A stretch of 64,000 nt of DNA from Caecitellus pseudoparvulus (taxonomy: Eukaryota > Protista > Bigyra: Bicosoecida), in NCBI GenBank assembly GCA_965644315.1, contig CBFFRQ010000043.1, positions 496,001 through 560,000 of the forward strand, written 5' to 3'. Of the stretch, positions 1 to 64,000 are shown one piece after another. The position numbers and the translations under genes are program-made. How positions within the stretch are numbered: the stretch's first letter is position 1; every line of letters begins with the position of its first letter. The notes below the pieces were generated by a model. That model worked only from the letters and a program-made list of their open reading frames with translations, searched no databases and was not told the origin of the DNA.

Positions 1-756
1 TGGCTTGTGAATGGTCTGCACCCGTACCGATTCTCAGCGAGTGTCTCCCAACACACCACGAAGGGAACCCCTGCAGCATGGATTTGTCGTCCCAGATCAA
101 GGCTGTTGCAGCAGTTGAGCACTACACACCGCAGCCCAGCTTGAACCTGCGCAGGGGCAGTGGAGTTGAGCGACTGCGTCACGGAGGTAGGCTGGCTCGC
201 GCCCGCTGCGCGTCTCACGGCCTGGGACATGCACTGCAGCAGTCCTTCCACAGATACTGCCTCCGATTTTCCGGTGCCGGGCTGGGTCAGCCATATGGTG
301 TGCTGCTGTTTCCCACTCGCATCTGCAGAGGAGCGTGCGGAGGTTCATTTCCGCAGAGAGCACCGAGGCAACACCACCTGGTCTCCTTACCTGCAACGGG
401 GTCCCCGTGGCCGAGGTAGTGCAGCACGCTGGGAGTTCTGATCATCAGTACTCGTTGAAGGTCAATTGCCGTGGCACGGTGGTGAATGGACTGAGTCTGG
501 GGGACAGCGCCTGTGCAGGAGGCAGAGGGACGATTGCAACGCTGCGTTTGTTGGAGCAACAGCTGCGCCGAGCCGTACCAGTCTCCGCAATGGCCTGTAC
601 TTCATCCAAGGCTTGCGACTCCCTGTCTTTGGAGTGCCCGACAAACACCTCCACTGTCACTTTGTCCAATGCTGCAGCGTCCCTGCGAGACGAATCTTCA
701 CAGATCCCGCCCGTGCTGGTGAGGGTGCCGCCCGTGCACGCAGTTGCGGCTGCCAT
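1..756 (-). CDS. CHAT (caspase-like, clan CD) protease domain protein; 5' part only, runs off the left edge
   Basis: Manual splicing: exons 756-579, 510-391, 322-28, with 68-nt GT-AG introns at 578-511 and 390-323 and a donor at 27. Translation gives ...RATAIDLQRVLMIRTPSVLHYLGHGDP...LRCVVLNCCNSLDLGRQIHAAGVPFVVCWETL, matching the CHAT His (HxxGHG) and Cys (LNxC) motifs. Confidence 0.75.
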
Positions 757-1307
757 GATCAGTGGCGTCTGCTGACGGCGCACAAGAACCTAGTATGAGT
801 ATGTTCCTGATTGGGAGTCCCGGTGGTTGAGTGCCATTCGTTGGTTCTTTGTCTGGCGGGTTCTTCTGCCCTCCCTCGTGGCTCAGGTCGCACTGAGCAG
901 GGCTGCCCAGCGGCAAGTATTCTAAGGGCCGCGTGCCATTTGGTTCCTTGGAGACAGGATGTGATCCTAGTGGTAGTCACTAATCCTTCCATTTTAGTAT
1001 TGCGCCTGAAGAGTGAATCGGGGCTGCCTCAACGGCAGGGGAGCAGGTCAGCACCTGGTTGGGGGGGGTACTCTGTGCTGCAGTTTGCGTCGGCACAGCA
1101 CACTTGGGCAGACAATCTACGAATACCTAGGTGGGCACCATACTCGCGTCTCGCTTGGCGAGTTCTGCACGCTCATGAACAAGGCAGGGCAGGGCCGGAC
1201 CGCAGAGCAAAGCGAACCGCGTTGCTTGCGTTGGCACCCGCTACGTGGTGCTCTCCCGGGAAGGGCGTAGTGCGAGCCGTCAACCCATGTCCACCCTTTG
1301 AACGGCG

Positions 1308-3749
1308 ATGAATTTGTCTTTTGCGAGCGATGAAGGCGATGCTTTCATCTCGTCCCTGCTGACGTCTCCGGGCATGCCGGCAGCGGCGGCGGACGTGAGC
1401 CACAGCCTTTCATCGGTGCGTGCTGGCCCGCTTGGAGGGATCGCTGCAGTGACTTGCCACACACCCTTCCGGCTCAATACTGCACAGTTTGCATCCAACG
1501 TCCAGGCCAAGCTTGATGGGAGCTTTGCAGGGCCGACAGCGGCCGTTGGAGCGGGCAGCAGTTTCGCTGGCGTTTCAGGCGCGCGTAGCGCCGCCAGCGA
1601 AGCTCCCCCGGCCTCGAAGGACCTCCTGCTCACGGTGGCTCGGCAGGAAGCTGAAATCCTCGAGTTAAAGTCGGCGCTCGATGCATCGAGGTCTGAAGTG
1701 GAGGCGGGGACCCCGCCAGGTCCAGGTTTGAACACACCCGCACGTGGTCAGAAGCGGCGTCGGACAAGTTCTGCCTCCGGTGGGGGCCTCGAGTCCTCTC
1801 CACGACAAGCTCAAGGACTCACTGCAGCCCTGGAGGTGTCTAGTCTACAGGACCAGGTCCAGGCTCTGCGTCAGGAGGTGCAGGCAGGGCAGGCGGAGGT
1901 GCAGGAGGCCCGCGCGGCTGCTGCCAACGCTCGTGAGCGACAAGCCCGCGCGGAGGCAGAGCTGCACAGGGGCCAGCAAGCCTGGGACGCCGAACGGTCG
2001 GACTTGCTGGCTCGCCTGCGAGATGTCGAAGCTGCCGCTGCTGCGCGGCCGGAGCCGGCCGCCGCCCCTGCGCCGGCACCCACGCCGCCTGACGCCGCAC
2101 TGGTGCAGCTGGAGCAGCGCTTGACATCGCAGCGGGAGAAGTACGAAGGCATGCTGTCCGAGCTGCAGGGCGAGATCAAGGCGCTGAAGGAGGCGGCTGC
2201 CGCGGCGGCTGCCCCGCCTCCCGCCGCCACTGCCACAAGCCCAGACCGCGGCGTGTCAGCCGACACCAGCAGCCTGCAGGCCGAGGTGGTGGCTCTGCGC
2301 CGCGCCAACATGACCTTGCGGCGGGACGTGGCGGCGGCGCAGCGCAAGGCCCGGCGCACGCGTGCAGCTGCAGACACGACGGACACCCAGCATGGGCCTG
2401 CCGTGCTGCGGGAACAGGTGGCGTCACTGACAGGACAGGTCGCCCGCTTGCAGGAGCAGTCGCAAGAGGCGGCACGTGCCCGTGCTGCACTGCAGCACGC
2501 CACCACTGCCTGCTCCAAGGCTGCCCGGGGCTTGGAGGAGCTGGTGGCGGGCACGCAGGAGGCCGCGGCGGAGGCCACTGCCGGGCTGGACTCTGAGGAG
2601 CTGCCTGGGCTCACGGCTGCCGCGAACGCTGCCACAACCGCACTAGGCCGGGCAGTGGCAGAGGTGGCAGCTGCGTGGAGCGCCATGCAAGACGAAGGCA
2701 AGGCAGCAGCGGGGGCGTTGGGCACACTGCGCGTGAAGCTTGCGCGTGCGGAGCGCGGCGCCTCAGAAGCAGAGGCCCGGGCTGCGGCGCTGGAAGGGGA
2801 GGTGGCACAGGCTGACGCAGCGCGCATCACAGCCGTCACGTCTGCTGCGGCGGCTGAGCGGCGGGTGGCTTCCCTTCAGCGCGAGGTGGCGAGTCTGGAA
2901 GCGCTGGTGTCCAGCTTGCAGAGCCGCTCGCGAGGCAAGGCCGGCGCAGAGGACGACCAGGCGGTGCAGCACTTGAAGGAACAGCTGGAGGCTGCTCGGG
3001 CTGAGCTGGCGTCCTCCGCTGCTGCCACCTCTGACATGGCCCCCGCTGCGGCGGTGAGCCAACTGCAGTCGCAGGTGGCGTCCCTGAAGGAGCAGGTCGC
3101 CAAGTCCGGCAAGGCACTGGACACAGCGCTGGCTGGGCAGGAGAAGCTGGAAGCGGAGAACGCGGCGTTGCGGGCACGGGTGGGGCGGGGTGAGTACGAC
3201 ACTGCCACGACGAAGGTGCTGCACTTGCGGGCGAACCCTGCGTCCCAGGCCGCCCAGAAGGTGAAGGATGACGCAGCAGCGACAGTTGCAGAGCTGCAGG
3301 CTGAGGTTGAGCGTCTCCGAGCGCTGCAGCTCAGTGCTGGGGCTGATGCAGCGGCAGCCAGCGGCGCGGCAGGGCAGTCCACTGCTCTTGTGCCTGCCGC
3401 TGAGTTGAGCAATGCCCAGAAACGCGCGGACCGCCTCATGACGGTGTTCAAGAAGAAGATCAAGGCGTTCCGGCAGGGCGTGTACCTTATCACCGGCTGG
3501 AAGGTGGACATGGAGCTGCGCCCTGATGATTCGTCCACCTTCGTCCTGCGCTCGCAGTTCGCGGAGCTGGAGGGCGACAGCCTGCGCTTCTCCATCGACA
3601 GCGAGGAAACGGTGAACCTGGAGGCGACGCCCTTCTGCCCCAAGCGGGTTGACCAGCGCACGTACGCTTTCCTTCAAATGCGCGGGTCTGTGCCCGCGTT
3701 CGTGGCCCAGCTTGCGCTGGACCTGTTCGAGAAACAGACCCTCATGTAG
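1308..3749 (+). CDS. MAD1: Spindle assembly checkpoint protein MAD1
   Basis: 813-aa coiled-coil ORF with GEYDTATTKVLHLRANP (MAD2-binding region), RLMTVFKKKIKAFRQGVYLITGWKVDM and C-terminal SVPAFVAQLALDLF. Confidence 0.88.
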   Translation: MNLSFASDEGDAFISSLLTSPGMPAAAADVSHSLSSVRAGPLGGIAAVTCHTPFRLNTAQFASNVQAKLDGSFAGPTAAVGAGSSFAGVSGARSAASEAPPASKDLLLTVARQEAEILELKSALDASRSEVEAGTPPGPGLNTPARGQKRRRTSSASGGGLESSPRQAQGLTAALEVSSLQDQVQALRQEVQAGQAEVQEARAAAANARERQARAEAELHRGQQAWDAERSDLLARLRDVEAAAAARPEPAAAPAPAPTPPDAALVQLEQRLTSQREKYEGMLSELQGEIKALKEAAAAAAAPPPAATATSPDRGVSADTSSLQAEVVALRRANMTLRRDVAAAQRKARRTRAAADTTDTQHGPAVLREQVASLTGQVARLQEQSQEAARARAALQHATTACSKAARGLEELVAGTQEAAAEATAGLDSEELPGLTAAANAATTALGRAVAEVAAAWSAMQDEGKAAAGALGTLRVKLARAERGASEAEARAAALEGEVAQADAARITAVTSAAAAERRVASLQREVASLEALVSSLQSRSRGKAGAEDDQAVQHLKEQLEAARAELASSAAATSDMAPAAAVSQLQSQVASLKEQVAKSGKALDTALAGQEKLEAENAALRARVGRGEYDTATTKVLHLRANPASQAAQKVKDDAAATVAELQAEVERLRALQLSAGADAAAASGAAGQSTALVPAAELSNAQKRADRLMTVFKKKIKAFRQGVYLITGWKVDMELRPDDSSTFVLRSQFAELEGDSLRFSIDSEETVNLEATPFCPKRVDQRTYAFLQMRGSVPAFVAQLALDLFEKQTLM

Positions 3750-3755
3750 AGACGC

Positions 3756-3765
3756 CAATGCATTG
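3756..3765. promoter_or_regulatory. Palindrome CAATGCATTG in the 34-bp gap between convergent stop codons; candidate bidirectional 3'-end signal
   Basis: Perfect palindrome. Related ATGCAT/TGCAATGCA words follow many other stop codons in this window. Function is inferred. Confidence 0.4.
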
Positions 3766-3783
3766 CACACTCCCATCGCAGGG

Positions 3784-5738
<1,955 letters not shown>

Positions 5739-6139
5739 GGCTCCCCACGAGCTGCCGGCTTGAGCAACTGTGGTGCGGCTCCACCTGCGGAAGTTGCTTG
5801 GGACACCTGCTTCACTTGGTGCTGAGCCCGACAACGTGCGATGTGGCGGGGCTGGGCAAAGCGCCACCCGCGTGCAGGAGCAGAGTGTGCAGTTTTGCTG
5901 GGTGTCACTGTGGGTCAAGGTGCTCTGGGGCACGCATGGGCGCTTGGAGGTTCGCACCAAAGTACAGGTTGACACCCAAAGCCCAAGCCCGCACACTGAG
6001 CAACGGCCTGGCAAACTCAAAACATTGCCACAACCACCACTCAACTGGATGCACGTTCCATGCAGATCTGCTGCGGCTCAGCGCGTTTGGTGGCTTGCTC
6101 TCCACAAGGCCGCTCGAGCAGTCTCAGCCAGCACCAGGC

Positions 6140-6814
6140 ATGGCGACCGTGAGTGTGAAGCAGAGCAGAGCAGCACGAGGCCTTCGAACCACACCACTTG
6201 CTTGCATGTGCAGGATGAAGGCCCTCCTGACATTGACGCATCGATGAAGCCATTGCTCCAGCTGCCTGGCGTGACTGCGTACATGGTCATCAACGAAGCA
6301 GGTGTGTGCTGTCGATTTGTCATCGCGGCTGGCGGCCACGCCATGTTGGAGGGTCACAAGACCCGCCTTCCCGCCCACGCTGCCGGTGCCCACACCGTCT
6401 CCACCACGTGCTTGACTGCTTCCTTTGCCAGGCATCCCCATCAAGTGGTCCGCGCAAGGATTCAAGGCGGAGGAGAAGCCAGCAGCCAGCACCATTCCTC
6501 CAGAGATCACACACCACGCTGCCTTGCTGGGCGAGCTGTCCCGCAAGTGCAAACAGACATGCCATGAATTATGGGCCAGTGACGTGCGTCTGTCGTGCTC
6601 TGCCTTGCGCCCTGCCCTTGCACGCTGCCACCTGTCCTCGACGCCATCCGCGCAGGGGACAGAGGCCGAGGCCATGGACTACGTGCGCCTGCGCACTGAC
6701 AAGAACGAAATCATCATCGCGCCGGGGGACAGCTGCACACTGGTGGTGATGCAGGCCGCAAACGAGGCGGAGGAGGAGGACGAGGCGGGTGAAGTCGGCG
6801 AGGCAGACGAATGA
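6140..6814 (+). CDS. Dynein light chain roadblock/LC7 family protein; 4 exons
   Basis: Spliced product MAT-DEGPPDIDASMKPLLQLPGVTAYMVINEAGIPIK...HHAALLGEL...MDYVRLRTDKNEIIIAPG fits the roadblock pattern (GV..Y.VIN..GIPIK; LR.RT.K.EI.IAP). Confidence 0.85.
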
Positions 6815-6981
6815 CGCGTCCCTGCCGTGGCATTGGCACCATGCGTGCCTCTTCGCCGCTTCAGCTGCGGGCGACTGGCCGCTCCCAGCGGCCCCAGGCG
6901 GGCCAGCGGCCCCTGGTGCTGCACAGGGCACTGCCCCCACATTTGGTGCAGAGCAGCTCCAGCCCTCGCTCTGCAATGCAC

Positions 6982-7473
6982 TTAGTCCGCTTTTTCCTTA
7001 TCCGCTTGCTGGGCTTTCCTGCGCTCGGCCTTGAGCTGAAGGACCTTCACTCGCACCATGGTTTGCCCAGTCTTCCAGACGATATTCACCAACATCCCCA
7101 GCAGCACCAGCACTTGGGGCAGCGACCACATGACCGACATGAACACGCCGCCATCGTCAAAGTAGTCCTGAGTTGCGACCTCCTGCCAGTGCTGGGACCC
7201 CAGCATGTTAAGCGGGTACGCAGCCAAGACGAGGGCGCCCAGGATGAAGAACAGCCCCGTGTGCAGCATCAGCTCGCTAGAAGTCGCCACAGCTGCCACA
7301 CAGGCCAGCACGTGCCACGTGAGCATGGCCACGATGAGCGGCTCCTTCCAGTTCACCGCATGGGCAAAGCCCATGATGACCTCATAGAGTGACGATTCCT
7401 GGCTCCTGCGAGCCGCCATCTGGGCCGCAAGGTCTGCCTGAGCGGCGTCCAGCATCCGCTGCATGCCCTCCAT
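6982..7473 (-). CDS. TMEM18: TMEM18-family membrane protein
   Basis: AVNWKEP, LN..GSQHWQE.ATQDYFDDGGVFMS motifs, hydrophobic helices and a basic C-terminal tail. Confidence 0.82.
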   Translation of the reverse strand: MEGMQRMLDAAQADLAAQMAARRSQESSLYEVIMGFAHAVNWKEPLIVAMLTWHVLACVAAVATSSELMLHTGLFFILGALVLAAYPLNMLGSQHWQEVATQDYFDDGGVFMSVMWSLPQVLVLLGMLVNIVWKTGQTMVRVKVLQLKAERRKAQQADKEKAD

Positions 7474-7769
7474 GCTGTGCGGAATTTGAGCCCTTGCTCA
7501 GTGTGCCAGGCCCTTCTGCAAGCGCCGTGGATGCAGCGGCACGAGGGGGACTTCCTGGGCTCAGTGGTACTGCAGGGTTCATGTGGGGCGCCCGGGCGAG
7601 TGCTTGCAGAGAGGGTGGTGGTCTGTGGAGGGGGGTGCAGGGGGGGCTGCCATGGGCTTGAGCACGCCAGCACTTCCTAGCCCGGTCAACTTTCAACCTC
7701 ACAGACAAACTTGGTACTGCTCCCGGCAGTGCACCCGTTGTGAAGACCCAGACTTCACACTGCAGCAAC

Positions 7770-10319
7770 ATGCGAACCCTGAAGTACTTCCTGGCAGCAG
7801 CCATCGTGGCTGGTGAGTGTGCCTCCGTGCTTCGGCATCGCTTGCCACCTGGCACCTTCCACGTGTCTTGCCCCCTTTCACAGCTGCAGCCACGTACGTG
7901 GCGGCCGCTGACGAGGATGAGCCCAGTACGTGACATGCCTTGTTGCTATGTGCTTTGTCAGGCTTTCGGCGTGTGCGCCTGGGGGCTGACGGCGTGGTGC
8001 CCGGGCATGCGGCGCCAGCTGGCACCCAGCCTCTGCGAAGGTTCCATGCCCGGGGTCCACGTGGATGCCCGCTGCGGCTTTCTAGTGCGGAACCAGCAGC
8101 AACTTGTCACCGCGAAGGGTGCCTTGTGTTGGCTTGTGTGCAGCGCGGCCTGTTTACGAGCTGCGCTGACTGAGTGAGAGGTTGGCGAAGGCGTGTCCAG
8201 CATGTTCGACACGTGTCTTGAAGTGCCTTGCCACGCGCCGCTCACTGGTGCACCGCACCTTGAATTGAGTCTTGGGTATTTCTTATCCCTTGTTTCCACC
8301 AGTTTTGTCTGCATTTACGTGCAGGCGGGCCTGCAGTGCCTCCGCGCCGCGGCGTGGCTCGGCTGTGATGGCATCACACGTCAGCACGCATGCCCCGCCC
8401 CCCTCCTCGCAGTTGGCACGACCGTGGGCATCGATCTGGGCACGACATACTCTTGTGTGGGTGTGTACAAGGATGGTGGCGTGGAGATCATCCCCAACGA
8501 CCAGGGTAACCGCATCACGCCCTCCTACGTCGCGTGGGACTCTGCTGGCGAGCGCCTGGTCGGCGATGCCGCGAAGAACCAGGCCACTGTGAACCCCTCC
8601 AACACTGTCTTCGACGTGAAGCGCATGATTGGCCGCAAGTTCTCTGACAAGACTGTGCAGGCTGACATGAAGCTGTGGCCATACAAGGTCGTGTCCAAGG
8701 CCGGCCGCCCCTACGTGGAGGTGGACGTGTCCGGCACTGCCAAGCAGTTTGCACCAGAGGAGATCTCAGCCATGGTGCTGGGCAAGATGAAGGTCATTGC
8801 CGAGAACTACCTGGGCAAGGAGATCAACAACGCAGTGGTGACGGTGCCTGCGTACTTCAACGACGCGCAGCGTCAGGCCACCAAGGATGCCGGCAAGATC
8901 TCCGGCATGGTTGTGCGCCGCATCATCAACGAGCCCACTGCCGCCGCCATCGCGTACGGCTTGGACAAGAAGGACGGCGAGAAGAACATCCTCGTCTTCG
9001 ACCTGGGTGGCGGCACCTTCGATGTGACTGCCCTGACCATTGACAACGGCGTGTTCGAGGTGCTGGCCACCAACGGTGACACTCACTTGGGTGGCGAGGA
9101 CTTCGACCAGCGCGTCATGCAGTACTTCATCAAGGTCTTCAAGAAGAAGCACAAGAAGAACATCTCTTCCGACAAGCGTGCTGTCCAGAAGCTGCGCCGC
9201 GAGGTGGAGCGCGTCAAGCGCACTCTGTCCACGCAGCACCAGGCCCGCGTGGAGGTGGAGGCGCTGTTCGACGGCATTGACTTCTCCGAGACCCTGACCC
9301 GTGCCCGCTTTGAGGAGCTGAACATGGACCTGTTCAAGAAGACCCTGACCCCCGTGAAGAAGGTCCTGGACGACGCTGGCCTGAAGAAGAACGAGCTGGA
9401 CGAGATCGTGCTGGTGGGTGGCTCCACCCGCATCCCCAAGGTGCAGAGCCTGCTGAAGGACTACTTCAACGGCAAGGAGCCCAACCGCGGCATCAACCCC
9501 GACGAGGCAGTTGCGTACGGCGCAGCTGTGCAGGGCGGCATCCTCTCCGGCGAGGCTGCTGAGGACACCAAGGACATCCTGCTGCTGGATGTCGCCCCCC
9601 TGTCCCTCGGCATTGAGACTGTCGGTGGTGTGATGACCAAGCTCATCACCCGCAACAGCGTCATCCCCACCAAGAAGTCCCAGACCTTCTCCACCTACCA
9701 GGACAACCAGCCCGCCGTGAAGATTCAGGTTTTCGAGGGCGAGCGCTCCATGACCAAGGACAACCACCTCCTGGGCTCCTTCGAGCTGTCCGGCATCCCC
9801 CCTGCGCCCCGTGGCACCCCTCAGATCGAGGTCACCTTCGAGGTGGACGCCAACGGCATCCTGCAGGTGTCTGCAGAGGACAAGGGCACCGGCAAGAGCG
9901 AGAAGATCACCATCACCGCCGAGAAGGGGCGCCTGTCTCCTGAGGAGATCGAGCGCATGGTGCAGGAGGCAGAGGAGTACGCTGACGAGGACAAGGCCGT
10001 CATGGGCCGCATTCAGGCCCGCAACTCCCTGGAGGGCTACGCGTACAACCTGAAGAACCAGCTGGAGGACGAGGAGAAGCTGGGCGGCAAGGTCTCTGAG
10101 GAGGACTCCGAGACCATCACCACCGCAGCGGACGAGGTCCTGGACTGGCTGGATGAGAACCAGGAGGCTTCCCAGGAGGAGCTGGAGGAGAAGCAGAAGG
10201 AGCTGGAGGGCATCGCCAACCCCATCATTAGCGCTGTGTACCAGCAGGCTGGTGGCGCCCCTGGTGGTGACGACGAGGGTGACTTCGGTGACGAGGACGA
10301 CTTCTCTGAGGAGCTGTAG
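7770..10319 (+). CDS. BiP: ER luminal Hsp70 chaperone BiP/GRP78
   Basis: Signal-peptide exons 7770-7812 and 7884-7925 ([28 protein letters not shown]) splice in phase to 8413. Contains [22 protein letters not shown]-like ([11 protein letters not shown]) and [11 protein letters not shown] signatures, C-terminal SEEL retention-like signal and strong C/G-ending codon bias. Confidence 0.96.
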
Positions 10320-10464
10320 GCGCCTCGGTCTGCCCCCAATCGAAGACACTCCGAATTCAAACTTGTTTCACCCCTGCCCTTGTAGACCGCCTCCACCACC
10401 CCTTGTCATGTGTAGGTTGGACGCTACGTTGCGGCAGCGCACTCTCTTGCACGTCCCGCACGAC

Positions 10465-11325
10465 ATGGACAGATTGAACCAGACCCTGTTTCTGGAGGGC
10501 CCAGACGGGCAGCGGATTCCAGTCATGATCGAGGGATACGACGCCAGGACAGGGCAGGGAATCATCAGGCCAGTGCAATCCCTGCCGCCCTCAACTCCTG
10601 CACGGGAGGGCAAGGGAGGCCCCGGCGCAGGCGGGTCGGGCAGCGGAAATAGGCCTGCCCCCTCAGCGCCCATTCTGTTCCCTACTAGCCCTGCGGGGGA
10701 CAAAGCCATCACTGCGGCAGGGCCAGGGTTCACTGCTTCTGTGATGCTCCACCCTCCCAGCACCACTCACGTGTCTGCAACGGGTTTTCACAATGCCTGT
10801 GTGTCTGAGACGTGGACTGCTTTGAGAGCCCCCCGAGCGAGTGATGTGTACGAGCTGGATTCTCTGAAAGCCTTGCCCCCCGCCGGGTACGAAGATGAGC
10901 CCATGATAGCAGAGCACCTGGAGGCTCACTATGCTTCATCCGTTGCAGCAGCCTCTGCGGCAGCAGCTGCACACAAGGCTGCCTTGGACGCTGCTACGCA
11001 GGAGCGCCGGGAGCTCACGGCCACGGCCACTGCGCACTTCAAGGCTCAGGCCAGCAGCAAGCAGGCTGCTAGCTCCAGCTCCACGGCATCAAGTTCAACG
11101 GGCGGGAAGGGGAAGCCCGTGCAAGCTCTGCGGCGGCCTCAGCGAGGTGCGCGCAAGCGTGGCAGGGCTGGAGACGGGGATGAGACAGTCGGTGGCACGC
11201 CCGGCGCGACGCCGCCCTCCACCCCAGGGGAGTCCCCATCGTCCCCAAGTGAAGGAGGGGGTGCTGCTGCCACGTTGGCTGCAGCAGTGGGCGACTTGTC
11301 CGGTCCCCAGCCGCCCCCCGCATGA
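10465..11325 (+). CDS. Hypothetical protein with basic putative NLS (RGARKRGR)
   Basis: Open frame from MDRLNQTLFLEGPDGQRIPV fills the gap between BiP and epsilon-tubulin. No family recognised. Confidence 0.55.
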   Translation: MDRLNQTLFLEGPDGQRIPVMIEGYDARTGQGIIRPVQSLPPSTPAREGKGGPGAGGSGSGNRPAPSAPILFPTSPAGDKAITAAGPGFTASVMLHPPSTTHVSATGFHNACVSETWTALRAPRASDVYELDSLKALPPAGYEDEPMIAEHLEAHYASSVAAASAAAAAHKAALDAATQERRELTATATAHFKAQASSKQAASSSSTASSSTGGKGKPVQALRRPQRGARKRGRAGDGDETVGGTPGATPPSTPGESPSSPSEGGGAAATLAAAVGDLSGPQPPPA

Positions 11326-11347
11326 TGAGCCAGGGCCGTGCCCAGCG

Positions 11348-13586
11348 TCACTTCTTGCCAGGGCTCCACTCCGACAGGGCAGCGACATCCACCCAGTCCG
11401 TTTCAGAGGCCTGTGCGGCAGGGTGCAGTGCGGGGGCAGCGGCGGGAGCATGGGCTGCCTGGTGGCTGGTGGGGGCCTGTGCAGGCATTCGCATGAAGGG
11501 GGGCAACAGGCCCCCCTGCGCCTTCGCTCGCTCTGCAGCCGCAGTGAAGACGTCGGGCATGGCAGCCTGCCCCAGCTTCGGCATGCCTTCATAGGCGGTG
11601 ATGAGGTCAGTGACATTGTCCAGGGCGGCCCCGAAGGCGCCCGGGCCCACCATGTCGTCGTCTTGCAGGATGGCGGTGTAGTGGTGCAGGTGGGCGCGCA
11701 TGTTGTACAGGCGCAAGAAGTCACTGCGCAGCGCCCGCAGCGGCTCTGCTATGCCGCTGCTGTTATTCAGGATGGTCACGGCGGCCGGTGCGTACGGCGG
11801 CGGCGCCGCTGTGAGCCCGGTCTTGACGCCGTCTATGTTCCAAGCGGCCAGGCGCAGCGGCACAGCCCGCTTGCGCGGCGCCCAAAATGCCGGCAGGCCG
11901 TAAGCCTTCTCATTGCGCAGGCCGGTGATGCGGTGGATGTTGCGTTCCAGGTCGCTGACCTGCACGCCCTGCCCACGAGCCAGGACGCCTGCCGCCGCTG
12001 ACACAGCCGACGACGCGACATCGGGGGACATGCTGACGAGGGCGTTGAACCTGGAGGTGGCGCCGACGAAGAGCTCGTCCACCTTGCCGTGAGCGGTGCG
12101 CGAAGCGGCGGCCCACCGTCCCCGCTGCGTGCGGGCCTTGGCTGGGAAGGGGGCCATGGAGCTCGTCACGAACTGCAGGGTGGGGAAGGGCACCAGGTTC
12201 GTCGCGATTTCGTTCAAGTCCACGTTGAGCTCGCCGTGGAAGCGCACTGGCGCGGTGATGTTGCTCAGCTGCGGCGGGAATGGGGCGGGGGGTGTGCAGG
12301 CTGCTGCACACACGGCGGGCTGCGGAAGGGCTCGAGCGGGGACGCACCAAAGCTGCACCCAGAGAATTCATGGCGTCAAAGGCGGAGCTCGAGCGCGCGC
12401 TGGGGGCTTGGGGTGGACTGGCCGCGGCCTGTTTGGGGCATTCGCTGGCCGGGTCGCTGGGGGTGCTTGCCTGGGACCTGTACCTCGCCTCCAGGTCGGC
12501 CAGCCGCCCTGCCCCGACAACAGCCCCATCAACCTGTGTGTGCTCCCTGCGGGAGGGCGCGCGGGGGTCCCCCACGACGCGCTCAGAGCCAGGCCGCCGC
12601 TGTCGCCCCCTGCGACCGCGCCCTCGCCCCGCTGCTGGGGCAGCCTTACGCCCCGCTGTGAGGCGCGCCGTGGCAGCGCGCTGAGCGCTGACAGCAGCAG
12701 GGGAGGGAGAGGTGGAAGGCTGTCTGGTGGAGGCCCTGGCTCCCGGCTGCTGGGCTGTGGGCAGGGGCGCGGCGCCGGACGGGGTCGCCGCCGCTGGCAG
12801 GGAGGGCCCCAGATCGCCCCAGCGCTGCACCACGCGCCCCAGGGCGTCGTTGTCCATGGGGAAGGCGACGTCACAGTGCTCCGTGACCATGTTCAGGGCC
12901 AAGACGGCGTTGTAGGGCGACGTGACGACATCGTCCACCCTGGCCGGCCACACGGGCATGCTGAGGCGGAACATGGACGGGTACCAGTCTGCACAGGCCT
13001 GCAGCAGGTAGGAACCCAGGCCCGACCCAGTGCCACCTCCCAGGGAATGCAGGGCGAAGAAGCCTTGGGGCGAGTCACATGGCTCAAGGGTCTGCTGCAG
13101 CGTATCGTGCAGCTCAGAGTCGTACTTGGGCCCGTACACACAGAAGCCGTGGGCCCAGTTGTTGCCTGCTCCGGACACGTCAGTGACGAGGGAGGCGTGT
13201 GGAAACAGCTCCCCCAGTGGGGAAGCCTGCAGCTGCCGCACAACGCCTTGCTCGGTGTCAATGAGGACGGCCCGTGCCCGCAGCGCCGCAAGCTGGCTGT
13301 ACCTTCGCCCGAGGCCATCGGCAGCGAGTGGTACGTCCGGTTCGTGTGACTGCCAGGAACCCCCACGCAAGTCAACGTTCCGAAAGAATGCAGACATGGC
13401 TTCATCGAATCGGCCGCCCTCGCAGACCTGCAAGCGGCGGGGAAAGCTGCCTGCCTGGGCATGTGGCGTTTCAAGCTGAAACGACGGGCTCACCGCTGCG
13501 TGCTCTGCAAGCGCCATGTCCCAAAACTTCCAGCCAATCTGGTTCCCACATTGGCCAACTTGCAATGTGATGATTTCCCGCGGCAT
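11348..13586 (-). CDS. TUBE1: Epsilon-tubulin
   Basis: MPREIITLQVGQCGNQIG, LVTDVSGAGNNWAHG, HSLGGGTGSGLGS, DDVVTSPYN, RFHGELNVDLNEIATNLVPFP. Introns at 13493-13428 and 12347-12269. Confidence 0.92.
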
Positions 13587-13811
13587 CTTGGCGTCGATGT
13601 GGGTCCCCTCCCAGCGGGACGACGGCGCAAAGGTTGGATGCCAAGGCTTGCCGATGGGATGCGCGATGCTGTTGCAGCTCGCCTGCAGTCACAACGGACA
13701 ATTCACACACCCCAAGTATACTGCCGGGGTGATTGGTCCTTGCATGGCCTAGGACCGACCCGCAGCGGGGCCTGGCCTCATCTTTGCGCGTGTTTTGGGG
13801 GTGGCTGAGCA

Positions 13812-15194
13812 ATGTCTGCGACAGCACCACACATGGACCACGATGGCGCTGCCTCCTCCATCACGCACCGCAAGGTCGCCGCAGCTGCTGCATCACGCCT
13901 GGACGTACCCGCACCCCCAAGTCTATCCCCGGTCGTTCGATCAGCCCCTGCCAAGCGTGTGCACTGGTGCTGTACGTGTGCATGCACCCGCTGTTTTGCA
14001 CGAGCGATTTCCGCAAGCATCGACACGCTGCACCGCTTCACAGTGATGCTGGCTGGCAGCTGTGCGGCAGTGTTCGGAGCTGCCTTTGTGCTCATTTCGC
14101 TCGTGAATGCGTGGCTGTTCCACGTGGAGCTGAGCCGCGTGCGGGACGTCATCAAGACCATGACCTTGCCAGTGGACTTCAAGCCCATCCTCATCCCTGC
14201 ATACTCACGCCCAGAGTACCTGCGCCAAGTCCTCGAAGCAGTGACAACAGCAGACGGATTTGGCGAAGTGTGTGAGCCTGGCTGTGCTTTCTGATGCAAG
14301 CTGACACTGTCGCCGCGCCTCTCTGCCCACTGCTCAGACGGTCGTTGTCGTGTCTCAAGATGGCTCAAACGAAGGTATCAGGGACTTGATTGACGAGTAC
14401 TCCGTGTCAAGTGGGTGCCCCCCGCATCTTGTGCATGTGGTCACGGCTTGTCATGCCATGCGGGACGCCCTCCTTTCCTCTGCGCAGGCGGCGGCCGGGT
14501 CGTGCGCATGTGGCACACTCAGCCGTACCTCAACATCCCTCAGCGCTTCTACCGCACCGACGCCCCGACGGCAGCGAATGTCAAGTACTTGCTCACGCTG
14601 GCCATGGAGTACTTGGAGGCGTCAGGCGCCATCGTCCTGGAGTCCGACATCGCGCCCTCCCCAGACTTCTACAGGTACTTCCAGTGGGCTGGGCACCACC
14701 TGGCCCGGGACCCCCACCTCGCGCAGCGGGTGTTCACCGTGAACGGCTTCCACCACGACTCCAAGGCGTCAAACGATCTGTTCACCATGACGGCAGACCG
14801 GTACGGCTTCATGGTGTGGGGCTGGTTGTGCCCGGCTCACTCCTGGCCCCTCATCCGGGACAACTGGACCTGGTACCACAACTGGGACATTACCATGGAG
14901 TACTCCATCCGCAGGGGCGTTGCCGGGAACGAGAAGGTGTCTCTGTCCCCCATGGTCTCCCGCGTGCGCAACATCGGCATGACAGGCATCAACTTCAACA
15001 TTCCCGACAAGGCCACCCAGCGACGGTGGCTGGATCTGCACGTGCCTGCAGGGCCCGTGAAGTACAAAGACGAGGCAGGGAACTGGAAGCCCATGACCAT
15101 TGAGCCCCATCCACTGGGCCCACAGGCCGGCAAGCAGCCCGCAGGCACCCGCGAGACTCTGCAAGCCATCGAAAGGGTGCATGAGGCACCTTGA
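13812..15194 (+). CDS. Type II membrane GT-A glycosyltransferase, GT13 (GnT-I/POMGNT1)-like; multi-exon
   Basis: N-terminal TM helix, then PILIPAYSRPEYLRQVL, VVVSQDG, AIVLESDIAPSPDFYRYF, WGW, WD and PMVSRVRNIG, following GT13 motif order. Confidence 0.75.
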
Positions 15195-15652
15195 CAGCGA
15201 CGCTGCCAGCTGAGCAAGCACAGCGACGCACCAAATTGCAATGCACCATAGCACTCGTGGAAGCTTGTTGCATTACGTGGGCACTCAGTGCCATGCCCTT
15301 TGCTGGCAGCGAATGGCGGCCCGTACTTTACACTGCCGTGCCTTCGTTTCAGGCGCGTTTCACAACTCAGTGCGGCGCTTTTGAAGCGTGTTGGTGGGCT
15401 TGTCCGCTGCGCATGGGAAAAGAGACTGGAAGAATGCAGCAAGTGCCGTCTTTGGATTCTGTCAACTTGTGAGTGTCCGTTGCTCGTGCAGTGATCTGGC
15501 CACAGTCACCGTGTTGACGCATGCCACATTGCAGGCTTCTGCTGGGCATCTCCTCTGAATCTGTGACCGTGCGCCCCCCCCTGGTGGCTCAGCGCTTGAT
15601 CCAAGCTGCCGGCGCGATACGATGGGGCTCTTTCCGGGGCTCTTTGGAGGAC

Positions 15653-17029
15653 ATGGCGGCCTCTGGTCGCTCCGCCGCCTTCACGCCGCGACGCACCCCA
15701 GCGTCGCAAGCTGCGTGCGCAGCCAAGCTCCGAGGGACGCCGTCGCCCTCCCCGGCGTCAGTGTCGGATGCCGTCAGCACAGAGAGCACAGCAGTGCTTC
15801 TGCACCAGCCAGCGTCGCTGCCTCCAACTCAGGACGCGAAATCCTCCAGCGCAGGGCCCCACCTTGTCCCGCGAGTCTCTCCTCCTCCCGACGGCTGGGG
15901 CGGCAGCCTGGGCGACGGAAGCGGCATCCAAGGATCACTCCACCCGGAGCAAGCAAGCAGCATGCCTACGCTAGGCCAGGATGTCGCCTGCTCTCCTGCG
16001 GCTCAGCGCCGACAGGTGCAGGGGGCGGCTGGAGCCAGCGGGGCTCCCGGTGGGACGCCAGTGGCTGTGCCACACAGGCGCGGGGCAGAGGGACAGAGCA
16101 GCCCCCACATGTCTGTCGAGGGGGATTCCTCATCGCACGAGAGCAGCCCCCTCTCTGCGTGGTGGCTGGGCGGTGGGGCCGACGCCCCCCATGGCGCCTT
16201 GCCTGGGAGCCCGCCCGCTCAACCTGAGCGCCAAGCCGGAGCGTCAGCTGCACCCACACGTGGGCTAGGCGCAGACAAGAAGGTGAGGGGGCGGCCTGCT
16301 CCTGCGTGGTTCCCCACGACCAACTCCCAAGGCGAGGTGCAGTCCAGCAACACCTCTCCCTCTGCGGCGCTGGTGGAGACAGAGCGGCAAGACCTGCCCC
16401 AACACGACTCAGGCTCAAAGCGGGCTGCTCTGTCCTCTGCTGGCCTGGAGCAGGCCACCGCCCACTTGCGGCGGCAAGCTGTCGCCGACACCCGGCAGTT
16501 GCAGTTGATGCTGCAGGGAGGCCGCGCAGGGCAGGCCAAGCGAGGGCGGCCGGGTGGGGAGCAGGTGCCAGAGCCTGCTCCCAAGCACCGGCCTGAGGCC
16601 GCGCAGGGCTGGACCGGCGCAGGTGGGCACCGAAGGCGCACAGCTGGCATGGCTGAAGGAGCGGCGCGCTTCTTGGAAGCGACAGATGCGGGTGGGGGGA
16701 GACCGGGCGATGCGGACCGAGTGCAGGAGCGTGGCACGCTGCCAGTGGCAGCTCACGCATCTCGCTGTGCCAGGCTGCTGGCCAATGCGGAGAACATCTT
16801 GCGGGGGCAGACGCCGGCCAGGGCACGACACATGCAGCCAGCCGAGCTGTCAGGGCGAGAACTGGAGCAGGCCGTGGAGGCATACCCCTGCCCCTGCTGT
16901 GTTGCATTCCTCAAGAGTCTGCCGCCGGGGCCGCTGCAACGCCTGGTGCTGCAAGGTCTGCAGGAACACTTCAGCCAGAACACCCCCCCCACGCCGCCCC
17001 ACATCCATGACTTGTGGCTGAGCCTGTAG
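15653..17029 (+). CDS. Largely disordered protein with C-terminal CxxC...TPP motif (possible divergent CtIP/Sae2/COM1)
   Basis: Long low-complexity ORF ending YPCPCCVAFL...EHFSQNTPPTPPHIHDLWL. Start codon uncertain. Confidence 0.45.
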   Translation: MAASGRSAAFTPRRTPASQAACAAKLRGTPSPSPASVSDAVSTESTAVLLHQPASLPPTQDAKSSSAGPHLVPRVSPPPDGWGGSLGDGSGIQGSLHPEQASSMPTLGQDVACSPAAQRRQVQGAAGASGAPGGTPVAVPHRRGAEGQSSPHMSVEGDSSSHESSPLSAWWLGGGADAPHGALPGSPPAQPERQAGASAAPTRGLGADKKVRGRPAPAWFPTTNSQGEVQSSNTSPSAALVETERQDLPQHDSGSKRAALSSAGLEQATAHLRRQAVADTRQLQLMLQGGRAGQAKRGRPGGEQVPEPAPKHRPEAAQGWTGAGGHRRRTAGMAEGAARFLEATDAGGGRPGDADRVQERGTLPVAAHASRCARLLANAENILRGQTPARARHMQPAELSGRELEQAVEAYPCPCCVAFLKSLPPGPLQRLVLQGLQEHFSQNTPPTPPHIHDLWLSL

Positions 17030-17063
17030 CGCCAGCCCAGCGGCTTGCCCCAGCATCCCGCCT

Positions 17064-18216
17064 TCACGCAAAGTAGTCCAGCGCCAACAGCAGCAGCCCA
17101 GCCGCAACCAGCAGCCAGAACACCGCCCAACGGAAGGTGCCTTCGCCTTCCAGGGCTTCGTCAAGCTGCTTCGTGCCTTGTGTGAGGGCTGCGTTGGACT
17201 CTTCGGCCGTGGCTTGCACGCTGAGGATGGTGCTGGCCTGGGCGCTGACCTGGTCCGTGAAACGCCCCACTAGCTCAGACACCTCTTGCATGCGGCGCAA
17301 GATAGCCTCTGATTCATGCTGGTCCTGCTTTGCTTCCGGGCGGGCTTGCAGCTGCGTCGTGCCCTGGCCCAGCGCCTGGCCACGCTGCGGCTCGCCACCC
17401 GCTGCCGCTCCTCCCACACCTGCCGCCCCCTCATCCTGCCCGCGCACCCCCCGCAGGGCGTGCTGGAGCCCGCTCATGGCTCCTTTGACAGTGGACAGCA
17501 CGTGGTCTGCATCGCCAGAGGTCAGCGCCCCCACCGCCTGCACAGCCCGCGCGGTGAAGCTGCTGTCCCCCACCCCGCCAGGCACTCCTCCAGCCGCCTC
17601 GCCACGAGCAGGCGGCAAGCGCAAGTCCAGCAATTCGACCGCCCTCGCCGCCTGCATGGCCTTCACTTGACTGGACACGTCTTGCAGGTCGCTGAAGAGG
17701 CAGTCTGCGATGCCGTCCAGGTGTGCCAGCTTGGACCCAGGCGGCCCTGGGTGTGGCAGGCTCTCCAGGGCAGCGCCCTCTGTGTAGCAGGGAGGGGCGG
17801 CGGTGGTGAATGCACGAATGGGGGTCCTGTGACTGAGCACTGCGCCGGCAGGCTCACGTTTCACTGCCCGGCGCAGGCGTTGTATGGCGTTGCCGGCTCC
17901 CTTCAGGAAGGCCATGGCACTGCGGTCCACTCCTGCACGCTCCTCAGCAGACATCTCCGGGTGGCCATGGCCCCCAAGGTATGGCTCAGAAATGCTCTCC
18001 AACATGTGTTTCATGCGGCGCAGTTGCTCCGCCTGCTCGGCAGGGACGTGGGATTGTGTTGGCTGTTTCACCGGCGTTTCACATTGCCTGCCTCACGATC
18101 GACTGTGCGCTCAGCACAAACATGGAGAGCCGAGGGCGCCCAGAAGCGGTGGCAGAAAGCGCATCATCACTCTCGCCACTTTGCATCAGCTGCTGCACTT
18201 CTTGAGTGCGGTCCAT
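17064..18216 (-). CDS. STX18: Syntaxin-18/Ufe1/SYP81-like Qa-SNARE; multi-exon
   Basis: N-terminal MDRTQEV, MSAEERAGVD helix, SNARE motif (EVSELVGRFTDQVSAQASTI) and C-terminal TM ending LLALDYFA. Confidence 0.78.
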
Positions 18217-18387
18217 GCCGCAACCACGGAGTGTGGCACTCGCCTGACAAGGCAGGCGACGCAGGCAAGCTGCCCACACTGCTCCAGTTGGAGGCAGGGA
18301 AATGTGACCATGCCGCAGTCGTGCTCCCCAAAAGCTGGTAGGGTGTTTGTATTGTGGCCGAGGGGTGCCCACGCCAACAGCGTCCAC

Positions 18388-19824
18388 TTACCCCTTGGCC
18401 ATCACACGGGGCTTGCGCATGCGGTTGCGCACCGCCTTCCGCTGCTTCTTCGCCATGAGCTTCCCCGCAGCGCGCTGGTCCTTCATGTTCACCAGGCGCT
18501 CGTGCTCTGCGCGGGCCTGCTCCTCCCTCGCCTGCCGCATCTTCTCCGCGCGCTCCTCCTCCGCCTCCTTGTTCGCAGCGGCGGCCATGGAAGCTCGCAG
18601 GGCGTTGCTGTGCGCCAGCGCCTTCCGGCTCAGGCTCAGGCGGGACACGATGTCCACACACTTGCACGCCAGCAGGAGCAGCGGCTTCAGCTCCAGCAGC
18701 GCCTCCACCCTGGAGCTGGCTTGCTCGCCCGACGGCAGCAGCTGGCCCGGGCCAGGCAGCTTGAACTTGAAGCGCAGCACCTTGTCGGAGAGCTGCATGG
18801 AGGCAGGCGCGCCCAGCAGCGCGTGGTCTGTGAAGTGCGCCATCTGGAACAGGCTCGTGCGCTGGGAGGGCGCGGGCTTGCCTGTCTTTGGCTTCTTGGA
18901 GGACTTGTCGGCGCCGCGGGGAGGGGGGCCGTGCACGGCCAGGGCCTGGGCGAACTCGGCCGTGAGGATCTTGGACAGCACCTCGGGCGCGTCGGTGACG
19001 AAGGTGAAGGAGGACAGGTCCTCCGCAGTGGCCTGGACACCCGTGATGGCCGCGGGCTTGGGGATGACCTTGGCCAGGTCGCGCAGGTCTGCGGCGTCGC
19101 TGTGCGCAGTCTTGGCGGTGCGGGCGGGCAGCACGCCCAGCACGAAGGGGGCCATGCTGGTCATGGGCACCTCCACCACCACGCTGTCCGTGAAGGAGCT
19201 GGGCTTCACCAGAGACACCAGCCAGGACAGCAGGTCCTGCCGCGGCGCCAGCTGCAGGGTCACCAGCATGCCCTCGCAGCCCCGCCGACCCGAAGCGTAC
19301 AGTGTGAACTCATTGGCACTCTCTCGGCGGTAGGCGCTGCCGTCGTCCCCGCAGGCCCCCACCTCGGCGAACTGGCTCGCCAGCGTGGGCTTGGCCATGG
19401 TCAGGAAGTCTTGCGCGATGGAGGAGTTGGTGGAGGAACCGACGAAGTACAGACCCACGTACACCAGGGCGATGGTGGCACCAAGCATTTCCAGCTCGTA
19501 AGTCTGGCGCACTTTGCCCTGCTTTGCTGTCAGGCTGGGCGTGTCTTCAAGGGGCGCGGACGCCGCCTCGTTTTCTGCACTCGCATCCGCACCATCGGCG
19601 TTCACTTGCGAGGCAAAGCTTGCGTCAACCTCCTCCTCCTCCAGGGCATCGAACTCGTCGATTTCATCGAGGCCGTCTTCTGCGGTCGCTTCTGGGTGGC
19701 GCGGTCAGGAGCAAGGTGGACAGACGTGGAGCGGCGGCTTGGTGTAATTTCCGCACTCACCCCCGAGCACACTGCCAGCCAGAAGCCCAACAGCGAGGAG
19801 GGCTAGCAGGGGCGCAGCTCTCAT
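18388..19824 (-). CDS. CCDC47: CCDC47 (PAT complex subunit, DUF1682)
   Basis: Signal-peptide exon MRAAPLLALLAVGLLAGSVLG (19824-19761), acidic region, TM helix, QFAEVG, RESANEFTLYASGRRGC, LQLAPRQDL and a basic coiled-coil C-terminus. Confidence 0.85.
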
Positions 19825-20274
19825 TGTGATACTTGTCCCTGTGTCAGCTCGAAGCGCTCGCCAGGTGAATCACCCCACACGTCGCAGGGCCCTGCTGATG
19901 CAACACGTGTTGGGCGGCGCTTGGATGTGGGCACAGAGCGGCTGCCTTCGGGGCGATGGCGGCAGTTGTGGCAAACTGGGGGCAAGCACATGCCACCACT
20001 TTGTGTTTTGGACTGAAGTTGTGAACACTGCCTCTGCCTGCCTCCACATTGACTCTCTGGCTTGGGCCGAGCTGCAAAACTGGTCAGCCGAGGCAAAGAG
20101 CGCTGCAAACTGCGTCAAAACCAAAACTCCGACCTGCAAGCGAAGCCATAACAACGCCTGCTTGTCAGGACGCCTCCCTGCGCCCCTGCTGCTCCGCGTC
20201 CCGAGCAGCAGCCCGGCTGCCGTTTCACCTTGTAGCTCCTTTGCTACTTGCTGGCGGCTGTCGTCGGGGGAAAG

Positions 20275-22040
20275 ATGGCAGCTCAGGAAGGGGACCGGAT
20301 ATTTTGGAGGTCTAGAATTGTGGACTGCACCGAAGACAGCGCAGCCACCGTAGGAAAGGCTGCGTTTGAGTACGAGTGTGCATCCGTGCGTGAAACGCTG
20401 GCGGTGGGCTGCGCAGCAGAGGGCAACAGTCCGTTCTGTGCACGTGCCACAGGAGAACGAACTTCGGGACACCATCACCCTCATTCACTTCCTGCTGCTG
20501 ATCACACTGAGTATCCTGATGGTGAGTTGCGAGGCTGCTGCTTCCCTTCCTGCAGCTGGTTGCTGCACAGGCAACCTGCGCCGCGCAGGGGTGTCTCTAC
20601 GGAGCGGCGAACCGCATTTCCAATGCTAGGCTGCAACGCCAAGAAGTCCGCATTCAGCGCCAGCCGCAGCTTGTGCCTGCTCCTCCGAAGAAGGTCCGTG
20701 AACTACGCATGGCGGCGCTCGGCTCGCTGTCCAGCACGCCCAGCCCTTCCCTGCGCAGGGCGCTGTCGCAGACTCCATCCGCCGGGCCAACGACAACGCC
20801 TGCGCGATCCCGCACATGTACGGCGCGGCACATCGTCTGGGGGTGCTGCCACCCCTCCCTGCGCCGCCGCCCCTCCTCGCCCCAGCCGTCACCTTCACGG
20901 ATGGGGTGGTGGCTGCCTTGCGAGATTTATGTGCGTGCCCCGGCCTGCCTCACCAGGGCCAGAGCACGCCACGCACCTGTGACGCGCCTCCACCCCCTCC
21001 CAGGCCAAGTCATCGCGAGGACATATCCTGGCTCGTCGGACGCGGAGCGTGTCCTGAGCATGCTCAGTTCCCGGCACCCTCTGCGGGATGTGGGGCAGCT
21101 CGTCGCCACCACCCTGCGCAAGCACTTGGTACAGCGGGGCGCATCTCTCTCAGCCCTTCTAAGCCGCCAGAGCAGTGCCCAGCCGCCTTCGGGTTCAGGG
21201 CGCCCGCCCTCCTTCTCCTCGGGGGGGCTGCCGCACGCCGCCGCCCCCCCTCCCCCCATCCGGCCACCAGCTCCCCCAGCCCGCCACCGTGGCAGCGACG
21301 ACGGCGCAGCAGCGGCACAGCGTGAGCCTCCCTCTGGCACAGGTATGGACAGCAAGGCCAGTGCGGGGCAGGAGCTGCCGTACGTGCGGCTGCACCGGCC
21401 AACTAGCTCGCAGGCTGCCCAGCGGCGCAGCAACATCGTGGGGGACTCAAAGCGCCCCCTTTCGGACTCTGGCAGCTCGACAGAGGAGGACTTCACAAGG
21501 GAGAGCAGCTCTGACAGCCAGGCACTCCCTGTCCTCCCGCGTGTCTTTTCACACCCTGGTGCGGAGCAGGCGCAGCCAGCGTACTCACACGTGCACCGGC
21601 CAGGCAGCAGTGGCGACGATGTGGGCATGCGCACTCTGTCCACTCTGCCGGAGCGCGTGCAAGAAGCTGTGGACCAAGTGACTCTGCTGTTCAACAAGCC
21701 GACCCTGGTGCCGGCGGGTTCGCTGTCCCGCCTGCCCCTGGGCGCCGACCACGAGCACTGCCTGGCGCTGGTGCGTCTGCTGGTCAGCCTGCGGCGTGAA
21801 GTTGTCCTGAGCGCCGCGAGGGTGGATGCGCTGGCACGCCAGGCGGCTGCGGCGGCTCAGGCTGCGTCGGTGGCCGAGATGCACTTCGGCGTGGGGGCCC
21901 CCGCTGCAGGGGGTCGGTCAGCCGAGGGTCACGCTCATGGGCAGCGCCCCAGTCACAGCGGGGAGGGGCAAGCGAGTCAGCCCCATGAGGGGGGGGGTGG
22001 CCAGCATATCCGGCACCGCAGTCGAGCAAGCCACGAGTGA
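20275..22040 (+). CDS. Hypothetical single-pass membrane protein; multi-exon, model uncertain
   Basis: Exon ENELRDTITLIHFLLLITLSILM splices in phase to GCLYGAANRISNARLQRQEV..., which continues into ORF 20673-22040. No family recognised. Confidence 0.45.
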
Positions 22041-22138
22041 TCTCCCCTCAAACGAGAATATACATGTATTAACCAGCGAGCAGGGCCAGGCACTGATTCT
22101 GGCGCGTGGTGCCAAGGAATTTGTATGCGACACGCAAC

Positions 22139-24451
22139 ATGGCAGCTGCGGCCGACCCAGCTGCAGGCGCGGGCTGTGACCTCGGCGGGCTACGAGTTCC
22201 AGGACCAACGACACCAGTTCAGCCTGTCCGGGCCGCGCTCGTGTGCAAAGTCCCGGCCCAGGACCCGTCAACTGCGGCCTATTTCCGCCGACGAGTATGT
22301 GTCCCGGAACCCCTCCCCGCACCTATTCTGTCTGCTGAACGATGATCTTGTCTCCAAGTGCAGGTGTTTAACCAAGAGAACAACATTGACGGCATCGAGA
22401 TCGATGTGCCTACGGCCACTGTGCCAGGTTTGCGCGAGCACTGGCCCGAGCTGCGTAGGCAGCTGCATGCGCAAAAAGTAGCCCTTCCTTCTGGAGCAGT
22501 CGTGGCGGACGCCGAGGCGTTGGCAGCCATCATGGCGTGTCCATACACGCCTGGTGCAGAGTGGGTGATGCAGGTCCAGTCCTTCAAGGGTCGCCTGTTC
22601 CTCTCCTTGCAAGACGGTTCGGCCGAGGACGGCCCCTGCCAGGCGCTGACTCCGGCTCTGGAGCACGCGCTAGCTGGCCAAAGCCCCAGCACTTGCGCTT
22701 CCTCACCAGCTATGGGTGAAGTATGTGTAACTAGCCGGACCCTGCAGGTGGGCGGTGCCCACGAGGTGTTGTGGGTCCTTGACCGCGTGCCGTTCACGAG
22801 GCCGGGCCAGGCCGCTGGGCTGCCTTCCTACATGCAAGTGTGCCCCGCCCTCGCAACGCAAGGCACCGCGAGCGATGCGCTGAGCAAAGGCGAGGCCATT
22901 CGTTTGTACTGTCGGCACTTCCTTGGGGGGGCTGGCAGCGTGGCTGTGGTGCGGTGTGCCACTGGCGGCGGGCGATGCAAGGTCTCGGGGGTGTTCGTGG
23001 AGTCCCCCGAAAGGGTCGCCACACAGGGGGCTTGGTCTCGCACAGCATGCTTGAGTTGGCTGTGTTCCACACTCCAGTGGCTGCGCGGCATCACGGCGGC
23101 GCATGCCGACGCACACGGCGGCTGCACCTTGCTGCTGCGCTGGCATGGCGCCCGTGGCCTGGATGCCACGTTCTCGGCAGGCAGCGCACCGGGCAGTGGC
23201 GGGGACCCTGCAGCCTTTTGCCCGCCTCTTGTGCCCCCCCTGGACATTGCCTCTCTCCTCAGCAAGCGCACACTGTCTGCACCGCTGCCCTTCTCCCTGG
23301 CTAGTGCTGCAGTGCGGGGGGGACACCAAGCCTCCACTGCGTCAGCTGCGGCAGGCAGTGGCGCAGGGAGGCGTCGTATGCCCAAATCCCTCATGTACGA
23401 TAGGTGGGACGAGCCTGAGTTTGCTGGGGCGGGCGTGCAGGGGCAGCGCCTGGCCATCCTCGTTCCCTTCCGGGACCAGCCCGCGCAGAACCGTGGTGCC
23501 CAGCTGGCTGAGTTTGTCCGGCACATGCCAGAGTTCATCGAGAAGCACGTGCGGCCGAGGCCAGCCCAGTGGCGCATCTTCATCATCGAGCAATCCCAAG
23601 ATGGCCATAAGTTTAACCGTGGCAAGCTGCTGAACGTCGGCGCGTACTTGGCAGCCGCAGGCGGGTCCCTTTCCGAGTACATCGGGAAGGAGGTGGATGT
23701 CGCAACCGGATCGTCGCCGGCGCTGCAGACGTCCAATGCCGCCGGCGCCTTCAACGCCTTGTGCCTGCATGACGTGGACCTGCTGCCAGATGCACGCCTG
23801 GGCCCGTGGTACGCGTGCTGGCACAAGTCCATGCCGGTGCACATCGCCGATGTGTGGGACAGGTACGCCAGCCTGGGCAACGTGTATGTGGGCGGCGTCC
23901 TGAACATGCCGCTGGAGTCCTTCCAGGCCTGCAACGGCTTTCCCAACGTGTTTTGGGGCTGGGGCGGGGAGGATGACGCCCTTTCCACACGCATGCGAGC
24001 CAAAGGAGTGGAGGTGATCAAACTCCCTGACACCCTGGCTGGCTCCCTCACTGACTTGGAGGACCGCATGATCGCGGCGAGTGGTGGTGAGCGCGCCGGC
24101 ACCAAGCTGTCCGAGAACGGGCGCCCAGAGTGGGTGAACATGACCAAGAAGGAGCTGCTCATGCTGGAGCGCCCCTCTGTGCGCGGGCAGGAGCAGAAGT
24201 GGTCCACCTGGGATGGCATGGCTTCGTTGAACTTCAAGGTTCAAGCTGTGGCGGACATGGCGCCGGGCGTGACCCGCATCACAGTGGACTTGCTGGCGGA
24301 CAAGGACCCCTTCGCAGCGAAAGAGGTCAGGGAGGCCTTAAAACAGTACACAGGCGCGGCGGCGCAGAAGATGCAGCACATCAAAGGCCTGCGGCAGGAG
24401 GAGGCCGCCCCTCCCCAAGCCAAGCGACCTCGAAAAGACACTGGGCCGTGA
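22139..24451 (+). CDS. Fusion protein: degenerate DXO/Rai1-like domain plus GT7 (beta-1,4-galactosyltransferase-like) domain
   Basis: Exon 22139-22294, intron 22295-22363, then one open frame. GT7 motifs: LAILVPFRD, IIEQ, FNRGKLLNVG, LHDVDLLP, YVGGV, NGFPNVFWGWGGEDD. N-terminal half has AIMACPYTPGAEWVMQVQSFKGRLFLS, resembling Rai1/DXO. Confidence 0.8.
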
Positions 24452-24879
24452 AGGTTTCTACTCTACGCCCTCCTCGGGGGTCACACGTTTCCGCGGAGCC
24501 GGGGACGCGAGCCGCCTGCCCACGGCATGCACGCATAGGTGCAATTGGGATCAAGTCCTGCATTGAAAACTGTCTTGAAGGGCCCCCTTGGAGGCTGAGT
24601 ACGGAACCTTGTGCGCACTCACCCGGCAGCCTCATGCGTGTCTGCTGCTGGGCGAGGAATGCCTTCAATGCACCGCCCACCCCTTGAGCTCCATGGACTG
24701 AGCACTATCTTGTAGGAGGTGTTGTGCCAGCTGCACTGCAGTGCTGTGCGCTGTGACTTGGCAGTCACTGCGGCAATTCAAATCCTACACACGCCTGGTG
24801 CACTCACATTTTTGCTTCGAACGAACGGAAGCAGGACAGCCCCGTATCCCCCCCCCCTGCGCGCAACAGCGCGTGCACC

Positions 24880-26297
24880 ATGGCGGCATGCGAAGCTCCA
24901 AGTGGTGCAGTGTCGCTGGCCAGCAGCTCCACGAGCGTCGCGGCAGAGCAGCTTCGCACCGCAGCGAGCTCCCTCCCAGCCATCTCCAGTGTCCCCGTGC
25001 AGTCGTCTCGCCAAGATGTCCGCGAGTTGCGAGATACCCTATGGAACTTTGTGCATGAAGATTGCATCCCAGCAGAGAAAGAATGGGCGGCATTCATGGC
25101 GGGCTTGCCGCCTTCTCGGCGATTTGCAGTGTCTGAAGTGCCGGTGGTAACGCGGCTGAAACGCCGTGCCAAACAGCTCGGCCTCTGGAACCTGTGGATG
25201 ACTGAAGAGTACCCCATGAGCACAGCGAAGCTGACTCTGTCTGAGTATGCTCCGCTGTGTGAAATCATGGGCCGGAGCTTTCTCGCTCCAGAGGTGAGTT
25301 GGCATCGCCTTCAGCTGCGAGCAGCCGGCTTCAAGCACAGTGCTGCCCTCGCGCACAGGCATGCAACTGCAGTGCTCCCGACACGGGGAACATGGAGGTG
25401 CTGGCAAAGTACGGGACGGAGCAACAGCAGCGACAGTGGCTGGAGCCGCTCCTTGCCGGGGACATCCGCTCTGCCTTCTTGATGACTGAGCCCGACGTGG
25501 CGTCCAGTGATGCAACCAACATCGGCACGACCATTGAGCGCCGAGGTGACTCGTACGTCATCAACGGCCGCAAGTGGTGGTCCACTGGCGCCGTGTCCCC
25601 TCGGTGCAAAGTGGCCATCGTCATGGGCAAGACAGACCCCAGTGCTTCTGCCCACAAGCAGCAGAGCATGGTGCTTGTGCCGATGGACACCGCTGGCGTC
25701 AAGGTGGAGCGCGCGCTCACCGTCTTCGGCTACGATGACGCACCAGAAGGCCACGCTGAAGTGTCCCTCACAGATGTCGTGGTGCCTGCGTCCAACATCC
25801 TGCTGGGGGAGGGGCGCGGATTCGAGATCGCGCAGGGGCGCCTGGGCCCCGGCCGCATTCACCACTGCATGCGTGCCATCGGGTCTGCGGAGCGGGTGCT
25901 GGATGCAATGCTGGGGCGGGTCACCACGCGCAAGGCGTTTGGGAAGCCACTGGCCAGGCAGGGCACCATCCAAGCTGACATCGCCGCCAGCCGCATCGAT
26001 ATCGAGGCTGCCAGGCTGTTGGTGCTGGCTTGCGCAGCCCAAGTGGATGCCGTAGGTGGCAAGGCAGCCCGGAAGTGGGTGGCCATGATCAAGGTCTTCG
26101 TCCCGTCAGCTGTGCAGCGCGTGGCAGACCGGGCCATCCAGGCATTTGGCGCTGCTGGCGTGAGCCAGGACACCCTGCTGGCGCGAGTGTTTGCCGGAAT
26201 GAGGTCTCTTCGCATCGCAGATGGCCCTGACGAAGTGCACGCGCGGACTGTGGCGCTGCTTGAGCTGCGGGAGTACCTCACAGCCGCCAAGCTGTAG
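24880..26297 (+). CDS. Acyl-CoA dehydrogenase, ACAD10/11-type, probably peroxisomal
   Basis: [69 protein letters not shown]. One intron at about 25294-25358. C-terminal AKL is a PTS1. Confidence 0.93.
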
Positions 26298-26478
26298 CTC
26301 GAAGCAGTGCAAGCGGACTGCCAAATGCATGTTGCAGCACAACGGCTGGGCGGCTGCGCAGGCCACTTGCTCAATTCGCAGCTGGTATGCAATCCAGGGG
26401 GTGGTTGACGCGGGCGCTTGTGTTGTGCCAGCTTCTCGCAAACGTTGTCGGTGACTGTCCCACTCAGGTTGGACCAGC

Positions 26479-29400
26479 ATGGAGGGGGTACCGACTTGCT
26501 CCTCATGCGGGAGCGCTGATTGGGACGTGAATGAGGCGACAGGCGACACCGTGTGCACAGCATGCGGTTTTGTGATGGAGCAGAACGCAATCGTGTCGAA
26601 GGTGGAGTTCACAGAGACGGCAGGAGGAGCGAGGTGGGTGCATGGCAGCGTTTCAAACGCAAAACGAAACGCCGACGCCTCCACGCTCGCATGGCGCCTC
26701 GGCCTCACACCTTCACAGCACGTTCGTCGGGTCATTCGTCCCTTCCACGTCAACCAAGCCGTATTCCTCAGCTGCTGGTGGCTTTGGACTGTCCAGGGAG
26801 TCTCGAGATGTGAGCTTCCAGGCTGGCTCGGGCCTCCGTTCCAGGATAGCCACTGCTCCCCCCTCCCCCCCCCCATTTGCAGATCGCCATCGACCGAGGG
26901 CAGCGAGTGATTCAGCAGATTGCGTCCACGATGCGCTTATCTTCAGTGAGCTGCCGCGTGCCCCCGGAAGCGCGTCCGCTCGCCTCGACACGCCGCTTCC
27001 ACCCTCTGCGCGGCCGCACAGCACGTCGTGGACGCTGCTCACCGCATTTTCATCCTTGCCATTGAAAAGAACTTCGTGCAGGGGCGCCTCACCACGAATG
27101 TGGCTGCTTCTTGTCTTTACATCGTGTGTCGCCGCGAAAAGTCGCCCCACATGCTGCTGGACTTCTCTGAGGCTCTGCAGGAGAACGTGTTCAAGCTGGG
27201 CAGAACCTTCGTCCCGCTGTGCAAGGAGCTGGGGCTCAGCCTCCCCACTGTGGACCCGTCCTTGTACATCCACCGCTTCGCCAGTCGCCTGAGCCTGGGC
27301 GAGGGCGCGCAGGAGGTGGCCATGACTGCCCTCCGCATCGTGGCGCGCATGTGCCGCGACTGGATCGTCGCTGGCCGCAAGCCCTCCGGGGCCTGCGGTG
27401 CTGCGCTGCTCATCGCAGTGCGCGTGCATGGCTTCCGCCGCACGCGAGGGCAAGTTCTGCAGGCGCTGCGCATCGTGGACACCACCCTGCGCAACCGCCT
27501 GGCCGAGTTCGAAGCGACGTCTGCGGGAGACGTGGCTGTGGAGGACTTGGAGGCGCTGGACGCGCCTGGTGGGGGTGCAGCAGACCCCCCTTCGTTCATT
27601 CGAGGCCGCTTGAAGGACGAGCTGGGCATCCGGCACCACCACCTCGTGCAGGACGGCAGCCCAGAGGCCCTGGCTGAGCTGAGGGGCGGAGACCCCCTGG
27701 CCGGTGGATACGTCACTGCCGACACCCTGGCCATGATTGACGCGAGCAACGTGTTGCGGGAGGAGGAGCTGGCCCGCCGTGCGCTGCAGCGCGGCCTGGT
27801 CGTGCTGGATGACGATGGCATGCAGGCCAGGCTGCCGTCACTGCCAGCGAGTGCTGGGGCACAGTCCGGCAGCGCAAGCGGCGCTGCTTCCACCGCGCTG
27901 GTACCAGTGGCCCCAAGCACAGCTGTCGTGCCTAGAGCAGAGGGCGAACTTGTCCCCGCCAGCACCCCTCGCCTGCCCAGGTCACAGCTGCACGAGCGTG
28001 GGTACAAGGCGCTGGTGGCCCAGATCTGCGCCGAGCCGACAGCCTTACGCAAGGTGGCTCGCGTCATCCCTCCCTCCACGGCGCGACACCTCAAGGCAGA
28101 GGCCATCTTGAACATGAATTGGGGCAAGGGGCGCCGGACAGGTGTCCAGCGCTCCGACTCTGCGCGGGTGGCTGCAAGCGCTCTGTCCCTGCGCAAGAAC
28201 CGTTTGAACCGCATCCGCCGGGACATCTTGGCAAGTCGCATTGCACGTCGCAAGCGACGGCGCCGGCGGCGAGGGCACCGGGCTGTGCCGCTGGGCGTGG
28301 AGGGCATGGTGCTGCCCACGGTCGGGTGGGGCAGCCGGGTGGACTCAGACAGCGAGACATCCGACGGGAGTTCCGACGGCGCACCGCCGCCACCCCCCAT
28401 CAAGTGGAAAGATGTGCTGGAGTTGCCATCGCACGACAGCAGCGACTCGGAGTGGGAGTACGCGGAGCACGTGCCCCTGGGCGTGGCGCCTCCCCTCACA
28501 CCGTCCCTCACAGCAGGCCCCTTGCCCAAGCCCAAACACGTGCACCCTTACGCGCTGAGAGCAGATGATATCCTGTGGGGTGGGCAGCACCAAGCCCTGC
28601 TCCAAGAAGACTGGCTTGTTCCTGAGGACTTGCCGGAGCTGTCCGAGGGCGACTCGGGCGACGAGCAGAGGGAGGCGAAGCTGCCCAGAAAAGCCACAGT
28701 TCTGGCGCCCCCCAAGCCAGTGTCTGTTGGGAAGCCGGGGGCGTCCCAAATCAGCGCCAGCACTGCCATGCCTGCGGTCGACGGCGTCCCCGGCAGTGAG
28801 CTGGGCGACGGCGCTGGGGAGTTGCCTGAGGAGGAGTGGCCTGGACCACTGGATGAGGCCACCGAGGCCCTCGTCAAGCTGCGGTACTCGCACCTGTACG
28901 GGCAGCGCCCCGACTCCAGCAGTGACGAGGAGGATGACCCTGAAGGCGGAGATGCCACGGCCTGGTCCAGTGTGGGGGATGGGGCGCACCGCCCAGCCAC
29001 CGCGCCCCTGGCCCGCCAGACGTCCCCCGAAGAGGCTGCCATGTATCAGGACATCGCAAACACCCTGGCACAGCGTCTCATCGAGCTGCGTAGTAAGGCA
29101 GAGGGCAAGAAGGAGGCGGGGGCCGCGCTTCTTGCGCTTGTCCCGGCCTCTGACCGATCCCAGGCGGCGCTGGCAGCCCAGCTGCTGTCGCCTGTGCAGA
29201 GCAAGGCCGCCTCCCACGTCGGCGCGGGGGCGCACCAGGTGAGCCTGCAAGGCGCCACCTCCCAGGACCTCATTAAGGATGCCAACGCCGACTTCGCCGT
29301 GCCGGGTGCGGGGGACCCCACGGACGACCTGTCCGCTCTGGACGCCGAGCTGGGAGACGTGTTCCTGCCTCAGCAAGAAGTGAAGCAGCGCCAGGTGGTG

Positions 29401-29919
29401 TGGGAAGGGCTGCATGGCGAGTACATGAACGACCTGGCCCAGCGCATCTCAGAGGGCAAGGTCTTGCCTCGCAAGCGGCGGCGGCGGCCGGGCGACGCGC
29501 CGCCAGTGGACGCGGAGGTGCTGGATGCCAGCGCCGCTGCCGCCGCCGTGCAGGCCATGGTGGCATCCCGGGCCACGTCCCGAAAGTTGAACTACGACGT
29601 CGTGCAGGGTATGCGGGCGGCCTTTGCGGGCCTCTCCGCGTCCGCGAGCAAGGCAGATGGCGAGGAAGACCTGGATGACGTGCTGGGGCTGGGAGACGAG
29701 GAGGAGGAGGAGGAGGGCGGGCCGCTGGGGGAGGCTGGAGCACCGCAGGGGGCCTCAGGAGTGGACCGCTTGGGCATGCTCGGCGGACGGAAGCGCCCCA
29801 GGGCGGCGTCTGTGTCCCTCGTTGTGGGCGAGGAAGACGATGACGACGAGGAGGAGGATGAGGGCGGCGGGTTAGCCAGCCGCATCCTGGGCGGCACAGC
29901 CTGGGGCGCGGATTCGTGA
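26479..29919 (+). CDS. BRF1: TFIIIB subunit BRF1; multi-exon
   Basis: Zinc ribbon CSSC...CTACG, cyclin folds (NFVQGR, CLYIVCRREK, DPSLYIHRF, DWIVAGRKPSGACGAAL) and C-terminal TBP-binding block (EVKQRQVVW...SRKLNYD). Confidence 0.92.
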
Positions 29920-30397
29920 AAGTTGCTGGGTCAAGCGGGGAACGAGGCACACTCTGCGTGGACCACGTGCATGATTCGCCCTGCGCCGTCGCGAACCGCA
30001 GAGAGTCGCACGCTGGAACATGCCCAGGGCTGGCGACCGTGTCACAGACCTCCCGAGCATGGTGCGCGCGAGGTCGCAAGCTGCACAGTCAGGATGCGCC
30101 AATGTACCACTGTTTCCATCATACTGCGCTGCTTGGCGTTCTGGGAGCAAAGCTCGAACGAGTCTACGGACACGAGAGCGCTCGATATTTCACCCCCCCC
30201 CACAAAGAAGTGCATGAAGCGGCACTGCAGTGGTTTGCTAGGACCAAGACACTGATACCAGCCATAAAGACGGTGTCTCGGCGCACGGCACGCCCCAGCA
30301 CTGTCTGGCCTTGGCACAAGGTGTGCGCACTGCGAATCGAAGCCTGACCAAGCGGGCGAGGAGGCCAGACGCTGACGGCACTGCGGGAAAGGGCGCA

Positions 30398-33300
30398 ATG
30401 GCGGGGGCAGTGCAGCTGACTGTGATGCGCCTCTTGCAAGAGGTGAATCCTGAGTTGGATCATGATGTCGACGTGAGAGCGCGCTGCACAGCTGCAGGCC
30501 ACGCCCGTGCAGGACGACCAACTTCCGCACTTTCGCAGCGTGCTCGGGAGGCGCTGGAGGAACTCGCCGGAGAGGGAGAGGCACAGCTGCACTGGTTGAT
30601 GGAGTGTTTGATTACGGCCATGGGCAACGATGACCTCCCGCACATCCGACGGGAAGCTGCCATCATGCTGCTGGACCCGTTCATCCTGGAGCTGCAGGAG
30701 GCGGGCCACCTTGTGGAGCCATGTCTGCAGAGCTTCATGTCATGCCTGGAGTCGCCGGTGCCCAGCTTGCGCACTTGCGGTGCGCAAGGCTTCCTGGACT
30801 TACATGACGCCCTGGACCAGCTGCCAGAGTACCAAGCAGTGCTGGAGGACCTCTGCTCTTGCATCGTGCAGGCCAGCGTGGAGTGGGTCAAGAGTGACTA
30901 CGGCACAGCCCCTGGAAAGGAGGACTTCGAGCTGACCAGCAAGCAGACGGGCGCGCTGCTCTTGCTGAATTTCATGGTGGATGAGGGGCTGCCCCTCATC
31001 GAGCGCCCCTGGCTGCTGCCTGCCGTGCTGCAGCTGTGCATCCTGTCGCCGCAGGAAGCTGCCTGCTTCCCCCACCGGTCCTCCGACATCATCAGCACAT
31101 CCCAGGCGACAGACCAAGCACGGGCACTGGTCACTCGGTACGGAGCAGCCCTTCCCGGTGTGCAGCTGCATGTGGGGGCTGAGCCCGCCAGCACCGCAGC
31201 GGGCGTGACCACAGTCGGCAGCTCCTGGTTGCGGGCTCCCGCTGCGGTGGCTGACAGCGTCATTTTCACCACCGGCCAGCTGCAAGGCGAGGGCCAGGTG
31301 AAGTTCACTCGCACGCCACGCGTGCTGGCGACGCTGCTGCTGGGCCACGCCTTCAGCCTCGCCCTGGCCGGCGAGCGTGACTGGCGAGACACCATTCTCC
31401 GCACCTTCGCCCAGGTTGTGGTGGGGCAGTGGTTGTTTGGGGAGGGCACAGATGCCGTGTCTGTGCGCAAACGCGAGGCCGCCCTGTCCCTCCTCAGCTT
31501 CATCGGCCGTGAAACTGAGACAGCCATCGACGAGGGGGAGGAGCCCCCCGAGTCTGTCTTGCTGATCCCCCTCTCCCTCCCACGCATTCTGCGGCTGACC
31601 TTCCCCGCCTACGAGCCCTCCTTCATGGTGCGGTCTGCCGCGGTACTGGCGCTGCAGGGCCTCATCCCTGTTCTGAACGGTCTCCTGCGTCAGGCAGACG
31701 GACTGCCCGCCACGCCGCAGAACAAGGAGGTGGAGCTGGTCAAGTGCAAGTACCACGCTGGGCTGGATTTGGAAGGCGCGGTGCTGCGCCCTCCTGCCCA
31801 GCCAGATACGCAGCAGTGTGTCTTGCCAGGTCCCTGGGCCTCTTCTGCCACCCCTGACTTGCTGCTGCTCCTGGGAGGTGAAGACCGCGCCCGAGGGTGG
31901 GTGTCTGGCCTCCCCCCCATGCCAGCTTGGATGAAAGGCTCGCCAGTGGACCCCACCACCCTGGTCGTCGACTTCCTCAGCGGCATGATGCGAAGCGGCG
32001 CTGAAGAGGCAGCTGCGCTTACCGACACACAAGCCACTGAAGGCGGTTCCGCTGCACCCCCTCCACCTCCGCCCACGGCGCAGCCCGATGCCATGCAGGA
32101 GGCTGTTCCTGGCTCCCCTGAAGCGCATTCTCCTGGGGGCTGGGACACGTTGGAGGGCTGTGGCATGGACGAAGGCGATGACGCGTTTGATGAAGACGTG
32201 CCGGGCGGTGATGAAGACGCCCCGCCTGCAGAGGAGGATGCTCCCGTGGCAGCAGCGCCACCTCCTCCAGGAGGGGCGGCTGCTGGCCCCACCAGCTGCA
32301 GCAGCGACCCATACGGGTCCCCAGCTGCTCGCGGGCTCGTGCAAGGGGCTCTTCCCCAGAGTCTGCCAGATCTGCGCGTGTTCGCGTGGGATGCCTACAA
32401 CTCAAAGTACGCACTGCCCCCTGGGCCGGAGCTGGCAGCAGTGCTGGGCCTGGACACGAGCGACTCTGCCATGGTCCGCCATGGTGCCGACCCGAATGGA
32501 GCCCTTGCCTTTGTCTTGGAGAAAGACGCACAAGCCGCTCTGAATCTGCCGGACTCTGAGAAGTGGAGTGTGGACATTGACCCTGCAAGTGAGCCATACG
32601 ACGGCAGCTTCGAGCAGCAGATGCTCTGCGCCTTGCTCGTGAACAACCAGCCCGACTGCCCGCAGTACTGGGCTCAAAGCATGATGGAGGCAGATGCAGG
32701 CACCTTCCGAATGCTGTTCCGGGTACCGTACCGTCTGCGTGTGGCGGCAGTTGCGGCAACCTTGAACGTTGCATTGCCCGGGCTGGTGTCTGCACTGGGA
32801 GCTGTGGCCAAGCACCGCCGCATGTCTCAGGGTGCCATTGTATCTGCATGGCTCGGATGGCATGCGGCGAAAGGCAGCGGTGGCTTCACCGCTGCCTCAA
32901 GCCTGCCCTCCCTGCCAGTTCTGGGAGATGGTGTGGAAGATGACGCGTGGGCTGTGGAGGCAGACCCATCAGCATCCAGTGCAGCGCTGGCGGCAGCTTG
33001 GATGGCCAAAGCCACCCTGCGTGCTGCGGGGGCCGAGCGCATGCTGACCACCAGCAGCTCTGAGCACGCCCTGCTGGCGCGCCTGGTGGGTGCCCAGACC
33101 ATGCAGGGTCGGTGGCTGAACGGCTCCGTGTGGAGCGCAGTCGGCACCATTCGCAGCGCACACCGCCACACAGTGTACGGCGACGTCGTGCAGAACGTCA
33201 TGGCCAGCGTGGGCCTGGAGCCGACGCTATACAGCATCCCTTCCGTATCACGGGGCGTGCTGGACGCCCTGCTGCCCCTCTGGCACCGCATGCTAGCTCC

Positions 33301-36280
33301 TCTGGAGGCCGCCAGCGCCTTCACCCCCGACGCACTGTCCGTGGTGGGGCGCCTGTTTGGCCCCATGCCTGGCGCACCAGGTGTGCAGGGCAAGGCGGCC
33401 GAGGCACTCCTAGGCCACTTCGCCAGCGCGGGGGACGGCACCATGCCCGTTGGCAGCCCGCCCCCCACACCGCTGGCCCTGCGCCACGTCATGTCTTGCA
33501 TCTCCAACACTGTCCAAAGCATGGCGGAGGTGCCTGCTCCGCTGGATGCTCAGATCCTCTCCCTGGCCATCACGACCTGCGAGTGGGCCCTGCTGTGTCT
33601 GCTGTCCAACCCCCTGGCTGGCAGCGCATCTGCGCGTGCGACGCAGCGTAACCCTTGGGAGGGCTTCACCCTGCTGCCTTCCTCAGCCCTGGCCACGATG
33701 ACTGACCAGGAACGAGAAGCATACAACGCTGACCTGCAGTGCGCCAAGGACAAGGCGGCTCTCCGCGGCTACGCGACAGCCTGCTCGTGGCTGCTGCCCC
33801 GCACGCTGGCGCTGTACGTGGCCTGCTCCACCTTGGACATGCTGAGCTACCTCATTGACACGTGGGGCAGCAGCCTGGGGGACCACCTGACGGACCCCAT
33901 CACCACTTGGCGCCTCTTTCGTGTCCTGGCCCTGGGCGTGAATACGTATGAGCAGCAGGGCGCATCGGCGGTCCTGCACCGCTCTGTGGCCCCCGTCGCT
34001 TCTGCATTACTGGCTGCCGGAGGCGTCACGCCACTGGCGGGATCCGGGACGGCGCAGCCTGCCGCAGGTGGCAGTGGCGCGGCCGCTGGCCATGCTACTG
34101 CAGGTCTACGAGGGAAGCTGGACGCGTGCCCCGATCTGAGCACCGCAGTGGGGCAAGTGGCTGCCCTGGTGCAGAATGCCAGGGGTGTGGGGGTGAGCCT
34201 CATGCCCGCGCCCATGACCCCTGCCGACTACAATGCCGACCTGGGCTACGGCGCCAGCCTGTCGGAGGAGGAGACACGCATCGGGTCCGCTGAGGAGGAG
34301 GAGTCCGATTTGAAGGACTCCTCTGGGCTGCAGGAGATGCAGGAAGCGATGGAGAGTGCCACGGCGGCATGGGCTGACTCCCTGCCCTTCGCACCGGACA
34401 TGGATGACCAAGAAGTGATGGAGGTGGGCGAAGCGTCCGCTTCTTCCGGCTGGTTTGCCCTGGGGCACGGTTCCCTGCACTCCGGCTCCCTGGCTGTGCT
34501 GGGGAACATGCTGCGGCACGCCCCCCAGTGTTTCTCTCCCAGCGCCCTCCACGAGGCTGCCTGCAAACACCTCGACAACACCCTGGACAGCATCGCTCGC
34601 GCGTTAGTGCCCTCCATTGCCCAGGATGCGCCAGTGCCGCCGCTCGCAATGCGGTTCGTTGCCCGGACAGTGCGCCGCGCGCAAGCGCTGGTGACGGGGG
34701 AGAGCTCGTGGTTGAACAGCAACGTAGGCAGTACGGGTGTGGCGGAGCACATGCTGCTGCCCTGTGCCTCCGACACGCTTCCCCCCTGCCCACTAGCCTT
34801 GCTTATGGCTATCGGGCACATCCCGCCGCACTGCCTGCAGCCTGACAGCACAGACCTCCCTCTTGCCTGGCCTGCAGAGGATCCCACTGGAGCGAGTGGG
34901 GGTGAAAACGCCCCGGCCACCCCCCGCCTGCCTTGCTGCCCCCCTGGCACCCACTTGGACTTGGTGACTGCCCTCGCACGCGACATCGCCTCGACAGCCG
35001 CCCGGTCAAGCATTGCTTTCTCCCGCAAGGCGCTGGATATTGGGGAAGCCGGCGAAGTGCCGCTGCATGTGAACAGCATGTGGGCAGCTGCCATGGCAGT
35101 GCGGTCGTTGGGCAAGCAGCTGGCTGGCAGCGTCGTCCCAGCGGACTGGGCGGCAGCCATGCCACCACCCGGCACCCCAGGCTTCTACACCGAGGAGCGA
35201 GGTGACGGCACCGAATCTTTCCGTGTGTTTAGCCTGCCAGCAGCGCTCGTCCACGCGCTGCGCATGGGGGATCCGCGGTCGCCGGGTGCAACGGCGCTGG
35301 CTCAGGGGCACCACCCAGCCCTGCGCGTCATGCCGTACATCTGGAGTCCTGATCACGACCACATGGTGATGGATGGGTCCACTAGCTCTGACGCCCCCGT
35401 GGAGTTTTCAGAGGATGACCTGCAGCAGGTGCTGCTCGGCCCGCCTGGCATGCAGGCAGTGGAAGAGAGCCACGGACAGCTGGCGGCGCAGGGCCTGGCC
35501 ATGGTGCTCATGGAGGCCATGCACCACAGTGGCGGCAGTGTCCCTTCCGCAGAGGAGGCCAGCCAGATGGTACAGCATTGGATGTTGGCGCACGCGCTGC
35601 CAGAGCACAGCACAGGCACCCCGCCTGCAGAAGTCTGGCTGCGAACGCTGATTGTCTGCCAGCTGCCCTCAGCCCTGGAGAACACTGTGCAGGGTGTGGC
35701 TGCCCTGCTCCAGAGCACATTGGAGCCCAAGGCTGCTCCTAGCGCGCCCGTGCGTGCGCTGGTTCACAGCATCTGGCTGCCGTGGTGTGCGGCCGTTCGG
35801 TGCGCTCCCTTCGTAGATGCCATGGACGAGCGCCACGCTGCGCTGTCAGCTCTGCTGCACGCTGCATGCCTGGTACCCGACGTGTGCCTTCCTGAGGAGC
35901 TAGGGTTCACGTTTGCGCCTTCAAGCAGTGCCTCTGCCGAAGCTGCGCATGCAGGTGTGTCTGTGCAGATTGCGCGACTGCAGGCGCTGTTGTCTGCACT
36001 GGCACGAGCCCAACTCAAGGCGCTTCCACCAGCGCCCTGGCTCAGTGGCTCAAGGCGGCGAGCACGAGTGCCAGCAGAGAATGTGGCCAGCATTGCCAAG
36101 TTGGCGAGGCGTGCGTTGGGCAGTGTCAGGGCTGCCATTTTCAAGTGCGTGGACGACATGGTGGCTGAGGGGCGGGTTCCAGAGCCACTTGTAGGGAAGG
36201 CAAGGGACGCCGTGTGGGCTGCCATCATGGAAGCGATCCCTCCCCGCCTGCTCAAGGTCGCCGCAGCTTTGATTCTGTGA
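30398..36280 (+). CDS. Large HEAT-repeat protein, divergent transportin-1/karyopherin-beta2-like
   Basis: About 1960-aa ORF with collinear transportin-like blocks: STLDMLSYLIDTWG, SLAVLGNML, VNSMWAAA, ALENTVQGVAAL, WLPWCAAVR...DERHAALSAL. Confidence 0.6.
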   Translation: MAGAVQLTVMRLLQEVNPELDHDVDVRARCTAAGHARAGRPTSALSQRAREALEELAGEGEAQLHWLMECLITAMGNDDLPHIRREAAIMLLDPFILELQEAGHLVEPCLQSFMSCLESPVPSLRTCGAQGFLDLHDALDQLPEYQAVLEDLCSCIVQASVEWVKSDYGTAPGKEDFELTSKQTGALLLLNFMVDEGLPLIERPWLLPAVLQLCILSPQEAACFPHRSSDIISTSQATDQARALVTRYGAALPGVQLHVGAEPASTAAGVTTVGSSWLRAPAAVADSVIFTTGQLQGEGQVKFTRTPRVLATLLLGHAFSLALAGERDWRDTILRTFAQVVVGQWLFGEGTDAVSVRKREAALSLLSFIGRETETAIDEGEEPPESVLLIPLSLPRILRLTFPAYEPSFMVRSAAVLALQGLIPVLNGLLRQADGLPATPQNKEVELVKCKYHAGLDLEGAVLRPPAQPDTQQCVLPGPWASSATPDLLLLLGGEDRARGWVSGLPPMPAWMKGSPVDPTTLVVDFLSGMMRSGAEEAAALTDTQATEGGSAAPPPPPPTAQPDAMQEAVPGSPEAHSPGGWDTLEGCGMDEGDDAFDEDVPGGDEDAPPAEEDAPVAAAPPPPGGAAAGPTSCSSDPYGSPAARGLVQGALPQSLPDLRVFAWDAYNSKYALPPGPELAAVLGLDTSDSAMVRHGADPNGALAFVLEKDAQAALNLPDSEKWSVDIDPASEPYDGSFEQQMLCALLVNNQPDCPQYWAQSMMEADAGTFRMLFRVPYRLRVAAVAATLNVALPGLVSALGAVAKHRRMSQGAIVSAWLGWHAAKGSGGFTAASSLPSLPVLGDGVEDDAWAVEADPSASSAALAAAWMAKATLRAAGAERMLTTSSSEHALLARLVGAQTMQGRWLNGSVWSAVGTIRSAHRHTVYGDVVQNVMASVGLEPTLYSIPSVSRGVLDALLPLWHRMLAPLEAASAFTPDALSVVGRLFGPMPGAPGVQGKAAEALLGHFASAGDGTMPVGSPPPTPLALRHVMSCISNTVQSMAEVPAPLDAQILSLAITTCEWALLCLLSNPLAGSASARATQRNPWEGFTLLPSSALATMTDQEREAYNADLQCAKDKAALRGYATACSWLLPRTLALYVACSTLDMLSYLIDTWGSSLGDHLTDPITTWRLFRVLALGVNTYEQQGASAVLHRSVAPVASALLAAGGVTPLAGSGTAQPAAGGSGAAAGHATAGLRGKLDACPDLSTAVGQVAALVQNARGVGVSLMPAPMTPADYNADLGYGASLSEEETRIGSAEEEESDLKDSSGLQEMQEAMESATAAWADSLPFAPDMDDQEVMEVGEASASSGWFALGHGSLHSGSLAVLGNMLRHAPQCFSPSALHEAACKHLDNTLDSIARALVPSIAQDAPVPPLAMRFVARTVRRAQALVTGESSWLNSNVGSTGVAEHMLLPCASDTLPPCPLALLMAIGHIPPHCLQPDSTDLPLAWPAEDPTGASGGENAPATPRLPCCPPGTHLDLVTALARDIASTAARSSIAFSRKALDIGEAGEVPLHVNSMWAAAMAVRSLGKQLAGSVVPADWAAAMPPPGTPGFYTEERGDGTESFRVFSLPAALVHALRMGDPRSPGATALAQGHHPALRVMPYIWSPDHDHMVMDGSTSSDAPVEFSEDDLQQVLLGPPGMQAVEESHGQLAAQGLAMVLMEAMHHSGGSVPSAEEASQMVQHWMLAHALPEHSTGTPPAEVWLRTLIVCQLPSALENTVQGVAALLQSTLEPKAAPSAPVRALVHSIWLPWCAAVRCAPFVDAMDERHAALSALLHAACLVPDVCLPEELGFTFAPSSSASAEAAHAGVSVQIARLQALLSALARAQLKALPPAPWLSGSRRRARVPAENVASIAKLARRALGSVRAAIFKCVDDMVAEGRVPEPLVGKARDAVWAAIMEAIPPRLLKVAAALIL

Positions 36281-36398
36281 AGAGCCATGCATTCAACCCA
36301 GCGCCTTGCCCCCTGCCAGCGTCACCGTGCCTGAGTTCTCAACAAGGAAATGCGGGTTTCCAGGCCCACAGCTGAAGGTAGCTGAGCAGGCGACACGA

Positions 36399-38432
36399 TC
36401 AAGGCGGTGGACGTGGATAGGCACCGCCGGTGGACTTGAGTACCACGGTGTTGGTAAGCAGGCCAGGTGACTCCTGCCCCATCAGCTTGCTCATGTCCGC
36501 CAAGCACTTCGAGCGGGTCGTCATGGCCCCTGGCTTGGTGAACTGGCCTGATGAATCAGGGGAAATCCGACGGTACGGCGCATCCAGCCACATGCTGGCG
36601 TGGCCGCTCTCGGCTGCAACGACAAAAGCGAAGCCGATGTCGTCACACTGGAACACGCGGTCCACGTATTCCCACAGCTCGTCGTAGTGGGAAGCGTACT
36701 GCACGGCATAATGCACATGGAACAACGAAGCGCCGACCAGGGCAAAGTTGAAAGCTTTCTGCTCTTTGTGCACTGATCCATGGAAGTACGTCCACTGCTG
36801 TGCCTCATCCTGCACGCCTGCACGGGCAATGAAGCCCAGGTGGCGCTGCGGCGAAGCGAGGTGGCTCCACACAGCGTCGCGGACAGCCTCCGCTGCAAAG
36901 AGCATGTCGTCATCCATGAGCATGATACTGGATGTTCGCACGCCTTGCAGGAGGTACTGCGGACTGAATCTGTTTTTCCAAGCGTTGCGCTCAGCCACGA
37001 TGGATGTGATCGGCTTCCAGGCAGGGCACTCCGGGAAGGCAGTCACAGGCAAGGGCGGGGAGTCCACATCATTGGAAATTATGAGCACTCCAAGCACTTC
37101 AGGGAGAGAGCAATATCGCTGTACCATTCGTGCCACCAGTTTGGGGCGCTTGTACGTCATAGTGACCAGCGTCACGCCTTGTCCCAGAGCAAGGCGCACC
37201 TTCTGTTCAGCTTCGGAGGGCGCCAGTGCCTCCTCCCCCGCATGGGGAGTCAACGGCAGAGGGCCAACTGGGCTAGCAAATAATGAAACCCCATCGGACA
37301 CCTGTGGCTTGTTCTCAGTCGCGGCTAGTAGGCAAGCAGCATGCTTTGGCAGCAGCTGTGCGCCCCACACGTCTTGGAGTTGGCGGGACATGAGAGCCGC
37401 ATCCGACAGAACACTCACCCCCGCCAATGGCCGCACAGCAGCTTTGTTTTCCAGCATTCGCTCCACCCAGCTCGTTCTCCAGCTGTGCGGTGGCACATGC
37501 CGGGAATCTGGGAGCCGCCAACCTGTTCTCGCGATGAGGGGCAGCTGGGACAGTATCGAAGCGTTGTTCAGGCACGCCTGCGGGGCCTCAGCAACGCCCT
37601 GTATAGCTGGAGCTCCCTCGCTTATGCGATGTCCGACGGCAAACATCTGTTTGTGGTCGCTGGCGCGCTTGGCCCCTGCAAGCGAGCTCTTTTCCTGGGC
37701 GGGCAGGGCCTTCAGCAGGGCTTGCTCAGCGACGCCATGAGTTTGATCAGGGCGGCTCAGAGAAGGAAGTGACAGCACCCATGCTGCCCTTGACGTACTC
37801 TGCACGACCTCGTGCAGGAACGCTCCTGGGTACAACTCCGTGTGCTCCGCCCAGCCAGCACGAACCATGTGAACGTCTACATGTCGTGCAGCGGCTGGAT
37901 GGGATGTCAGGACGTGCTTGAGCCTGAGAAGAGACCAGTCACTGGTATCTGCAAGAGCAACCCACGTAGCTGGTCCACCCCACGAAGCTACCGTCCGCAT
38001 GACCCGCTCTGCATCTGACAGCTTGCTGTGGATGCCTAGCCGGAGCTTTGCTTCACCGCCACCGCTACAATGGACGTCTCGCACCAAATGCACGACAAGT
38101 TCACGATTTCCCACAGAAATCAGGTGAAGGGATTCGTTTTCTGCCTTGTTGCGTCCCACAGGGACGAAGGGCTGATTCCCTGGTGCGCATCTCCATGCCT
38201 CCTTCACCGGAGATGCATCCGTCAGATCGCGACAAGGCGCTTGAAGGCTGCCGCGCAGGCGGGCTGAAGAAAGAAGCCCCGTGCTAACAAGAGTCATTGC
38301 CCCGAGGAGAAAAGCGCCAAGGGCGATACTGGGCGACGATAGGAGGCTTCGGGTTCGTGGTGAACACCCAATTCCGCAGAGAGGCTGGAGTTTTCTCCAC
38401 CTCCAGCACCACGCCCGGGGAGAGTTCAGCAT
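36399..38432 (-). CDS. Type II membrane glycosyltransferase A: degenerate GT49-like domain plus intact GT64 (EXTL2/EXT C-terminal-like) domain
   Basis: N-terminal TM helix. GT64 motifs TLVTMTYKR, NRFSP, IMLMDDD, PQRHLGFIAR, FNFALVGASLFH, YVDRVFQCDDI, RSKCL. Upstream GT49-like remnant WGGPATWV...LYPGAFLHEV...WVLSLPS. Confidence 0.8.
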   Translation of the reverse strand: MLNSPRAWCWRWRKLQPLCGIGCSPRTRSLLSSPSIALGAFLLGAMTLVSTGLLSSARLRGSLQAPCRDLTDASPVKEAWRCAPGNQPFVPVGRNKAENESLHLISVGNRELVVHLVRDVHCSGGGEAKLRLGIHSKLSDAERVMRTVASWGGPATWVALADTSDWSLLRLKHVLTSHPAAARHVDVHMVRAGWAEHTELYPGAFLHEVVQSTSRAAWVLSLPSLSRPDQTHGVAEQALLKALPAQEKSSLAGAKRASDHKQMFAVGHRISEGAPAIQGVAEAPQACLNNASILSQLPLIARTGWRLPDSRHVPPHSWRTSWVERMLENKAAVRPLAGVSVLSDAALMSRQLQDVWGAQLLPKHAACLLAATENKPQVSDGVSLFASPVGPLPLTPHAGEEALAPSEAEQKVRLALGQGVTLVTMTYKRPKLVARMVQRYCSLPEVLGVLIISNDVDSPPLPVTAFPECPAWKPITSIVAERNAWKNRFSPQYLLQGVRTSSIMLMDDDMLFAAEAVRDAVWSHLASPQRHLGFIARAGVQDEAQQWTYFHGSVHKEQKAFNFALVGASLFHVHYAVQYASHYDELWEYVDRVFQCDDIGFAFVVAAESGHASMWLDAPYRRISPDSSGQFTKPGAMTTRSKCLADMSKLMGQESPGLLTNTVVLKSTGGAYPRPPP

Positions 38433-38702
38433 GGCGGGTTAAAGAAGGTAAACAGAACAGTCTTCCGAATAGCTGAGCACCCCCCGCTGTTTCCTCCCAT
38501 GCGGATGCTTGCCTTGTTGGAAGGTGTGCAAGGTGCGCTGCGCAGAGCAGTTACTCAAAAACCTGAGTCAACACAAGCAGGAGCTGGTGCAGAGCAGCCA
38601 GGCAGTCCAGCAAGCGAGACAGAGACACGCTTGTTTGCACCCCTCATTCATTGACTGAATTGAGCACACGCACATTGACGATTTTGCTGAGAAGCAAGTG
38701 GC

Positions 38703-41700
38703 TCAAGCCGCTTCACTGGCCTTCTGGAGCACCACAACCGTGAAGGCTGCAGCATCAAGGAGGCTGAAGTGCGACCTAGACTCCTTCACAGCCATGCCCT
38801 GGGGGCCACTCTGGAGAACCTGGAGCAGGGCAGAGCCTGACTGTATGAAGGAGCGCGGGGACGACGGGTCCTCACTCGAGCGCTTGTGTGTTGAGGGGTT
38901 CTCCACACACTCGAGCAGGTCGGCAAGGTCCTCAGGCCTGACAGCAGCGCTGGAACCAGAAGTTTCTGGAAGAAGAGGAAGGGAGGAAACAAGAATGCCC
39001 CCCGGGGCGATGCTGCCCAGAACCTGCGCCAGAACGGTGCAGTGCAGCGACCCCGCGGTGTCGCCCCACATGAAGGTGCCGACCCTCACAGACGCGAGAG
39101 AGGGAGGCACCTGCACGAGCTCCTCTGAAGGCGCGGACAGTGCCTGCTTTGACGCCTGCCCGTGGCCAGAGCGGAGCCGCGGGGTGCCTGCCGAGCCACG
39201 GTCAAGCTGCGGGGGTAACGTGGCCACAGGGCGCTCGAGTTGGGCAGACCAGCCCAGACCCCCCCAACCTACGGCATCCACATCAAATACCCTCACAGCT
39301 TGGACCTGTGAGGGTTGTTCTTTAGCATGTGAGCCGCCTAGGACAGGCAGGAGCAGGCGCAGGCGCTGTGCCAACATGCCACCGCTGACGCTGGCACTGG
39401 CAGACGTTTGGGGCGTGCCAAGCGACGCTCCGCGCGAAAACACTGCGATCTCCACGCCACCCATGACGTTGGGGGTGGTGGATGCCATGGACGCAAAAAG
39501 GGCGTCTTGAGCCGCCACCAGCACGGCCCAAGACCGCTCCTCCAAATCCAGCGAGTCCGTTGCATGAGCAAGAGAAGCCAGGTTTGGCGGCCGCGCAGAC
39601 AACAACGCCACGCTGTCCACCCACCTCTGGGAGTCGGCAGGCAGCTGGCGGGCCGTCTCAGGGTGTTCCACCAACCCGGGCATGTAGCCACATGCCCGCA
39701 GCACATCTGTGTTGAGGCTGGTGTTGGCAGGCAGGGTGGGAGGCGGGCCCCACACCACGCCGGGGCCTGCCACAGTTGCTGCAACAGCAGGGTGCAGGGG
39801 CAACGCAGCGAAGGTCTTGCCCCGGGTGAGCAGGAAGGAGTTTGCGGGGCCCAGGGGAGACCAGAGCCCGCGCCCTGCAGCCAGCATGGCGCATGTCGAG
39901 ATGGCGGTCAATGGCACGGCCGGGTGAGTCCAGCTGGTGTAGGCAGTGAGTCCACCAACTGCCCTCGCGGCAGCCGCGGCGAAGGGCGGCAGCAGCCGCT
40001 GGCTGTGTGTGTGGGACACAGGGGCCACCCCCGTCGAGGTGCCAGGCGGCAGGAAGCCGGGTGCCACAGCTCGCAAGAGAGACGTCAGCTGGTGTCCTGC
40101 CAGCTGCCCCCTGGAGAAGTGGGCACACAGGGGGGGGACACACAGGGGGGCAGTGGCCTGGGTTGGCAGGGCTGTCTGGGCCTGGACGAGCCAGGCGGGG
40201 GCTTGGGGAGCGTGGGTGATCCACGTTGTGGTTTGAATCACCCGCGTCTGCACAGCTGCGCCAGCGCTGATGGACTGGCGCCAGATGGTGTCCTCTGCCG
40301 GCACGGGCAGCTGGAGGAGCCAGTCTGTGGGGTGTGCAAGCACCACCAGCGGCACGCCTTGGCGAGATGCGGCGACAGACAGCCACACGTCGGCCATGTT
40401 GGGCGCCAAGAAGTCATCCAGGGAGATGCTCAGGACGGGGGGTGTCGTGATGCGCATGGCTGCCACGCCGGTGCCGACAGCTTGGACCGGCACGTCCAGG
40501 GGCAGGGAGTCCAGCACCCTGGCATTGAAGACCCTGGCGGTGCGGTAGGGGCCAGGTGTGCGTCGGAACGTTCCACCGTGCATGGAGGTGACGGCAGTCC
40601 CACCGTACCGCAGTTGCCCGTACAGACTGCGCCTTGCATAGTTCGGCGCGTACCAGACGTCGTCATCTGCAGTGAAGTACCACGATTCTTGAGAGGCACT
40701 GCCCAGCCCATAGAACTTCCCGGCGTCGCCCAGGTCTCCGTGTGGCGTGCTGGAGTCCAAGACCGGGTGCAGCCACGCTGCTCCCTGCAAGAACCGTGGC
40801 ACGGCACCATAGCCATTCAAGTACACAGTCAGTTGGTCCACTTGGCCAGCCAGGGATGCCACTGCATGTTTGAGCTGCCCCACCCGGCGAGGCTGCGACG
40901 CCATGCCAACATGGATGGGGCCGGCCGCGGCGCCACACAGCACGGCGGCGGCCGTGCCGTCCACAAACGGCTGTGAGGCGAGCTGCTGCTCGACAGATCG
41001 TGTGACAGCAACCTGCAGAGTCTGGGGTGGAAGGTGCTGCACTGCGCACACCAAAGCAGCATCCAGGGGAGGGCGTACCACAGGCAGGCCGGCGATTTGA
41101 GACTGACGGCGAAGGTTGGTGTACGTGACTTTGGCCTGGTCTGGGCCGACCCCCGGACCACCTGTCATGCGGGGGGGGTACTGGAATCCACATGCCTCGC
41201 CGAACCGCCGGCCCAGCACAAACCCGCCGTGCCGTGCGAGCAAGTCCCAGTCCTCCTGCACAGCGGCGGGGGATACCTCCATGCTCGGTAGCCCTGGAGG
41301 GGAAAGGAGGGACCTTGCAGAGCTTGGGATGCCCGCAAGCGGCTCAGCAGCCAGAGGCATCACCCCTATCCCCACCTCTGTCCAAGCAGTGCTGTGTATG
41401 CTGCCTGCTGGGCTGCGGATGTGGCTGGGGCGAACCGCCTGCTGAGCCTTCGCTTGCGCCAGCAACCACGAATCCCTAGCTCTGGAGAGGAAAATGTCAG
41501 CAGGGCGTACGAGGTCTGGCACGACTACCAAAGCTGCAGCTGACTCCTCCACCTCCAGTGCTTGCATGGCTGCATGCAGCGCCCAGGCTGCTGCAGACAC
41601 AGAGGGAGCCGCACCGCCCGCCCCGCCCGCTCCGGCGCTTGCAGGCTCGCGAGCGAGCTCGGGGGCACAGATGTAACCCCATCCCAGAGATCGCACCCAC

Positions 41701-42575
41701 TCCCCGACGCGGTCTGCCTTGTGGGAGTCCAGGAGGGCTGCCAGCTGCTCCAAGCCACTGACGGTTCCATGCGAGGCGTGGTCAGGTCGCTGCGGCACGG
41801 CAGGCTCTTTGCACGCAGCTGAACGCGGCTGTGCCACCGTATCCAGCACCGTAACTGAATGTATGGTGTGCGGGGAGTACAGCACTTCTGCCTCAACATC
41901 CCTCAACAGGCGAACAGTGGTGTCAGGGTCACGCTGGGTGCGCACAACGACGAGCGAAACGCCCCATGCACCCTCCGCTGCCGCCACCAGGCTGCGCTGC
42001 CTTGCAATGTGCTCATGCACTCGCTGAGAGAAGTCGCCCAGGTGGGCATACTGCCAAGCACTCTGCTCCGCCATGGCCTGCTCGTAAGCCACGACAGGGG
42101 TGGCGTGCAGCGTGTCGCCGGGCTGCACTGCCCACCCAAATGATGTGACAATCACTGCTCTGACCAAGTCCTGCACGGCTCCGCCAACAGCAATGTCCAG
42201 AAGTATTAGCACAATGGCGAAGAAGGCGCATGGCACCGCCACTTTCTGCCACGTCCGCTTCCCAGGACCCCGTGGCTGGCGCAAAGTGCTGCCTCGACTG
42301 CCGGCACCAAGCTCAGGGCTGCTTGCAGGAGCCGGACCCGGCCGCCCCCGATACCGCATGTGACCATGTTGCATGCACGTGTGTGCACCAGGGCCTTCCA
42401 TCAGCCGCGCAGTGTGTTGCGGGACTGCGGCGTGGGTGAAAGTGCTGATGGACGGGCGGGGCCGAATTCCGCAAGCATGTCCCCGCGCCCCCGGGTGGCT
42501 GCAGAAGGTCGCCGGACACCGTGCGGGAGAGAGGCCTTGGTGTGGAGAATGGCAAGGGGGCTGCTTGTCATCCAT
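38703..42575 (-). CDS. Type II membrane multidomain glycosyltransferase C with KfiA/PmHS-type GT45 domain; true start may be 42359
   Basis: TM helix VAVPCAFFAIVLILLDIAV. GT45 block at about 40916-40279: MASQPRR, SLAGQVDQLTVYLNGY, DLGDAGKF, YFTADDDVWYAPNY, SMHG, VGTG, SLDDFLAPNMADVWLS, DWL. Confidence 0.8.
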   Translation of the reverse strand: MDDKQPPCHSPHQGLSPARCPATFCSHPGARGHACGIRPRPSISTFTHAAVPQHTARLMEGPGAHTCMQHGHMRYRGRPGPAPASSPELGAGSRGSTLRQPRGPGKRTWQKVAVPCAFFAIVLILLDIAVGGAVQDLVRAVIVTSFGWAVQPGDTLHATPVVAYEQAMAEQSAWQYAHLGDFSQRVHEHIARQRSLVAAAEGAWGVSLVVVRTQRDPDTTVRLLRDVEAEVLYSPHTIHSVTVLDTVAQPRSAACKEPAVPQRPDHASHGTVSGLEQLAALLDSHKADRVGEWVRSLGWGYICAPELAREPASAGAGGAGGAAPSVSAAAWALHAAMQALEVEESAAALVVVPDLVRPADIFLSRARDSWLLAQAKAQQAVRPSHIRSPAGSIHSTAWTEVGIGVMPLAAEPLAGIPSSARSLLSPPGLPSMEVSPAAVQEDWDLLARHGGFVLGRRFGEACGFQYPPRMTGGPGVGPDQAKVTYTNLRRQSQIAGLPVVRPPLDAALVCAVQHLPPQTLQVAVTRSVEQQLASQPFVDGTAAAVLCGAAAGPIHVGMASQPRRVGQLKHAVASLAGQVDQLTVYLNGYGAVPRFLQGAAWLHPVLDSSTPHGDLGDAGKFYGLGSASQESWYFTADDDVWYAPNYARRSLYGQLRYGGTAVTSMHGGTFRRTPGPYRTARVFNARVLDSLPLDVPVQAVGTGVAAMRITTPPVLSISLDDFLAPNMADVWLSVAASRQGVPLVVLAHPTDWLLQLPVPAEDTIWRQSISAGAAVQTRVIQTTTWITHAPQAPAWLVQAQTALPTQATAPLCVPPLCAHFSRGQLAGHQLTSLLRAVAPGFLPPGTSTGVAPVSHTHSQRLLPPFAAAAARAVGGLTAYTSWTHPAVPLTAISTCAMLAAGRGLWSPLGPANSFLLTRGKTFAALPLHPAVAATVAGPGVVWGPPPTLPANTSLNTDVLRACGYMPGLVEHPETARQLPADSQRWVDSVALLSARPPNLASLAHATDSLDLEERSWAVLVAAQDALFASMASTTPNVMGGVEIAVFSRGASLGTPQTSASASVSGGMLAQRLRLLLPVLGGSHAKEQPSQVQAVRVFDVDAVGWGGLGWSAQLERPVATLPPQLDRGSAGTPRLRSGHGQASKQALSAPSEELVQVPPSLASVRVGTFMWGDTAGSLHCTVLAQVLGSIAPGGILVSSLPLLPETSGSSAAVRPEDLADLLECVENPSTHKRSSEDPSSPRSFIQSGSALLQVLQSGPQGMAVKESRSHFSLLDAAAFTVVVLQKASEAA

Positions 42576-42921
42576 TGATGAGAATCGTGCCCCGCACGCG
42601 AGAATTTATTGAGGAGTGGCCCATGCTTCCGGGCGCACGTCAGCGACAAGGTTCGTGACGGGCTCCACAACGTTTGCAAGCCGCAGCGCTGTGCCTAGGA
42701 GGTGGAGTTCATGCCACGCGGTGTTTGGAAGATCAAATTCACTAGGTTCAGATTCATGCGCACCCCCAGCTTCCAGCGCTGCTTCATTGAAGTTCCACAG
42801 GCATGGTTGAGCTGCTTTGCCACCACTCACGAAGCCCAGCTGAACCCACATCAAAATGGACAAATTCCACCACGCACTCAACTCACACCCACATGGCACA
42901 CCCAATGTAGCCGCAGGCTTC

Positions 42922-43642
42922 ATGATTCGACGCACACTTTCCCTTGCTGCAGCTGCTGCCAGTGTTATGGGCAGCAGTGCTTCTCGACAGGCAAGCTCCC
43001 ATTCCGCACACACCGTTGCCAAGATGGCGGCCACGAGCGGCTCGGAAGTCAGCAAGCTGGGGTATGACGTCACGCCAATGACGGCAGAGCAGCTGTCAGA
43101 AGCAGCCAAGCAGCTGTCCACAAAGGAGGAGTCCATCGTGCGTGGCATGGCACTTGCAAGCGAAGGAGCGAACCAGAGAACCCATGAAACGCCCGCCACC
43201 CTCACGCGCAGCTGGTGAAGGGAGGCACGGAGCGAGCCTTCACCGGAGAGTACTATGACCACAAGGAGGATGGCGTGTACGTCTCCGCCTTGACTGGCTT
43301 GCCGCTCTTTGACTCCAAGACGAAGTTCGTACGTGGCGGCGGTGCTCGCGGAATCCGTGCCCGCTGCACCCCGCCATTGTGGTCTCTGCGCAGGACTCTG
43401 GCTCGGGCTGGCCCAGCTTCACCGCGCCCATTGACGAGAAGCATGTGACAGAGCACAGGGATGTCAGCCACGGCATGGTGCGCACGGAAGTGCGAGACGC
43501 GAAGGCGGGCGAGGCTGGCCACCTGGGGCATGTCTTCGATGACGGCCCTGGCGGCAAGCCTCGCTACTGCATCAACTCAGCAGCGCTGCGCTTCGTCCCT
43601 CGAAAGGAATTCGAAGCCTCCAAGGCGCCCTCCAAGGAGTAG
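42922..43642 (+). CDS. msrB: Peptide methionine-R-sulfoxide reductase MsrB, zinc-free type; 3 exons
   Basis: [54 protein letters not shown]. An upstream [12 protein letters not shown] segment looks like a targeting presequence. Confidence 0.92.
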
Positions 43643-43656
43643 GCAATGCATGCACC

Positions 43657-44200
43657 CTACGCACTCTCCTCAGCGCCGGTGGTGAGGAGGCCTGGCAGAG
43701 CGGCATCGAGGGCTGCAGCGGCTGCTTCCGCATCCCCGTACTCCACAATGGTCATGGCTGGATTGCCAGTGAGCATGGCGGACAGACGCTTGCCTGGTGA
43801 TGGTCGGTACAGGCACAGCACGGGGATGCCCATGGCCTCTGCCTGGCCCAACTCGTACCCCACCCCAAGACTGGGCTGGGTCACCTCCGCCACGACTGCG
43901 GCGCTTTTCCGCAGCCAACACATGTCACGCTTGTAGATGAAGGAGTCACCGCCCTTGGCAACCTGAGGGGAGAGGGGGGGGGGTGTGCCTGGCGCCAACT
44001 ACAGCCTGGGCAGCGCACGCAAGCCACACCTCTCCGCTCTCGGGGATGTCCGGACTGGCAACATGCTCAGTCAACACTTCATACGACGCCTGCAGGTGCT
44101 TCACAATGCTGGCATACAGCTCTGCGTCCTGGCGCCCTCCACGGATGCTGCCGGCGAAGTAAATGGCGAGCTTGCCTGCCGCGGATTTTGAAGCGGCCAT
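43657..44200 (-). CDS. DNPH1: 2'-deoxynucleoside 5'-phosphate N-hydrolase (DNPH1/Rcl)
   Basis: IYFAGSIRGGR, VLTEHVA, IYKRDMCWL, VVAEVTQPSLGVGYELG, LSAMLTG. Intron at 44029-43963. Confidence 0.92.
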
Positions 44201-44573
44201 GGTGTCGTCGAGAGGCTTTGGACCTTGCACGGCACAGTGGCGCGATGGAGCGTGATACAATGTGCAGGTGTATCTTAAATGAGTGCGTCCTTTTGTATGA
44301 CAAATTGTGTGGTTTGCGATTGCCTCATTGAAGCATACGGGGTGGCTGCATTGGCGTTGACGCGGCCGACACACGCAGTCCGCATTGCATGCTCCTGGGC
44401 AAAATCCCTGAGACAAGCACATGCAGGCAGACCTATCGTGGTATCCACTGCTGTCTAACGCTACGCACGCAACCCCCGCCTCGGCACGAGTGGCCTCTGC
44501 ACAGCTGGCCTCTCCTGCCACCAGGCGTTCCTCCTCCACCTGCGACTCCAGCCTTCCGGGCACCACGTTGACC

Positions 44574-45116
44574 ATGGCAGCTCCTCCGGGATATGTGCGC
44601 CCTGACTATGCTCAATCTGCGCCTGGAGCTGCGCCCGTCACCGCAGGCGCCGGCTCCAGCAAGAAAAAGGACATGAGCAAGGCGGCCATGGCCAAAGCCA
44701 TGCAGATCGCTTGGTCGCCTGGGCGAAGCCTGTTCGGGCTGGTGGTCATGATGTTCATGATTGGGAACCGCCTTACCATCTTTTCCATCTTCTTCTTGAT
44801 CCCTGTCTTGACGGGGCCCGTGAACCAGCTCATGAACGTCAATGGCGGTGCGTGGAGTTGCGCCTGCGTTTCGGCGTGCACCCCCGCCACCCCTACGCCC
44901 TCTCTGACCGCAGCCTTCGCCGCTCTGGACGGCATGAACGTGAACTTGCTGCAACCCAAGCTGCTCTATACGGCCCTCAGTGTCGTGGGCCTCGCCATGG
45001 GCATCTACAAGGTGAACAGCATGGGTTTGCTGCCAGTCACGTCGGCAGACTGGGTTACCCTGTTGGAAGCACCACAGCCCACAGAGTTCTCAGTGCACGC
45101 CGTGCCCCTCACCTGA
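44574..45116 (+). CDS. EMC4: ER membrane protein complex subunit 4 (TMEM85)
   Basis: KAMQIAWSP, M.GN.L.IFSI, YKVNSMGLLPVTSADW. In-frame 66-nt intron at 44848-44913. Confidence 0.88.
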   Translation: MAAPPGYVRPDYAQSAPGAAPVTAGAGSSKKKDMSKAAMAKAMQIAWSPGRSLFGLVVMMFMIGNRLTIFSIFFLIPVLTGPVNQLMNVNGGAWSCACVSACTPATPTPSLTAAFAALDGMNVNLLQPKLLYTALSVVGLAMGIYKVNSMGLLPVTSADWVTLLEAPQPTEFSVHAVPLT

Positions 45117-45173
45117 GGTGCAAGGGGAATCCATGCATGACGTGGCTCGGAAATGCACCCGCGCGTCTTGCAT

Positions 45174-46604
45174 TCAGCCCTCTTCCCGGGCCTTCTTGGC
45201 TGGCGGGCTTGTGCCCCCCTCTCCCCTCCCACGTTTGGTGCCGCGCGCCGCCGTCGTCGCCTGCAGCAGGAACGAGCAGGCTGCGTTGTCCACGAAGACG
45301 ATAATATCTCCCACTTGCACCGTCGCCGGCTCGTTCAGGCCCAGCACCAGCGCGCTGCCATCCCCTTTCGCCTGCCCCACGGCCTCCTGCACATCCCGCC
45401 CAGCCATCAGGGACAGGCCTCCCTCACCATCCTCCTTCAACAGGCCCAACGTGATGGCCACTTCCTTGGGCAGCACCGTCAGGCTGTTCTTTCCCACGCG
45501 CGTGAGGGTGAAGGCGCCGCTGGCATCGGGGGGTACCACCAGCTTGGCGTGCACTCGGTGCACCTTCATGGACAGGGCGTCCATGCCTGGCACTCGCGAT
45601 GACAGGTCGCGCCCCAACTGCGCCTCCCCTGCCCCCATCGGCACGCCGACACTGGAACTCACCTGCACCAGCCTGTACCCACCCACCTCTGGCGCTGGCT
45701 CAGGGGCGCCTTCACCAGCTCCCTGCCCACCCGGGCGAGACGCCTGCCGGCTGGAGTCCCCTGCTCCCACGGCAGAGGTCTCCTCTGCAGTGGTGTCCAG
45801 GGGCACCAACTTGGTGGGCGGCAAGGCCAGGGGTGCGCTCTCTTCCTCCTCCTCCTCGCCGGCTCCCCCCCCTGCTTGCACTGCACTTCCCTGCGCAGCC
45901 TCCTCGTGCACAACCCCCCCTGCGTCCACAGCTACACCCCCTTCGTCCTTCACCTGCGCTGCCCTCTCTGCTTGCCCTGCATCTCCCTCGTCGTCATCGT
46001 CCACCACCACGCTCTGGGCGGCTGTGGAGGTGGGTGGCTTGGGCGTCGGGGATGCCAGGATGGGGGCCTGCAGGCCCAGGGACAGGAACGTCTCTCGAAG
46101 GGTGGTGAGCTTGGTCGCCAGTTCTTTCTCTCGCTCCTCGGCAGCGGCGGCCCGCGCACGCTCAGCGGATAGCTTTTGCTCCAGAGAGGCCACCATGGCC
46201 TTGTGCTCCTCCAGCTCAGCCCGCACGCCCGCTTGCGCTGTATCGGCACTCGAAGCAGACGAGGTGGCAATCTTGCACAACGACGCAACTGCCAGTGACA
46301 TGCCCTGCTCCACTTCCTGACTTGCTGCCTGCAAGGCGGCTCGCACAGTTTGCTGCCGCTCGATTTCCGCAGTTGCCCGAGCAAGGGCTTCAGCTGCACC
46401 CTCAGTGCCTGAGCTTGCAGAACTGGGACGAGTAGCTAGGGCTTCCAGCAGTTTGGGAGGCACAGTAGCGGGTGCAGCTCCGCCCGCTGCTGCAGCGGCC
46501 GCCGCGAGCAAGGCCTGCATGGTGGCTGCGCTCAACTGTCGAGCTTGACCTGCGCCACGTGCACGAGATTGCTCCTGGGCTGCCAAAACCTGAAGCGCGA
46601 GCAC
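45174..46604 (-). CDS. Coiled-coil protein with C-terminal FHA-like domain and putative NLS; start uncertain
   Basis: LGR...KVHRVHAKL...LTRVGKN follows FHA motif order. C-terminal GTKRGR...PPAKKAR. Confidence 0.55.
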   Translation of the reverse strand: MLALQVLAAQEQSRARGAGQARQLSAATMQALLAAAAAAAGGAAPATVPPKLLEALATRPSSASSGTEGAAEALARATAEIERQQTVRAALQAASQEVEQGMSLAVASLCKIATSSASSADTAQAGVRAELEEHKAMVASLEQKLSAERARAAAAEEREKELATKLTTLRETFLSLGLQAPILASPTPKPPTSTAAQSVVVDDDDEGDAGQAERAAQVKDEGGVAVDAGGVVHEEAAQGSAVQAGGGAGEEEEEESAPLALPPTKLVPLDTTAEETSAVGAGDSSRQASRPGGQGAGEGAPEPAPEVGGYRLVQVSSSVGVPMGAGEAQLGRDLSSRVPGMDALSMKVHRVHAKLVVPPDASGAFTLTRVGKNSLTVLPKEVAITLGLLKEDGEGGLSLMAGRDVQEAVGQAKGDGSALVLGLNEPATVQVGDIIVFVDNAACSFLLQATTAARGTKRGRGEGGTSPPAKKAREEG

Positions 46605-46731
46605 TCAGAACGGCGCTCACATACAGTCTCTCATACATACGTGGGTGACCACTGCACGCAGCTTTGGGGCACGGTGTTTTGGCTGCCCTGTGGCAGTGTT
46701 CAGAGCCTGTCTGCGGAAATTGCTTGGAGCC

Positions 46732-48090
46732 ATGCTGCAGGCAGGCGTGCGAGCAGCGGCTCTGCGCACCAGAGGCAGCCCCACCCGCCAGGCCCTCTTC
46801 TCATACATGCGTGCATTCAGCACTGCGTCAGCGGGTGCAGGCACCAAGATCCCCATCGCGGGCATCCCACGGGAGGCGCTGCAAGCTGAGCTGGCAACGC
46901 ACTTCGATATCAAGCCAGCCGCCAGCGACGCCATCTTCTCTGCTGTGCACCGGGAGGGCCTGCAGAGTTGGGATGCTTGCTCAGCCGTCGGCTCCACCAA
47001 GGCAGCTGCACTGCACCAGCGATACACGCTGGCCACGCCCCGTGTGCTGGAGCACCAGGTGTCAGGGGATGGCACACAGAAGTGGCTGCTGCAGCTGGCC
47101 GACGGCGCCAGCGTGGAGACGGTGTTCATCCCCGAGACGGCAGCACCCAAGCCCTGCGGCACGGGGGGGCGCAAGGTGGACCGCGGCGTCCTCTGCGTCT
47201 CCTCCCAGGTCGGCTGCTCCCTGTCCTGCTCCTTCTGCCACACGGGCACGCAGCCCCTCCGCCGCAACCTGGCCGCAGCGGACATCGTCGGGCAGCTACG
47301 GGCGGCCAGGCTGTCCCTGGGGGACTACCCCCTGCCCCACGGCCAGGCCAATGTGTCCAACATCGTGTTCATGGGGCAGGGCGAGCCGCTGTACAACTGG
47401 CGCAACGTCTCAGCCGCGACCCGCGTATTCACAGACCGCCGCGGCGGCGCCATCCCCCACAAGCGCTGCACCATCAGTACGTCGGGCGTGGCGCCGCGCA
47501 TGGCAGCCGTGGGGCGGGACCTGGGCATCAACCTGGCCCTGTCCCTGCACGCCACGACCGACGACGTGCGCTCCCGCATCATGGGCATCAACCGCAGCTA
47601 CCCCCTGGCCACGGTGCTGCAAGCCTGCCGGGAGTTCAGGGACTCCAAGGGGGGGGAGGGGGACGCGACACCCGCCTCGCTTGCCGCCCGGCGGGCTGCG
47701 CTGAGGGGGGAGGCGCCGCCCGCGCCGACTGGACCCCGCCGCGGGCGCCGCATCCTGTTCGAGTACATCCTGCTGGAGGGCGTGAACGACAGCGAGCAGG
47801 ATGCGCGGCGCCTGGTGGACATGGTGGGCGAGTTCAACTGCCACGTGAACGTGTTGCCGTTCAACCCCTGGCCCGGCGCTCCGTACGCGTGCCCGGCAGA
47901 CGAGGCGGTGCTGGCCTTCGGCAAGGTGTTGCTGGAGGCGGGGGTGACCACATCCATCCGCTGGCCGCGTGGGCGTGACATCATGGCTGCCTGCGGCCAA
48001 CTGCACTCCGCCCATGAGGGGGGGGACGCTGCGGCGGCGGGGCTGGGGGCTGCCTTGGAGGGGGGCGCGTCCAGCACCCTGCGCAGCTAA
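46732..48090 (+). CDS. rlmN: Radical-SAM RNA methyltransferase RlmN-like, probably organellar
   Basis: SGDGTQKWL, VETVFIP, CVSSQVGCSLSCSFCHTG, VFMGQGEP, ISTSG, LALSLHA, FEYILL.GVND, DIMAACGQL. Arg/Ala-rich N-terminal presequence. Confidence 0.93.
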   Translation: MLQAGVRAAALRTRGSPTRQALFSYMRAFSTASAGAGTKIPIAGIPREALQAELATHFDIKPAASDAIFSAVHREGLQSWDACSAVGSTKAAALHQRYTLATPRVLEHQVSGDGTQKWLLQLADGASVETVFIPETAAPKPCGTGGRKVDRGVLCVSSQVGCSLSCSFCHTGTQPLRRNLAAADIVGQLRAARLSLGDYPLPHGQANVSNIVFMGQGEPLYNWRNVSAATRVFTDRRGGAIPHKRCTISTSGVAPRMAAVGRDLGINLALSLHATTDDVRSRIMGINRSYPLATVLQACREFRDSKGGEGDATPASLAARRAALRGEAPPAPTGPRRGRRILFEYILLEGVNDSEQDARRLVDMVGEFNCHVNVLPFNPWPGAPYACPADEAVLAFGKVLLEAGVTTSIRWPRGRDIMAACGQLHSAHEGGDAAAAGLGAALEGGASSTLRS

Positions 48091-48119
48091 GCCCAGGGCT
48101 GTGTCGGAGCTGGGAGCGC

Positions 48120-50721
48120 TCAGGACCCTGGATCGGGCCCCGTGTCTGGGTGGGGAGAGGGCGTGGCGTGCGGGCGGCCATGCACGGTGAGCTGGCGCCG
48201 GGTGGAGAACAGGGGGACTCCGCGGTGCCACCGAACCAAGGCCTGCACACACTGTCGTAAGTCTGCAGCGGATGCGGGGTAGCCTGGGACTGCGGTGCTG
48301 AGCGTGGAGTTGCCGTGCAGACTGCACAGTGGACTGTGCGTGAGGCGCCACTGGGCTTGCGGGCGAAGGAGAAGCGGAGGCAAGCCGCCCTGCGCCGCTG
48401 CTGCAAAGCTCACAGCCAAGCCCATACACTTGCTAGGCTTGAAACCCATGCCCCTCATCTGCGAGGCAGTCGCGCTCAGGGTGCTGGGGTGGCGTGGTGT
48501 GTGGCAGGCGCGCAGGGCTCACCTCCTCCGTGTACGCTGCGAGCCTCCCCAACCAAGCCGCATGGACCATGGACCCCGACGCATCCACCATGTTGTACGA
48601 AGCGATGGTACTTGCCGTGCCCTCACACTGTGCGCTTGCATGGGGGTTTGTGCGCGTTGGCAGGTGAAGGTGCAGCGCAGAGGTGCCAGTGTGCTGCATC
48701 GGGGAAGCGAGCCAGGTGCTCGCGAGGAGCTTCACCGCGGAAGCCGGCAACTTGTCTGGTCGCCGTAGCAGTAGAACTGCATCGCTTCTGTGGAGGCGAG
48801 GGGGGGGGGGTGTTGCGTTGCGAAGGCTCACAACACTGCGTCAATGCACGGAGCATGCACGATTGAGCTTGTCACAGCGAAATACGCGCAGCACGCACTG
48901 GAGTGGTGGAAGGCCCCGAAAGCTGAAACGGGGCACGCCAGCTTGGGCTTGGTCCACAAAGTGCAATGGCTGACCCAAGGGGCAAGCCTCGACGGCAGGC
49001 TCGATCATCTGCTGCGGACAAGCTGCAACGGCGACGACTTGCGAAATGCTTGGCATGCTGCAGTAGTGCTGAAGCAGGGACCGCATTTCTTGGGAGCGCA
49101 CACACAACTGCAAGACCAGGACCACCCCGCCTGGGGCACGTAGCGCATCTCCAGCGCGGGGCACGGCGGACTGCACGCCGCGCTGCACGCGCCGACCTTC
49201 GACAAGCACTGTCACGGCTGACAGAAACGAGCTCCATGCTGGAAGGCGACGGGCAGACTGCAAGATTTCCTCGTCCAACGCCTGCCATCCGAAGGGGCGG
49301 TACGTCTTCACTCCATAGGTGCCCAGAACATGGGAGGCTGCGCTGTCCCAGGCAGGAATCACGCTCGGCATGTGCGGGCGCTGCCGCCCGACACTCGTCG
49401 GCACATCCACGACGCTAACGTGGGGAAGAACTGTGAAGGAGTACCCTGCAGCAAACAGATGGGCCGTCCATTGGGCTTTGTTCATGCCCCTGTCCACAAA
49501 GGCAGGGTCCGGTGCGGGCGCTGCACGGGGCACAATGAGGTACGGTTCAAAGCTGGGAGCAAACGGCACGGTGAACGCGACACGGCCTCTCTCTGACAGC
49601 CACCGTCGGTAGTTCGCTGGCATGTATGCGCGTGGAAAGTACGGGTGCATGGGCCCAATAGCCCCGCTCGCCACTGCCTGCCAAATCTCGGCGTGCGACG
49701 GCGGTGCCGGTACGCGAGTCACATCCATGGACGCTTCCAGCGCTATGACAACGAAGGCATGCAACCCCTTGCATGGTGCGACGTGTGCATGGGGATTCCT
49801 TGCGCCCGCCAAGAAGTCGTCCATGTCCAGGCCTCGGAAGCCTGGCACGTGAGCCTCCCCCGCCTGCAAGTCTGCCTCAGCTTCAGCCAGTGCAGCGGAA
49901 AAGTGCGCCGCTTCGTGCGTCAGGTGCAAGTCCGCATCGATGACAAGCACCCAGGGCGTCTGTGCCAGCCGTTGGGCAATCGCCCGCATGAGATTGATCG
50001 GGTACACTGCCTCCTGCGCGAGCTCCAGCCCCACCGGCTGCACCAAGTGCAGCGCGAGGGAAGCTGCCGCGCTGCCCCACTTCCCCACAGTGTGTAGGAG
50101 GCGGCGCACGGCGCGCCCTGAGCCGGGCACGAACACCACAGCAGTGACTGGGCCCTTCCAGGTCTCGCACAGTCTCAGCAGGTGCGGCAGCCTTTCAGCA
50201 CTGAGGTGTGTGGCCAACGTGACGTTCCAATGCACGCCAGCCGCACCCGACGCGAATGACACGCCGGGTCCAACGTACACCAGGGGAGACACCACGAAGT
50301 CGGCAGCGTCCCCCGCCTTTTCTACCCATGGCGGCCTGGTGGCAAGCGCTGCCTTTCCGCCGCTCTCCAGCAAGGCCATGAGGAGCGCGGCGCTTGGGGA
50401 GGAAGGCGCGGCTGAGGGGGCATGCACTCCGGCAGCGTCGCATGGTACGAAGCAGCGCGATCGGCCACGGAGGAGAGAGGGGACGCTCCGGGACTCGTCA
50501 CCATATGTGCAGAGAGTGTCATTGTCCGCCTCGCCTGTTTGTCCTCCCTGCGTCCATGTTTGTGTGGTGCCGTCTGCCGTCGACCAGGCGGCGGCAGCCT
50601 CAGCCGATGCACAGGAAGCGGCCAAGCACAGCGCCACCCACAAACCTGCCCAGCAGCGTGGCACGCCGTGGCCACCTTGCTGGCACTGCCCCCTTTGGTG
50701 TTGACGCGCAAGCTGGCACAT
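48120..50721 (-). CDS. Glycosyltransferase B: GT49 (LARGE/B4GAT1-like) domain plus degenerate GT64 domain; 3 exons
   Basis: GT49 motifs VTLATHLSAERL, WKGPV, YPINLMR, VIDAD, FEPYLIV, FVDRGMNK, YSFTVLP. Introns at 48898-48788 and 48522-48459 join three ORF pieces into a complete GT64-shaped C-terminus (RFS...SDAVLLLRRP...SYNMV...KCMGLAVSF...RQCV...GVPLFST). Confidence 0.8.
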
Positions 50722-50984
50722 GGAAGCGGGTACGCACGCCGGGACACAGGCTTGCTCGCGGAATTTGCGCCACCCTCAAACTGCGCCGGCACCGCAGCAC
50801 CCGCAGCCGCTCAACACGTCTAGCGAGCGGCAGGTGTGACAGACAATTCCTGGCCCCGTGTTTGAGTACTGTCTTGACGATGTGTCGTGAATTGTGTTCA
50901 AGAACAAGCTTGTGTTCAACAATGCCAGCCTTGGCTCGCAGGGGGCACGAGCGGCGTGCGCAGCAACACTGCTCAGGTGCCTCA

Positions 50985-53658
50985 TCAACGCAGCCGGTAC
51001 TTGCTGGACATACCCCCGAGATGGGAAGCCTTGTACACACGGCCTGACGCTCCCCCTGAGGACTTCATGCGCCCCACCCCCAGCTTCACCGTGCGCTTGC
51101 TGGCCGAGCCGTGGCCGTGGGACCCCGGGCCGGCACTGCTCTTGGGAGCCTGCCTGCGGTACCCAGAGCTGACGTAACCTTTGCTGCCACCACCAGGCTG
51201 GTGTGTGCCAAAGTACTTGGCAGCCGCCCCTGACGAGAAGCCCTTGGGTCCGCCACTGCTGCGGGCAGCCCCCATGGCTGCGTAGGACCCCCCCCCACTG
51301 CTGCTAGGCCCACCCGAGGAGCGGGGGAAGGAGGACAGGGAGGTGGAGTGCCCCGTGACGCCGGCCAGGTACGACCGGCCAGCGAGGCCTGAGGAGGACC
51401 CGGGTCCAGAGCCGTGCAGACCCCCCCCATACCCCCCTGTGCCCAGGGACACCTGCCCCGCCCCCAGACTGGGCACAGAGGCGTGGTGCTTGGAGGCAGC
51501 CAGGCCGGTGGAGTAGCGGGAGCCAGAGGTGGCTGCCCCGCCCACCGTGGCTGAGGAGGCTGACGCCCCTAGGCTGCGTAGGCCATCCATGGCGGCACCC
51601 CCCCCCTTGGAGCTGGTGCTGTGGCCCAGTGTGTCCGGGACCAGCCGAGCCACGCCGTGCCCCAGGCCCAGCTGGTGTGTCTTCGTGGACCCCGCCCCGC
51701 CCAGACGAGACCGCCGCATGATCTGCTTGTGTCGAGCCGCCAGGTCGGCCTGCTGGCTGCTGCCGCCGCTGAGCTTGGTCACGCCACTGCGCCCACGTGC
51801 CCCACGCGTGACCTTCTTGATGCCCACGCTGCGCTTGCCGGCGCCGGCGAGGCTGCCAGACGTCACGCCCGACATGTACGACGCCGTGGAGTTCGCAGGG
51901 GAGGCAAAGGTTGACCCTGACGCGCCCAGGGGCTTGAGAGTGCTCACAGGGTGTGGCGCCGCGGCGCCGGCTTTGCTGCGCCCCGTGCTGGTGGTCGCGT
52001 GCGACCCCAGCCCAGAGCCAGTCCCTGTCGTGCTGGACGAGCCACTCTCGCCGCCCCCCAGGTACGCCATGCCTGCGCCGGGGGGTTTGTGGGGCAAGGC
52101 GGCGTGTCCTGAGCCAAAGCTCCCCCGCAGCTGCCCACTCCCCGCCTTGCCAGATGACGCAGCCGCCTTGCCAGCGGCAGGGCTGGTGGCGCTGACGGCC
52201 TTGCCTGTACTGCGGGCAGACAGGATCTCCTGGGGCGGGGGGGAGGGCAGGGGGGAGGGGGGCGCATCCCCCCCGCCCAGGTCCGTGTCCACACTACTGG
52301 CAGGACTCTTCGTGTCCAGGCGACGTGCAGCCGCCGTCGAGTGGTCGCTGGTGGCAGAGGGTCGCACCTTGTCGCTGCTGCTCTTGGCGCCTGCCGCACC
52401 CCCCTCACCTCCAGCTGCGCCTGCTGCCGCCGGGGTGGTCTTGCTGGACCCTGTGGGCGCGCCTGGTGGGGCGGGGGCGGCGGACGCCACCTCAGGCGGC
52501 ATGGGCGTCACCCACAGGTCGGCGAAGTAAGGGTGCGTGACGGCGTCCCTGGCGGAGATGCGCTTGCGCGGGTCGTACTGCAGCATGCCCTGCAGCAGGT
52601 CTTTGAAGGAGTCCGGCACGTGGGGGATGAGGGAGCGGAAGCCAGTGCCCTGCTGGCGTGGCCAGGAGAAGGACATGTGCCGGGACTGGTGTGCCTTGAA
52701 GAACGCCAGCGCGTCGTCCTTGGGCGTGCCCAGGATCTTGTGGATCTTGGACATCTGGTCCTTCTCGTTCTCCCCCGGGAACAGAGGGAACAGCGCGGAC
52801 AGCTCGAAGAACACGCAGCCGATGCCCCAGATGTCCATTTCCGCACCGTAGTACCCGTCCGTCAACAGGCACTCTGGGGCACGGTACCACCGTGTGCTGA
52901 TGTACTCTGTGTAGGGCTGTGGGAGGCAGCGGCGGCGCCGGGGGGGGGGGCGGTGGGAGCCTGTGTCGGAGAAGCATGCGGGAGCAGGGCCCACCCACCT
53001 TCTTGGACTTGATGCCGCGGCAGGAACCGAAGTCTGCCAGCTTCAGGCCCGTGTACACATCGTAGGACGATTCAATCAAGATGTTCTCGGGCTGCAGAGC
53101 GGTGCGGGGGTGTGGCGGTGCCGGGCGTGCGCAGCGACCCATCTTGCGCGGTGCCGACGCACCTTGATGTCCCTGTGGAAGACGCCTTTGCTGTGCATCT
53201 GGTCCAGCGCACGCAGGGCTTGGAAGCAGTAGATCTTGATGAGCTGGTTGTTGAGGTGGTTCTTGCGCCCCCTGATGAGCTCGTACAAGTTCATGGACAT
53301 GAGCTCAAACACCAGCGCCAGGCGCCCCGTGGGCTTGTCGTACAGCACTTCCTCCAGGTTCACGATGTTCGGGTGCGGCATGAGGCGGCGCAGGGCCTGG
53401 ATCTCCCGCAAGTTGTTCACTTGGTCGATGCTTTTGAACTTCTGCGCCGTGGGCGCGCGTGCAGGCAGTGCGTGTGAGCCGGCGGAGCGGTTGGAAACGC
53501 CACTGGGCCGCCGCCGGGCCGGGCCCCCTGCGCTGCGCTCTGCGTACATTCCGCATGCACTTGATGGCGACGAAGGAACCGCTCTTGATATTCTGGGCTT
53601 TCAGCACCTCCGAAAAGGTGCCCTCGCCCTTCTTCGCGATGAGGCGGTATTTCTTCAT
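50985..53658 (-). CDS. MOK: MOK/RAGE (LF4-like) CMGC kinase with long Gly/Ser-rich tail; multi-exon
   Basis: KKGEGTFSEV, NNLREIQALRRL, HRDIKPENIL, ADFGSCR, PYTEYISTRWYRAPECLLTDGYY. Confidence 0.93.
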
Positions 53659-54106
53659 GATGATGTGTGTCGCACAGCGACCGCGTGGCAAACCCCCGCT
53701 CAGACTCTGCACTGCAGCCTCACACGCCTGGCACAAGAGGGAGGGGAGGTGCGGCGATTTGTGGGGCATGCTTCAGCTTGTGCATGGGTGTGTGGCCCCC
53801 GTCGCAGACTGCAAGGGCTCGCCTCACCCTGCTGCGGGGGGCGTGGAAGCCGTCCAGTCAGCTGGCCGGAGCGGCCGTCTCGGCGCAAACGGTGGAGGAG
53901 AAACCCCCGGCGCTGCAACATGCCCGGCGCGGGTGCCGCGCACACGGCACCTCGTCCCCGCTCTCAAAACAAGCTGCATTGGTTCTTTGCGACACAAACC
54001 TGGGCGCAGCCTTGCCCTGGACGCGACTGCGGCGAGCCTCCGCATCGCAGGAGTTGCGAGATGCCACACCGCATGTCCAGGGCAAGGCTGCGCGCCCAGG
54101 GGGGAG

Positions 54107-55081
54107 TCAAGGCCCCTCGGGGCTCACACCCGACGGGTTCCGTCGCGTCTTGACGACCTCTGGCTCGCTGGGCGTGGTGGCCCCCAGCAAGTCCACGCTG
54201 AGGCTGCGGCAGCGCTGCTCGCCGTCCTTGCTGTCCGCGGTCGCAACAACGCAGGCCGTGTCGCAGTCGTCCAGGACGCCTGGTGTGGCGCCCACGTCCG
54301 CAATGACGCCCTTTCCTTGCTCCTCAGCCTTGGGGGCGCTCAGACCCAGCGGCTTGGGCGCCTGGGGCCCCTTTTCGGGAGTGCAAGCTTCCGTGTCGGC
54401 CCCTGCGGGGTCAAGCATGCCGAAGCGACACAATGCCCAGGCTGCTGCCGCGCCCAGCAGCTCAAACACGACGAAGATCAACATGCCCAGGCCGTCAATA
54501 CCTGTCATGGTGCCGGTCACCGCCCGCGCAATGGCCACGGTGGGGTTGGCGAAGCACCCAGAGGACGTGTACCAGTGTGTGGCGGCAATGAAGCAGCCGA
54601 CGTTGCCGGGCACAGAATCGGGCTGCAGCTTCTCTCCCAGCAGGATCACGAGCAACAGGCCGAAGGTCGCGATGGCCTCCGCGAGCCAGGCATGGGCAGC
54701 TGGCGTGGAGGCTGTGGACACCTGCATCACTGGCAGCTCGAACATGGCGTGGACAGACCAGACGCCCAGGAAGGCTCCCGCGAGCTGGGCGGCGCAGTAC
54801 GCGGCAGCCTCCTGCCACACCAGCTCACCCTGCGCAAACATGACTGCGGTGACGGCCCCATTGAAGTGCCCGCCGGAAATGGGGCCCAGGGTCGTGATGA
54901 ACACCTTCAAGCACAGGCCCGCAGCGGCCGAGATGGCCAGCAAGTGCAGTGCCGGTACGGCAGCCGCCCCTTCGGCCAGGTTTGTGGACAGCTGCCCGGC
55001 GCCCACGATGGCCATGAGCAGGAAGGCAGAGCCAATGCCCTCCGCGAGGGACTTCTGCCACAGGGCGTAGTCACGTGCCAT
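54107..55081 (-). CDS. MIP/aquaporin of the bacterial arsenic-resistance-associated (AqpS-like) type
   Basis: AEGIGSAFLLMAIVG, GPISGGHFNGAVT, HAMFELP, AEAIATFGL, HWYTSSGCFANPTV, ARAVTGTMTGI. No intron apparent. Confidence 0.85.
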   Translation of the reverse strand: MARDYALWQKSLAEGIGSAFLLMAIVGAGQLSTNLAEGAAAVPALHLLAISAAAGLCLKVFITTLGPISGGHFNGAVTAVMFAQGELVWQEAAAYCAAQLAGAFLGVWSVHAMFELPVMQVSTASTPAAHAWLAEAIATFGLLLVILLGEKLQPDSVPGNVGCFIAATHWYTSSGCFANPTVAIARAVTGTMTGIDGLGMLIFVVFELLGAAAAWALCRFGMLDPAGADTEACTPEKGPQAPKPLGLSAPKAEEQGKGVIADVGATPGVLDDCDTACVVATADSKDGEQRCRSLSVDLLGATTPSEPEVVKTRRNPSGVSPEGP

Positions 55082-55869
55082 GGCCAGCGTCGCTGTGGGG
55101 CGCAGGGGCGGTGGGGTGGAGAGGCTGCGGCGGCATCTCGCGCAACGCTCCTGCCGCTGCTGCTCGCAGGAAAGTGGATACCGCGAAGCAGTGCGGGCGG
55201 CCGGCTTGGCCAAGGCTTGGTGAGAGAAAAGCCTCCAAACGCGCCCACAAGGCCCAGAGCAGCCTGCCGCGTCTCTGGCAGCGGCTGCTGCAGCACTCAC
55301 AGTGTGACAGGTGCTGATGCGAGTCGCGAAGGGCTATCAGCACAAATTCCGCCAGCTCGCGACGTTACAAACTTCAGAAAAGCGTGCCCCTTGTGTGTCT
55401 CTTGAGAAGGAGAGGTGACAGGGGTGGTGGTCTGCCCGGCAGAGAAAAATTTTTGGTGTTTGTTTTGGGCTTGAGGGTCCGCTGCCATGCGCTGCAGTTG
55501 CGGCTGAGCATGCGCTGGCTGGCCAAGCCGTCCGAATCCAGCTCTGCGCACAGGCAGAATGTGATGTGCGGAGTCTAGCCTGCCTCCCCCTGGGCTCCTT
55601 GTAGCCTCCCCCCTTCAAGGGGGGGGGGCAGGGTGCGCTGGTCCCGCTGGTCACGCGCTTCGAGTACAGTACCTTGTGGCACTGCCCGGCAAGGCACACA
55701 ATTCAACTATCCAGGCAACGCGACGCGCCTCTCAGGAGTCAACAGCGTCTTGCTCTGCCGGTGACACTCGTCAGCTGTGCTTGGCTGCCGTCCCTTCCCT
55801 GCGCCCGGTGCCCCCAACGAGGACTGCAGGCGGCGACTCACCTCCAGATACAGCCGCCCCGAGGGAAGC

Positions 55870-58800
55870 ATGGCGGAGGCTGGCCAGAGCGCGGAGGAGG
55901 CCATGACCATCCAAGTCAAAGCGTTCGTCTTGAGTGCCGCGGAGCGGGGAATCATGGCGCCGCACGTAGCGCAGAGAGTCGTCGGTGCGTGGCGGTGAGC
56001 CAGCGTTTGAGCCCGGAGACTCCCGCTGGCACTCCCTGCATGCTCACGCAGAGGTGTTGGATGGCGAAGATGCAGCTCAGAAAGCCGCCATCTTTGACAA
56101 AATGGCATCCTTGGTGGTGCAGCGACAACGGCGCGCAGAAGCTGCGGCGAGGTGCGTGCTTCCCACCACGCCGGGCACACACAACCCGCAGCCTAACACC
56201 CTGCTTTCCTTGCTCTTCCCCAGTAGCAGCGGCCCGTTGCGACGCTTGGTTACTCCCTTTGAGCACTTGAAGGATGCGCAGCTCGTCGACATTTTCTGTG
56301 CGTGCACGCCGCGAGGCAAGGAGTTTGCCATTGCCCAAGCAGCAAGAAACTCCGCTGAAACGCGCAGCCTTCCTGGACGTGCCCGAGCTACTGCAAGTGG
56401 CCAGCGTACTGGACACAAGGGCGTACAGGATTGTTAACAGTGTGGATGAACTCTTCGTGCCGCACTGCCTGCAGCTGCTGCGCACGCCCATCGTGCGGGC
56501 AGTCGCACGATCCTGCATTCCCCACCACAAAGCCTTCGTAGAGCTGTACTGGACCCGCAGTGTGCTCGCCGCGGAGCGGGGTGTCAAGGCGCTGTACCTG
56601 CTGCACCGACTGAGTCTCCCCCCCAGCGATCCGGACTACATCAACGTATCGGCGTCAGTGTACATCCGGCGGCGGCAGCTCAAAGCAGCAGCCGGTGCCG
56701 GCGCAGCAGCTGCCGGGGCAGGGGGCGGCGCAGGCGGCGAGCTGAGGGCCCTGCAGGACGGCACCCCCGTGGCCGCGGGGCTGATGGATGCCCTGCCATA
56801 CACGTCCCTGGGCAACGTCTACCAGCATGAGCACGAGGCTGCGGCGGAGCAGGGCTTGCGGGGAAACCCCACACAAACCCTGCTCCGGCGGGGGGCCTGG
56901 GTGGCCTGGCACCTTGCCAACGCCGTCCTGGCTGCCCGGGGCGCAGGGGTGCACTTGGCGCCCCCTGAGGACGGCTGCACGCCCCTGTCCCTCGCCGCCG
57001 CCGCGGGGGGCCTCCTCCCCGACTGCTCCCAGGGGGGCACATCCGCTGCCCGAGACGCCCTGGTACGGGACGCGGTGCTGCTGGTGGCGCGGCTGGCAGA
57101 CCGTCGCGCCACCCCTGCCCAGCGCACAGCCGCCAGCCGCGACCTGGGCCGCTCCCCCTGGACAGCTGCCTTCCACCTGCCGGACCCGGAGGCCGCCCTG
57201 AGCTCAGAGGGCGAGCAGCCGCTGCTGCCTGCTTGCCAGCCGGTGCTGGCGGACGGCGGGACCATGCTGCAGTTCACCTTTGCGCCAGACAAGACGCGGG
57301 CGTTTGTGTTCCAGGGCATGGATGGGCACACCAGCCACGTGGCACTGCACCTGACGTCCCGGTGGCTGCAGGCGCCCCGCCGCCTCATCCGCTGTGAGCG
57401 CCTGACCCCCACGCCCAACCCCTCCAAGAACGTGAAGCACTTGCAGCTAGCCCTGCGCACCATCGCGGGGGAGACCACCTCCCAACCAGAGTCCCTGGAG
57501 CGGGCACTGCTGCGCACCCGCCGTGCGGCGCTGGAGGCCTGCCAGAGGGGGGGGCTGCGGGGGGGGTACGTGCCGGCAGGCGTCACCGCCGCTGCACACT
57601 TCGCACACGCGCCGCTCCTGACCAAGGCCACTGCGCGAGAGGCCATGCGCCGTGCCATGTGTGGCCCGCCGGCATGGGGAGGTGCCCACAGCCCCGCACT
57701 GGGCGACATCCTGTCCTCCGCGCCGGGGGGAGACGTGTGGGCCACCCCTGCGGCGGGAGCCCGGCCCCTCCCCGCCATGCAGGATGCAGGGGCCTTCGCG
57801 AAGGCCCTCGTGCAGGGCATGGCATCCAGCGACTTCTGCTGGACCAGGGGCACGCGGGGCATGCGGGTCCTGGCGCCGCCTGTGGGTGAGGGTGGGTCTG
57901 CGGGAGCCCTGTGGGCGGCTGCCACAGGGGCCGTCGCCGGGGCGGGCCTGGCAGCCTCCGCCATCGGCCAGCGCTGCCAGACATGGGCCAGCCTGAGCGA
58001 CGTGGGGGTGGGCGGGGCCAAGGTCCTGGGGCGCATGCTGCGCAGTGATCCGGGCGCCTTCCTTGGGGACGGCAGCTTCATCAACTCAGAAGAGAGCAGT
58101 GTCGCGTCACGCACCCTGGCTACAGCCCACGAGTACTCTTCGAAGCCCTCAGGCGCCAAGGCCGGGCGGGTTGTGGGGCTGGCGGGGGTGCAGGAGGTGC
58201 AGTGGGTGCGTGTTCGCGTCTCGGTGGACGAGCTGTTCCGCCTCGCCACCACCAGCGACAGGGCAGAGGTGGTGGCAGGGCTCCTGGCCGATACGGCTGT
58301 GGAGGCGGCGGCAGTGCAGGCTGCCCAAGCCTCTGGCCGCATGCCGCTCACCTGGCTCGCCGCACCCCACGAGAGTGAGCTGCCACTCACCTGTGCCGCA
58401 GACGTCCTGGACAAGGAAGGGCCGGCGGCAGTGGGAATGGGCGGGGAGCTCGCCGCCGCCCTGGGCAGGTACCCAGCCCTTCAGCGCGCCTTTGGCCCCG
58501 ACCAGCACCCCGCCGTGCGCCAGGCTGCCCTGAAGCAGCCGGTGCCGTCTGACTACCCGACGATGGCGTCACCGCAGCGCGTGGTGGCACTGGCGCCCCA
58601 CGCTGCTCGTGGCTGTGCGGGAGCCACACCGGCGTTTCTGCAGATGGGCTACTGCGCCGCCAACGTGCACGGGGGGCCGGATGTCCCGTACGAACCCCCC
58701 CAGCACGCCATGAGAGCGGCACGGGAGGCGCCGGGGGGTGGACAGCCCCCCCCTGCGCCCCCTGCCCCAGACGGCCCTTCCAGCGTCCCTCCAGGCTCCG

Positions 58801-59210
58801 TCGCCATCCACGACGACGACAGCGACGACGGCGAGGTGGTCGGCGACGGCGACAAGGTCAGCGACCCTGCCCCAGCCCCGCCGTCCGCACCATCTCCCGC
58901 CCCAAGGGCTGGCCCTCCCCCAGGGGACAAACCGGGTGGCAACCCGGGCATGCCTTCCCGCGCCACACTCTCGGGAGCATCACGTGAAGTGGTGCTGCCG
59001 GGGCTGTGGGCGGGCCTGTGGCGCGTGTCGCAGGAACAGGGGTGGGTGTGGGTGCCGGCGCACTTCGCGCTGACAGCCCTCACGCAGCGCCCTGCCGTGG
59101 CGGAGGCCAGCACGGTGCCCTTTGACTACGGCGCCCTCGCGACGCTGGCTGCCGAGGCGCCGGCCGTGTTTGTGCAGGGGGCCACGAGCGCTGCGTGGTG
59201 GATGGTGTGA
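55870..59210 (+). CDS. F-box protein with long uncharacterised C-terminal region; multi-exon
   Basis: Splicing across the intron near 56298-56368 gives FEHLKDAQLVDIFSFLDVPELLQVASVLDTRAYRIVNSVDELF, an F-box pattern. Confidence 0.6.
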
Positions 59211-59245
59211 CCCCGCCGCCGCCGGCGCCAGTGGTCAGGCAGGCC

Positions 59246-59257
59246 AATGCATGCATT
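59246..59257. promoter_or_regulatory. Palindrome AATGCATGCATT between convergent F-box and HADH stops; candidate 3'-end signal
   Basis: Perfect 12-bp palindrome abutting the HADH stop codon. Confidence 0.4.
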
Positions 59258-60373
59258 CAGCCCACCACCTTGTTGCCCTTCCAGGTGTAGAAGCCCTGGC
59301 CAGACTTACGGCCCAGCTTGCCCTCTGCTACCATGCTCTCCAGCAGGGGCGGCACGAAGAAGGCGGGGTCCTCCGGGAACTGCTGCACCCAGCCCTGCAG
59401 GATGAAGAGGCAGGTGTCCAGGCCCACGTAGTCAGCCAGGGTGAGGGGGCCCATGGGGTACCCGCAGCCCAGTTGCATGGCCTTGTCGATGTCCGCCTTG
59501 GAGCCGACGCCCCGGTCGAAGAGGGCGATGGCCTGGGCCATGTACGGCACCAGGAGCCGGTTCACGATGAAGCCGGGGGTGTCCGTGCAGGCGACGGCGG
59601 TCTTGCCCTGGGCCTGGGCGAAGGCCATGGCGGCGTCGAAGGTCTCGGTGCTGGTGACGTCGGTGCGCACCACCTCCACCAGCTGCATGATCTGCACGGG
59701 GTTGAAGTAGTGCAGGCCCACGAGTTTGTCGCCGCGGCCACTGGCCTCGATCATGTCTCCCACGTTCAGGGAGGAGGTGTTGGTGGCCAGGATGCCGCTG
59801 GGCTTGACGATGCGGCCCAGGTCCGTGTACAGCTCCTTCTTCACGTCCAGGTTCTCAACGATGGCCTCGATGACCAGGTCACAGTCCGCCAACGCGCCAC
59901 GGTCCGTGGCGGTGCTGATGCGCCCCAGCACGGCAGAGGTCTCGGCGTCCGCCGCCTCCTGCGTCGCCTTGCCCTTCTTCACGGCGCGGTCGGCCACCGT
60001 GTTCAGGGAGCTGGCGATCATGCCCATGCCCTGCGAAACGGGGTGGTGGGCGTGGACCCCAGTCGTGCGCGCCCGGCAGGCACGGCACGCACTCGGCTGA
60101 CGGCTTCTTCAGAGGCCTCCACAGCCACAACTTCGAAACCCTTCTGTGCGGTCACTTGCGCGATGCCGTGGCCCATGAGGCCCAGCCCCACCACGCCCAC
60201 CTGCGGGAATTGCGGCGGCTGGTGCAGTGCCCCTGCGCTCGCCCAGCAGCACACAGAGCTCGCATGAGCACGCCGGCGCTCAGCCGCACCTTGGAGATGC
60301 CAGCCACTTCTGTGGACATGCTTCTGGAGCCCGCTCGGGCTGCCGCCCGAACTGCGCGAGCCACGGCGGCCAT
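59257..60373 (-). CDS. HADH: Mitochondrial 3-hydroxyacyl-CoA dehydrogenase; 3 exons
   Basis: Presequence MAAVARAVRAAARAGSRSMST, then GLGLMGHGIA, DLVIEAIVEN, ATNTSSL, GLHYFNPV, DTPGFIVNRLL, GYPMGP, GRKSGQGFY. Confidence 0.94.
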
Positions 60374-60495
60374 GTTTGTAGGGCGGACGTGAGTCTGACG
60401 CAGGCGCAAAGTGCCAAGGCGCGAGCAAGAAGGGGCCAGTCGCGGGAGGAAGTGCATGGATTAGTATGTGCAGGGGCCAGGGAAGTGTGATATCG

Positions 60496-61690
60496 TCAGT
60501 GCTGTGGGCCACTCTGGCGCCTGTGCAGCACCATGGCCCTGCGCAGGCGCCAAGCCCCCTCACGCGCCGCTCTGCTGGCCACGGCGCCGGCAGCCTGCTG
60601 CCACTGGCTGCGGTGCTGCCGACGCACTGCCAGCATCACAGCAGACACCTCTGGTGTGCATGCAATTTGCTGTTTCCACGCCGGTAGCGGCAGTTGCAGC
60701 CACTGCAGGAGGGTCTGGGCACCCACATCCTCCAAACGCCGGTCGTCAATGGTGGAGTGGTCCGTCTGCCGCTCCACGACGTCGCTCCACCGCCCAGCTA
60801 CGGAGAGGGGCCCCCTGTCTCGATTTTCCAGGCGCCGCGCAGCCTTGGCACACATCCGGCGGGTGAGGTGGGCCACGGCAGGGTCGTGGTGGGCCAGCAC
60901 GCGCAGCAGCTGTGTCAGGCTCTGCGCCAAGTGCTGCCCGGCGCCGTGGTCAGCCAGGCCGATGTGTGTGGCCCCCACTGTGCGGGGCGTGAGGGAGGGC
61001 GCGCCGGATGGTCCCCGGTGCTCGAGCAGCACCTCCACCGCCAGGGCGTCAGCTGACGCGACGGCCTTGTACAGCGGCGTGACCAAGCGCACTCCTTGTT
61101 GCACCCCCAGGCGGGGGTCGGCACCAGCGCCCAGCAACAGCTGCGGCACCCCTCGGTCGGCACACAGTATGCCTGCGTGCAGGGGGGTCCCGCCTGCCTC
61201 GTTCAGGAGGTTGGCGGCGGTGCCGGCTTGCAGCAACGCCGCCACGATCTCTGCGTGCCCAGCTGCCGCTGCGACGTGCAGCGGGGAGAAGCCGTACGCG
61301 TCCTTGCGGTCGAGCTTGGCCTTGGCGGCAAGCAAGGCGTGCACGGTCGCTAGCTCCCCTGCCTGGGCTGCATGGTGCAGGGCCGTGCGCCTGCCCCTCC
61401 CTCCAGCAAGGTTCACCCCTGCACCCTTCTGCACCAGCTCCTGCACCAGGTCCCACTTGCGGTTTGAAGCGGCGCTCCAAATGGGCTCGCACACGACAGA
61501 GGGTGGGGGGGCGGTGGGGGCTTCGTACACTGCACTGGGCTGCGGCGCCACGGAGTGTGACCCGCACCTGCGAAGGCGGCAGCGACAGCGACGTGGTGTT
61601 TCCCTTGCGAGGTACTGCTGCTGCCAGCAACTTCCCGGCTGTGCGCCCACTGGCGTACATGCAGGCGCGCGGAACTCACGTCTGGCCCAT
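60496..61690 (-). CDS. Ankyrin-repeat protein with predicted MGQTC N-terminus
   Basis: Ankyrin repeats TALHHAA, GFSPLHVAA, GGTPLHAG, TPLYKAV. An 11-nt first exon (61690-61680) splices in phase across intron 61679-61568. Confidence 0.75.
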
Positions 61691-62192
61691 GCTGAAGGGA
61701 TTAAATGTTGCGCAGCTGCACTTGCGCCGCCATGGGCTGTGCTGCAGGCAAGCAGGCAAGGCAGCTGGGAAACGGCCTTCGTGACGGGTGCAGGCGCAAT
61801 TTCCGCAGGACACTCCCTCTGCCTCGACCCCTCCGACTAGAGACGGCAAGCTGCAGCACTTGAAGTAATGGGGGAGGTGCGAAGATCACGTGTGTGTGCG
61901 TGAATTGAGTGGTGTGGGCATTGCCCGCGGGGCGGGCCGGGCCGCCTAGGTGCTCGTCAGATGGTCGCAGGGTCACACCTCGCCGAGATCGTCCTCCGCT
62001 CACGCCACGTCACACCTCCAAACGTAAAGTCAGGCGGTCCGCGCAGATCCCTGGGGCACTCGCGAAAAGCACACGGGCAGGGACCACTCAATACGAATCA
62101 TGCATTCTGATGTGCATCAGGGCAGGGACAAGCGAGCTGCGCCTAAACCAGGGTGCTTTCTGCACCTCTGGACACCGCCGTCGCGTCGCGAC

Positions 62193-64000
62193 TCATGACT
62201 GCTGAGGGGGTGCCACCCCAGCCTTGCCGTCTTTGACAGTGGCAGGCGCACTCTTGGCTCCCGCCACGGGCGTCAGCTCAACCTGAGTGGCGGGCTTCTT
62301 CGCGGCCACAGCTGGCTCCTCGTCCTCCTCGTCATCGTGCTCAAAGTCAGGCGCCTCGTCCGAGTGCGCCTCAGAGCCGAACCACAGCAGGACGACGGGC
62401 AAGAGGATCAGGCCATGCGCGGCGCCCAGGACAGAAGAAAGGAAGAACACCCGGAAGAGGGTGCTGAAGATGTAGCTGGCGCTGGGGGACAGCACAACCA
62501 CTGCCAGGAAGGTGCTGCTGGCGCCGTTGATGACGGAGACACCCATCTCCCCCAGGGCCTTGCTGACGCGTGCCTTGCGGGTCTCCTCGTGCACGTGCAG
62601 GAAGGCGTGCGCGATGTGTGCCGAGTAGTCGATGGACAGGCCCACAGCGAGGACGAGGAACACCACCGAGACTCCGTCCAGGCTCACCCCCCAGAAATGC
62701 ATGAAGCCGAGGATGTTGAGCAGGCAGGAGCCCACGACGAGGGTGACGAGGATGGACGTTTGCAGGTCAGCCAACAGCAGTGACACGACGACAAAGACGC
62801 AGGCAATGGAGAGCCCGACGTTGGTGATGGCCTCCTGCGGCACGACCACGTACTGCTCCCACTCCCGGTACACGAATGTATAGGCAAAGACGGACGCCTC
62901 CCCAATGCCCGCTTCCCTGCCAGCCTTGTTCACGGCGTCGATGGTTGTCTCCATCGCGTCGGCCTCGTCCAGGGCGTTGTCGATGACAGAGTAAAAGGCC
63001 TGTACGCGAGTCATGCGGATGGGGCCACTGGTGGCGCTGGCGCCTCCTTGGAACACGATGTTGCTGCCCCAGAACGAAAAAGCAGGGGAACAGAGGAAGG
63101 ACTCCATGGCAGAGTCGAAGTCAGCCCGGTTTGTCGGCACGTCAGCGGAGGAAATGGACGTGTCGTAGCAAGGGCAGCCTGGGCCACAGGCGCCAGACGC
63201 CCCCGACGCGTTGCGTGCCGCCGACTCTGCCAGGAAGGTCTGGAAAGCACTGTACCAGCTGAGCAGAGGCGCAGACTCCGTGTTCACATACTTGTTGTCG
63301 CGCAGGGCGGACTCCAGGCGCGGCATGAGGGTGGGGTAGTCCACCGGGTGGAAGTTTTCAGCGTACGCCCAGACAGGGAAGCCGTTACCGGAAAAGTACG
63401 CATCGCGGATCTTGAAGCTTTCCTGCAGGTAGCTGTCAGCAGGCACAAACCACTCCTCCTGGAAGTCCAGGCCCAAGTTTGCGACGCCCACTGCGGAGGC
63501 CGCCAGCAGGCCGGCGAACACCAGCCCGACGGCGACCTGCCCCGGAATGCTGGTGAGGGCGGGTGCCAGCTGGTACTCGATGTGCTCTGCCATCCAGCCA
63601 GCCTGCACACAGAGGAAGACCTTGCGTGGGCGCGTGCCCACGTACTCTGCCTTGCTTCCCCACGTTTTCTCCTCCTTGGCCTCGGCAGTGGGCGTGGCGG
63701 TGATGGGGTTGGAGCCTGCAAAGCCGCCGGCCTCCAGGGCAGATGTGGAAGCGGCCAGCTTCGCGGCCTTGCGCTCCGCCTTGACGCGCGCCGACGCAGC
63801 CTGCACGTCGGCGAGCACCTCGTCGTCCACGAAGCAGCAGCAGCAGTCGTAGCGGCCAGCCTCCTGCCGGCGCGCGTCCAGAGTGAGCACGGCCACGAAG
63901 AACGTGCACGACATGAAGAAGGCGCCCAGGATGCCGTACAACGCCCACAGGGTAAAGGAGGACAGGGCTGGGAGGGATGTGGTGGCAGAAATGCCAAAGG
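62193..64000 (-). CDS. Patched/NPC1-like sterol-sensing-domain (RND) membrane protein; 3' part only
   Basis: End of the sterol-sensing domain (TTSLPALSSF...LDARRQEAGRYDCCCC), luminal loop (F.PADSYL), second TM bundle (AVGLSIDYSAHI, MGVSVINGASSTFL, HGLILLPVVL). Confidence 0.9.
   Translation of the reverse strand, partial: FGISATTSLPALSSFTLWALYGILGAFFMSCTFFVAVLTLDARRQEAGRYDCCCCFVDDEVLADVQAASARVKAERKAAKLAASTSALEAGGFAGSNPITATPTAEAKEEKTWGSKAEYVGTRPRKVFLCVQAGWMAEHIEYQLAPALTSIPGQVAVGLVFAGLLAASAVGVANLGLDFQEEWFVPADSYLQESFKIRDAYFSGNGFPVWAYAENFHPVDYPTLMPRLESALRDNKYVNTESAPLLSWYSAFQTFLAESAARNASGASGACGPGCPCYDTSISSADVPTNRADFDSAMESFLCSPAFSFWGSNIVFQGGASATSGPIRMTRVQAFYSVIDNALDEADAMETTIDAVNKAGREAGIGEASVFAYTFVYREWEQYVVVPQEAITNVGLSIACVFVVVSLLLADLQTSILVTLVVGSCLLNILGFMHFWGVSLDGVSVVFLVLAVGLSIDYSAHIAHAFLHVHEETRKARVSKALGEMGVSVINGASSTFLAVVVLSPSASYIFSTLFRVFFLSSVLGAAHGLILLPVVLLWFGSEAHSDEAPDFEHDDEEDEEPAVAAKKPATQVELTPVAGAKSAPATVKDGKAGVAPPQQS

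What the first reader, a model, noticed from the sequence alone, without database searches (positions are those of the whole stretch)
22139..24451. Pseudo-DXO/Rai1 domain fused to an intact GT7 glycosyltransferase with an NLS: possible nuclear or RNA-linked glycosylation
Seen: one reading frame joins two halves. The N-terminal half has VADAEALAAIMACPYTPGAEWVMQVQSFKGRLFLSL, then SRTLQVGGAHEVLWVLDR, YMQV and LYCRHFLGGAGSVAV. The C-terminal half is a GT7 domain with intact DVD and WGWGGEDD. There is no signal peptide or TM anchor, and the tail has PQAKRPRK. Known: DXO/Rai1 enzymes process abnormal RNA 5' ends and caps, with the ordered motifs TPY...W...F.G.LYL, GEVDC, YVELKT and W.QSFL.G; GT7 enzymes are normally Golgi type II membrane proteins. 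Inference: the acidic catalytic residues look lost, leaving a possible RNA 5'-end or Xrn2-binding module that steers a soluble sugar transferase to RNA caps or RNA-processing proteins.
Basis: partly seen in the sequence, partly recalled or inferred. Interest (0 to 1): 0.8.

Follow-up and report, generated by a model that had tools for sequence, protein, structure and literature searches.

The report
Dead DXO fold fused to glycosyltransferase
A marine protist gene joins a catalytically dead copy of the RNA-cap-checking enzyme DXO/Rai1 to an intact, membrane-free sugar transferase; the transferase's relatives elsewhere are fused to mRNA-capping enzymes, which points to an undescribed sugar modification at the 5' end of messenger RNAs or on the machinery that makes them.

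Summary
One gene (exon 1 22139-22294, a 69-nt GTATGT..CAG intron that holds the in-frame TGA, exon 2 22364-24451) encodes about 747 aa.

- **C-terminal half:** a bona fide GT7 domain. Pfam 7N and 7C score above threshold, and DVD and WGWGGEDD are intact.
- **N-terminal half:** a weak, sub-threshold Pfam RAI1 match, backed by a language-model match to RAI1 clusters. An AlphaFold model (pLDDT 74) matches only DXO, Rai1, Dxo1 and eIF3d in the whole PDB (Z 12-16.5; the next fold scores 5.5).
- **Catalytic residues:** the PD-(D/E)XK residues align to V/D(S) and Q-x-C, so the nuclease is very probably dead.
- **Localisation signals:** there is no signal peptide or TM segment, and the tail carries a KRPRK motif.
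- **Orthologues:** three metagenomic orthologues keep the fusion. The one whose DNA I could read also keeps the intron position.
- **Relatives of the GT7 domain:** the clade is soluble and recurrently fused to cap guanine-N7 methyltransferase, PCIF1, WW, Plus-3 (weak) and DEAD-box domains. In a giant virus it is fused to the whole capping enzyme.

My reading is that a non-catalytic 5'-end or cap-machinery module targets a nuclear sugar transferase. The acceptor is unknown: cap ribose, or an O-linked sugar on Pol II-associated proteins. I found no description of this in the paper library.

The parts
22139..22294 (+). Exon 1 (52 codons, ATG to ..YFRRR); probably the first strands of the DXO-like domain
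   Evidence: The ATG at 22139 is preceded by an in-frame stop ending at 22096. The exon ends in RRR directly before GTATGT. The orthologue's exon 1 (L009:830-934) also ends ..GRRR before GTACGC. Pfam finds nothing in exon 1 alone. The model's residues 3-300 align to mouse DXO 74-384, which leaves DXO's first ~70 residues to be supplied by exon 1 (inference).
22295..22363 (+). Predicted 69-nt intron (GTATGT...CAG) holding the in-frame TGA at 22343-22345
   Evidence: Sequence. A 55-nt intron lies at the same position in the orthologue L009:935-989 and changes frame there. The neighbouring acyl-CoA dehydrogenase gene has a short GTGAGT..CAG intron near 25294. It is not covered by any read contig, so it is not shown at the RNA level.
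22364..24451 (+). Exon 2 (695 codons plus stop): rest of the DXO-like domain, linker, GT7 domain, basic tail
   Evidence: Uninterrupted ORF. The tblastn match of the orthologue starts exactly at its predicted exon-2 start, 990. Ten of 11 CDS differences in environmental contigs are synonymous.
22364..23299 (+). Catalytically degenerate DXO/Rai1-fold domain (exon-2 residues 1-312)
   Evidence: Pfam RAI1 scores 23.9 bits at E 2.9e-5, below the cut-off of 26.8; residues 41-84 match profile positions 72-115. Orthologue P0003 hits a later, collinear part of the same profile (265-296, E 0.0046). In the ESM Atlas feature search, 23 of 30 nearest clusters are RAI1, with score 0.94. AF2 model plus PDB and Atlas fold searches.
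22733..22843 (+). Former PD-(D/E)XK active-site strands: ..WVLDR.. (motif III position) and YMQVC (motif IV position)
   Evidence: Motif alignment to DXO's GEVDC and YVELKT gives E234->V138, D236->D140 (S in P0002 and P0003), E253->Q158 and K255->C160. W137, V138, L139, R141, Y156, Q158, V159 and C160 are identical between the window protein and P0002, and P0003 has the same residues. E234 and D236 coordinate the two Mg ions in mammalian DXO (PMC9014873). The mapping is by sequence and secondary structure, not by superposition.
23300..23449 (+). Low-complexity linker with a basic patch (GRRRMPK, 23366-23386)
   Evidence: Low pLDDT and no secondary structure after about residue 305. More distant relatives carry KRPR/KRAR/KRSR here in 20 of the 21 sequences checked.
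23450..24355 (+). GT7 (beta4-Gal-T-like) GT-A catalytic domain, soluble
   Evidence: Pfam Glyco_transf_7N and 7C are above cut-off. PDB matches: B4GalT7 at E 4e-17 and B4GalT1 at E 3e-16. Motifs: DVD 23771-23779, WGWGGEDD 23954-23977, and Tyr in NVYVGG (23879-23896) at the B4GalT1 Tyr289 position. TDLEDR (24050-24067) lies where my by-eye alignment places the B4GalT1 metal-ligand His (alignment; from memory of B4GalT1). Thirty-three columns are invariant across 41 clade members.
24419..24439 (+). C-terminal basic motif AKRPRKD (NLS-like)
   Evidence: The orthologues end in ..VRPRRD..AKRRLE and ..VRPRTQ and carry AKR(Q/E)RE slightly upstream. Function as an NLS is inferred, not tested.

Best explanation
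The gene encodes a soluble, probably nuclear, two-domain protein.

**N-terminal domain.** It is a DXO/Rai1-fold module that has lost the metal-binding PD-(D/E)XK residues. It no longer cuts RNA. It serves as a targeting module that binds the 5' end or cap of nascent transcripts, or a component of the capping and early-elongation machinery. eIF3d is the precedent: the same fold used as a non-nucleolytic cap binder.

**C-terminal domain.** It is an active inverting GT7 transferase. It moves a hexose from a UDP-sugar (probably UDP-Gal, given the conserved Tyr at the B4GalT1 Tyr289 position) onto a sugar hydroxyl presented at that site.

**Acceptor.** It is undetermined. My absolute odds are:
- about 0.25-0.3 for a ribose of the cap or first nucleotides;
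- about 0.25 for an O-linked monosaccharide (O-GlcNAc or O-Fuc) on Pol II CTD, Spt5 or capping proteins;
- the remainder for something else.

**Shown here:** the gene structure (comparatively), the DXO fold, the intact GT7 motifs, the absence of a membrane anchor, conservation of the fusion, and the cap-enzyme fusions of the GT7 clade.

**Inferred:** catalytic death of the DXO module, nuclear location, cap or 5'-end binding, and the donor and acceptor.
For: **Fold.** The AF2 model has pLDDT 73.7. The exhaustive PDB search returns only DXO, Rai1, Dxo1 and eIF3d at Z 12-16.5, then falls to 5.5. The Atlas shape search returns RAI1 (TM 0.65), eIF3d, EDRF1_N and NARG2_C.

**Independent sequence signals for RAI1.**
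- Pfam E 2.9e-5.
- A second, collinear segment in orthologue P0003.
- ESM feature search: 23 of 30 nearest clusters are RAI1.

**Active site.** Motif positions are replaced by V/D(S) and Q-x-C and are identical in the three full-length group-A sequences.

**GT7.** The domain is intact.

**No anchor.** No TM or signal peptide. Basic NLS-like motifs recur in different positions across the family.

**One gene.** The fusion is kept in P0002, P0003 and P0004 at 38% (N-terminal domain) and 56% (GT7) identity. Differences in the CDS are nearly all synonymous.

**Domain associations of the same soluble GT7 clade** (SH-aLRT 100 apart from metazoan B4GalT):
- cap N7 methyltransferase + GT7, in five proteins (E 1e-35 to 1e-44);
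- WW + PCIF1 + N7 methyltransferase + GT7 (P0056), on a contig with kinesin genes;
- WW + GT7 in diatom transcriptomes;
- GT7 + DEAD-box helicase in Phytophthora and Peronospora;
- weak Plus-3 + GT7;
- guanylyltransferase + N7 methyltransferase + GT7 on a giant-virus-like contig, next to an FtsJ methyltransferase gene.

**Precedent.** Arabidopsis DXO1 has a non-catalytic role in cap methylation (PMC9839713).
Against: - No biochemical, localisation or RNA-level evidence exists. The runs that hold the locus are labelled metatranscriptomic but are probably DNA, and none bridges the intron or the domain junction.
- The confident AF2 model needed an alignment that includes more distant N-terminal domains (groups B and C). 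Their homology to the window's domain is only moderately supported: hhalign E 7e-4, probability 26%. A group-B domain gave no RAI1 signal in the Atlas. With the four close sequences alone, pLDDT was 36.6.
- The Pfam RAI1 score is below the curated cut-off. Profile searches of PDB sequences found nothing.
- E100 is identical in the three full-length group-A sequences and may correspond to DXO's motif II Glu. The former pocket is conserved, so some ligand chemistry may remain.
- All known GT7 acceptors are pyranose sugars on glycans. No GT7 is known to act on RNA.
- Fusion partners such as GT90 and sulfotransferase in the same clade are not RNA-related.
- The Arabidopsis DXO1-RNMT1 contact runs through a plant-specific extension, not the DXO fold.
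- The predicted complex with the genome's own cap methyltransferase gave no verdict.
Confidence: 0.55

Rival explanations
1. **Protein-glycan extension only.** The GT7 domain elongates an existing O-linked monosaccharide (O-GlcNAc or O-Fuc placed by GT41 enzymes) on the Pol II CTD, Spt5 or other nuclear proteins. RNA is never an acceptor, and the dead DXO fold is simply a docking domain for that machinery. This is a sub-case of the best explanation, listed separately because it predicts different assays.
For: Every characterised GT7 acceptor is a terminal GlcNAc, Glc or Xyl, and B4GalT1 galactosylates O-GlcNAc in vitro (established knowledge). WW and weak Plus-3 partners read phospho-CTD/CTR. 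The genome has at least two full-length GT41 (OGT/SPY-like) genes. The genome's own cap methyltransferase carries a WW domain, so CTD docking is used in this lineage.
Against: In five lineages the GT7 domain follows catalytic domains that act on the cap itself (N7 methyltransferase, PCIF1). In a giant virus it follows the whole capping enzyme, and such viral polymerases are not known to carry a CTD (my knowledge). The DXO fold is an RNA-5'-end or cap-binding fold in all characterised members.
Confidence: 0.25
2. **Xrn2/Rat1 adaptor.** The dead DXO domain keeps only the Rai1-type partnership with the nuclear 5'-3' exonuclease. It brings the transferase to termination or RNA-surveillance complexes rather than to caps.
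For: Rai1 structures in complex with Rat1 are among the best fold matches (9exs, 8yf5, 3fqd). The genome has XRN-family genes, including a 977-aa Xrn2-sized ORF. No canonical RAI1 gene was detected, so this protein could be the only DXO-family partner available.
Against: The Rat1-Rai1 contact is not conserved outside fungi, and mammalian DXO does not bind Xrn2 (established knowledge). None of the other fusion partners of the GT7 clade is a termination factor. No interaction was tested here.
Confidence: 0.08
3. **Function unrelated to RNA.** The protein is a cytosolic or nuclear transferase for some other acceptor, such as a storage or wall precursor or a metabolite. The DXO-fold domain is a structural or regulatory remnant, and the cap-enzyme fusions in relatives are lineage-specific accidents.
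For: The same GT7 clade also includes GT90 and sulfotransferase fusions, and many members have no recognisable partner. Group B, C and D N-terminal domains give no RAI1 sequence signal. The window lies in a region rich in glycosyltransferase genes.
Against: At least six different RNA-5'-end or Pol II-linked partners recur on the tree (N7 methyltransferase, PCIF1, guanylyltransferase, WW, DEAD, DXO fold, plus weak Plus-3). NLS-like motifs are retained in different positions across groups.
Confidence: 0.12
4. **The N-terminal domain is still an enzyme.** It would use a remodelled pocket (E100, D140, Q158, C160, H185, D249, H251), for instance as a hydrolase for an unusual cap such as UDP-sugar, NAD or FAD, working in tandem with the GT7 domain.
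For: The former active-site strands and neighbouring residues are identical in the three full-length group-A sequences despite 38% overall identity. DXO enzymes remove many non-canonical caps (PMC7293010, listed).
Against: The PD-(D/E)XK Lys and two of the metal-binding acids are replaced. D140 is Ser in the orthologues. More distant relatives (groups B and C) have no acidic residues at these positions.
Confidence: 0.05
5. **Artefact.** Two adjacent genes, or an intron read-through, are merged by a long GC-rich open frame.
For: GC is 64%, so long chance ORFs occur. No read evidence spans the junction.
Against: The same two-domain arrangement occurs in three independent metagenomic orthologues, with a conserved inter-domain segment (PP.VP.LD.A.L.S.R.L.APLP.SL). 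Synonymous-only variation is seen in both halves. The DXO fold runs to residue ~305, only ~55 residues before the GT7 core.
Confidence: 0.02

Closest known systems
DXO / Rai1 / Dxo1 decapping exoribonucleases (mouse DXO 4J7L/3FQI, Arabidopsis DXO1 6DKN, fungal Rai1)
   Same: Same fold over ~250-260 residues (Z 15-16.5). Motifs are collinear: the ..PY..W..F.G.L.L block, the hairpin carrying motif III, Y.x.x at motif IV, and the ..FL.G.. block. Weak Pfam RAI1 matches hit two collinear segments.
   Different: The Arg, Glu/Asp and Glu-x-Lys catalytic positions are replaced. The score is below the Pfam cut-off. The domain is fused to a glycosyltransferase. Sequence identity to solved structures is only 10-15%.
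eIF3d cap-binding domain (5K4B)
   Same: A DXO fold used without nuclease activity to bind the mRNA cap. It gives the second-best group of fold matches (Z 12-14; Atlas TM 0.58).
   Different: eIF3d is a translation-factor subunit. There is no detectable sequence similarity, and cap-binding residues were not compared. eIF3d is not fused to an enzyme.
Beta-1,4-galactosyltransferases B4GalT7 and B4GalT1 (CAZy GT7)
   Same: Both Pfam GT7 domains, the DVD metal motif, the WGWGGEDD acceptor/base loop and the Tyr at the donor-selectivity position are present.
   Different: No signal anchor or stem. The metal-ligand His of the B4GalT1 flexible loop appears replaced by a clade-invariant D-L-E motif, by my eye alignment. 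It lies on a long, fully supported branch apart from the metazoan enzymes and has an NLS-like tail.
Uncharacterised cap-enzyme-GT7 fusion proteins of protists and a giant virus (P0033, P0037, P0056, P0059, P0061, P0124)
   Same: Same soluble GT7 clade, with the GT7 domain at the C-terminus behind an RNA-5'-end module.
   Different: Their partner domains are active-looking cap-forming enzymes (N7 methyltransferase, PCIF1, guanylyltransferase), not a dead cap-surveillance fold. They sit in the sister subclade.
Arabidopsis DXO1 as non-catalytic activator of cap methyltransferase RNMT1 (PMC9839713)
   Same: A DXO-family protein whose main role is non-enzymatic and tied to cap formation in the nucleus.
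   Different: [quoted passage not shown]
Other non-catalytic DXO-fold modules: EDRF1 N-domain, NARG2/ICE2 C-domain
   Same: Retrieved by shape (TM 0.53-0.62) and by language-model features. They show that the fold is repeatedly reused as a scaffold.
   Different: Different partners, and none is fused to a glycosyltransferase.
Nucleocytoplasmic glycosyltransferases OGT/SPY (GT41)
   Same: Soluble glycosyltransferases that act in the nucleus. The animal OGT modifies the Pol II CTD. Paralogues exist in this genome.
   Different: Unrelated GT-B fold. They are targeted by TPR repeats and transfer directly to Ser/Thr.

Membership tests
RAI1/DXO (Pfam PF08652) | DXO/Rai1 three-dimensional fold | tested here: met
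   AF2 model pLDDT 73.7. Z 16.5 to 6DKN and 16.2-16.4 to mouse DXO. The top 10 of 48,161 chains are all of this fold family, and the next scores Z 5.5.
RAI1/DXO (Pfam PF08652) | Score at or above Pfam's gathering threshold (26.8 bits) | tested here: not met
   21.8 bits for the whole ORF and 23.9 bits for the N-terminal half, at E 2.9e-5. Orthologues score 16.7 and 11 bits.
RAI1/DXO (Pfam PF08652) | Catalytic motifs: Arg (motif I), G-h-x-h-E (II), E-h-D (III), E-h-K (IV) | tested here: not met
   By motif alignment, R132 aligns to A50, E234/D236 to V138/D140 (Ser in the orthologues), and E253/K255 to Q158/C160. Only E100 may correspond to the motif II Glu. The mapping is by sequence and secondary structure, not by superposition, so the result is strong but not final.
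RAI1/DXO (Pfam PF08652) | Decapping, pyrophosphohydrolase or 5'-3' exonuclease activity | not testable with these tools
   Needs a purified-protein assay.
GT7 (Glyco_transf_7N/7C; beta4-Gal-T family) | Both Pfam domains above their gathering thresholds | tested here: met
   7N scores 38.5 bits (cut-off 27) and 7C scores 56.2 bits (cut-off 23). PDB B4GalT7 and B4GalT1 match at E 4e-17 to 1e-15.
GT7 (Glyco_transf_7N/7C; beta4-Gal-T family) | DxD metal motif and WGWGGEDD loop with the catalytic Asp | tested here: met
   DVD at residues 470-472 and WGWGGEDD at 531-538. These are invariant or nearly invariant across 41 clade members. The orthologues have E in place of the first D of the final DD pair.
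GT7 (Glyco_transf_7N/7C; beta4-Gal-T family) | Type II membrane topology (N-terminal signal anchor and stem, Golgi lumen) | tested here: not met
   No hydrophobic segment: the maximum KD19 is 1.55, inside the DXO fold. The N-terminus is a 300-residue globular domain.
GT7 (Glyco_transf_7N/7C; beta4-Gal-T family) | Transfer of Gal or GalNAc from a UDP-sugar to a terminal GlcNAc, Glc or Xyl | not testable with these tools
   Only the conserved Tyr at the B4GalT1 Tyr289 position hints at UDP-Gal or UDP-Glc rather than UDP-GalNAc (inference).
eIF3d-type cap-binding DXO fold | DXO fold without nuclease residues | tested here: met
   Z 12-14 to eIF3d structures. Loss of catalytic residues as described above.
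eIF3d-type cap-binding DXO fold | Binding of the m7G cap | not testable with these tools
   Needs cap-analogue binding or cross-linking.

The most novel reading that the evidence does not exclude
The soluble GT7 clade to which this protein belongs adds a hexose to the mRNA 5' cap structure, on a ribose hydroxyl of m7G or of the first transcribed nucleotides. That would be a previously unknown, glycosylated cap in stramenopiles, other protists and some giant viruses. In this protein a dead DXO fold acts as the cap reader that presents the substrate. A variant: the GT7 domain uses UDP-sugar-capped RNA as its donor and thereby processes a non-canonical cap.
Probability: 0.22. Interest if true: 0.95.

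Novelty: new variant of a known kind. Interest (0 to 1): 0.8.

Why it matters
- **New use of GT7.** GT7 enzymes are textbook Golgi enzymes, and DXO/Rai1 proteins are textbook cap-quality-control nucleases. A conserved protein that joins a dead DXO fold to a live, anchor-less GT7 domain would move a classical secretory-pathway fold into the nucleus.
- **An unrecognised biochemical step.** The GT7 clade is repeatedly fused to cap guanylyltransferase, cap N7 methyltransferase, PCIF1 and WW modules. This argues for an unrecognised step at the 5' end of Pol II, and viral, transcripts. If the acceptor is the cap itself, it would be a new class of mRNA cap modification. If it is an O-glycan on the CTD or Spt5, it would be a new layer of the CTD code in protists.
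- **Directly testable.** Recombinant domains can be assayed, cap mass spectrometry can be run on culturable diatoms and oomycetes that carry the sister forms, and knock-outs can be made there.
- **Another pseudo-enzyme use of the DXO fold.** It adds to eIF3d, EDRF1 and ICE2.
- **Possible loss of canonical DXO.** This protist may lack a canonical DXO/Rai1 altogether.

Tried and rejected
**Sequence searches of the N-terminal half that found nothing**
- phmmer against PDB sequences found only noise (carboxysome shell proteins, E 0.2).
- Profiles of 4 and 19 sequences, and a 48-residue motif block, found nothing.
- The word-based search found only the protein itself.
- Exhaustive phmmer against 1.84 billion representatives found only itself and one orthologue cluster.
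- Consequence: sequence alone could not establish the fold.

**Structure prediction**
- AF2 with the four close sequences failed (pLDDT 36.6) and was not used.

**Link between groups A and B**
- The Atlas feature search of a group-B N-terminal domain gave no RAI1 signal. The A-B link therefore rests on hhalign (E 7e-4), the shared architecture, the GT7 tree, and the fact that the mixed alignment yields a confident DXO-fold model.
- hhalign of A against C and A against D found nothing.
- The alignment-based word search added few members.

**Reads**
- Four seawater runs gave short contigs over 22671-23252, 23379-23892 and 24326-24598.
- No joint was seen, and nothing covered the intron or the domain junction.
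- The runs are flagged as probably DNA, so they show neither transcription nor splicing.

**Predicted complex**
- N-terminal domain plus GT7 domain with the genome's own cap N7 methyltransferase domain: no verdict (0.23 against a mark of 0.34).
- My alignments were not used by the tool. This counts neither for nor against binding.

**RAI1 in the genome**
- The RAI1 HMM found no candidate in the whole genome, even at E <= 10.
- The same pipeline finds the eukaryote-specific families PF03291, PF12237 and PF03159 there.
- The tool's control genomes cannot ring for RAI1, so absence of a canonical DXO is suggested, not shown.

**Literature**
- Searches for GT7/WW, DXO/glycosyltransferase, PCIF1/glycosyltransferase, cap/galactosyltransferase fusions and nucleocytoplasmic GT7 found nothing relevant.

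Exon 1 was searched alone (no Pfam hit), and all folds and searches used exon 2 by reference.

**Other**


Full report
**1. What is in the sequence**

The window is GC-rich (60-70%) and comes from a 30.6-Mb eukaryotic assembly.

An open frame of 697 codons runs from 22358 to 24451 on the + strand.

The interval 22295-22363 begins GTATGT, ends CAG and is 69 nt long. Removing it joins a 52-codon first exon, which ends ..YFRRR, in frame to exon 2 at 22364.

The metagenomic orthologue on L009 has the same arrangement. Its 35-codon ATG exon ends ..GRRR, a 55-nt GTACGC..CAG interval follows, and the coding sequence continues in a different frame. The tblastn match to that contig starts exactly at the predicted exon-2 start. 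The neighbouring acyl-CoA dehydrogenase gene has a similarly short GTGAGT..CAG intron.

I therefore take the gene as exon 1 22139-22294, intron 22295-22363 and exon 2 22364-24451. Following the operators' rule, I never joined the exons: exon 1 was searched alone and gave nothing, and everything else used exon 2 by reference.

**2. The C-terminal half is a real GT7 domain**

- Pfam Glyco_transf_7N (38.5 bits) and 7C (56.2 bits) both pass their cut-offs.
- The best solved relatives are B4GalT7 (E 4e-17) and B4GalT1.
- DVD, WGWGGEDD and the Tyr at the position of B4GalT1 Tyr289 are present and conserved in a 41-member alignment.
- Where my by-eye alignment places a metal-ligand His in B4GalT1's flexible loop, this clade has an invariant D-L-E. 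This is an inference from my knowledge of B4GalT1.
- There is no hydrophobic segment anywhere.

**3. The N-terminal half has the DXO/Rai1 fold**

Sequence evidence is weak but consistent:
- Pfam RAI1 is the top family at E 2.9e-5, but at 23.9 bits it is below the cut-off of 26.8. Residues 41-84 match profile positions 72-115.
- Orthologue P0003 hits a later part of the same profile, positions 265-296, in collinear order.
- The ESM Atlas feature search puts RAI1 clusters at 23 of the 30 nearest, with score 0.94 and 198 of 256 shared features.
- Sequence searches of the PDB found nothing.

Structure prediction needed a deeper alignment. AlphaFold2 with four sequences failed (pLDDT 36.6). With a 19-sequence alignment that adds the N-terminal domains of more distant relatives, it gave pLDDT 73.7 and pTM 0.76.

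Fold searches with that model agree:
- Foldseek's best PDB matches are mouse DXO (E 1e-10), Rai1 proteins and Arabidopsis DXO1, then the eIF3d cap-binding domain.
- VIA-align gives Z 16.5 for AtDXO1 (249-250 residues at 4.1-4.2 A) and 16.2-16.4 for mouse DXO, with model residues 3-300 against chain residues 74-384.
- In an exhaustive comparison with 48,161 chains, the ten best are all DXO, Rai1, Dxo1 or eIF3d. The eleventh scores Z 5.5.
- The Atlas shape search returns RAI1 (TM 0.65), EDRF1_N, eIF3d and NARG2_C. These are all DXO-fold modules, several of them non-catalytic.

**4. The nuclease site looks dead**

I anchored the alignment on the ..PY..W..F.G.L.L block and on the predicted strands. 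The positions then map as follows.

| DXO position | Window residue | Note |
|---|---|---|
| Motif I Arg (R132) | A50 | |
| E234 / D236 | V138 / D140 | D140 is Ser in the orthologues |
| E253 / K255 | Q158 / C160 | Y.QVC is identical in the three full-length group-A sequences |

E234 and D236 hold the two Mg ions in mammalian DXO (PMC9014873).

E100, identical in the three full-length group-A sequences, may be the motif II Glu. The former pocket is well conserved. I therefore read the site as a binding pocket rather than a catalytic one, and I list residual chemistry as a rival. The mapping is by sequence, not by superposition.

**5. It is one conserved protein**

- phmmer of the N-terminal half against 1.84 billion representatives finds only the protein itself and one other cluster.
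- P0002, P0003 and P0004 all carry the same two domains and a conserved inter-domain segment.
- Identity between the window protein and P0002 is 38% in the DXO-like domain and 56% in GT7.
- Environmental contigs at 95-99% identity cover parts of both halves. Ten of their 11 differences inside the CDS are synonymous, and eight further differences crowd the ~100 nt after the stop.
- Those runs are probably DNA and do not span the intron or the junction, so transcription as one RNA is not shown.

**6. The wider family**

Searching with the GT7 half found about 125 relatives. On a tree they form one clade on a long, fully supported branch (SH-aLRT 100) apart from the metazoan B4GalTs.

One subclade (support 90) contains:
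- the window's group (A);
- groups B and C, which have N-terminal domains of the same layout (W..L helix, a VQY.SGV hairpin, a KRT.G..R.L.L hairpin, a C.WL[KR] helix), followed by a KRPR-type motif and then GT7;
- two forms with a weak Plus-3 match (21-26 bits, below the cut-off of 27).

hhalign links group A to B at E 7e-4 over 192 collinear columns, and B to C at 96% probability.

The sister subclade (support 94) holds:
- WW + GT7, including complete diatom and MMETSP transcripts;
- cap guanine-N7 methyltransferase + GT7, in five proteins (E 1e-35 to 1e-44 over the full domain);
- WW + PCIF1 + N7 methyltransferase + GT7 (P0056, PCIF1 E 3e-58), on a contig with kinesin genes, so from a cellular eukaryote;
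- GT7 + DEAD-box helicase in Phytophthora and Peronospora.

A more divergent member (P0124) is guanylyltransferase + N7 methyltransferase + GT7. Its contig carries Erv1, NUDIX, SNF2 helicase and RNA polymerase subunit 2 genes, and an FtsJ methyltransferase gene next door, so it looks like a giant virus. This member sits on a long branch, and its placement on the tree is unsure.

GT90 and sulfotransferase fusions also occur. Searches of the paper library found no description of any of this.

**7. Genome context**

- The genome's own cap N7 methyltransferase carries an N-terminal WW domain.
- There are three PCIF1-like genes, several GT41 (OGT/SPY-like) genes and three XRN genes.
- The same pipeline finds no RAI1 candidate at all. 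This suggests, but does not prove, that no canonical DXO/Rai1 exists here.
- The six other GT7C loci of the genome are of a different, chondroitin-synthase-like kind.

**8. Mechanism**

The most economical reading has three parts:
- The dead DXO fold is a targeting module for the RNA 5' end, the cap or the capping machinery. eIF3d is the precedent for cap binding by this fold. Arabidopsis DXO1 is the precedent for a non-catalytic DXO role in cap methylation (PMC9839713), although there the contact runs through a plant-specific extension.
- The NLS-like motifs send the protein to the nucleus.
- The GT7 domain transfers a hexose to a sugar hydroxyl at that site.

Two acceptors fit. The cap or first-nucleotide ribose is favoured by the in-line fusions to cap-acting catalytic domains and by the viral case. 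An O-linked sugar on CTD, Spt5 or capping proteins is favoured by known GT7 chemistry, by the WW and Plus-3 partners and by the GT41 genes. I put 0.55 on the targeted-transferase model as a whole and about 0.22 on cap glycosylation specifically. A predicted complex with the cap methyltransferase gave no verdict.

**9. Verdict**

- The protein is not a functional member of the DXO enzyme family, because the catalytic motifs are not met and the Pfam threshold is not reached. It clearly has the DXO fold and descends from that family.
- It is a GT7 member by domain and motifs, but not by topology.
- The architecture and the cap-enzyme association of its GT7 clade appear undescribed.

Noticed in passing
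L032:1505-1701 (G000:C43:578145-578345, minus strand; about 18 kb beyond the window's end): A decayed 65-codon copy of the GT7 tail of this gene (residues 548-612). It is 66% identical at the protein level and 86% over 154 nt, and it is interrupted by stop codons. It looks like a pseudogene fragment from a partial duplication.
   Followed up: partly
L030:1180-3165 (G000:C48): The genome's cap guanine-N7 methyltransferase (PF03291, E 9e-70) carries an N-terminal WW domain and a ~200-residue C-terminal extension with no Pfam match. WW-mediated docking of cap enzymes therefore seems to be used in this lineage.
   Followed up: partly
L026:10001-15598 (JGI Ga0611983_000195): On a giant-virus-like contig (Erv1, NUDIX, SNF2 helicase, Rpb2), the mRNA capping enzyme (guanylyltransferase + N7 methyltransferase) is fused to a GT7 domain. 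It is followed directly by an FtsJ-type methyltransferase gene.
   Followed up: partly
L028:4557-7916 (ENA ERZ1764458 contig, between kinesin genes): A single 1119-aa protein of a cellular eukaryote strings together WW, PCIF1, cap N7 methyltransferase and GT7. It resembles a cap-modification assembly line with a sugar transferase at the end.
   Followed up: partly
whole genome G000: The RAI1 HMM finds no candidate even at E <= 10, whereas XRN (3 loci), the cap methyltransferase and PCIF1-like genes (3 loci) are found by the same search. Two of the PCIF1-like loci have equal 756-aa ORFs on C3 and C101, possibly haplotigs. A canonical DXO/Rai1 may be missing.
   Followed up: partly
window 20673-22040 (+): A 455-codon low-complexity ORF (Pro/Ser/Ala-rich) with no Pfam match ends 98 nt before the ATG of the gene studied. 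Environmental contigs cover parts of it. It is probably a separate gene in a very compact intergenic setting.
   Followed up: no
window 24880-26297 (+): An acyl-CoA dehydrogenase gene is split over two frames by a short GTGAGT..CAG intron starting near 25294. I used it only as a local example of intron form.
   Followed up: partly
L003, L005 (G000:C18, C13) and four further loci: Six other GT7C-containing ORFs (588-812 aa) have a long, conserved, non-DXO N-terminal region and a GWGGED motif. They are a different, chondroitin-synthase-like kind of GT7 relative.
   Followed up: no
P0018, P0123: Two relatives have a weak Plus-3 (Rtf1-type) match at the N-terminus (21-26 bits, below the cut-off) before the GT7 domain, and long unannotated C-terminal extensions.
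   Followed up: no

Follow-up and report, generated by a model that had tools for sequence, protein, structure and literature searches.

The closest described systems to the genes analysed here are the heparan sulfate co-polymerase EXT1-EXT2, a heterodimer of GT47-GT64 proteins, the GT8-GT49 enzymes LARGE1 and LARGE2, and the GT49 enzyme B4GAT1. B4GAT1 and LARGE transfer GlcA onto xylose (PMC4227051), and GT64 enzymes act on GlcA as acceptor (PMC9113257, PMC9675754). Single-step alpha-transfer onto GlcA is found in EXTL2, EXTL3 and the plant GT64 enzymes GINT1 and GMT1. Accounts differ on whether the GT64 of EXT1 is inactive (PMC9675754 versus the summary given in PMC13389171). In the chondroitin synthase CHSY-CHPF, a GT31-GT7 heterodimer of paralogues, pseudo-domains stabilise a partner and the pairings are interchangeable.

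Here, we describe two genes, A and B, from the marine protist Caecitellus pseudoparvulus that join a GT49 to a GT64 domain and lie within a window of 64,000 nucleotides (contig CBFFRQ010000043.1; Table 1). An 18S sequence of 1697 nt and a 42-kb contig that carries a mitochondrial-type SSU rRNA point to a bicosoecid-like stramenopile. Domain-by-domain matches and trees identify them as full-length paralogues with reciprocal loss of catalytic motifs, as an earlier note on this window had proposed. Like EXT1-EXT2, they are multi-domain paralogues whose GT64 is C-terminal and whose inactive domains complement each other, here at the level of motifs, and gene A retains the catalytic residues of the EXT2 GT64. 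Unlike EXT1-EXT2, they carry GT49 ahead of GT64 and exist in several A-types and B-types. The likeness to LARGE and B4GAT1 lies in the GT49 fold of gene B with its DxD, YPxN, FEPY and GxNK motifs and in the same fold predicted for the N-terminal half of gene A; however, the A/B family is without GT8, its GT49 precedes the partner domain, and both sites of the LARGE1 homodimer are live. CHSY-CHPF belongs to other families and has both activities on one chain and none on the other, whereas one activity per chain is predicted for A and B. EXTL3 shares with A the single dead domain, but there it is GT47 and in A it is GT49.

Table 1. Features of genes A, B and C in the window (all positions count from its first nucleotide).
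Feature	Position	Strand	Description
Gene A	36399..38432	minus	single exon/ORF, 677 aa; anchor + pseudo-GT49 + GT64 (A-type)
Gene A N-terminal anchor	38286..38327	minus	hydrophobic; core aa 36-49; KD max 2.0
Gene A pseudo-GT49	37353..38051	minus	VLSLPS at DxD position (37778-37761)
Gene A GT64	36468..37187	minus	full catalytic set: DDD 36914-36906, CDDI 36647-36636, R640
Gene C	38703..42575	minus	between A and B; anchored, 1290 aa; intact GT45 domain at 40922-40266
Gene B exon 1	48899..50721	minus	signal or anchor, linker, intact GT49, pseudo-GT64 start
Gene B GT49 (exon 1)	about 50229-49282	minus	intact; DAD 49938-49930
Gene B pseudo-GT64 start (exon 1)	about 49125-48899	minus	
Gene B intron 1 (predicted)	48788..48898	minus	111 nt, phase 2, GT-AG
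Gene B exon 2	48523..48787	minus	middle of pseudo-GT64; RRP at DDD position, within 48771-48757
Gene B intron 2 (predicted)	48459..48522	minus	64 nt, phase 0, GT-AG
Gene B exon 3	48120..48458	minus	pseudo-GT64 end; CMGL (48428-48417) in place of CEDI

The C-terminal domain of gene A is a GT64 domain that matches PF09258 above the cut-off (E 6e-30, 104.7 bits, aa 421-654) with DxD, C-[ED]-D and Arg in place; it also matches EXTL2 (E 1e-12). All catalytic residues were located, namely QCDDI (36650-36636), TYKR, N454 and NRF in addition to the DDD and R640 given in Table 1. The N-terminal half has no Pfam match. It is recognised by a profile of intact GT49s (hhalign 96%, E 4e-9) and matches GT49 clusters of the ESM Atlas (0.90), and the top match of its predicted fold is the LARGE1 GlcA-T domain (Z 15.5, rmsd 3.2 over 216 residues), a match that is not fully independent since the alignment used for folding included GT49s. 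The PMH-Y, FEPY and GxNK motifs are gone together with the DxD. These data bear out the proposal that A combines an intact GT64 (MDDDM, QCDDI) with a GT49-like half that reads VLSLPS at the DxD position. The GT64 has a dN/dS of 0.09 against a near strain, and the pseudo-GT49 is under only weak constraint (dN/dS 0.48; 5 synonymous and 7 non-synonymous changes, not significant).

Gene B, which was tested exon by exon and not on the joined model, presents the reverse arrangement. Exon 1 is a member of GT49, matching PF13896 above the cut-off (E 3e-28, 99.7 bits) with DxD, FEPY and GxNK, and matching LARGE1 (E 4e-15); the motifs read DAD (within VIDAD), YPIN, FEPY and GMNK, as the earlier note had stated. 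The three GT64 pieces score 5-14 bits apiece, but they are collinear on a profile built from 142 outside GT64s (positions 3-60, 88-154 and 174-241) and each outscores 500 of 500 shuffles; pooled B-type pieces reach 88-97% in hhalign. The C-terminal part is thus GT64-like with LLRRP and CMGL at the catalytic positions, which again agrees with the first description. The catalytic Arg is gone from exon 3, and both structural cysteines, which form the GT64 disulfide, are retained in the dead copies. The two predicted introns have GT-AG borders and recur with matching position and phase in the paralogues on contigs C89 and C62 and in a relative (four genes); intron 1 is found in another species as well. 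No RNA run contained the gene, and the contigs that aligned to gene B had no spliced joint. The low score of each piece and the lack of RNA confirmation of the splicing would be expected if the dead halves were decaying remnants or an artefact of the gene model, with B truly ending past its GT49. This reading is largely refuted by the intron conservation, by the collinear profile matches and by purifying selection on exons 2 and 3, and we regard it as hardly credible. The dead GT64 of gene B is under purifying selection: B-type pseudo-GT64s have a dN/dS of 0.06-0.16 (C89 versus a relative), and gene B differs from a strain by 8 synonymous and 4 non-synonymous changes. The layout of anchor, GT49 and GT64 that had been ascribed to both genes stands for the domain order but is doubtful for the anchor of B, whose N-terminus is of only moderate hydrophobicity (KD 1.62) and would rather be a cleavable signal.

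A and B are a gene family rather than one pair. The genome holds two A-type and three B-type genes, and two of the three B-types carry an additional GT47 upstream of GT49, which is present neither in genes A and B nor in the B-type of another species (L033). GT49 is dead in all three A-types examined and the GT64 DDD is degenerate in every B-type seen; judged by these motifs, the reciprocal loss is fixed across each subfamily. Each A-type lies near a B-type, at about 10 kb for A and B, about 24 kb on C89 and 0.7 kb in the relative. This genome clusters GT genes generally, which weakens the argument from linkage. A- and B-types occur together in the source genome, in a near strain (L028, L029) and in a relative (L026). 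B-types alone were seen in L033 and Pigoraptor, both covered by individual sequences, and no A-type outside this lineage was found among the sequences examined. The relative's A-type, P0002, is missing from the source genome, where its B-type neighbour is retained. Strict co-duplication of A/B pairs is ruled out by incongruent A-type and B-type trees. An extra N-terminal domain of the C89 A-type was considered as a pseudo-GT47, for which profile comparisons gave no support. GT8 (PF01501) is in no family member, so the GT8-GT49 architecture of LARGE is absent from the family, and LARGE-like proteins branch separately. The exostosin layout with GT47 directly followed by GT64 was not encountered; GT49 intervenes in the paralogues and in L036. 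Back-translation scans, which reach close kin only, found no close relatives in metagenome, viral and bacterial or archaeal contigs.

A metagenome eukaryote (JGI contigs L036/L037) has a single GT47-GT49-GT64 gene with all motifs intact. The GT64s of A, P0002, the C89 A-type, L036 and Pigoraptor form a clade (SH-aLRT 94), and the A-type pseudo-GT49s group with the B-type GT49s of this lineage (100/99). The protein attributed to the filasterean Pigoraptor combines GT49 with a DxD-less GT64; its single-sequence fold has a pLDDT of 31. The undivided form and the trees point to duplication with complementary degeneration, the origin put forward in the earlier note, and A and B are very probably subfunctionalised copies. 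The GT49 of the family forms a separate clade, marked by the PMH-Y motif, that includes Pigoraptor and ichthyosporeans and also has members without GT64 (L035, Amoebidium, Creolimax). It had been raised as a caveat that gene B reads VDVPT where LARGE has a His-containing motif. The difference itself is real: the His residues of the C-terminal metal site of LARGE1 are not found in gene B, and by our own numbering of the 7ui6 alignment VDVPT falls on H705 and H708. As a caveat it largely loses its weight, since H705 is replaced by Asp in the whole clade, intact forms included, and H708, in whose place this lineage has Thr or Asn, counts as an "extra" ligand and is missing in K4CP (PMC9746966). 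Because the position is acidic and conserved, we do not read the His loss as decay.

A and B could be independent single-step enzymes that make no contact. A-types would then prime or cap with alpha-HexNAc (or Man) like EXTL2, EXTL3 or GINT1, and B-types would be B4GAT1-like GlcA transferases, all as monomers or homodimers whose dead domain serves folding or acceptor binding only. EXTL3 indeed forms a homodimer in which one domain is dead (PMC9178029), and in plants GT64 enzymes cap the GlcA of GIPC lipids (PMC9113257). GT64 has decayed separately in Pigoraptor and been lost in L035, and neither showed an A-type partner; the B-type that persists here without P0002 fits as well. However, independence does not account for a reciprocity that is strict in every member, for the recurrent linkage of A beside B or for the strong selection on the dead GT64 of B, and we consider it unlikely.

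The earlier note had gone further and saw in A and B an obligate pair that builds a chain of alternating GlcA and HexNAc, a model taken here as a self-sufficient heterodimer with a heparosan-like product. The reciprocal dead sites resemble EXT1/EXT2 as summarised in PMC13389171, the genes are linked, two activities may suffice where B has no GT47 (here and in L033), and B may be without its own anchor. In addition, a heparosan synthase/KfiA-type alpha-GlcNAc transferase domain sits between A and B, namely the GT45 of gene C (PmHS2 E 3e-20, KfiA E 1.5e-9). The N-terminal half of gene C has no match to GT47, GT49 or GT64, and gene C is a possible alternative partner for B. Several points stand against such a polymerase. 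It requires a GT49 that accepts HexNAc, while both characterised GT49 activities, those of B4GAT1 and LARGE, put GlcA on xylose (PMC4227051), so that the acceptor specificity of B would have to be a new one. A replacement of GT47 by GT49, as had been claimed, finds no support, since both the intact gene and two B-type paralogues have GT47 ahead of GT49. Nor is the pair exclusive, given the several candidate partners among the A-types, the B-types and the GT45 gene. Moreover, engineered LARGE1 heterodimers with reciprocally dead sites made no polymer, whereas mixed dead homodimers polymerised (PMC12514197). The obligate co-polymerase is therefore only partly supported, and we hold it to be quite improbable.

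The best explanation overall, to which we give an even chance, is a subfunctionalised assembly line. The ancestor of A and B would have been a (GT47-)GT49-GT64 enzyme of the secretory pathway, and a relay from Xyl to GlcA (by B) to alpha-HexNAc (by A), perhaps in an A/B-type complex, appears the most likely division of its work. From the families, B-types would add beta-GlcA, for which the known acceptor is xylose, and A-types would extend this GlcA, the acceptor known for GT64, with alpha-1,4-HexNAc. The sugar ahead of GlcA, likely xylose, probably comes from the GT47 of the longer B-types or from a separate GT47. Where present, GT47 resembles plant GT47 clusters, and xylose as its donor is a tentative assignment by this likeness and by comparison with IRX10. 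Together these steps would yield a Xyl-GlcA-HexNAc unit that serves as primer, cap or repeat. If EXT1/EXT2 and CHSY/CHPF are a guide, the dead domains may preserve the fold of an ancestral homodimer along with its contact surface, and chains of the A-type and B-type may well come together in a complex in which several pairings are possible. That A and B act in the same pathway is probable; for a physical heteromer, which is suggested by analogy, we would put the chance a little short of even.

No title or abstract in the literature surveyed describes a GT49-GT64 or GT49-GT47 fusion. Tentatively, and as a rather unlikely reading in its full form, these genes may represent an undescribed eukaryotic family of GT47-GT49-GT64 glycan synthases with EXT- and LARGE-type modules in one chain. 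In this protist the family would have come apart, without connection to the EXT1/EXT2 split, into reciprocally dead chains that form an obligate heteromer, and it would make a new GAG-like polymer, for example a Xyl-GlcA-HexNAc repeat. The route of fusion, duplication and site loss proposed for the animal GAG polymerase heterodimers has so far been deduced from end states. With an intact single-chain form and both complementary descendants available as sequences, this route becomes directly testable. The GT47-GT49-GT64 architecture joins the enzyme families of heparan sulfate and matriglycan, and it is found in unicellular eukaryotes, one example being a protein assigned to the filasterean Pigoraptor. 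For the organisms that carry it, the A/B family predicts an unknown acidic surface glycan.

Gene A is a single ORF of 677 amino acids with a GT64 domain at residues 421-654 that can be aligned to EXTL2 and EXT2. The EXT2 DxD (D538/D540), acidic pair (E627/D628) and arginine (R673) listed in PMC9675754 have their counterparts in D507/D509, D597/D598 and R640. In the N-terminal half, neither the DxD nor the GT49 motifs downstream of it remain. Profile comparison, language-model features and a predicted fold whose closest match is the GlcA-transferase domain of LARGE1 all argue clearly for descent of this half from GT49. Gene B carries an intact GT49 within exon 1. The part downstream of it was scored exon by exon, with the joined model excluded; the C-terminal pieces are collinear on GT64 and score above all shuffles. 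Here DDD, acidic pair and arginine are gone, and both disulfide cysteines are retained. The two proposed introns have the same position and phase in the paralogues, and intron 1 is also found in one further species. Intron 1 of the B-type gene on contig C89 is stop-free, and hence gene callers may read through it.

The earlier note had described two paralogues with reciprocal loss of active-site motifs. Searches for family members in the own genome and beyond bear this out. At the DxD site of GT49 the three A-types (one from a relative) have PSL, PSL and PAG. At the DDD site of GT64 the three B-types have RRP, EDN and SQE, and the B-type of one further species has DGG. The two paralogues are real, but they are not just one pair. 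C89 encodes a second A-type (31% to A over 564 aa), and C89 and C62 each encode a further B-type with the order anchor, pseudo-GT64 (hhalign 86%), GT47, GT49, pseudo-GT64. The relative has an orthologue of this C89 B-type (96% identical), and on the same contig the third A-type, which is absent from the own genome, comes 0.7 kb after it. The observation is richer than first described. C89 at ~25-87 kb (L016, L019, L021, L024, L025) is a glycosyltransferase-rich island with GT64-GT2, STELLO-like and, in inverted duplicate, GT11-like genes besides one A-type and one B-type; synteny with the relative ends right after the B-type gene. An orphan protein of 815 aa has a domain in common with the C89 A-type; this domain matches no Pfam family, GT47, GT49 or GT64.

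The dead GT64 of the B-types is conserved by selection. Its dN/dS between the C89 B-type and the relative is 0.06, 0.08 and 0.16 in three pieces, and B differs from a strain by 8 synonymous and 4 non-synonymous changes (p 0.003 against neutrality, small counts). The dead GT49 of A is more relaxed (0.48, not significant) than its GT64 (0.09), again with small counts. Pseudo-domains can serve as obligatory scaffolds in EXT1/EXT2 and CHSY/CHPF, as summarised in PMC13389171. In EXTL3 a pseudo-domain can persist within a homodimer (PMC9178029), and reciprocally dead chains of LARGE1 mutants can cooperate unpaired and can fail paired (PMC12514197). Taken together, reciprocity, selection and linkage favour a shared pathway for A and B, but the same three do not establish a heterodimer. 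The division of labour is like that of EXT1/EXT2, although A and B stand outside the exostosin and LARGE families; judged by sequence, theirs is a family of multi-domain Golgi glycan synthases with pseudo-domains.

A profile run against 1.8 billion representatives, together with a word search, brought up four kinds of outside relative. Among the best 150 matches no A-type occurs outside the own lineage. The first is a protein ascribed to Pigoraptor chileana with the layout GT49-GT64; its GT49 is intact, and its GT64 lost the DxD and retains CDDI and the arginine. The metagenomic L036/L037 gene consists of three in-line pieces (anchor-GT47, GT49, GT64) with probable introns between them and all motifs intact; L035 has a GT47-GT49 gene without GT64, and in Amoebidium and Creolimax GT49s of the same clade occur on their own. 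The GT64s fused to GT49 form one clade in a quick tree search (SH-aLRT 94); in a GT49 tree the A-type pseudo-GT49s cluster with B-types of their own lineage (100/99, long branches). The simplest history would start from a single fusion; the own lineage would then have duplicated the gene and lost sites reciprocally, and GT64 would have decayed separately in Pigoraptor. A long protein with GT64 first, P0006 of Sphaeroforma arctica, resembles the GT64-GT2-discoidin-GT2 polyproteins, so two glycosyltransferase architectures are common to this stramenopile-like genome and unicellular holozoans. The host genome, of a marine eukaryote, is gene-dense and 30.6 Mb in size, and the window is G000:C43:496001-560000 within it. 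The 18S has the look of a stramenopile and probably belongs to a bicosoecid.

Coordinates of genes and features in the window, the own genome (G000) and sequence pieces (L)
Feature	Location	Strand	Remark
Gene C	window 38703-42575	-	anchored protein with intact bacterial-type GT45 domain (heparosan-synthase type), between A and B
Second GT45 gene	G000:C42:338663-339304
Intron 1, C89 B-type	L016:5134-5208		75 nt; 67 nt in relative
Common domain, C89 A-type and orphan	L021:6505-7620; L016:6433-8877	- (L016)	~290 aa, 80% identity
Tandem divergent GT64 genes (C56)	L022:3957-7579	-	80% identical to each other, long-branched
Motif-intact GT47-GT49-GT64 gene of a eukaryote	L036:8249-12026; L037:2749-6570		two JGI contigs
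GT64-GT2-discoidin-GT2 polyproteins (n=3)	L018:366-5150; L019:505-5034; L020:4951-9492

The GT47 of the family has plant clusters as its nearest neighbours and resembles the xylosyltransferase IRX10. GT47 would add Xyl, GT49 would add GlcA to Xyl and GT64 would add HexNAc to GlcA, so that, given the activities of the families, domain order would equal reaction order. B4GAT1 and LARGE put GlcA onto xylose (PMC4227051; PMC9746966), and GlcA is the acceptor for HexNAc or Man transfer by GT64 enzymes (PMC9675754; PMC9113257). Such a relay would fit these acceptor specificities unchanged, whereas the two-sugar GlcA-HexNAc co-polymer proposed earlier would need a change and is doubtful. A repeating Xyl-GlcA-HexNAc unit would hinge on GT47 accepting HexNAc. 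The motif-intact L036/L037 gene is the best candidate for direct biochemistry.

What the first reader, a model, noticed from the sequence alone, without database searches (positions are those of the whole stretch)
40279..40916. Bacterial capsule-type GT45 (KfiA/heparosan synthase) domain in a eukaryotic membrane protein
Seen: MASQPRR...SLAGQVDQLTVYLNGY..VP.FL...DLGDAGKF...YFTADDDVWYAPNY...SMHG...VGTGV...SLDDFLAPNMADVWLS...HPTDWL. Known: this order matches E. coli K5 KfiA and the C-terminal domain of Pasteurella heparosan synthase (S.P.R, Q.D...LN/DG, D.GKF, DDDI.YP.DY, HG, LGTG, VD..FS, NWL). These are alpha-1,4-GlcNAc transferases for heparosan capsule, and GT45 is regarded as essentially bacterial. 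Inference: a horizontally acquired domain, now with a type II anchor, supplying the same chemistry as the GT64 domain in adjacent gene A.
Basis: partly seen in the sequence, partly recalled or inferred. Interest (0 to 1): 0.85.

Follow-up and report, generated by a model that had tools for sequence, protein, structure and literature searches.

The report
Bacterial-type GT45 sugar transferase in protist
A marine, non-photosynthetic single-celled eukaryote carries, in an ordinary chromosomal setting, an intact and selectively maintained copy (plus one paralogue) of a sugar-adding enzyme family otherwise characterised only in bacterial capsule synthesis, apparently gained long ago from bacteria or their phages and refitted with a membrane anchor.

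Summary
Window 40278-40919 (minus strand) encodes a GT45 glycosyltransferase domain. By sequence it matches only Pasteurella heparosan synthase 2 (E 3e-21) and E. coli KfiA (E 1.7e-10) among solved structures. A model built from a 30-sequence alignment gives the same two as best folds (Z 27-30 and 25); the next best is GT64 EXTL2 at Z 17.

All family-invariant residues are kept: the DDD metal motif, His666 and the probable Asp nucleophile D729. "MASQPRR" is not a protein start. The domain is residues 553-766 of one uninterrupted ORF of about 1218 aa. Its layout is a short basic tail, one N-terminal membrane helix, a degenerate GT-A domain, GT45, then about 500 aa of unknown fold.

The host is a eukaryote: the genome has tandem 18S-5.8S-28S arrays, and the window also holds MAD1, BRF1 and Hsp70. 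Codon GC matches the neighbours. A 99%-identical marine strain shows 23 synonymous against 9 non-synonymous differences, none non-synonymous in GT45. A second full-length paralogue lies on another contig.

In trees both copies fall in one small clade with bacterial and tailed-phage proteins, which fits one old transfer followed by duplication. Heparosan-type chemistry and a functional link to the adjacent GT64 gene are not shown. The scan had noted this same stretch and gene before, but not on other DNA.

The parts
38703..42359 (-). Gene C, one uninterrupted coding frame (about 1218 aa from Met73; the open frame runs up to 42575)
   Evidence: ORF list. 99%-identical product P0001 on an independent marine metagenome scaffold with the same neighbours. 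23 synonymous vs 9 non-synonymous differences from codon 73 on. Metatranscriptome contigs lie between 38668 and 42444 with no joints.
42243..42359 (-). Short basic, Pro/Gly/Arg-rich N-terminal tail (aa 73-111), predicted cytoplasmic
   Evidence: Translation. Basic residues (KRTWQK) directly precede the helix. The start codon is inferred: Met59, Met68 and Met73 are all possible. RNA-library contigs reach 42444 but not Met1.
42174..42242 (-). Single transmembrane helix / signal anchor (aa 112-134, VAVPCAFFAIVLILLDIAVGGAV)
   Evidence: It is the only Kyte-Doolittle peak above 1.8 in the protein (mean 2.73 over 19 aa). The paralogue has one at the same relative place. The aligned bacterial two-domain relatives begin directly with the GT-A domain.
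40986..41963 (-). Degenerate N-terminal GT-A domain (aa 205-530) with long low-complexity inserts
   Evidence: hhalign to the bacterial domain that precedes GT45: probability 81%, E 1.2e-5. AF2 core strands/helices pLDDT 65-82. Two-domain match to PmHS2. Conserved polar residues are lost. Constraint is relaxed: 7 synonymous vs 8 non-synonymous codons in aa 73-554.
41502..41528 (-). Remnant of the N-domain DXD motif: VVVPDLVRP, where bacterial relatives have L-x-D-D-V-R-L
   Evidence: Alignments A4/A8: both Asp are >=90% conserved in bacteria. The window has D-L and the paralogue D-T.
40956..40967 (-). FVDG inter-domain linker motif
   Evidence: Shared with the paralogue and with multi-domain relatives (F-x-D-G just before GT45).
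40278..40919 (-). GT45 catalytic domain (aa 553-766)
   Evidence: PmHS2 E 3e-21, KfiA E 1.7e-10. AF2 pLDDT 85-95. KfiA Z 25.1, rmsd 3.2 A over 198 of 204 residues; PmHS2 Z 27-30. 4 synonymous and 0 non-synonymous differences between strains.
40659..40667 (-). DDD (aa 637-639), the metal/UDP-binding DXD motif of GT45
   Evidence: Invariant in 36 of 36 aligned family members. Verified by translation.
40389..40391 (-). Asp729 in NMADVW, probable equivalent of the PmHS2 Asp569 nucleophile
   Evidence: It is the only invariant Asp outside DDD in the family alignment. Preprint 10.64898/2026.10.20.760405 reports Asp569 as almost fully conserved across CAZy GT45. The residue mapping is inferred, not read from coordinates.
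38706..40199 (-). C-terminal about 500 aa of unknown fold (Ala/Pro/Leu/Thr-rich linker aa 793-947, then about 340 aa)
   Evidence: No Pfam hit at E<=10. hhalign to class I and FkbM methyltransferase domains of relatives gives probability <1%. AF2 pLDDT 33. Only the last 34 aa resemble the paralogue (E 8e-4). Still constrained: 11 synonymous vs 1 non-synonymous.
36399..38432 (-). Adjacent gene A with a GT64 domain (context, not shown to be functionally linked)
   Evidence: Pfam PF09258 E 6.2e-30 at aa 421-654. Same strand, 270 bp downstream of gene C. A DDD stretch is visible in the translation.

Best explanation
Window 40278-40919 encodes a catalytically intact GT45-family retaining glycosyltransferase domain. 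It is embedded in a single-exon, roughly 1218-aa type II membrane protein of a marine heterotrophic eukaryote.

Proposed history. The gene descends from a bacterial-style two-domain enzyme (N-terminal GT-A plus C-terminal GT45, the layout of Pasteurella heparosan synthase). It entered this lineage once, long ago, from bacteria or their phages. It then duplicated (a second copy lies on another contig), took on host base composition, and gained an N-terminal tail with a signal-anchor helix. The N-terminal GT-A half has lost the conserved polar residues of its bacterial counterparts and is probably a non-catalytic scaffold. GT45 keeps the DDD metal site, His666 and the Asp729 nucleophile position.

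Proposed mechanism, in part inferred. The protein is anchored in the ER/Golgi membrane with the catalytic part in the lumen. It binds a UDP-sugar through Mn2+/DDD and transfers the sugar with retention of configuration, giving an alpha linkage, onto a glycan acceptor. UDP-GlcNAc is the most likely donor by analogy with the only characterised members.

Shown: family membership, intact motifs, eukaryotic chromosomal setting, purifying selection, presence in RNA libraries, prokaryotic affinity, one clade for both copies.
Inferred: topology and compartment, donor sugar, acceptor, inactivity of the N-domain.
For: - Family: only PmHS2 and KfiA match in the PDB by sequence. By fold: Foldseek E 1e-22; VIA Z 27-30 for PmHS2 and 25.1 for KfiA, against 17 for the next family.
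- Motifs: all 12 invariant family columns are kept in both copies (coordinates checked).
- Eukaryotic host: tandem 18S-5.8S-28S arrays; MAD1, BRF1, Hsp70, a kinase and GT49 in the same window; GPKOW next to the paralogue; GC3 0.71-0.76, like the neighbours.
- Independent assembly: the same gene order on a marine metagenome scaffold.
- Selection: 23 synonymous vs 9 non-synonymous differences overall and 4 vs 0 in GT45. By my reading of codon positions, most natural variants in the coding part fall on third positions.
- Expression hint: RNA-Seq metatranscriptome contigs at >=99% identity on 38668-42444, with no splice joints.
- Origin: both copies sit in a clade with SH-aLRT 95-97 together with bacterial and tailed-phage proteins (contexts). 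Holding the two copies together as one clade gives a tree 60 lnL units better, p-AU 0.985.
- Distribution: the family is found across Actinomycetota, Gemmatimonadota, Pseudomonadota, Chloroflexota, Bacteroidota and others. No closer relative than 46% identity was found in 1.84 billion representatives apart from its own strain.
- Architecture: N-domain homology and its degeneration; single TM helix.
Against: - No activity, localisation or glycan data exist.
- Tree backbone support is weak and both eukaryotic branches are long (about 0.8-1.4 changes per site), so the exact donor lineage is open.
- The RNA-library contigs cannot exclude DNA carry-over, and I could not lay a silent control stretch.
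- The N-domain is called inactive from missing conserved residues only.
- The mapping of D729 to PmHS2 Asp569 rests on invariance, not on a superposition I could inspect.
- The database may under-sample protists, so 'no other eukaryote' is an absence of evidence.
- The dbCAN GT45 model was not run.
Confidence: 0.75

Rival explanations
1. The GT45 domain is an alpha-1,4-GlcNAc transferase acting on GlcA-terminated chains. With the organism's EXT-like GT47/GT64 enzymes it builds a heparosan-like (GlcA-GlcNAc)n polymer, duplicating or complementing the adjacent GT64 gene.
For: - As far as I know, the only characterised GT45 enzymes (KfiA, PmHS1/2) do exactly this; the PmHS2 activity is described in preprint 10.64898/2026.10.20.760405.
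- GT64 EXTL2/EXT1-2 are the next-best folds (Z 15-17).
- The genome has a UDP-glucose dehydrogenase, 8 GT64 hits and 5 GT47 hits, including a GT47+GT64 open frame.
- The GT64 gene lies 270 bp away on the same strand.
Against: - Identity to PmHS2 and KfiA is low, and the family has 2379 clusters with many architectures (GT2, GT4, methyltransferase and radical-SAM fusions), so specificities are probably diverse.
- The nearest relatives are stand-alone phage head-module proteins and an operon with sulfo- and methyltransferases, not capsule loci.
- The protein's own N-terminal GT-A half, which is the GlcA-T in PmHS2, looks dead.
- The paralogue has no GT64 neighbour.
- Heparan-modifying enzymes were not searched for in the genome.
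Confidence: 0.2
2. The domain is an active retaining transferase with a different job: modifying a glycoprotein, glycolipid or other surface glycan, possibly with a sugar other than GlcNAc.
For: - Clade-mates P0090 and L039 are about 235-aa stand-alone enzymes placed between the Mu-F-like head protein gene and, in L084, the capsid gene of tailed phages. This placement suggests a non-polymer role such as virion protein glycosylation (my inference).
- Relatives show wide architectural diversity.
- Earlier unchecked notes describe many unusual glycosyltransferase genes elsewhere in this genome.
Against: No characterised GT45 has such an activity. Nothing in the sequence identifies the acceptor.
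Confidence: 0.35
3. The gene reached the eukaryote through a giant virus rather than directly from bacteria or phages.
For: - Large viral contigs (402 kb, 139 kb, 123 kb in IMG/VR) and a 377-kb high-GC contig carry GT2-GT45(x2)-methyltransferase proteins of similar length and domain order.
- Their GC (0.58-0.65) is like the host's.
- An earlier unchecked note reports an endogenous virophage in this genome.
Against: - In all three trees these viral domains fall outside the small clade that holds the eukaryotic copies.
- The high whole-protein scores of P0002-P0005 come from having 2-3 GT45 domains each, not from closer similarity.
- No viral hallmark genes flank either copy.
Confidence: 0.12
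4. Artefact or relic: bacterial contamination, an assembly chimera, or a decaying pseudogene.
For: The gene has no introns. Its relatives are prokaryotic.
Against: - The gene lies at about 536-540 kb on its contig (window = contig positions 496001-560000) among typical eukaryotic genes.
- It has the same neighbours in an independent metagenome scaffold.
- Codon GC is native.
- The frame is open for 1290 codons and synonymous changes far outnumber non-synonymous ones.
- All catalytic residues are intact in both copies.
Confidence: 0.02

Closest known systems
Pasteurella multocida heparosan synthase 2 (PmHS2; PDB 8vh7, 8vh8, 8viw), a GT2 + GT45 bifunctional polymerase
   Same: - Best sequence match for the GT45 domain (E 3e-21).
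- Best fold match over both domains (Foldseek E 1e-22; VIA Z 27-30).
- Same order of an N-terminal GT-A domain followed by GT45.
- DDD motif and the invariant Asp are kept.
   Different: - The N-terminal half here lacks the second Asp of its DXD and other conserved residues, so bifunctionality is unlikely.
- Relative domain orientation differs in the model (rmsd 13-18 A).
- This protein has a eukaryote-style N-terminal membrane anchor, long low-complexity inserts and an extra 500-aa C-terminal region.
- The host is a eukaryote.
E. coli K5 KfiA (PDB 5z8b), a stand-alone GT45 alpha-1,4-GlcNAc transferase
   Same: - The GT45 domain superposes at Z 25.1, rmsd 3.2 A over 198 of 204 residues.
- Sequence E 1.7e-10.
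   Different: - KfiA is a soluble single-domain protein of about 240 aa in a capsule gene cluster and works with a separate GlcA transferase.
- Here the domain is internal to a large membrane protein.
Uncharacterised prokaryotic and viral GT-A/GT2-GT45(-methyltransferase) multidomain proteins (e.g. P0046, P0013, P0083, L010, P0002)
   Same: - Same domain order, and the same FxDG linker before GT45.
- Similar total length in the large forms (about 900-1470 aa).
- P0046 and P0083 group with the window in the trees.
   Different: - Their partner domains keep their own conserved residues; those with a recognisable GT2 or methyltransferase domain score clearly in Pfam.
- The aligned two-domain ones begin at the GT-A domain with no N-terminal extension.
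- No methyltransferase signal could be found in the window's C-terminal region.
Eukaryotic GT64 enzymes (EXTL2, the C-terminal domains of EXT1/EXT2/EXTL3), the native eukaryotic alpha-HexNAc transferases
   Same: - Next-best fold after GT45 (Z 15-17).
- Retaining GT-A with DXD, type II Golgi topology, and the same kind of linkage chemistry.
- A GT64 gene is the immediate neighbour.
   Different: - No significant sequence similarity: GT64 proteins do not appear in the PDB sequence search.
- Pfam GT64 hits gene A but not this protein.
- Different evolutionary origin.

Membership tests
CAZy GT45 | Significant sequence similarity to characterised members (KfiA, PmHS1/2 GlcNAc-T domain) | tested here: met
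   phmmer vs PDB: PmHS2 E 3e-21, KfiA E 1.7e-10, and no other family at E<=10.
CAZy GT45 | GT-A fold closest to solved GT45 structures | tested here: met
   AF2 model pLDDT 85-95 in this domain. KfiA Z 25.1 / TM 0.86; PmHS2 Z 27-30; next family (GT64) Z 17.
CAZy GT45 | DXD (DDD) metal/nucleotide motif | tested here: met
   DDD at aa 637-639, invariant in 36 of 36 aligned members.
CAZy GT45 | Conserved Asp at the PmHS2 Asp569 (proposed nucleophile) position | tested here: met
   D729 (NMADVW) is the only invariant Asp outside DDD. The preprint reports near-universal conservation of Asp569. Equivalence is inferred from invariance and alignment to PmHS2 'MADIY'.
CAZy GT45 | Match to the dbCAN/CAZy GT45 profile above threshold | not tested
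   No dbCAN library among the tools. Pfam-A and NCBIfam hold no model that hits it.
CAZy GT45 | Retaining alpha-GlcNAc transfer from UDP-GlcNAc | not testable with these tools
   Needs an enzyme assay.
Bifunctional heparosan synthase (PmHS type) | Catalytically competent N-terminal GlcA-transferase GT-A domain (DXD plus base) | tested here: not met
   The domain is present, but DD is replaced by D-L (D-T in the paralogue), and the conserved D, H and HGK of bacterial counterparts are lost. No Pfam GT2 hit even at E<=10.
Bifunctional heparosan synthase (PmHS type) | Produces (GlcA-GlcNAc)n polymer | not testable with these tools
   Only supporting context: UDP-glucose dehydrogenase, GT47 and GT64 genes are present in the genome.
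Type II (Golgi/ER) membrane glycosyltransferase | Single N-terminal signal-anchor helix with basic residues on the N-terminal side and the catalytic domains C-terminal to it | tested here: met
   One hydropathy peak (2.73) at aa 112-134 after KRTWQK. The paralogue has the same arrangement. Compartment and orientation not testable here.
   hhalign probability 0.3% and 0.1%. No Pfam hit at E<=10. AF2 pLDDT 33, uninterpretable. A very diverged relic is not excluded.

The most novel reading that the evidence does not exclude
This is the first eukaryotic lineage shown to use a bacterial-type GT45 enzyme in its secretory pathway, and it uses it to make a heparosan-like or other GlcNAc-alpha-linked acidic polymer alongside its EXT-like (GT47/GT64) machinery. 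That would be a glycosaminoglycan-type pathway outside animals, assembled partly from horizontally acquired capsule enzymes, with a pseudo-glycosyltransferase partner domain analogous to those proposed for animal polymerase complexes.
Probability: 0.15. Interest if true: 0.7.

Novelty: new variant of a known kind. Interest (0 to 1): 0.45.

Why it matters
GT45 has been characterised only in bacterial capsule synthesis (KfiA, PmHS1/2). A full-text search found no paper placing it in a eukaryote.

Here it is a maintained, duplicated and membrane-anchored nuclear gene. That makes it a clear worked example of a prokaryotic two-domain glycosyltransferase being 'eukaryotised': it gained a signal anchor, acquired inserts and lost one active site.

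It gives glycobiologists a natural GT45 that is already adapted to the secretory pathway. It also gives a testable entry point to the surface glycans of a marine protist that is detected in several marine metagenome studies.

It also widens the known range of the family: giant-virus-sized contigs and phage head modules carry it too. If the product were heparosan-like, it would bear on the origin of glycosaminoglycan synthesis outside animals. Without that, it remains a well-supported but fairly ordinary case of gene transfer.

Tried and rejected
- Pfam and NCBIfam on the domain and the whole protein gave nothing for GT45. Pfam at E<=10 on the N- and C-terminal parts of both copies gave nothing.
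- ESM-Atlas feature search: no usable hit for the C-terminal part; weak GT-A-type leads (score 0.91) for the N-terminal part.
- C-terminal domain as a methyltransferase: hhalign against class I and FkbM domains taken from relatives failed. AF2 with a 3-row alignment gave pLDDT 33. Local phmmer/hmmsearch against all fetched proteins and loci found nothing.
- Word-index homologue searches were almost blind here: the whole protein found only its own strain, the GT45 region found 2 hits, and alignment A8 found none.
- I first read P0002-P0005 as a distinct closest group. That was rejected because their high scores are sums over 2-3 GT45 domains each.
- The AU test with the mixture model on 105 rows did not finish and one script call was lost. 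The test was redone on 52 rows with LG+G4.
- Organism identity: earlier notes of an endogenous virophage and a 'marine flagellate' suggested Cafeteria. The published assemblies are 34-36 Mb at 70-71% GC in 170-396 contigs, against 30.6 Mb in 215 contigs here and about 65% GC in this window. Identity was not confirmed and is left open.
- A metagenome scan for close orthologues found only relatives at 30-38% identity.
- Residues that determine donor sugar could not be taken from the PmHS2 preprint text.
- No spliced model was needed.
Full report
**1. What is there**

The minus strand of the window carries one open frame of 1290 codons, 38703-42575. Against all PDB chains, this stretch matches only:
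- Pasteurella multocida heparosan synthase 2 (8vh7/8vh8/8viw): E 3e-21, query residues 28-241, i.e. window 40278-40919.
- E. coli KfiA (5z8b): E 1.7e-10.

Pfam-A and NCBIfam have no model that hits it. An exhaustive HMMER pass over 1.84 billion representative proteins finds 2379 clusters at E<=1e-3, so this is a large and mostly uncharacterised family.

In a 36-sequence alignment the window keeps all invariant columns: DDD (aa 637-639), His666 and Asp729 in 'NMADVW' (coordinates verified). A recent preprint on PmHS2 proposes Asp569 as a covalent nucleophile and reports it as almost fully conserved in CAZy GT45 (10.64898/2026.10.20.760405). Asp729 is the only invariant Asp outside DDD and aligns with PmHS2 'MADIY', so I take it as the equivalent. 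This mapping is an inference.

**2. The gene as a whole**

'MASQPRR' is not a start. That Met lies in the conserved first strand of the domain. The likely start is Met59, Met68 or Met73. RNA-library contigs reach 42444 but not Met1. Natural variants between 42271 and 42376 fall on second codon positions by my reading, so that stretch looks little constrained.

The layout, from the N-terminus, is:
- A basic tail.
- One hydrophobic helix, aa 112-134. This is the only hydropathy peak, and the paralogue has one at the same relative place.
- A GT-A-like domain, aa 205-530.
- An FVDG linker.
- GT45, aa 553-766.
- An Ala/Pro-rich linker.
- About 340 further residues.

The N-terminal domain is homologous to the domain that precedes GT45 in many bacterial two-domain proteins (hhalign 81%, E 1.2e-5). 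An AlphaFold2 model of aa 190-800, built on a 30-row alignment, has pLDDT 85-95 in GT45 and 65-82 in the N-domain core. Fold comparison gives:

| Structure | Result |
|---|---|
| PmHS2, over both domains | Foldseek E 1e-22; VIA Z 27-30 |
| KfiA, GT45 domain | Z 25.1, rmsd 3.2 A over 198 of 204 residues |
| EXTL2 (GT64) | Z 17 |
| EXT1-EXT2 heterodimer, aligned part | Z 15 |

The N-domain has lost residues that are at least 90% conserved in its bacterial counterparts, and it carries long inserts:
- DD has become D-L (D-T in the paralogue).
- A conserved Asp, a conserved His and the HGK motif are gone.

It also evolves under weaker constraint: 7 synonymous vs 8 non-synonymous codons in aa 73-554. 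I read it as a pseudo-enzyme scaffold.

The C-terminal region gave no answer. It has no Pfam hit at E<=10. hhalign shows no similarity to the methyltransferase domains that end many relatives. The model was uninterpretable (pLDDT 33). It is nevertheless constrained: 11 synonymous vs 1 non-synonymous difference.

**3. Host and authenticity**

- The assembly is 30.6 Mb in 215 contigs and has tandem eukaryotic 18S-5.8S-28S units.
- It has no light-harvesting proteins.
- Its UDP-glucose dehydrogenase gene matches in separate pieces, consistent with introns.
- The window also encodes MAD1, BRF1, Hsp70, a protein kinase and GT49 and GT64 proteins.
- Third-position GC of the gene (0.71; 0.76 in the domain) matches its neighbours.
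- An independent marine metagenome scaffold carries a 99%-identical gene with the same neighbours.
- From codon 73 on, the two strains differ by 23 synonymous and 9 non-synonymous substitutions plus one in-frame 3-codon repeat change. None of the non-synonymous changes is in GT45.
- The stretch occurs in many marine metagenomes.
- Short contigs from two RNA-Seq metatranscriptomes lie on 38668-42444 at 99% identity or better, without joints. This suggests transcription of an unspliced mRNA but is not proof.

Contamination and pseudogene readings are therefore rejected. The species was not identified. A Cafeteria lead did not fit published assembly sizes and GC.

**4. Paralogue**

A search of the whole assembly finds one more GT45 domain, in a 937-aa open frame on contig C42 (L005:382-3195).
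- It shares the same layout: tail, single helix, degenerate GT-A, FxDG, GT45, and the same C-terminal end motif.
- It is 35% identical to the window copy in GT45.
- All catalytic residues are intact.
- It lies between a GPKOW gene and an oxidoreductase, not next to a GT64.

**5. Origin**

Labelled relatives come from many bacterial phyla at 35-40% identity and from IMG/VR contigs. I built three trees: FastTree on 229 rows, IQ-TREE C20-PMSF on 106 rows, and LG+G4 on 52 rows. All three put both eukaryotic copies in one small clade (SH-like support 87-97; 95-97 in two of the three). The clade also holds:
- P0046, a GT-A+GT45 protein in an operon with a sulfotransferase and a methyltransferase.
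- P0118, in a bacterial chromosomal context.
- P0090 and L039, tailed phages with the gene order terminase, portal, Mu-F, GT45; in the P0090 loci a capsid gene follows.
- P0056.
- In two of the trees, an Actinomycetales MAG protein, P0083.

(Tree calls: 47, 48, 79, 86.)

Holding the two eukaryotic copies together as one clade gives a tree 60 log-likelihood units better, with p-AU 0.985. The simplest history is one transfer from the prokaryotic world, then duplication, with enough time for full amelioration and 65% divergence between the copies.

Giant-virus-sized contigs also carry the family. These are L010 (402 kb) and the contig of P0002 (377 kb). They share a neighbourhood of thymidylate kinase, DUF3228, CinA, HAD_SAK_2 and PARP, and they encode GT2-GT45-methyltransferase proteins. 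Their domains lie outside the eukaryotic clade. Their high whole-protein scores come from multiple GT45 domains per protein.

No close orthologue was found elsewhere. Given how few protists are sampled, this is weak evidence for lineage restriction.

**6. Function**

Shown: an intact GT45 catalytic apparatus under purifying selection in a membrane-anchored protein.

Inferred: lumenal orientation, UDP-HexNAc donor (most likely GlcNAc), alpha linkage, glycan acceptor.

The heparosan reading has some context in its favour. The genome has UDP-glucose dehydrogenase, five GT47 and eight GT64 matches including an EXT-like GT47+GT64 frame, and a GT64 gene lies 270 bp away. Against it:
- The family's architectural diversity.
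- The phage and operon contexts of the closest relatives.
- The dead partner domain.
- The lack of a GT64 neighbour at the paralogue.

I give the heparosan reading about 0.2.

**7. Verdict**

This is a new variant of a known enzyme family: eukaryotic, anchored, with a decayed partner domain and an unexplained C-terminal region. A full-text search found no paper placing GT45 in a eukaryote. Interest is moderate.

Earlier notes of this scan covered the same gene (s1-653093, s1-652609). Nothing was noted on other DNA.

Noticed in passing
G000:C42:337472-340285 (L005:382-3195): A full-length paralogue of gene C (937 aa) with the same layout and intact GT45 residues. It is flanked by a GPKOW splicing-factor gene and a GFO/IDH/MocA oxidoreductase.
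   Followed up: yes
L084:8001-8720, L085:1650-2369, L039:3070-3768: Stand-alone GT45 proteins of about 235 aa sit in the head-morphogenesis module of tailed phages, after terminase, portal and Mu-F-like protein; in L084/L085 a capsid protease/major capsid gene follows. They might glycosylate virion proteins. These are among the closest relatives of the eukaryotic domain.
   Followed up: partly
L006:8001-12416 (P0002) and L010:4318-8118: High-GC (0.61-0.65) viral or virus-like contigs of 377-402 kb share a neighbourhood (thymidylate kinase, DUF3228, CinA, HAD_SAK_2, PARP; also NAD-ligase and PTH2 in L006 and UDG in L010). They encode giant multidomain glycosyltransferases: P0002 has two GT2-like domains, two GT45 and two methyltransferase domains; L010 has one GT2, one GT45 and one FkbM methyltransferase domain. 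P0002 has a sulfotransferase gene next to it.
   Followed up: partly
L086:417-4216: Prokaryotic operon: Sulfotransfer_1, a GT1-like gene, a class I methyltransferase, then the GT-A+GT45 protein P0046. This suggests a sulfated or methylated glycan product for this branch of the family.
   Followed up: no
window 41600-41630 (aa about 316-324 of the 1290-aa frame): In-frame length polymorphism of one Gly-Gly-Ala unit in a (GGA)n-like run between the window and the metagenome strain L001.
   Followed up: partly
window 48841-50721 (-) and 36399-38432 (-): A GT49 (LARGE/dystroglycan-type) domain protein and a GT64 protein lie within 12 kb of the GT45 gene. Together they form a loose cluster of glycan-synthesis genes in a eukaryote.
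   Followed up: partly
G000:C89:79784-82984: A 1592-aa open frame with GT47 (E 2e-47) and a weak GT64 match (E 4e-4), i.e. EXT-like. Three other frames of 1510-1595 aa have strong GT64 domains (C18, C89, C54).
   Followed up: no
G000:C81:462535-506238 and C91:18239-19866: Tandem rDNA units about 8.45 kb apart with an 18S of only about 1697 nt.
   Followed up: no
window 30311-36280 (+): A 1989-aa open frame with no Pfam match at E<=1e-4. Its homologue is also present next to the GT64 gene on the metagenome scaffold L001.
   Followed up: no
L001, upstream of 1358: The metagenome scaffold has a run of N just upstream of the called GTG start. The N-terminal 70 codons could therefore not be compared between strains, and the true start codon stays unsettled.
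   Followed up: partly
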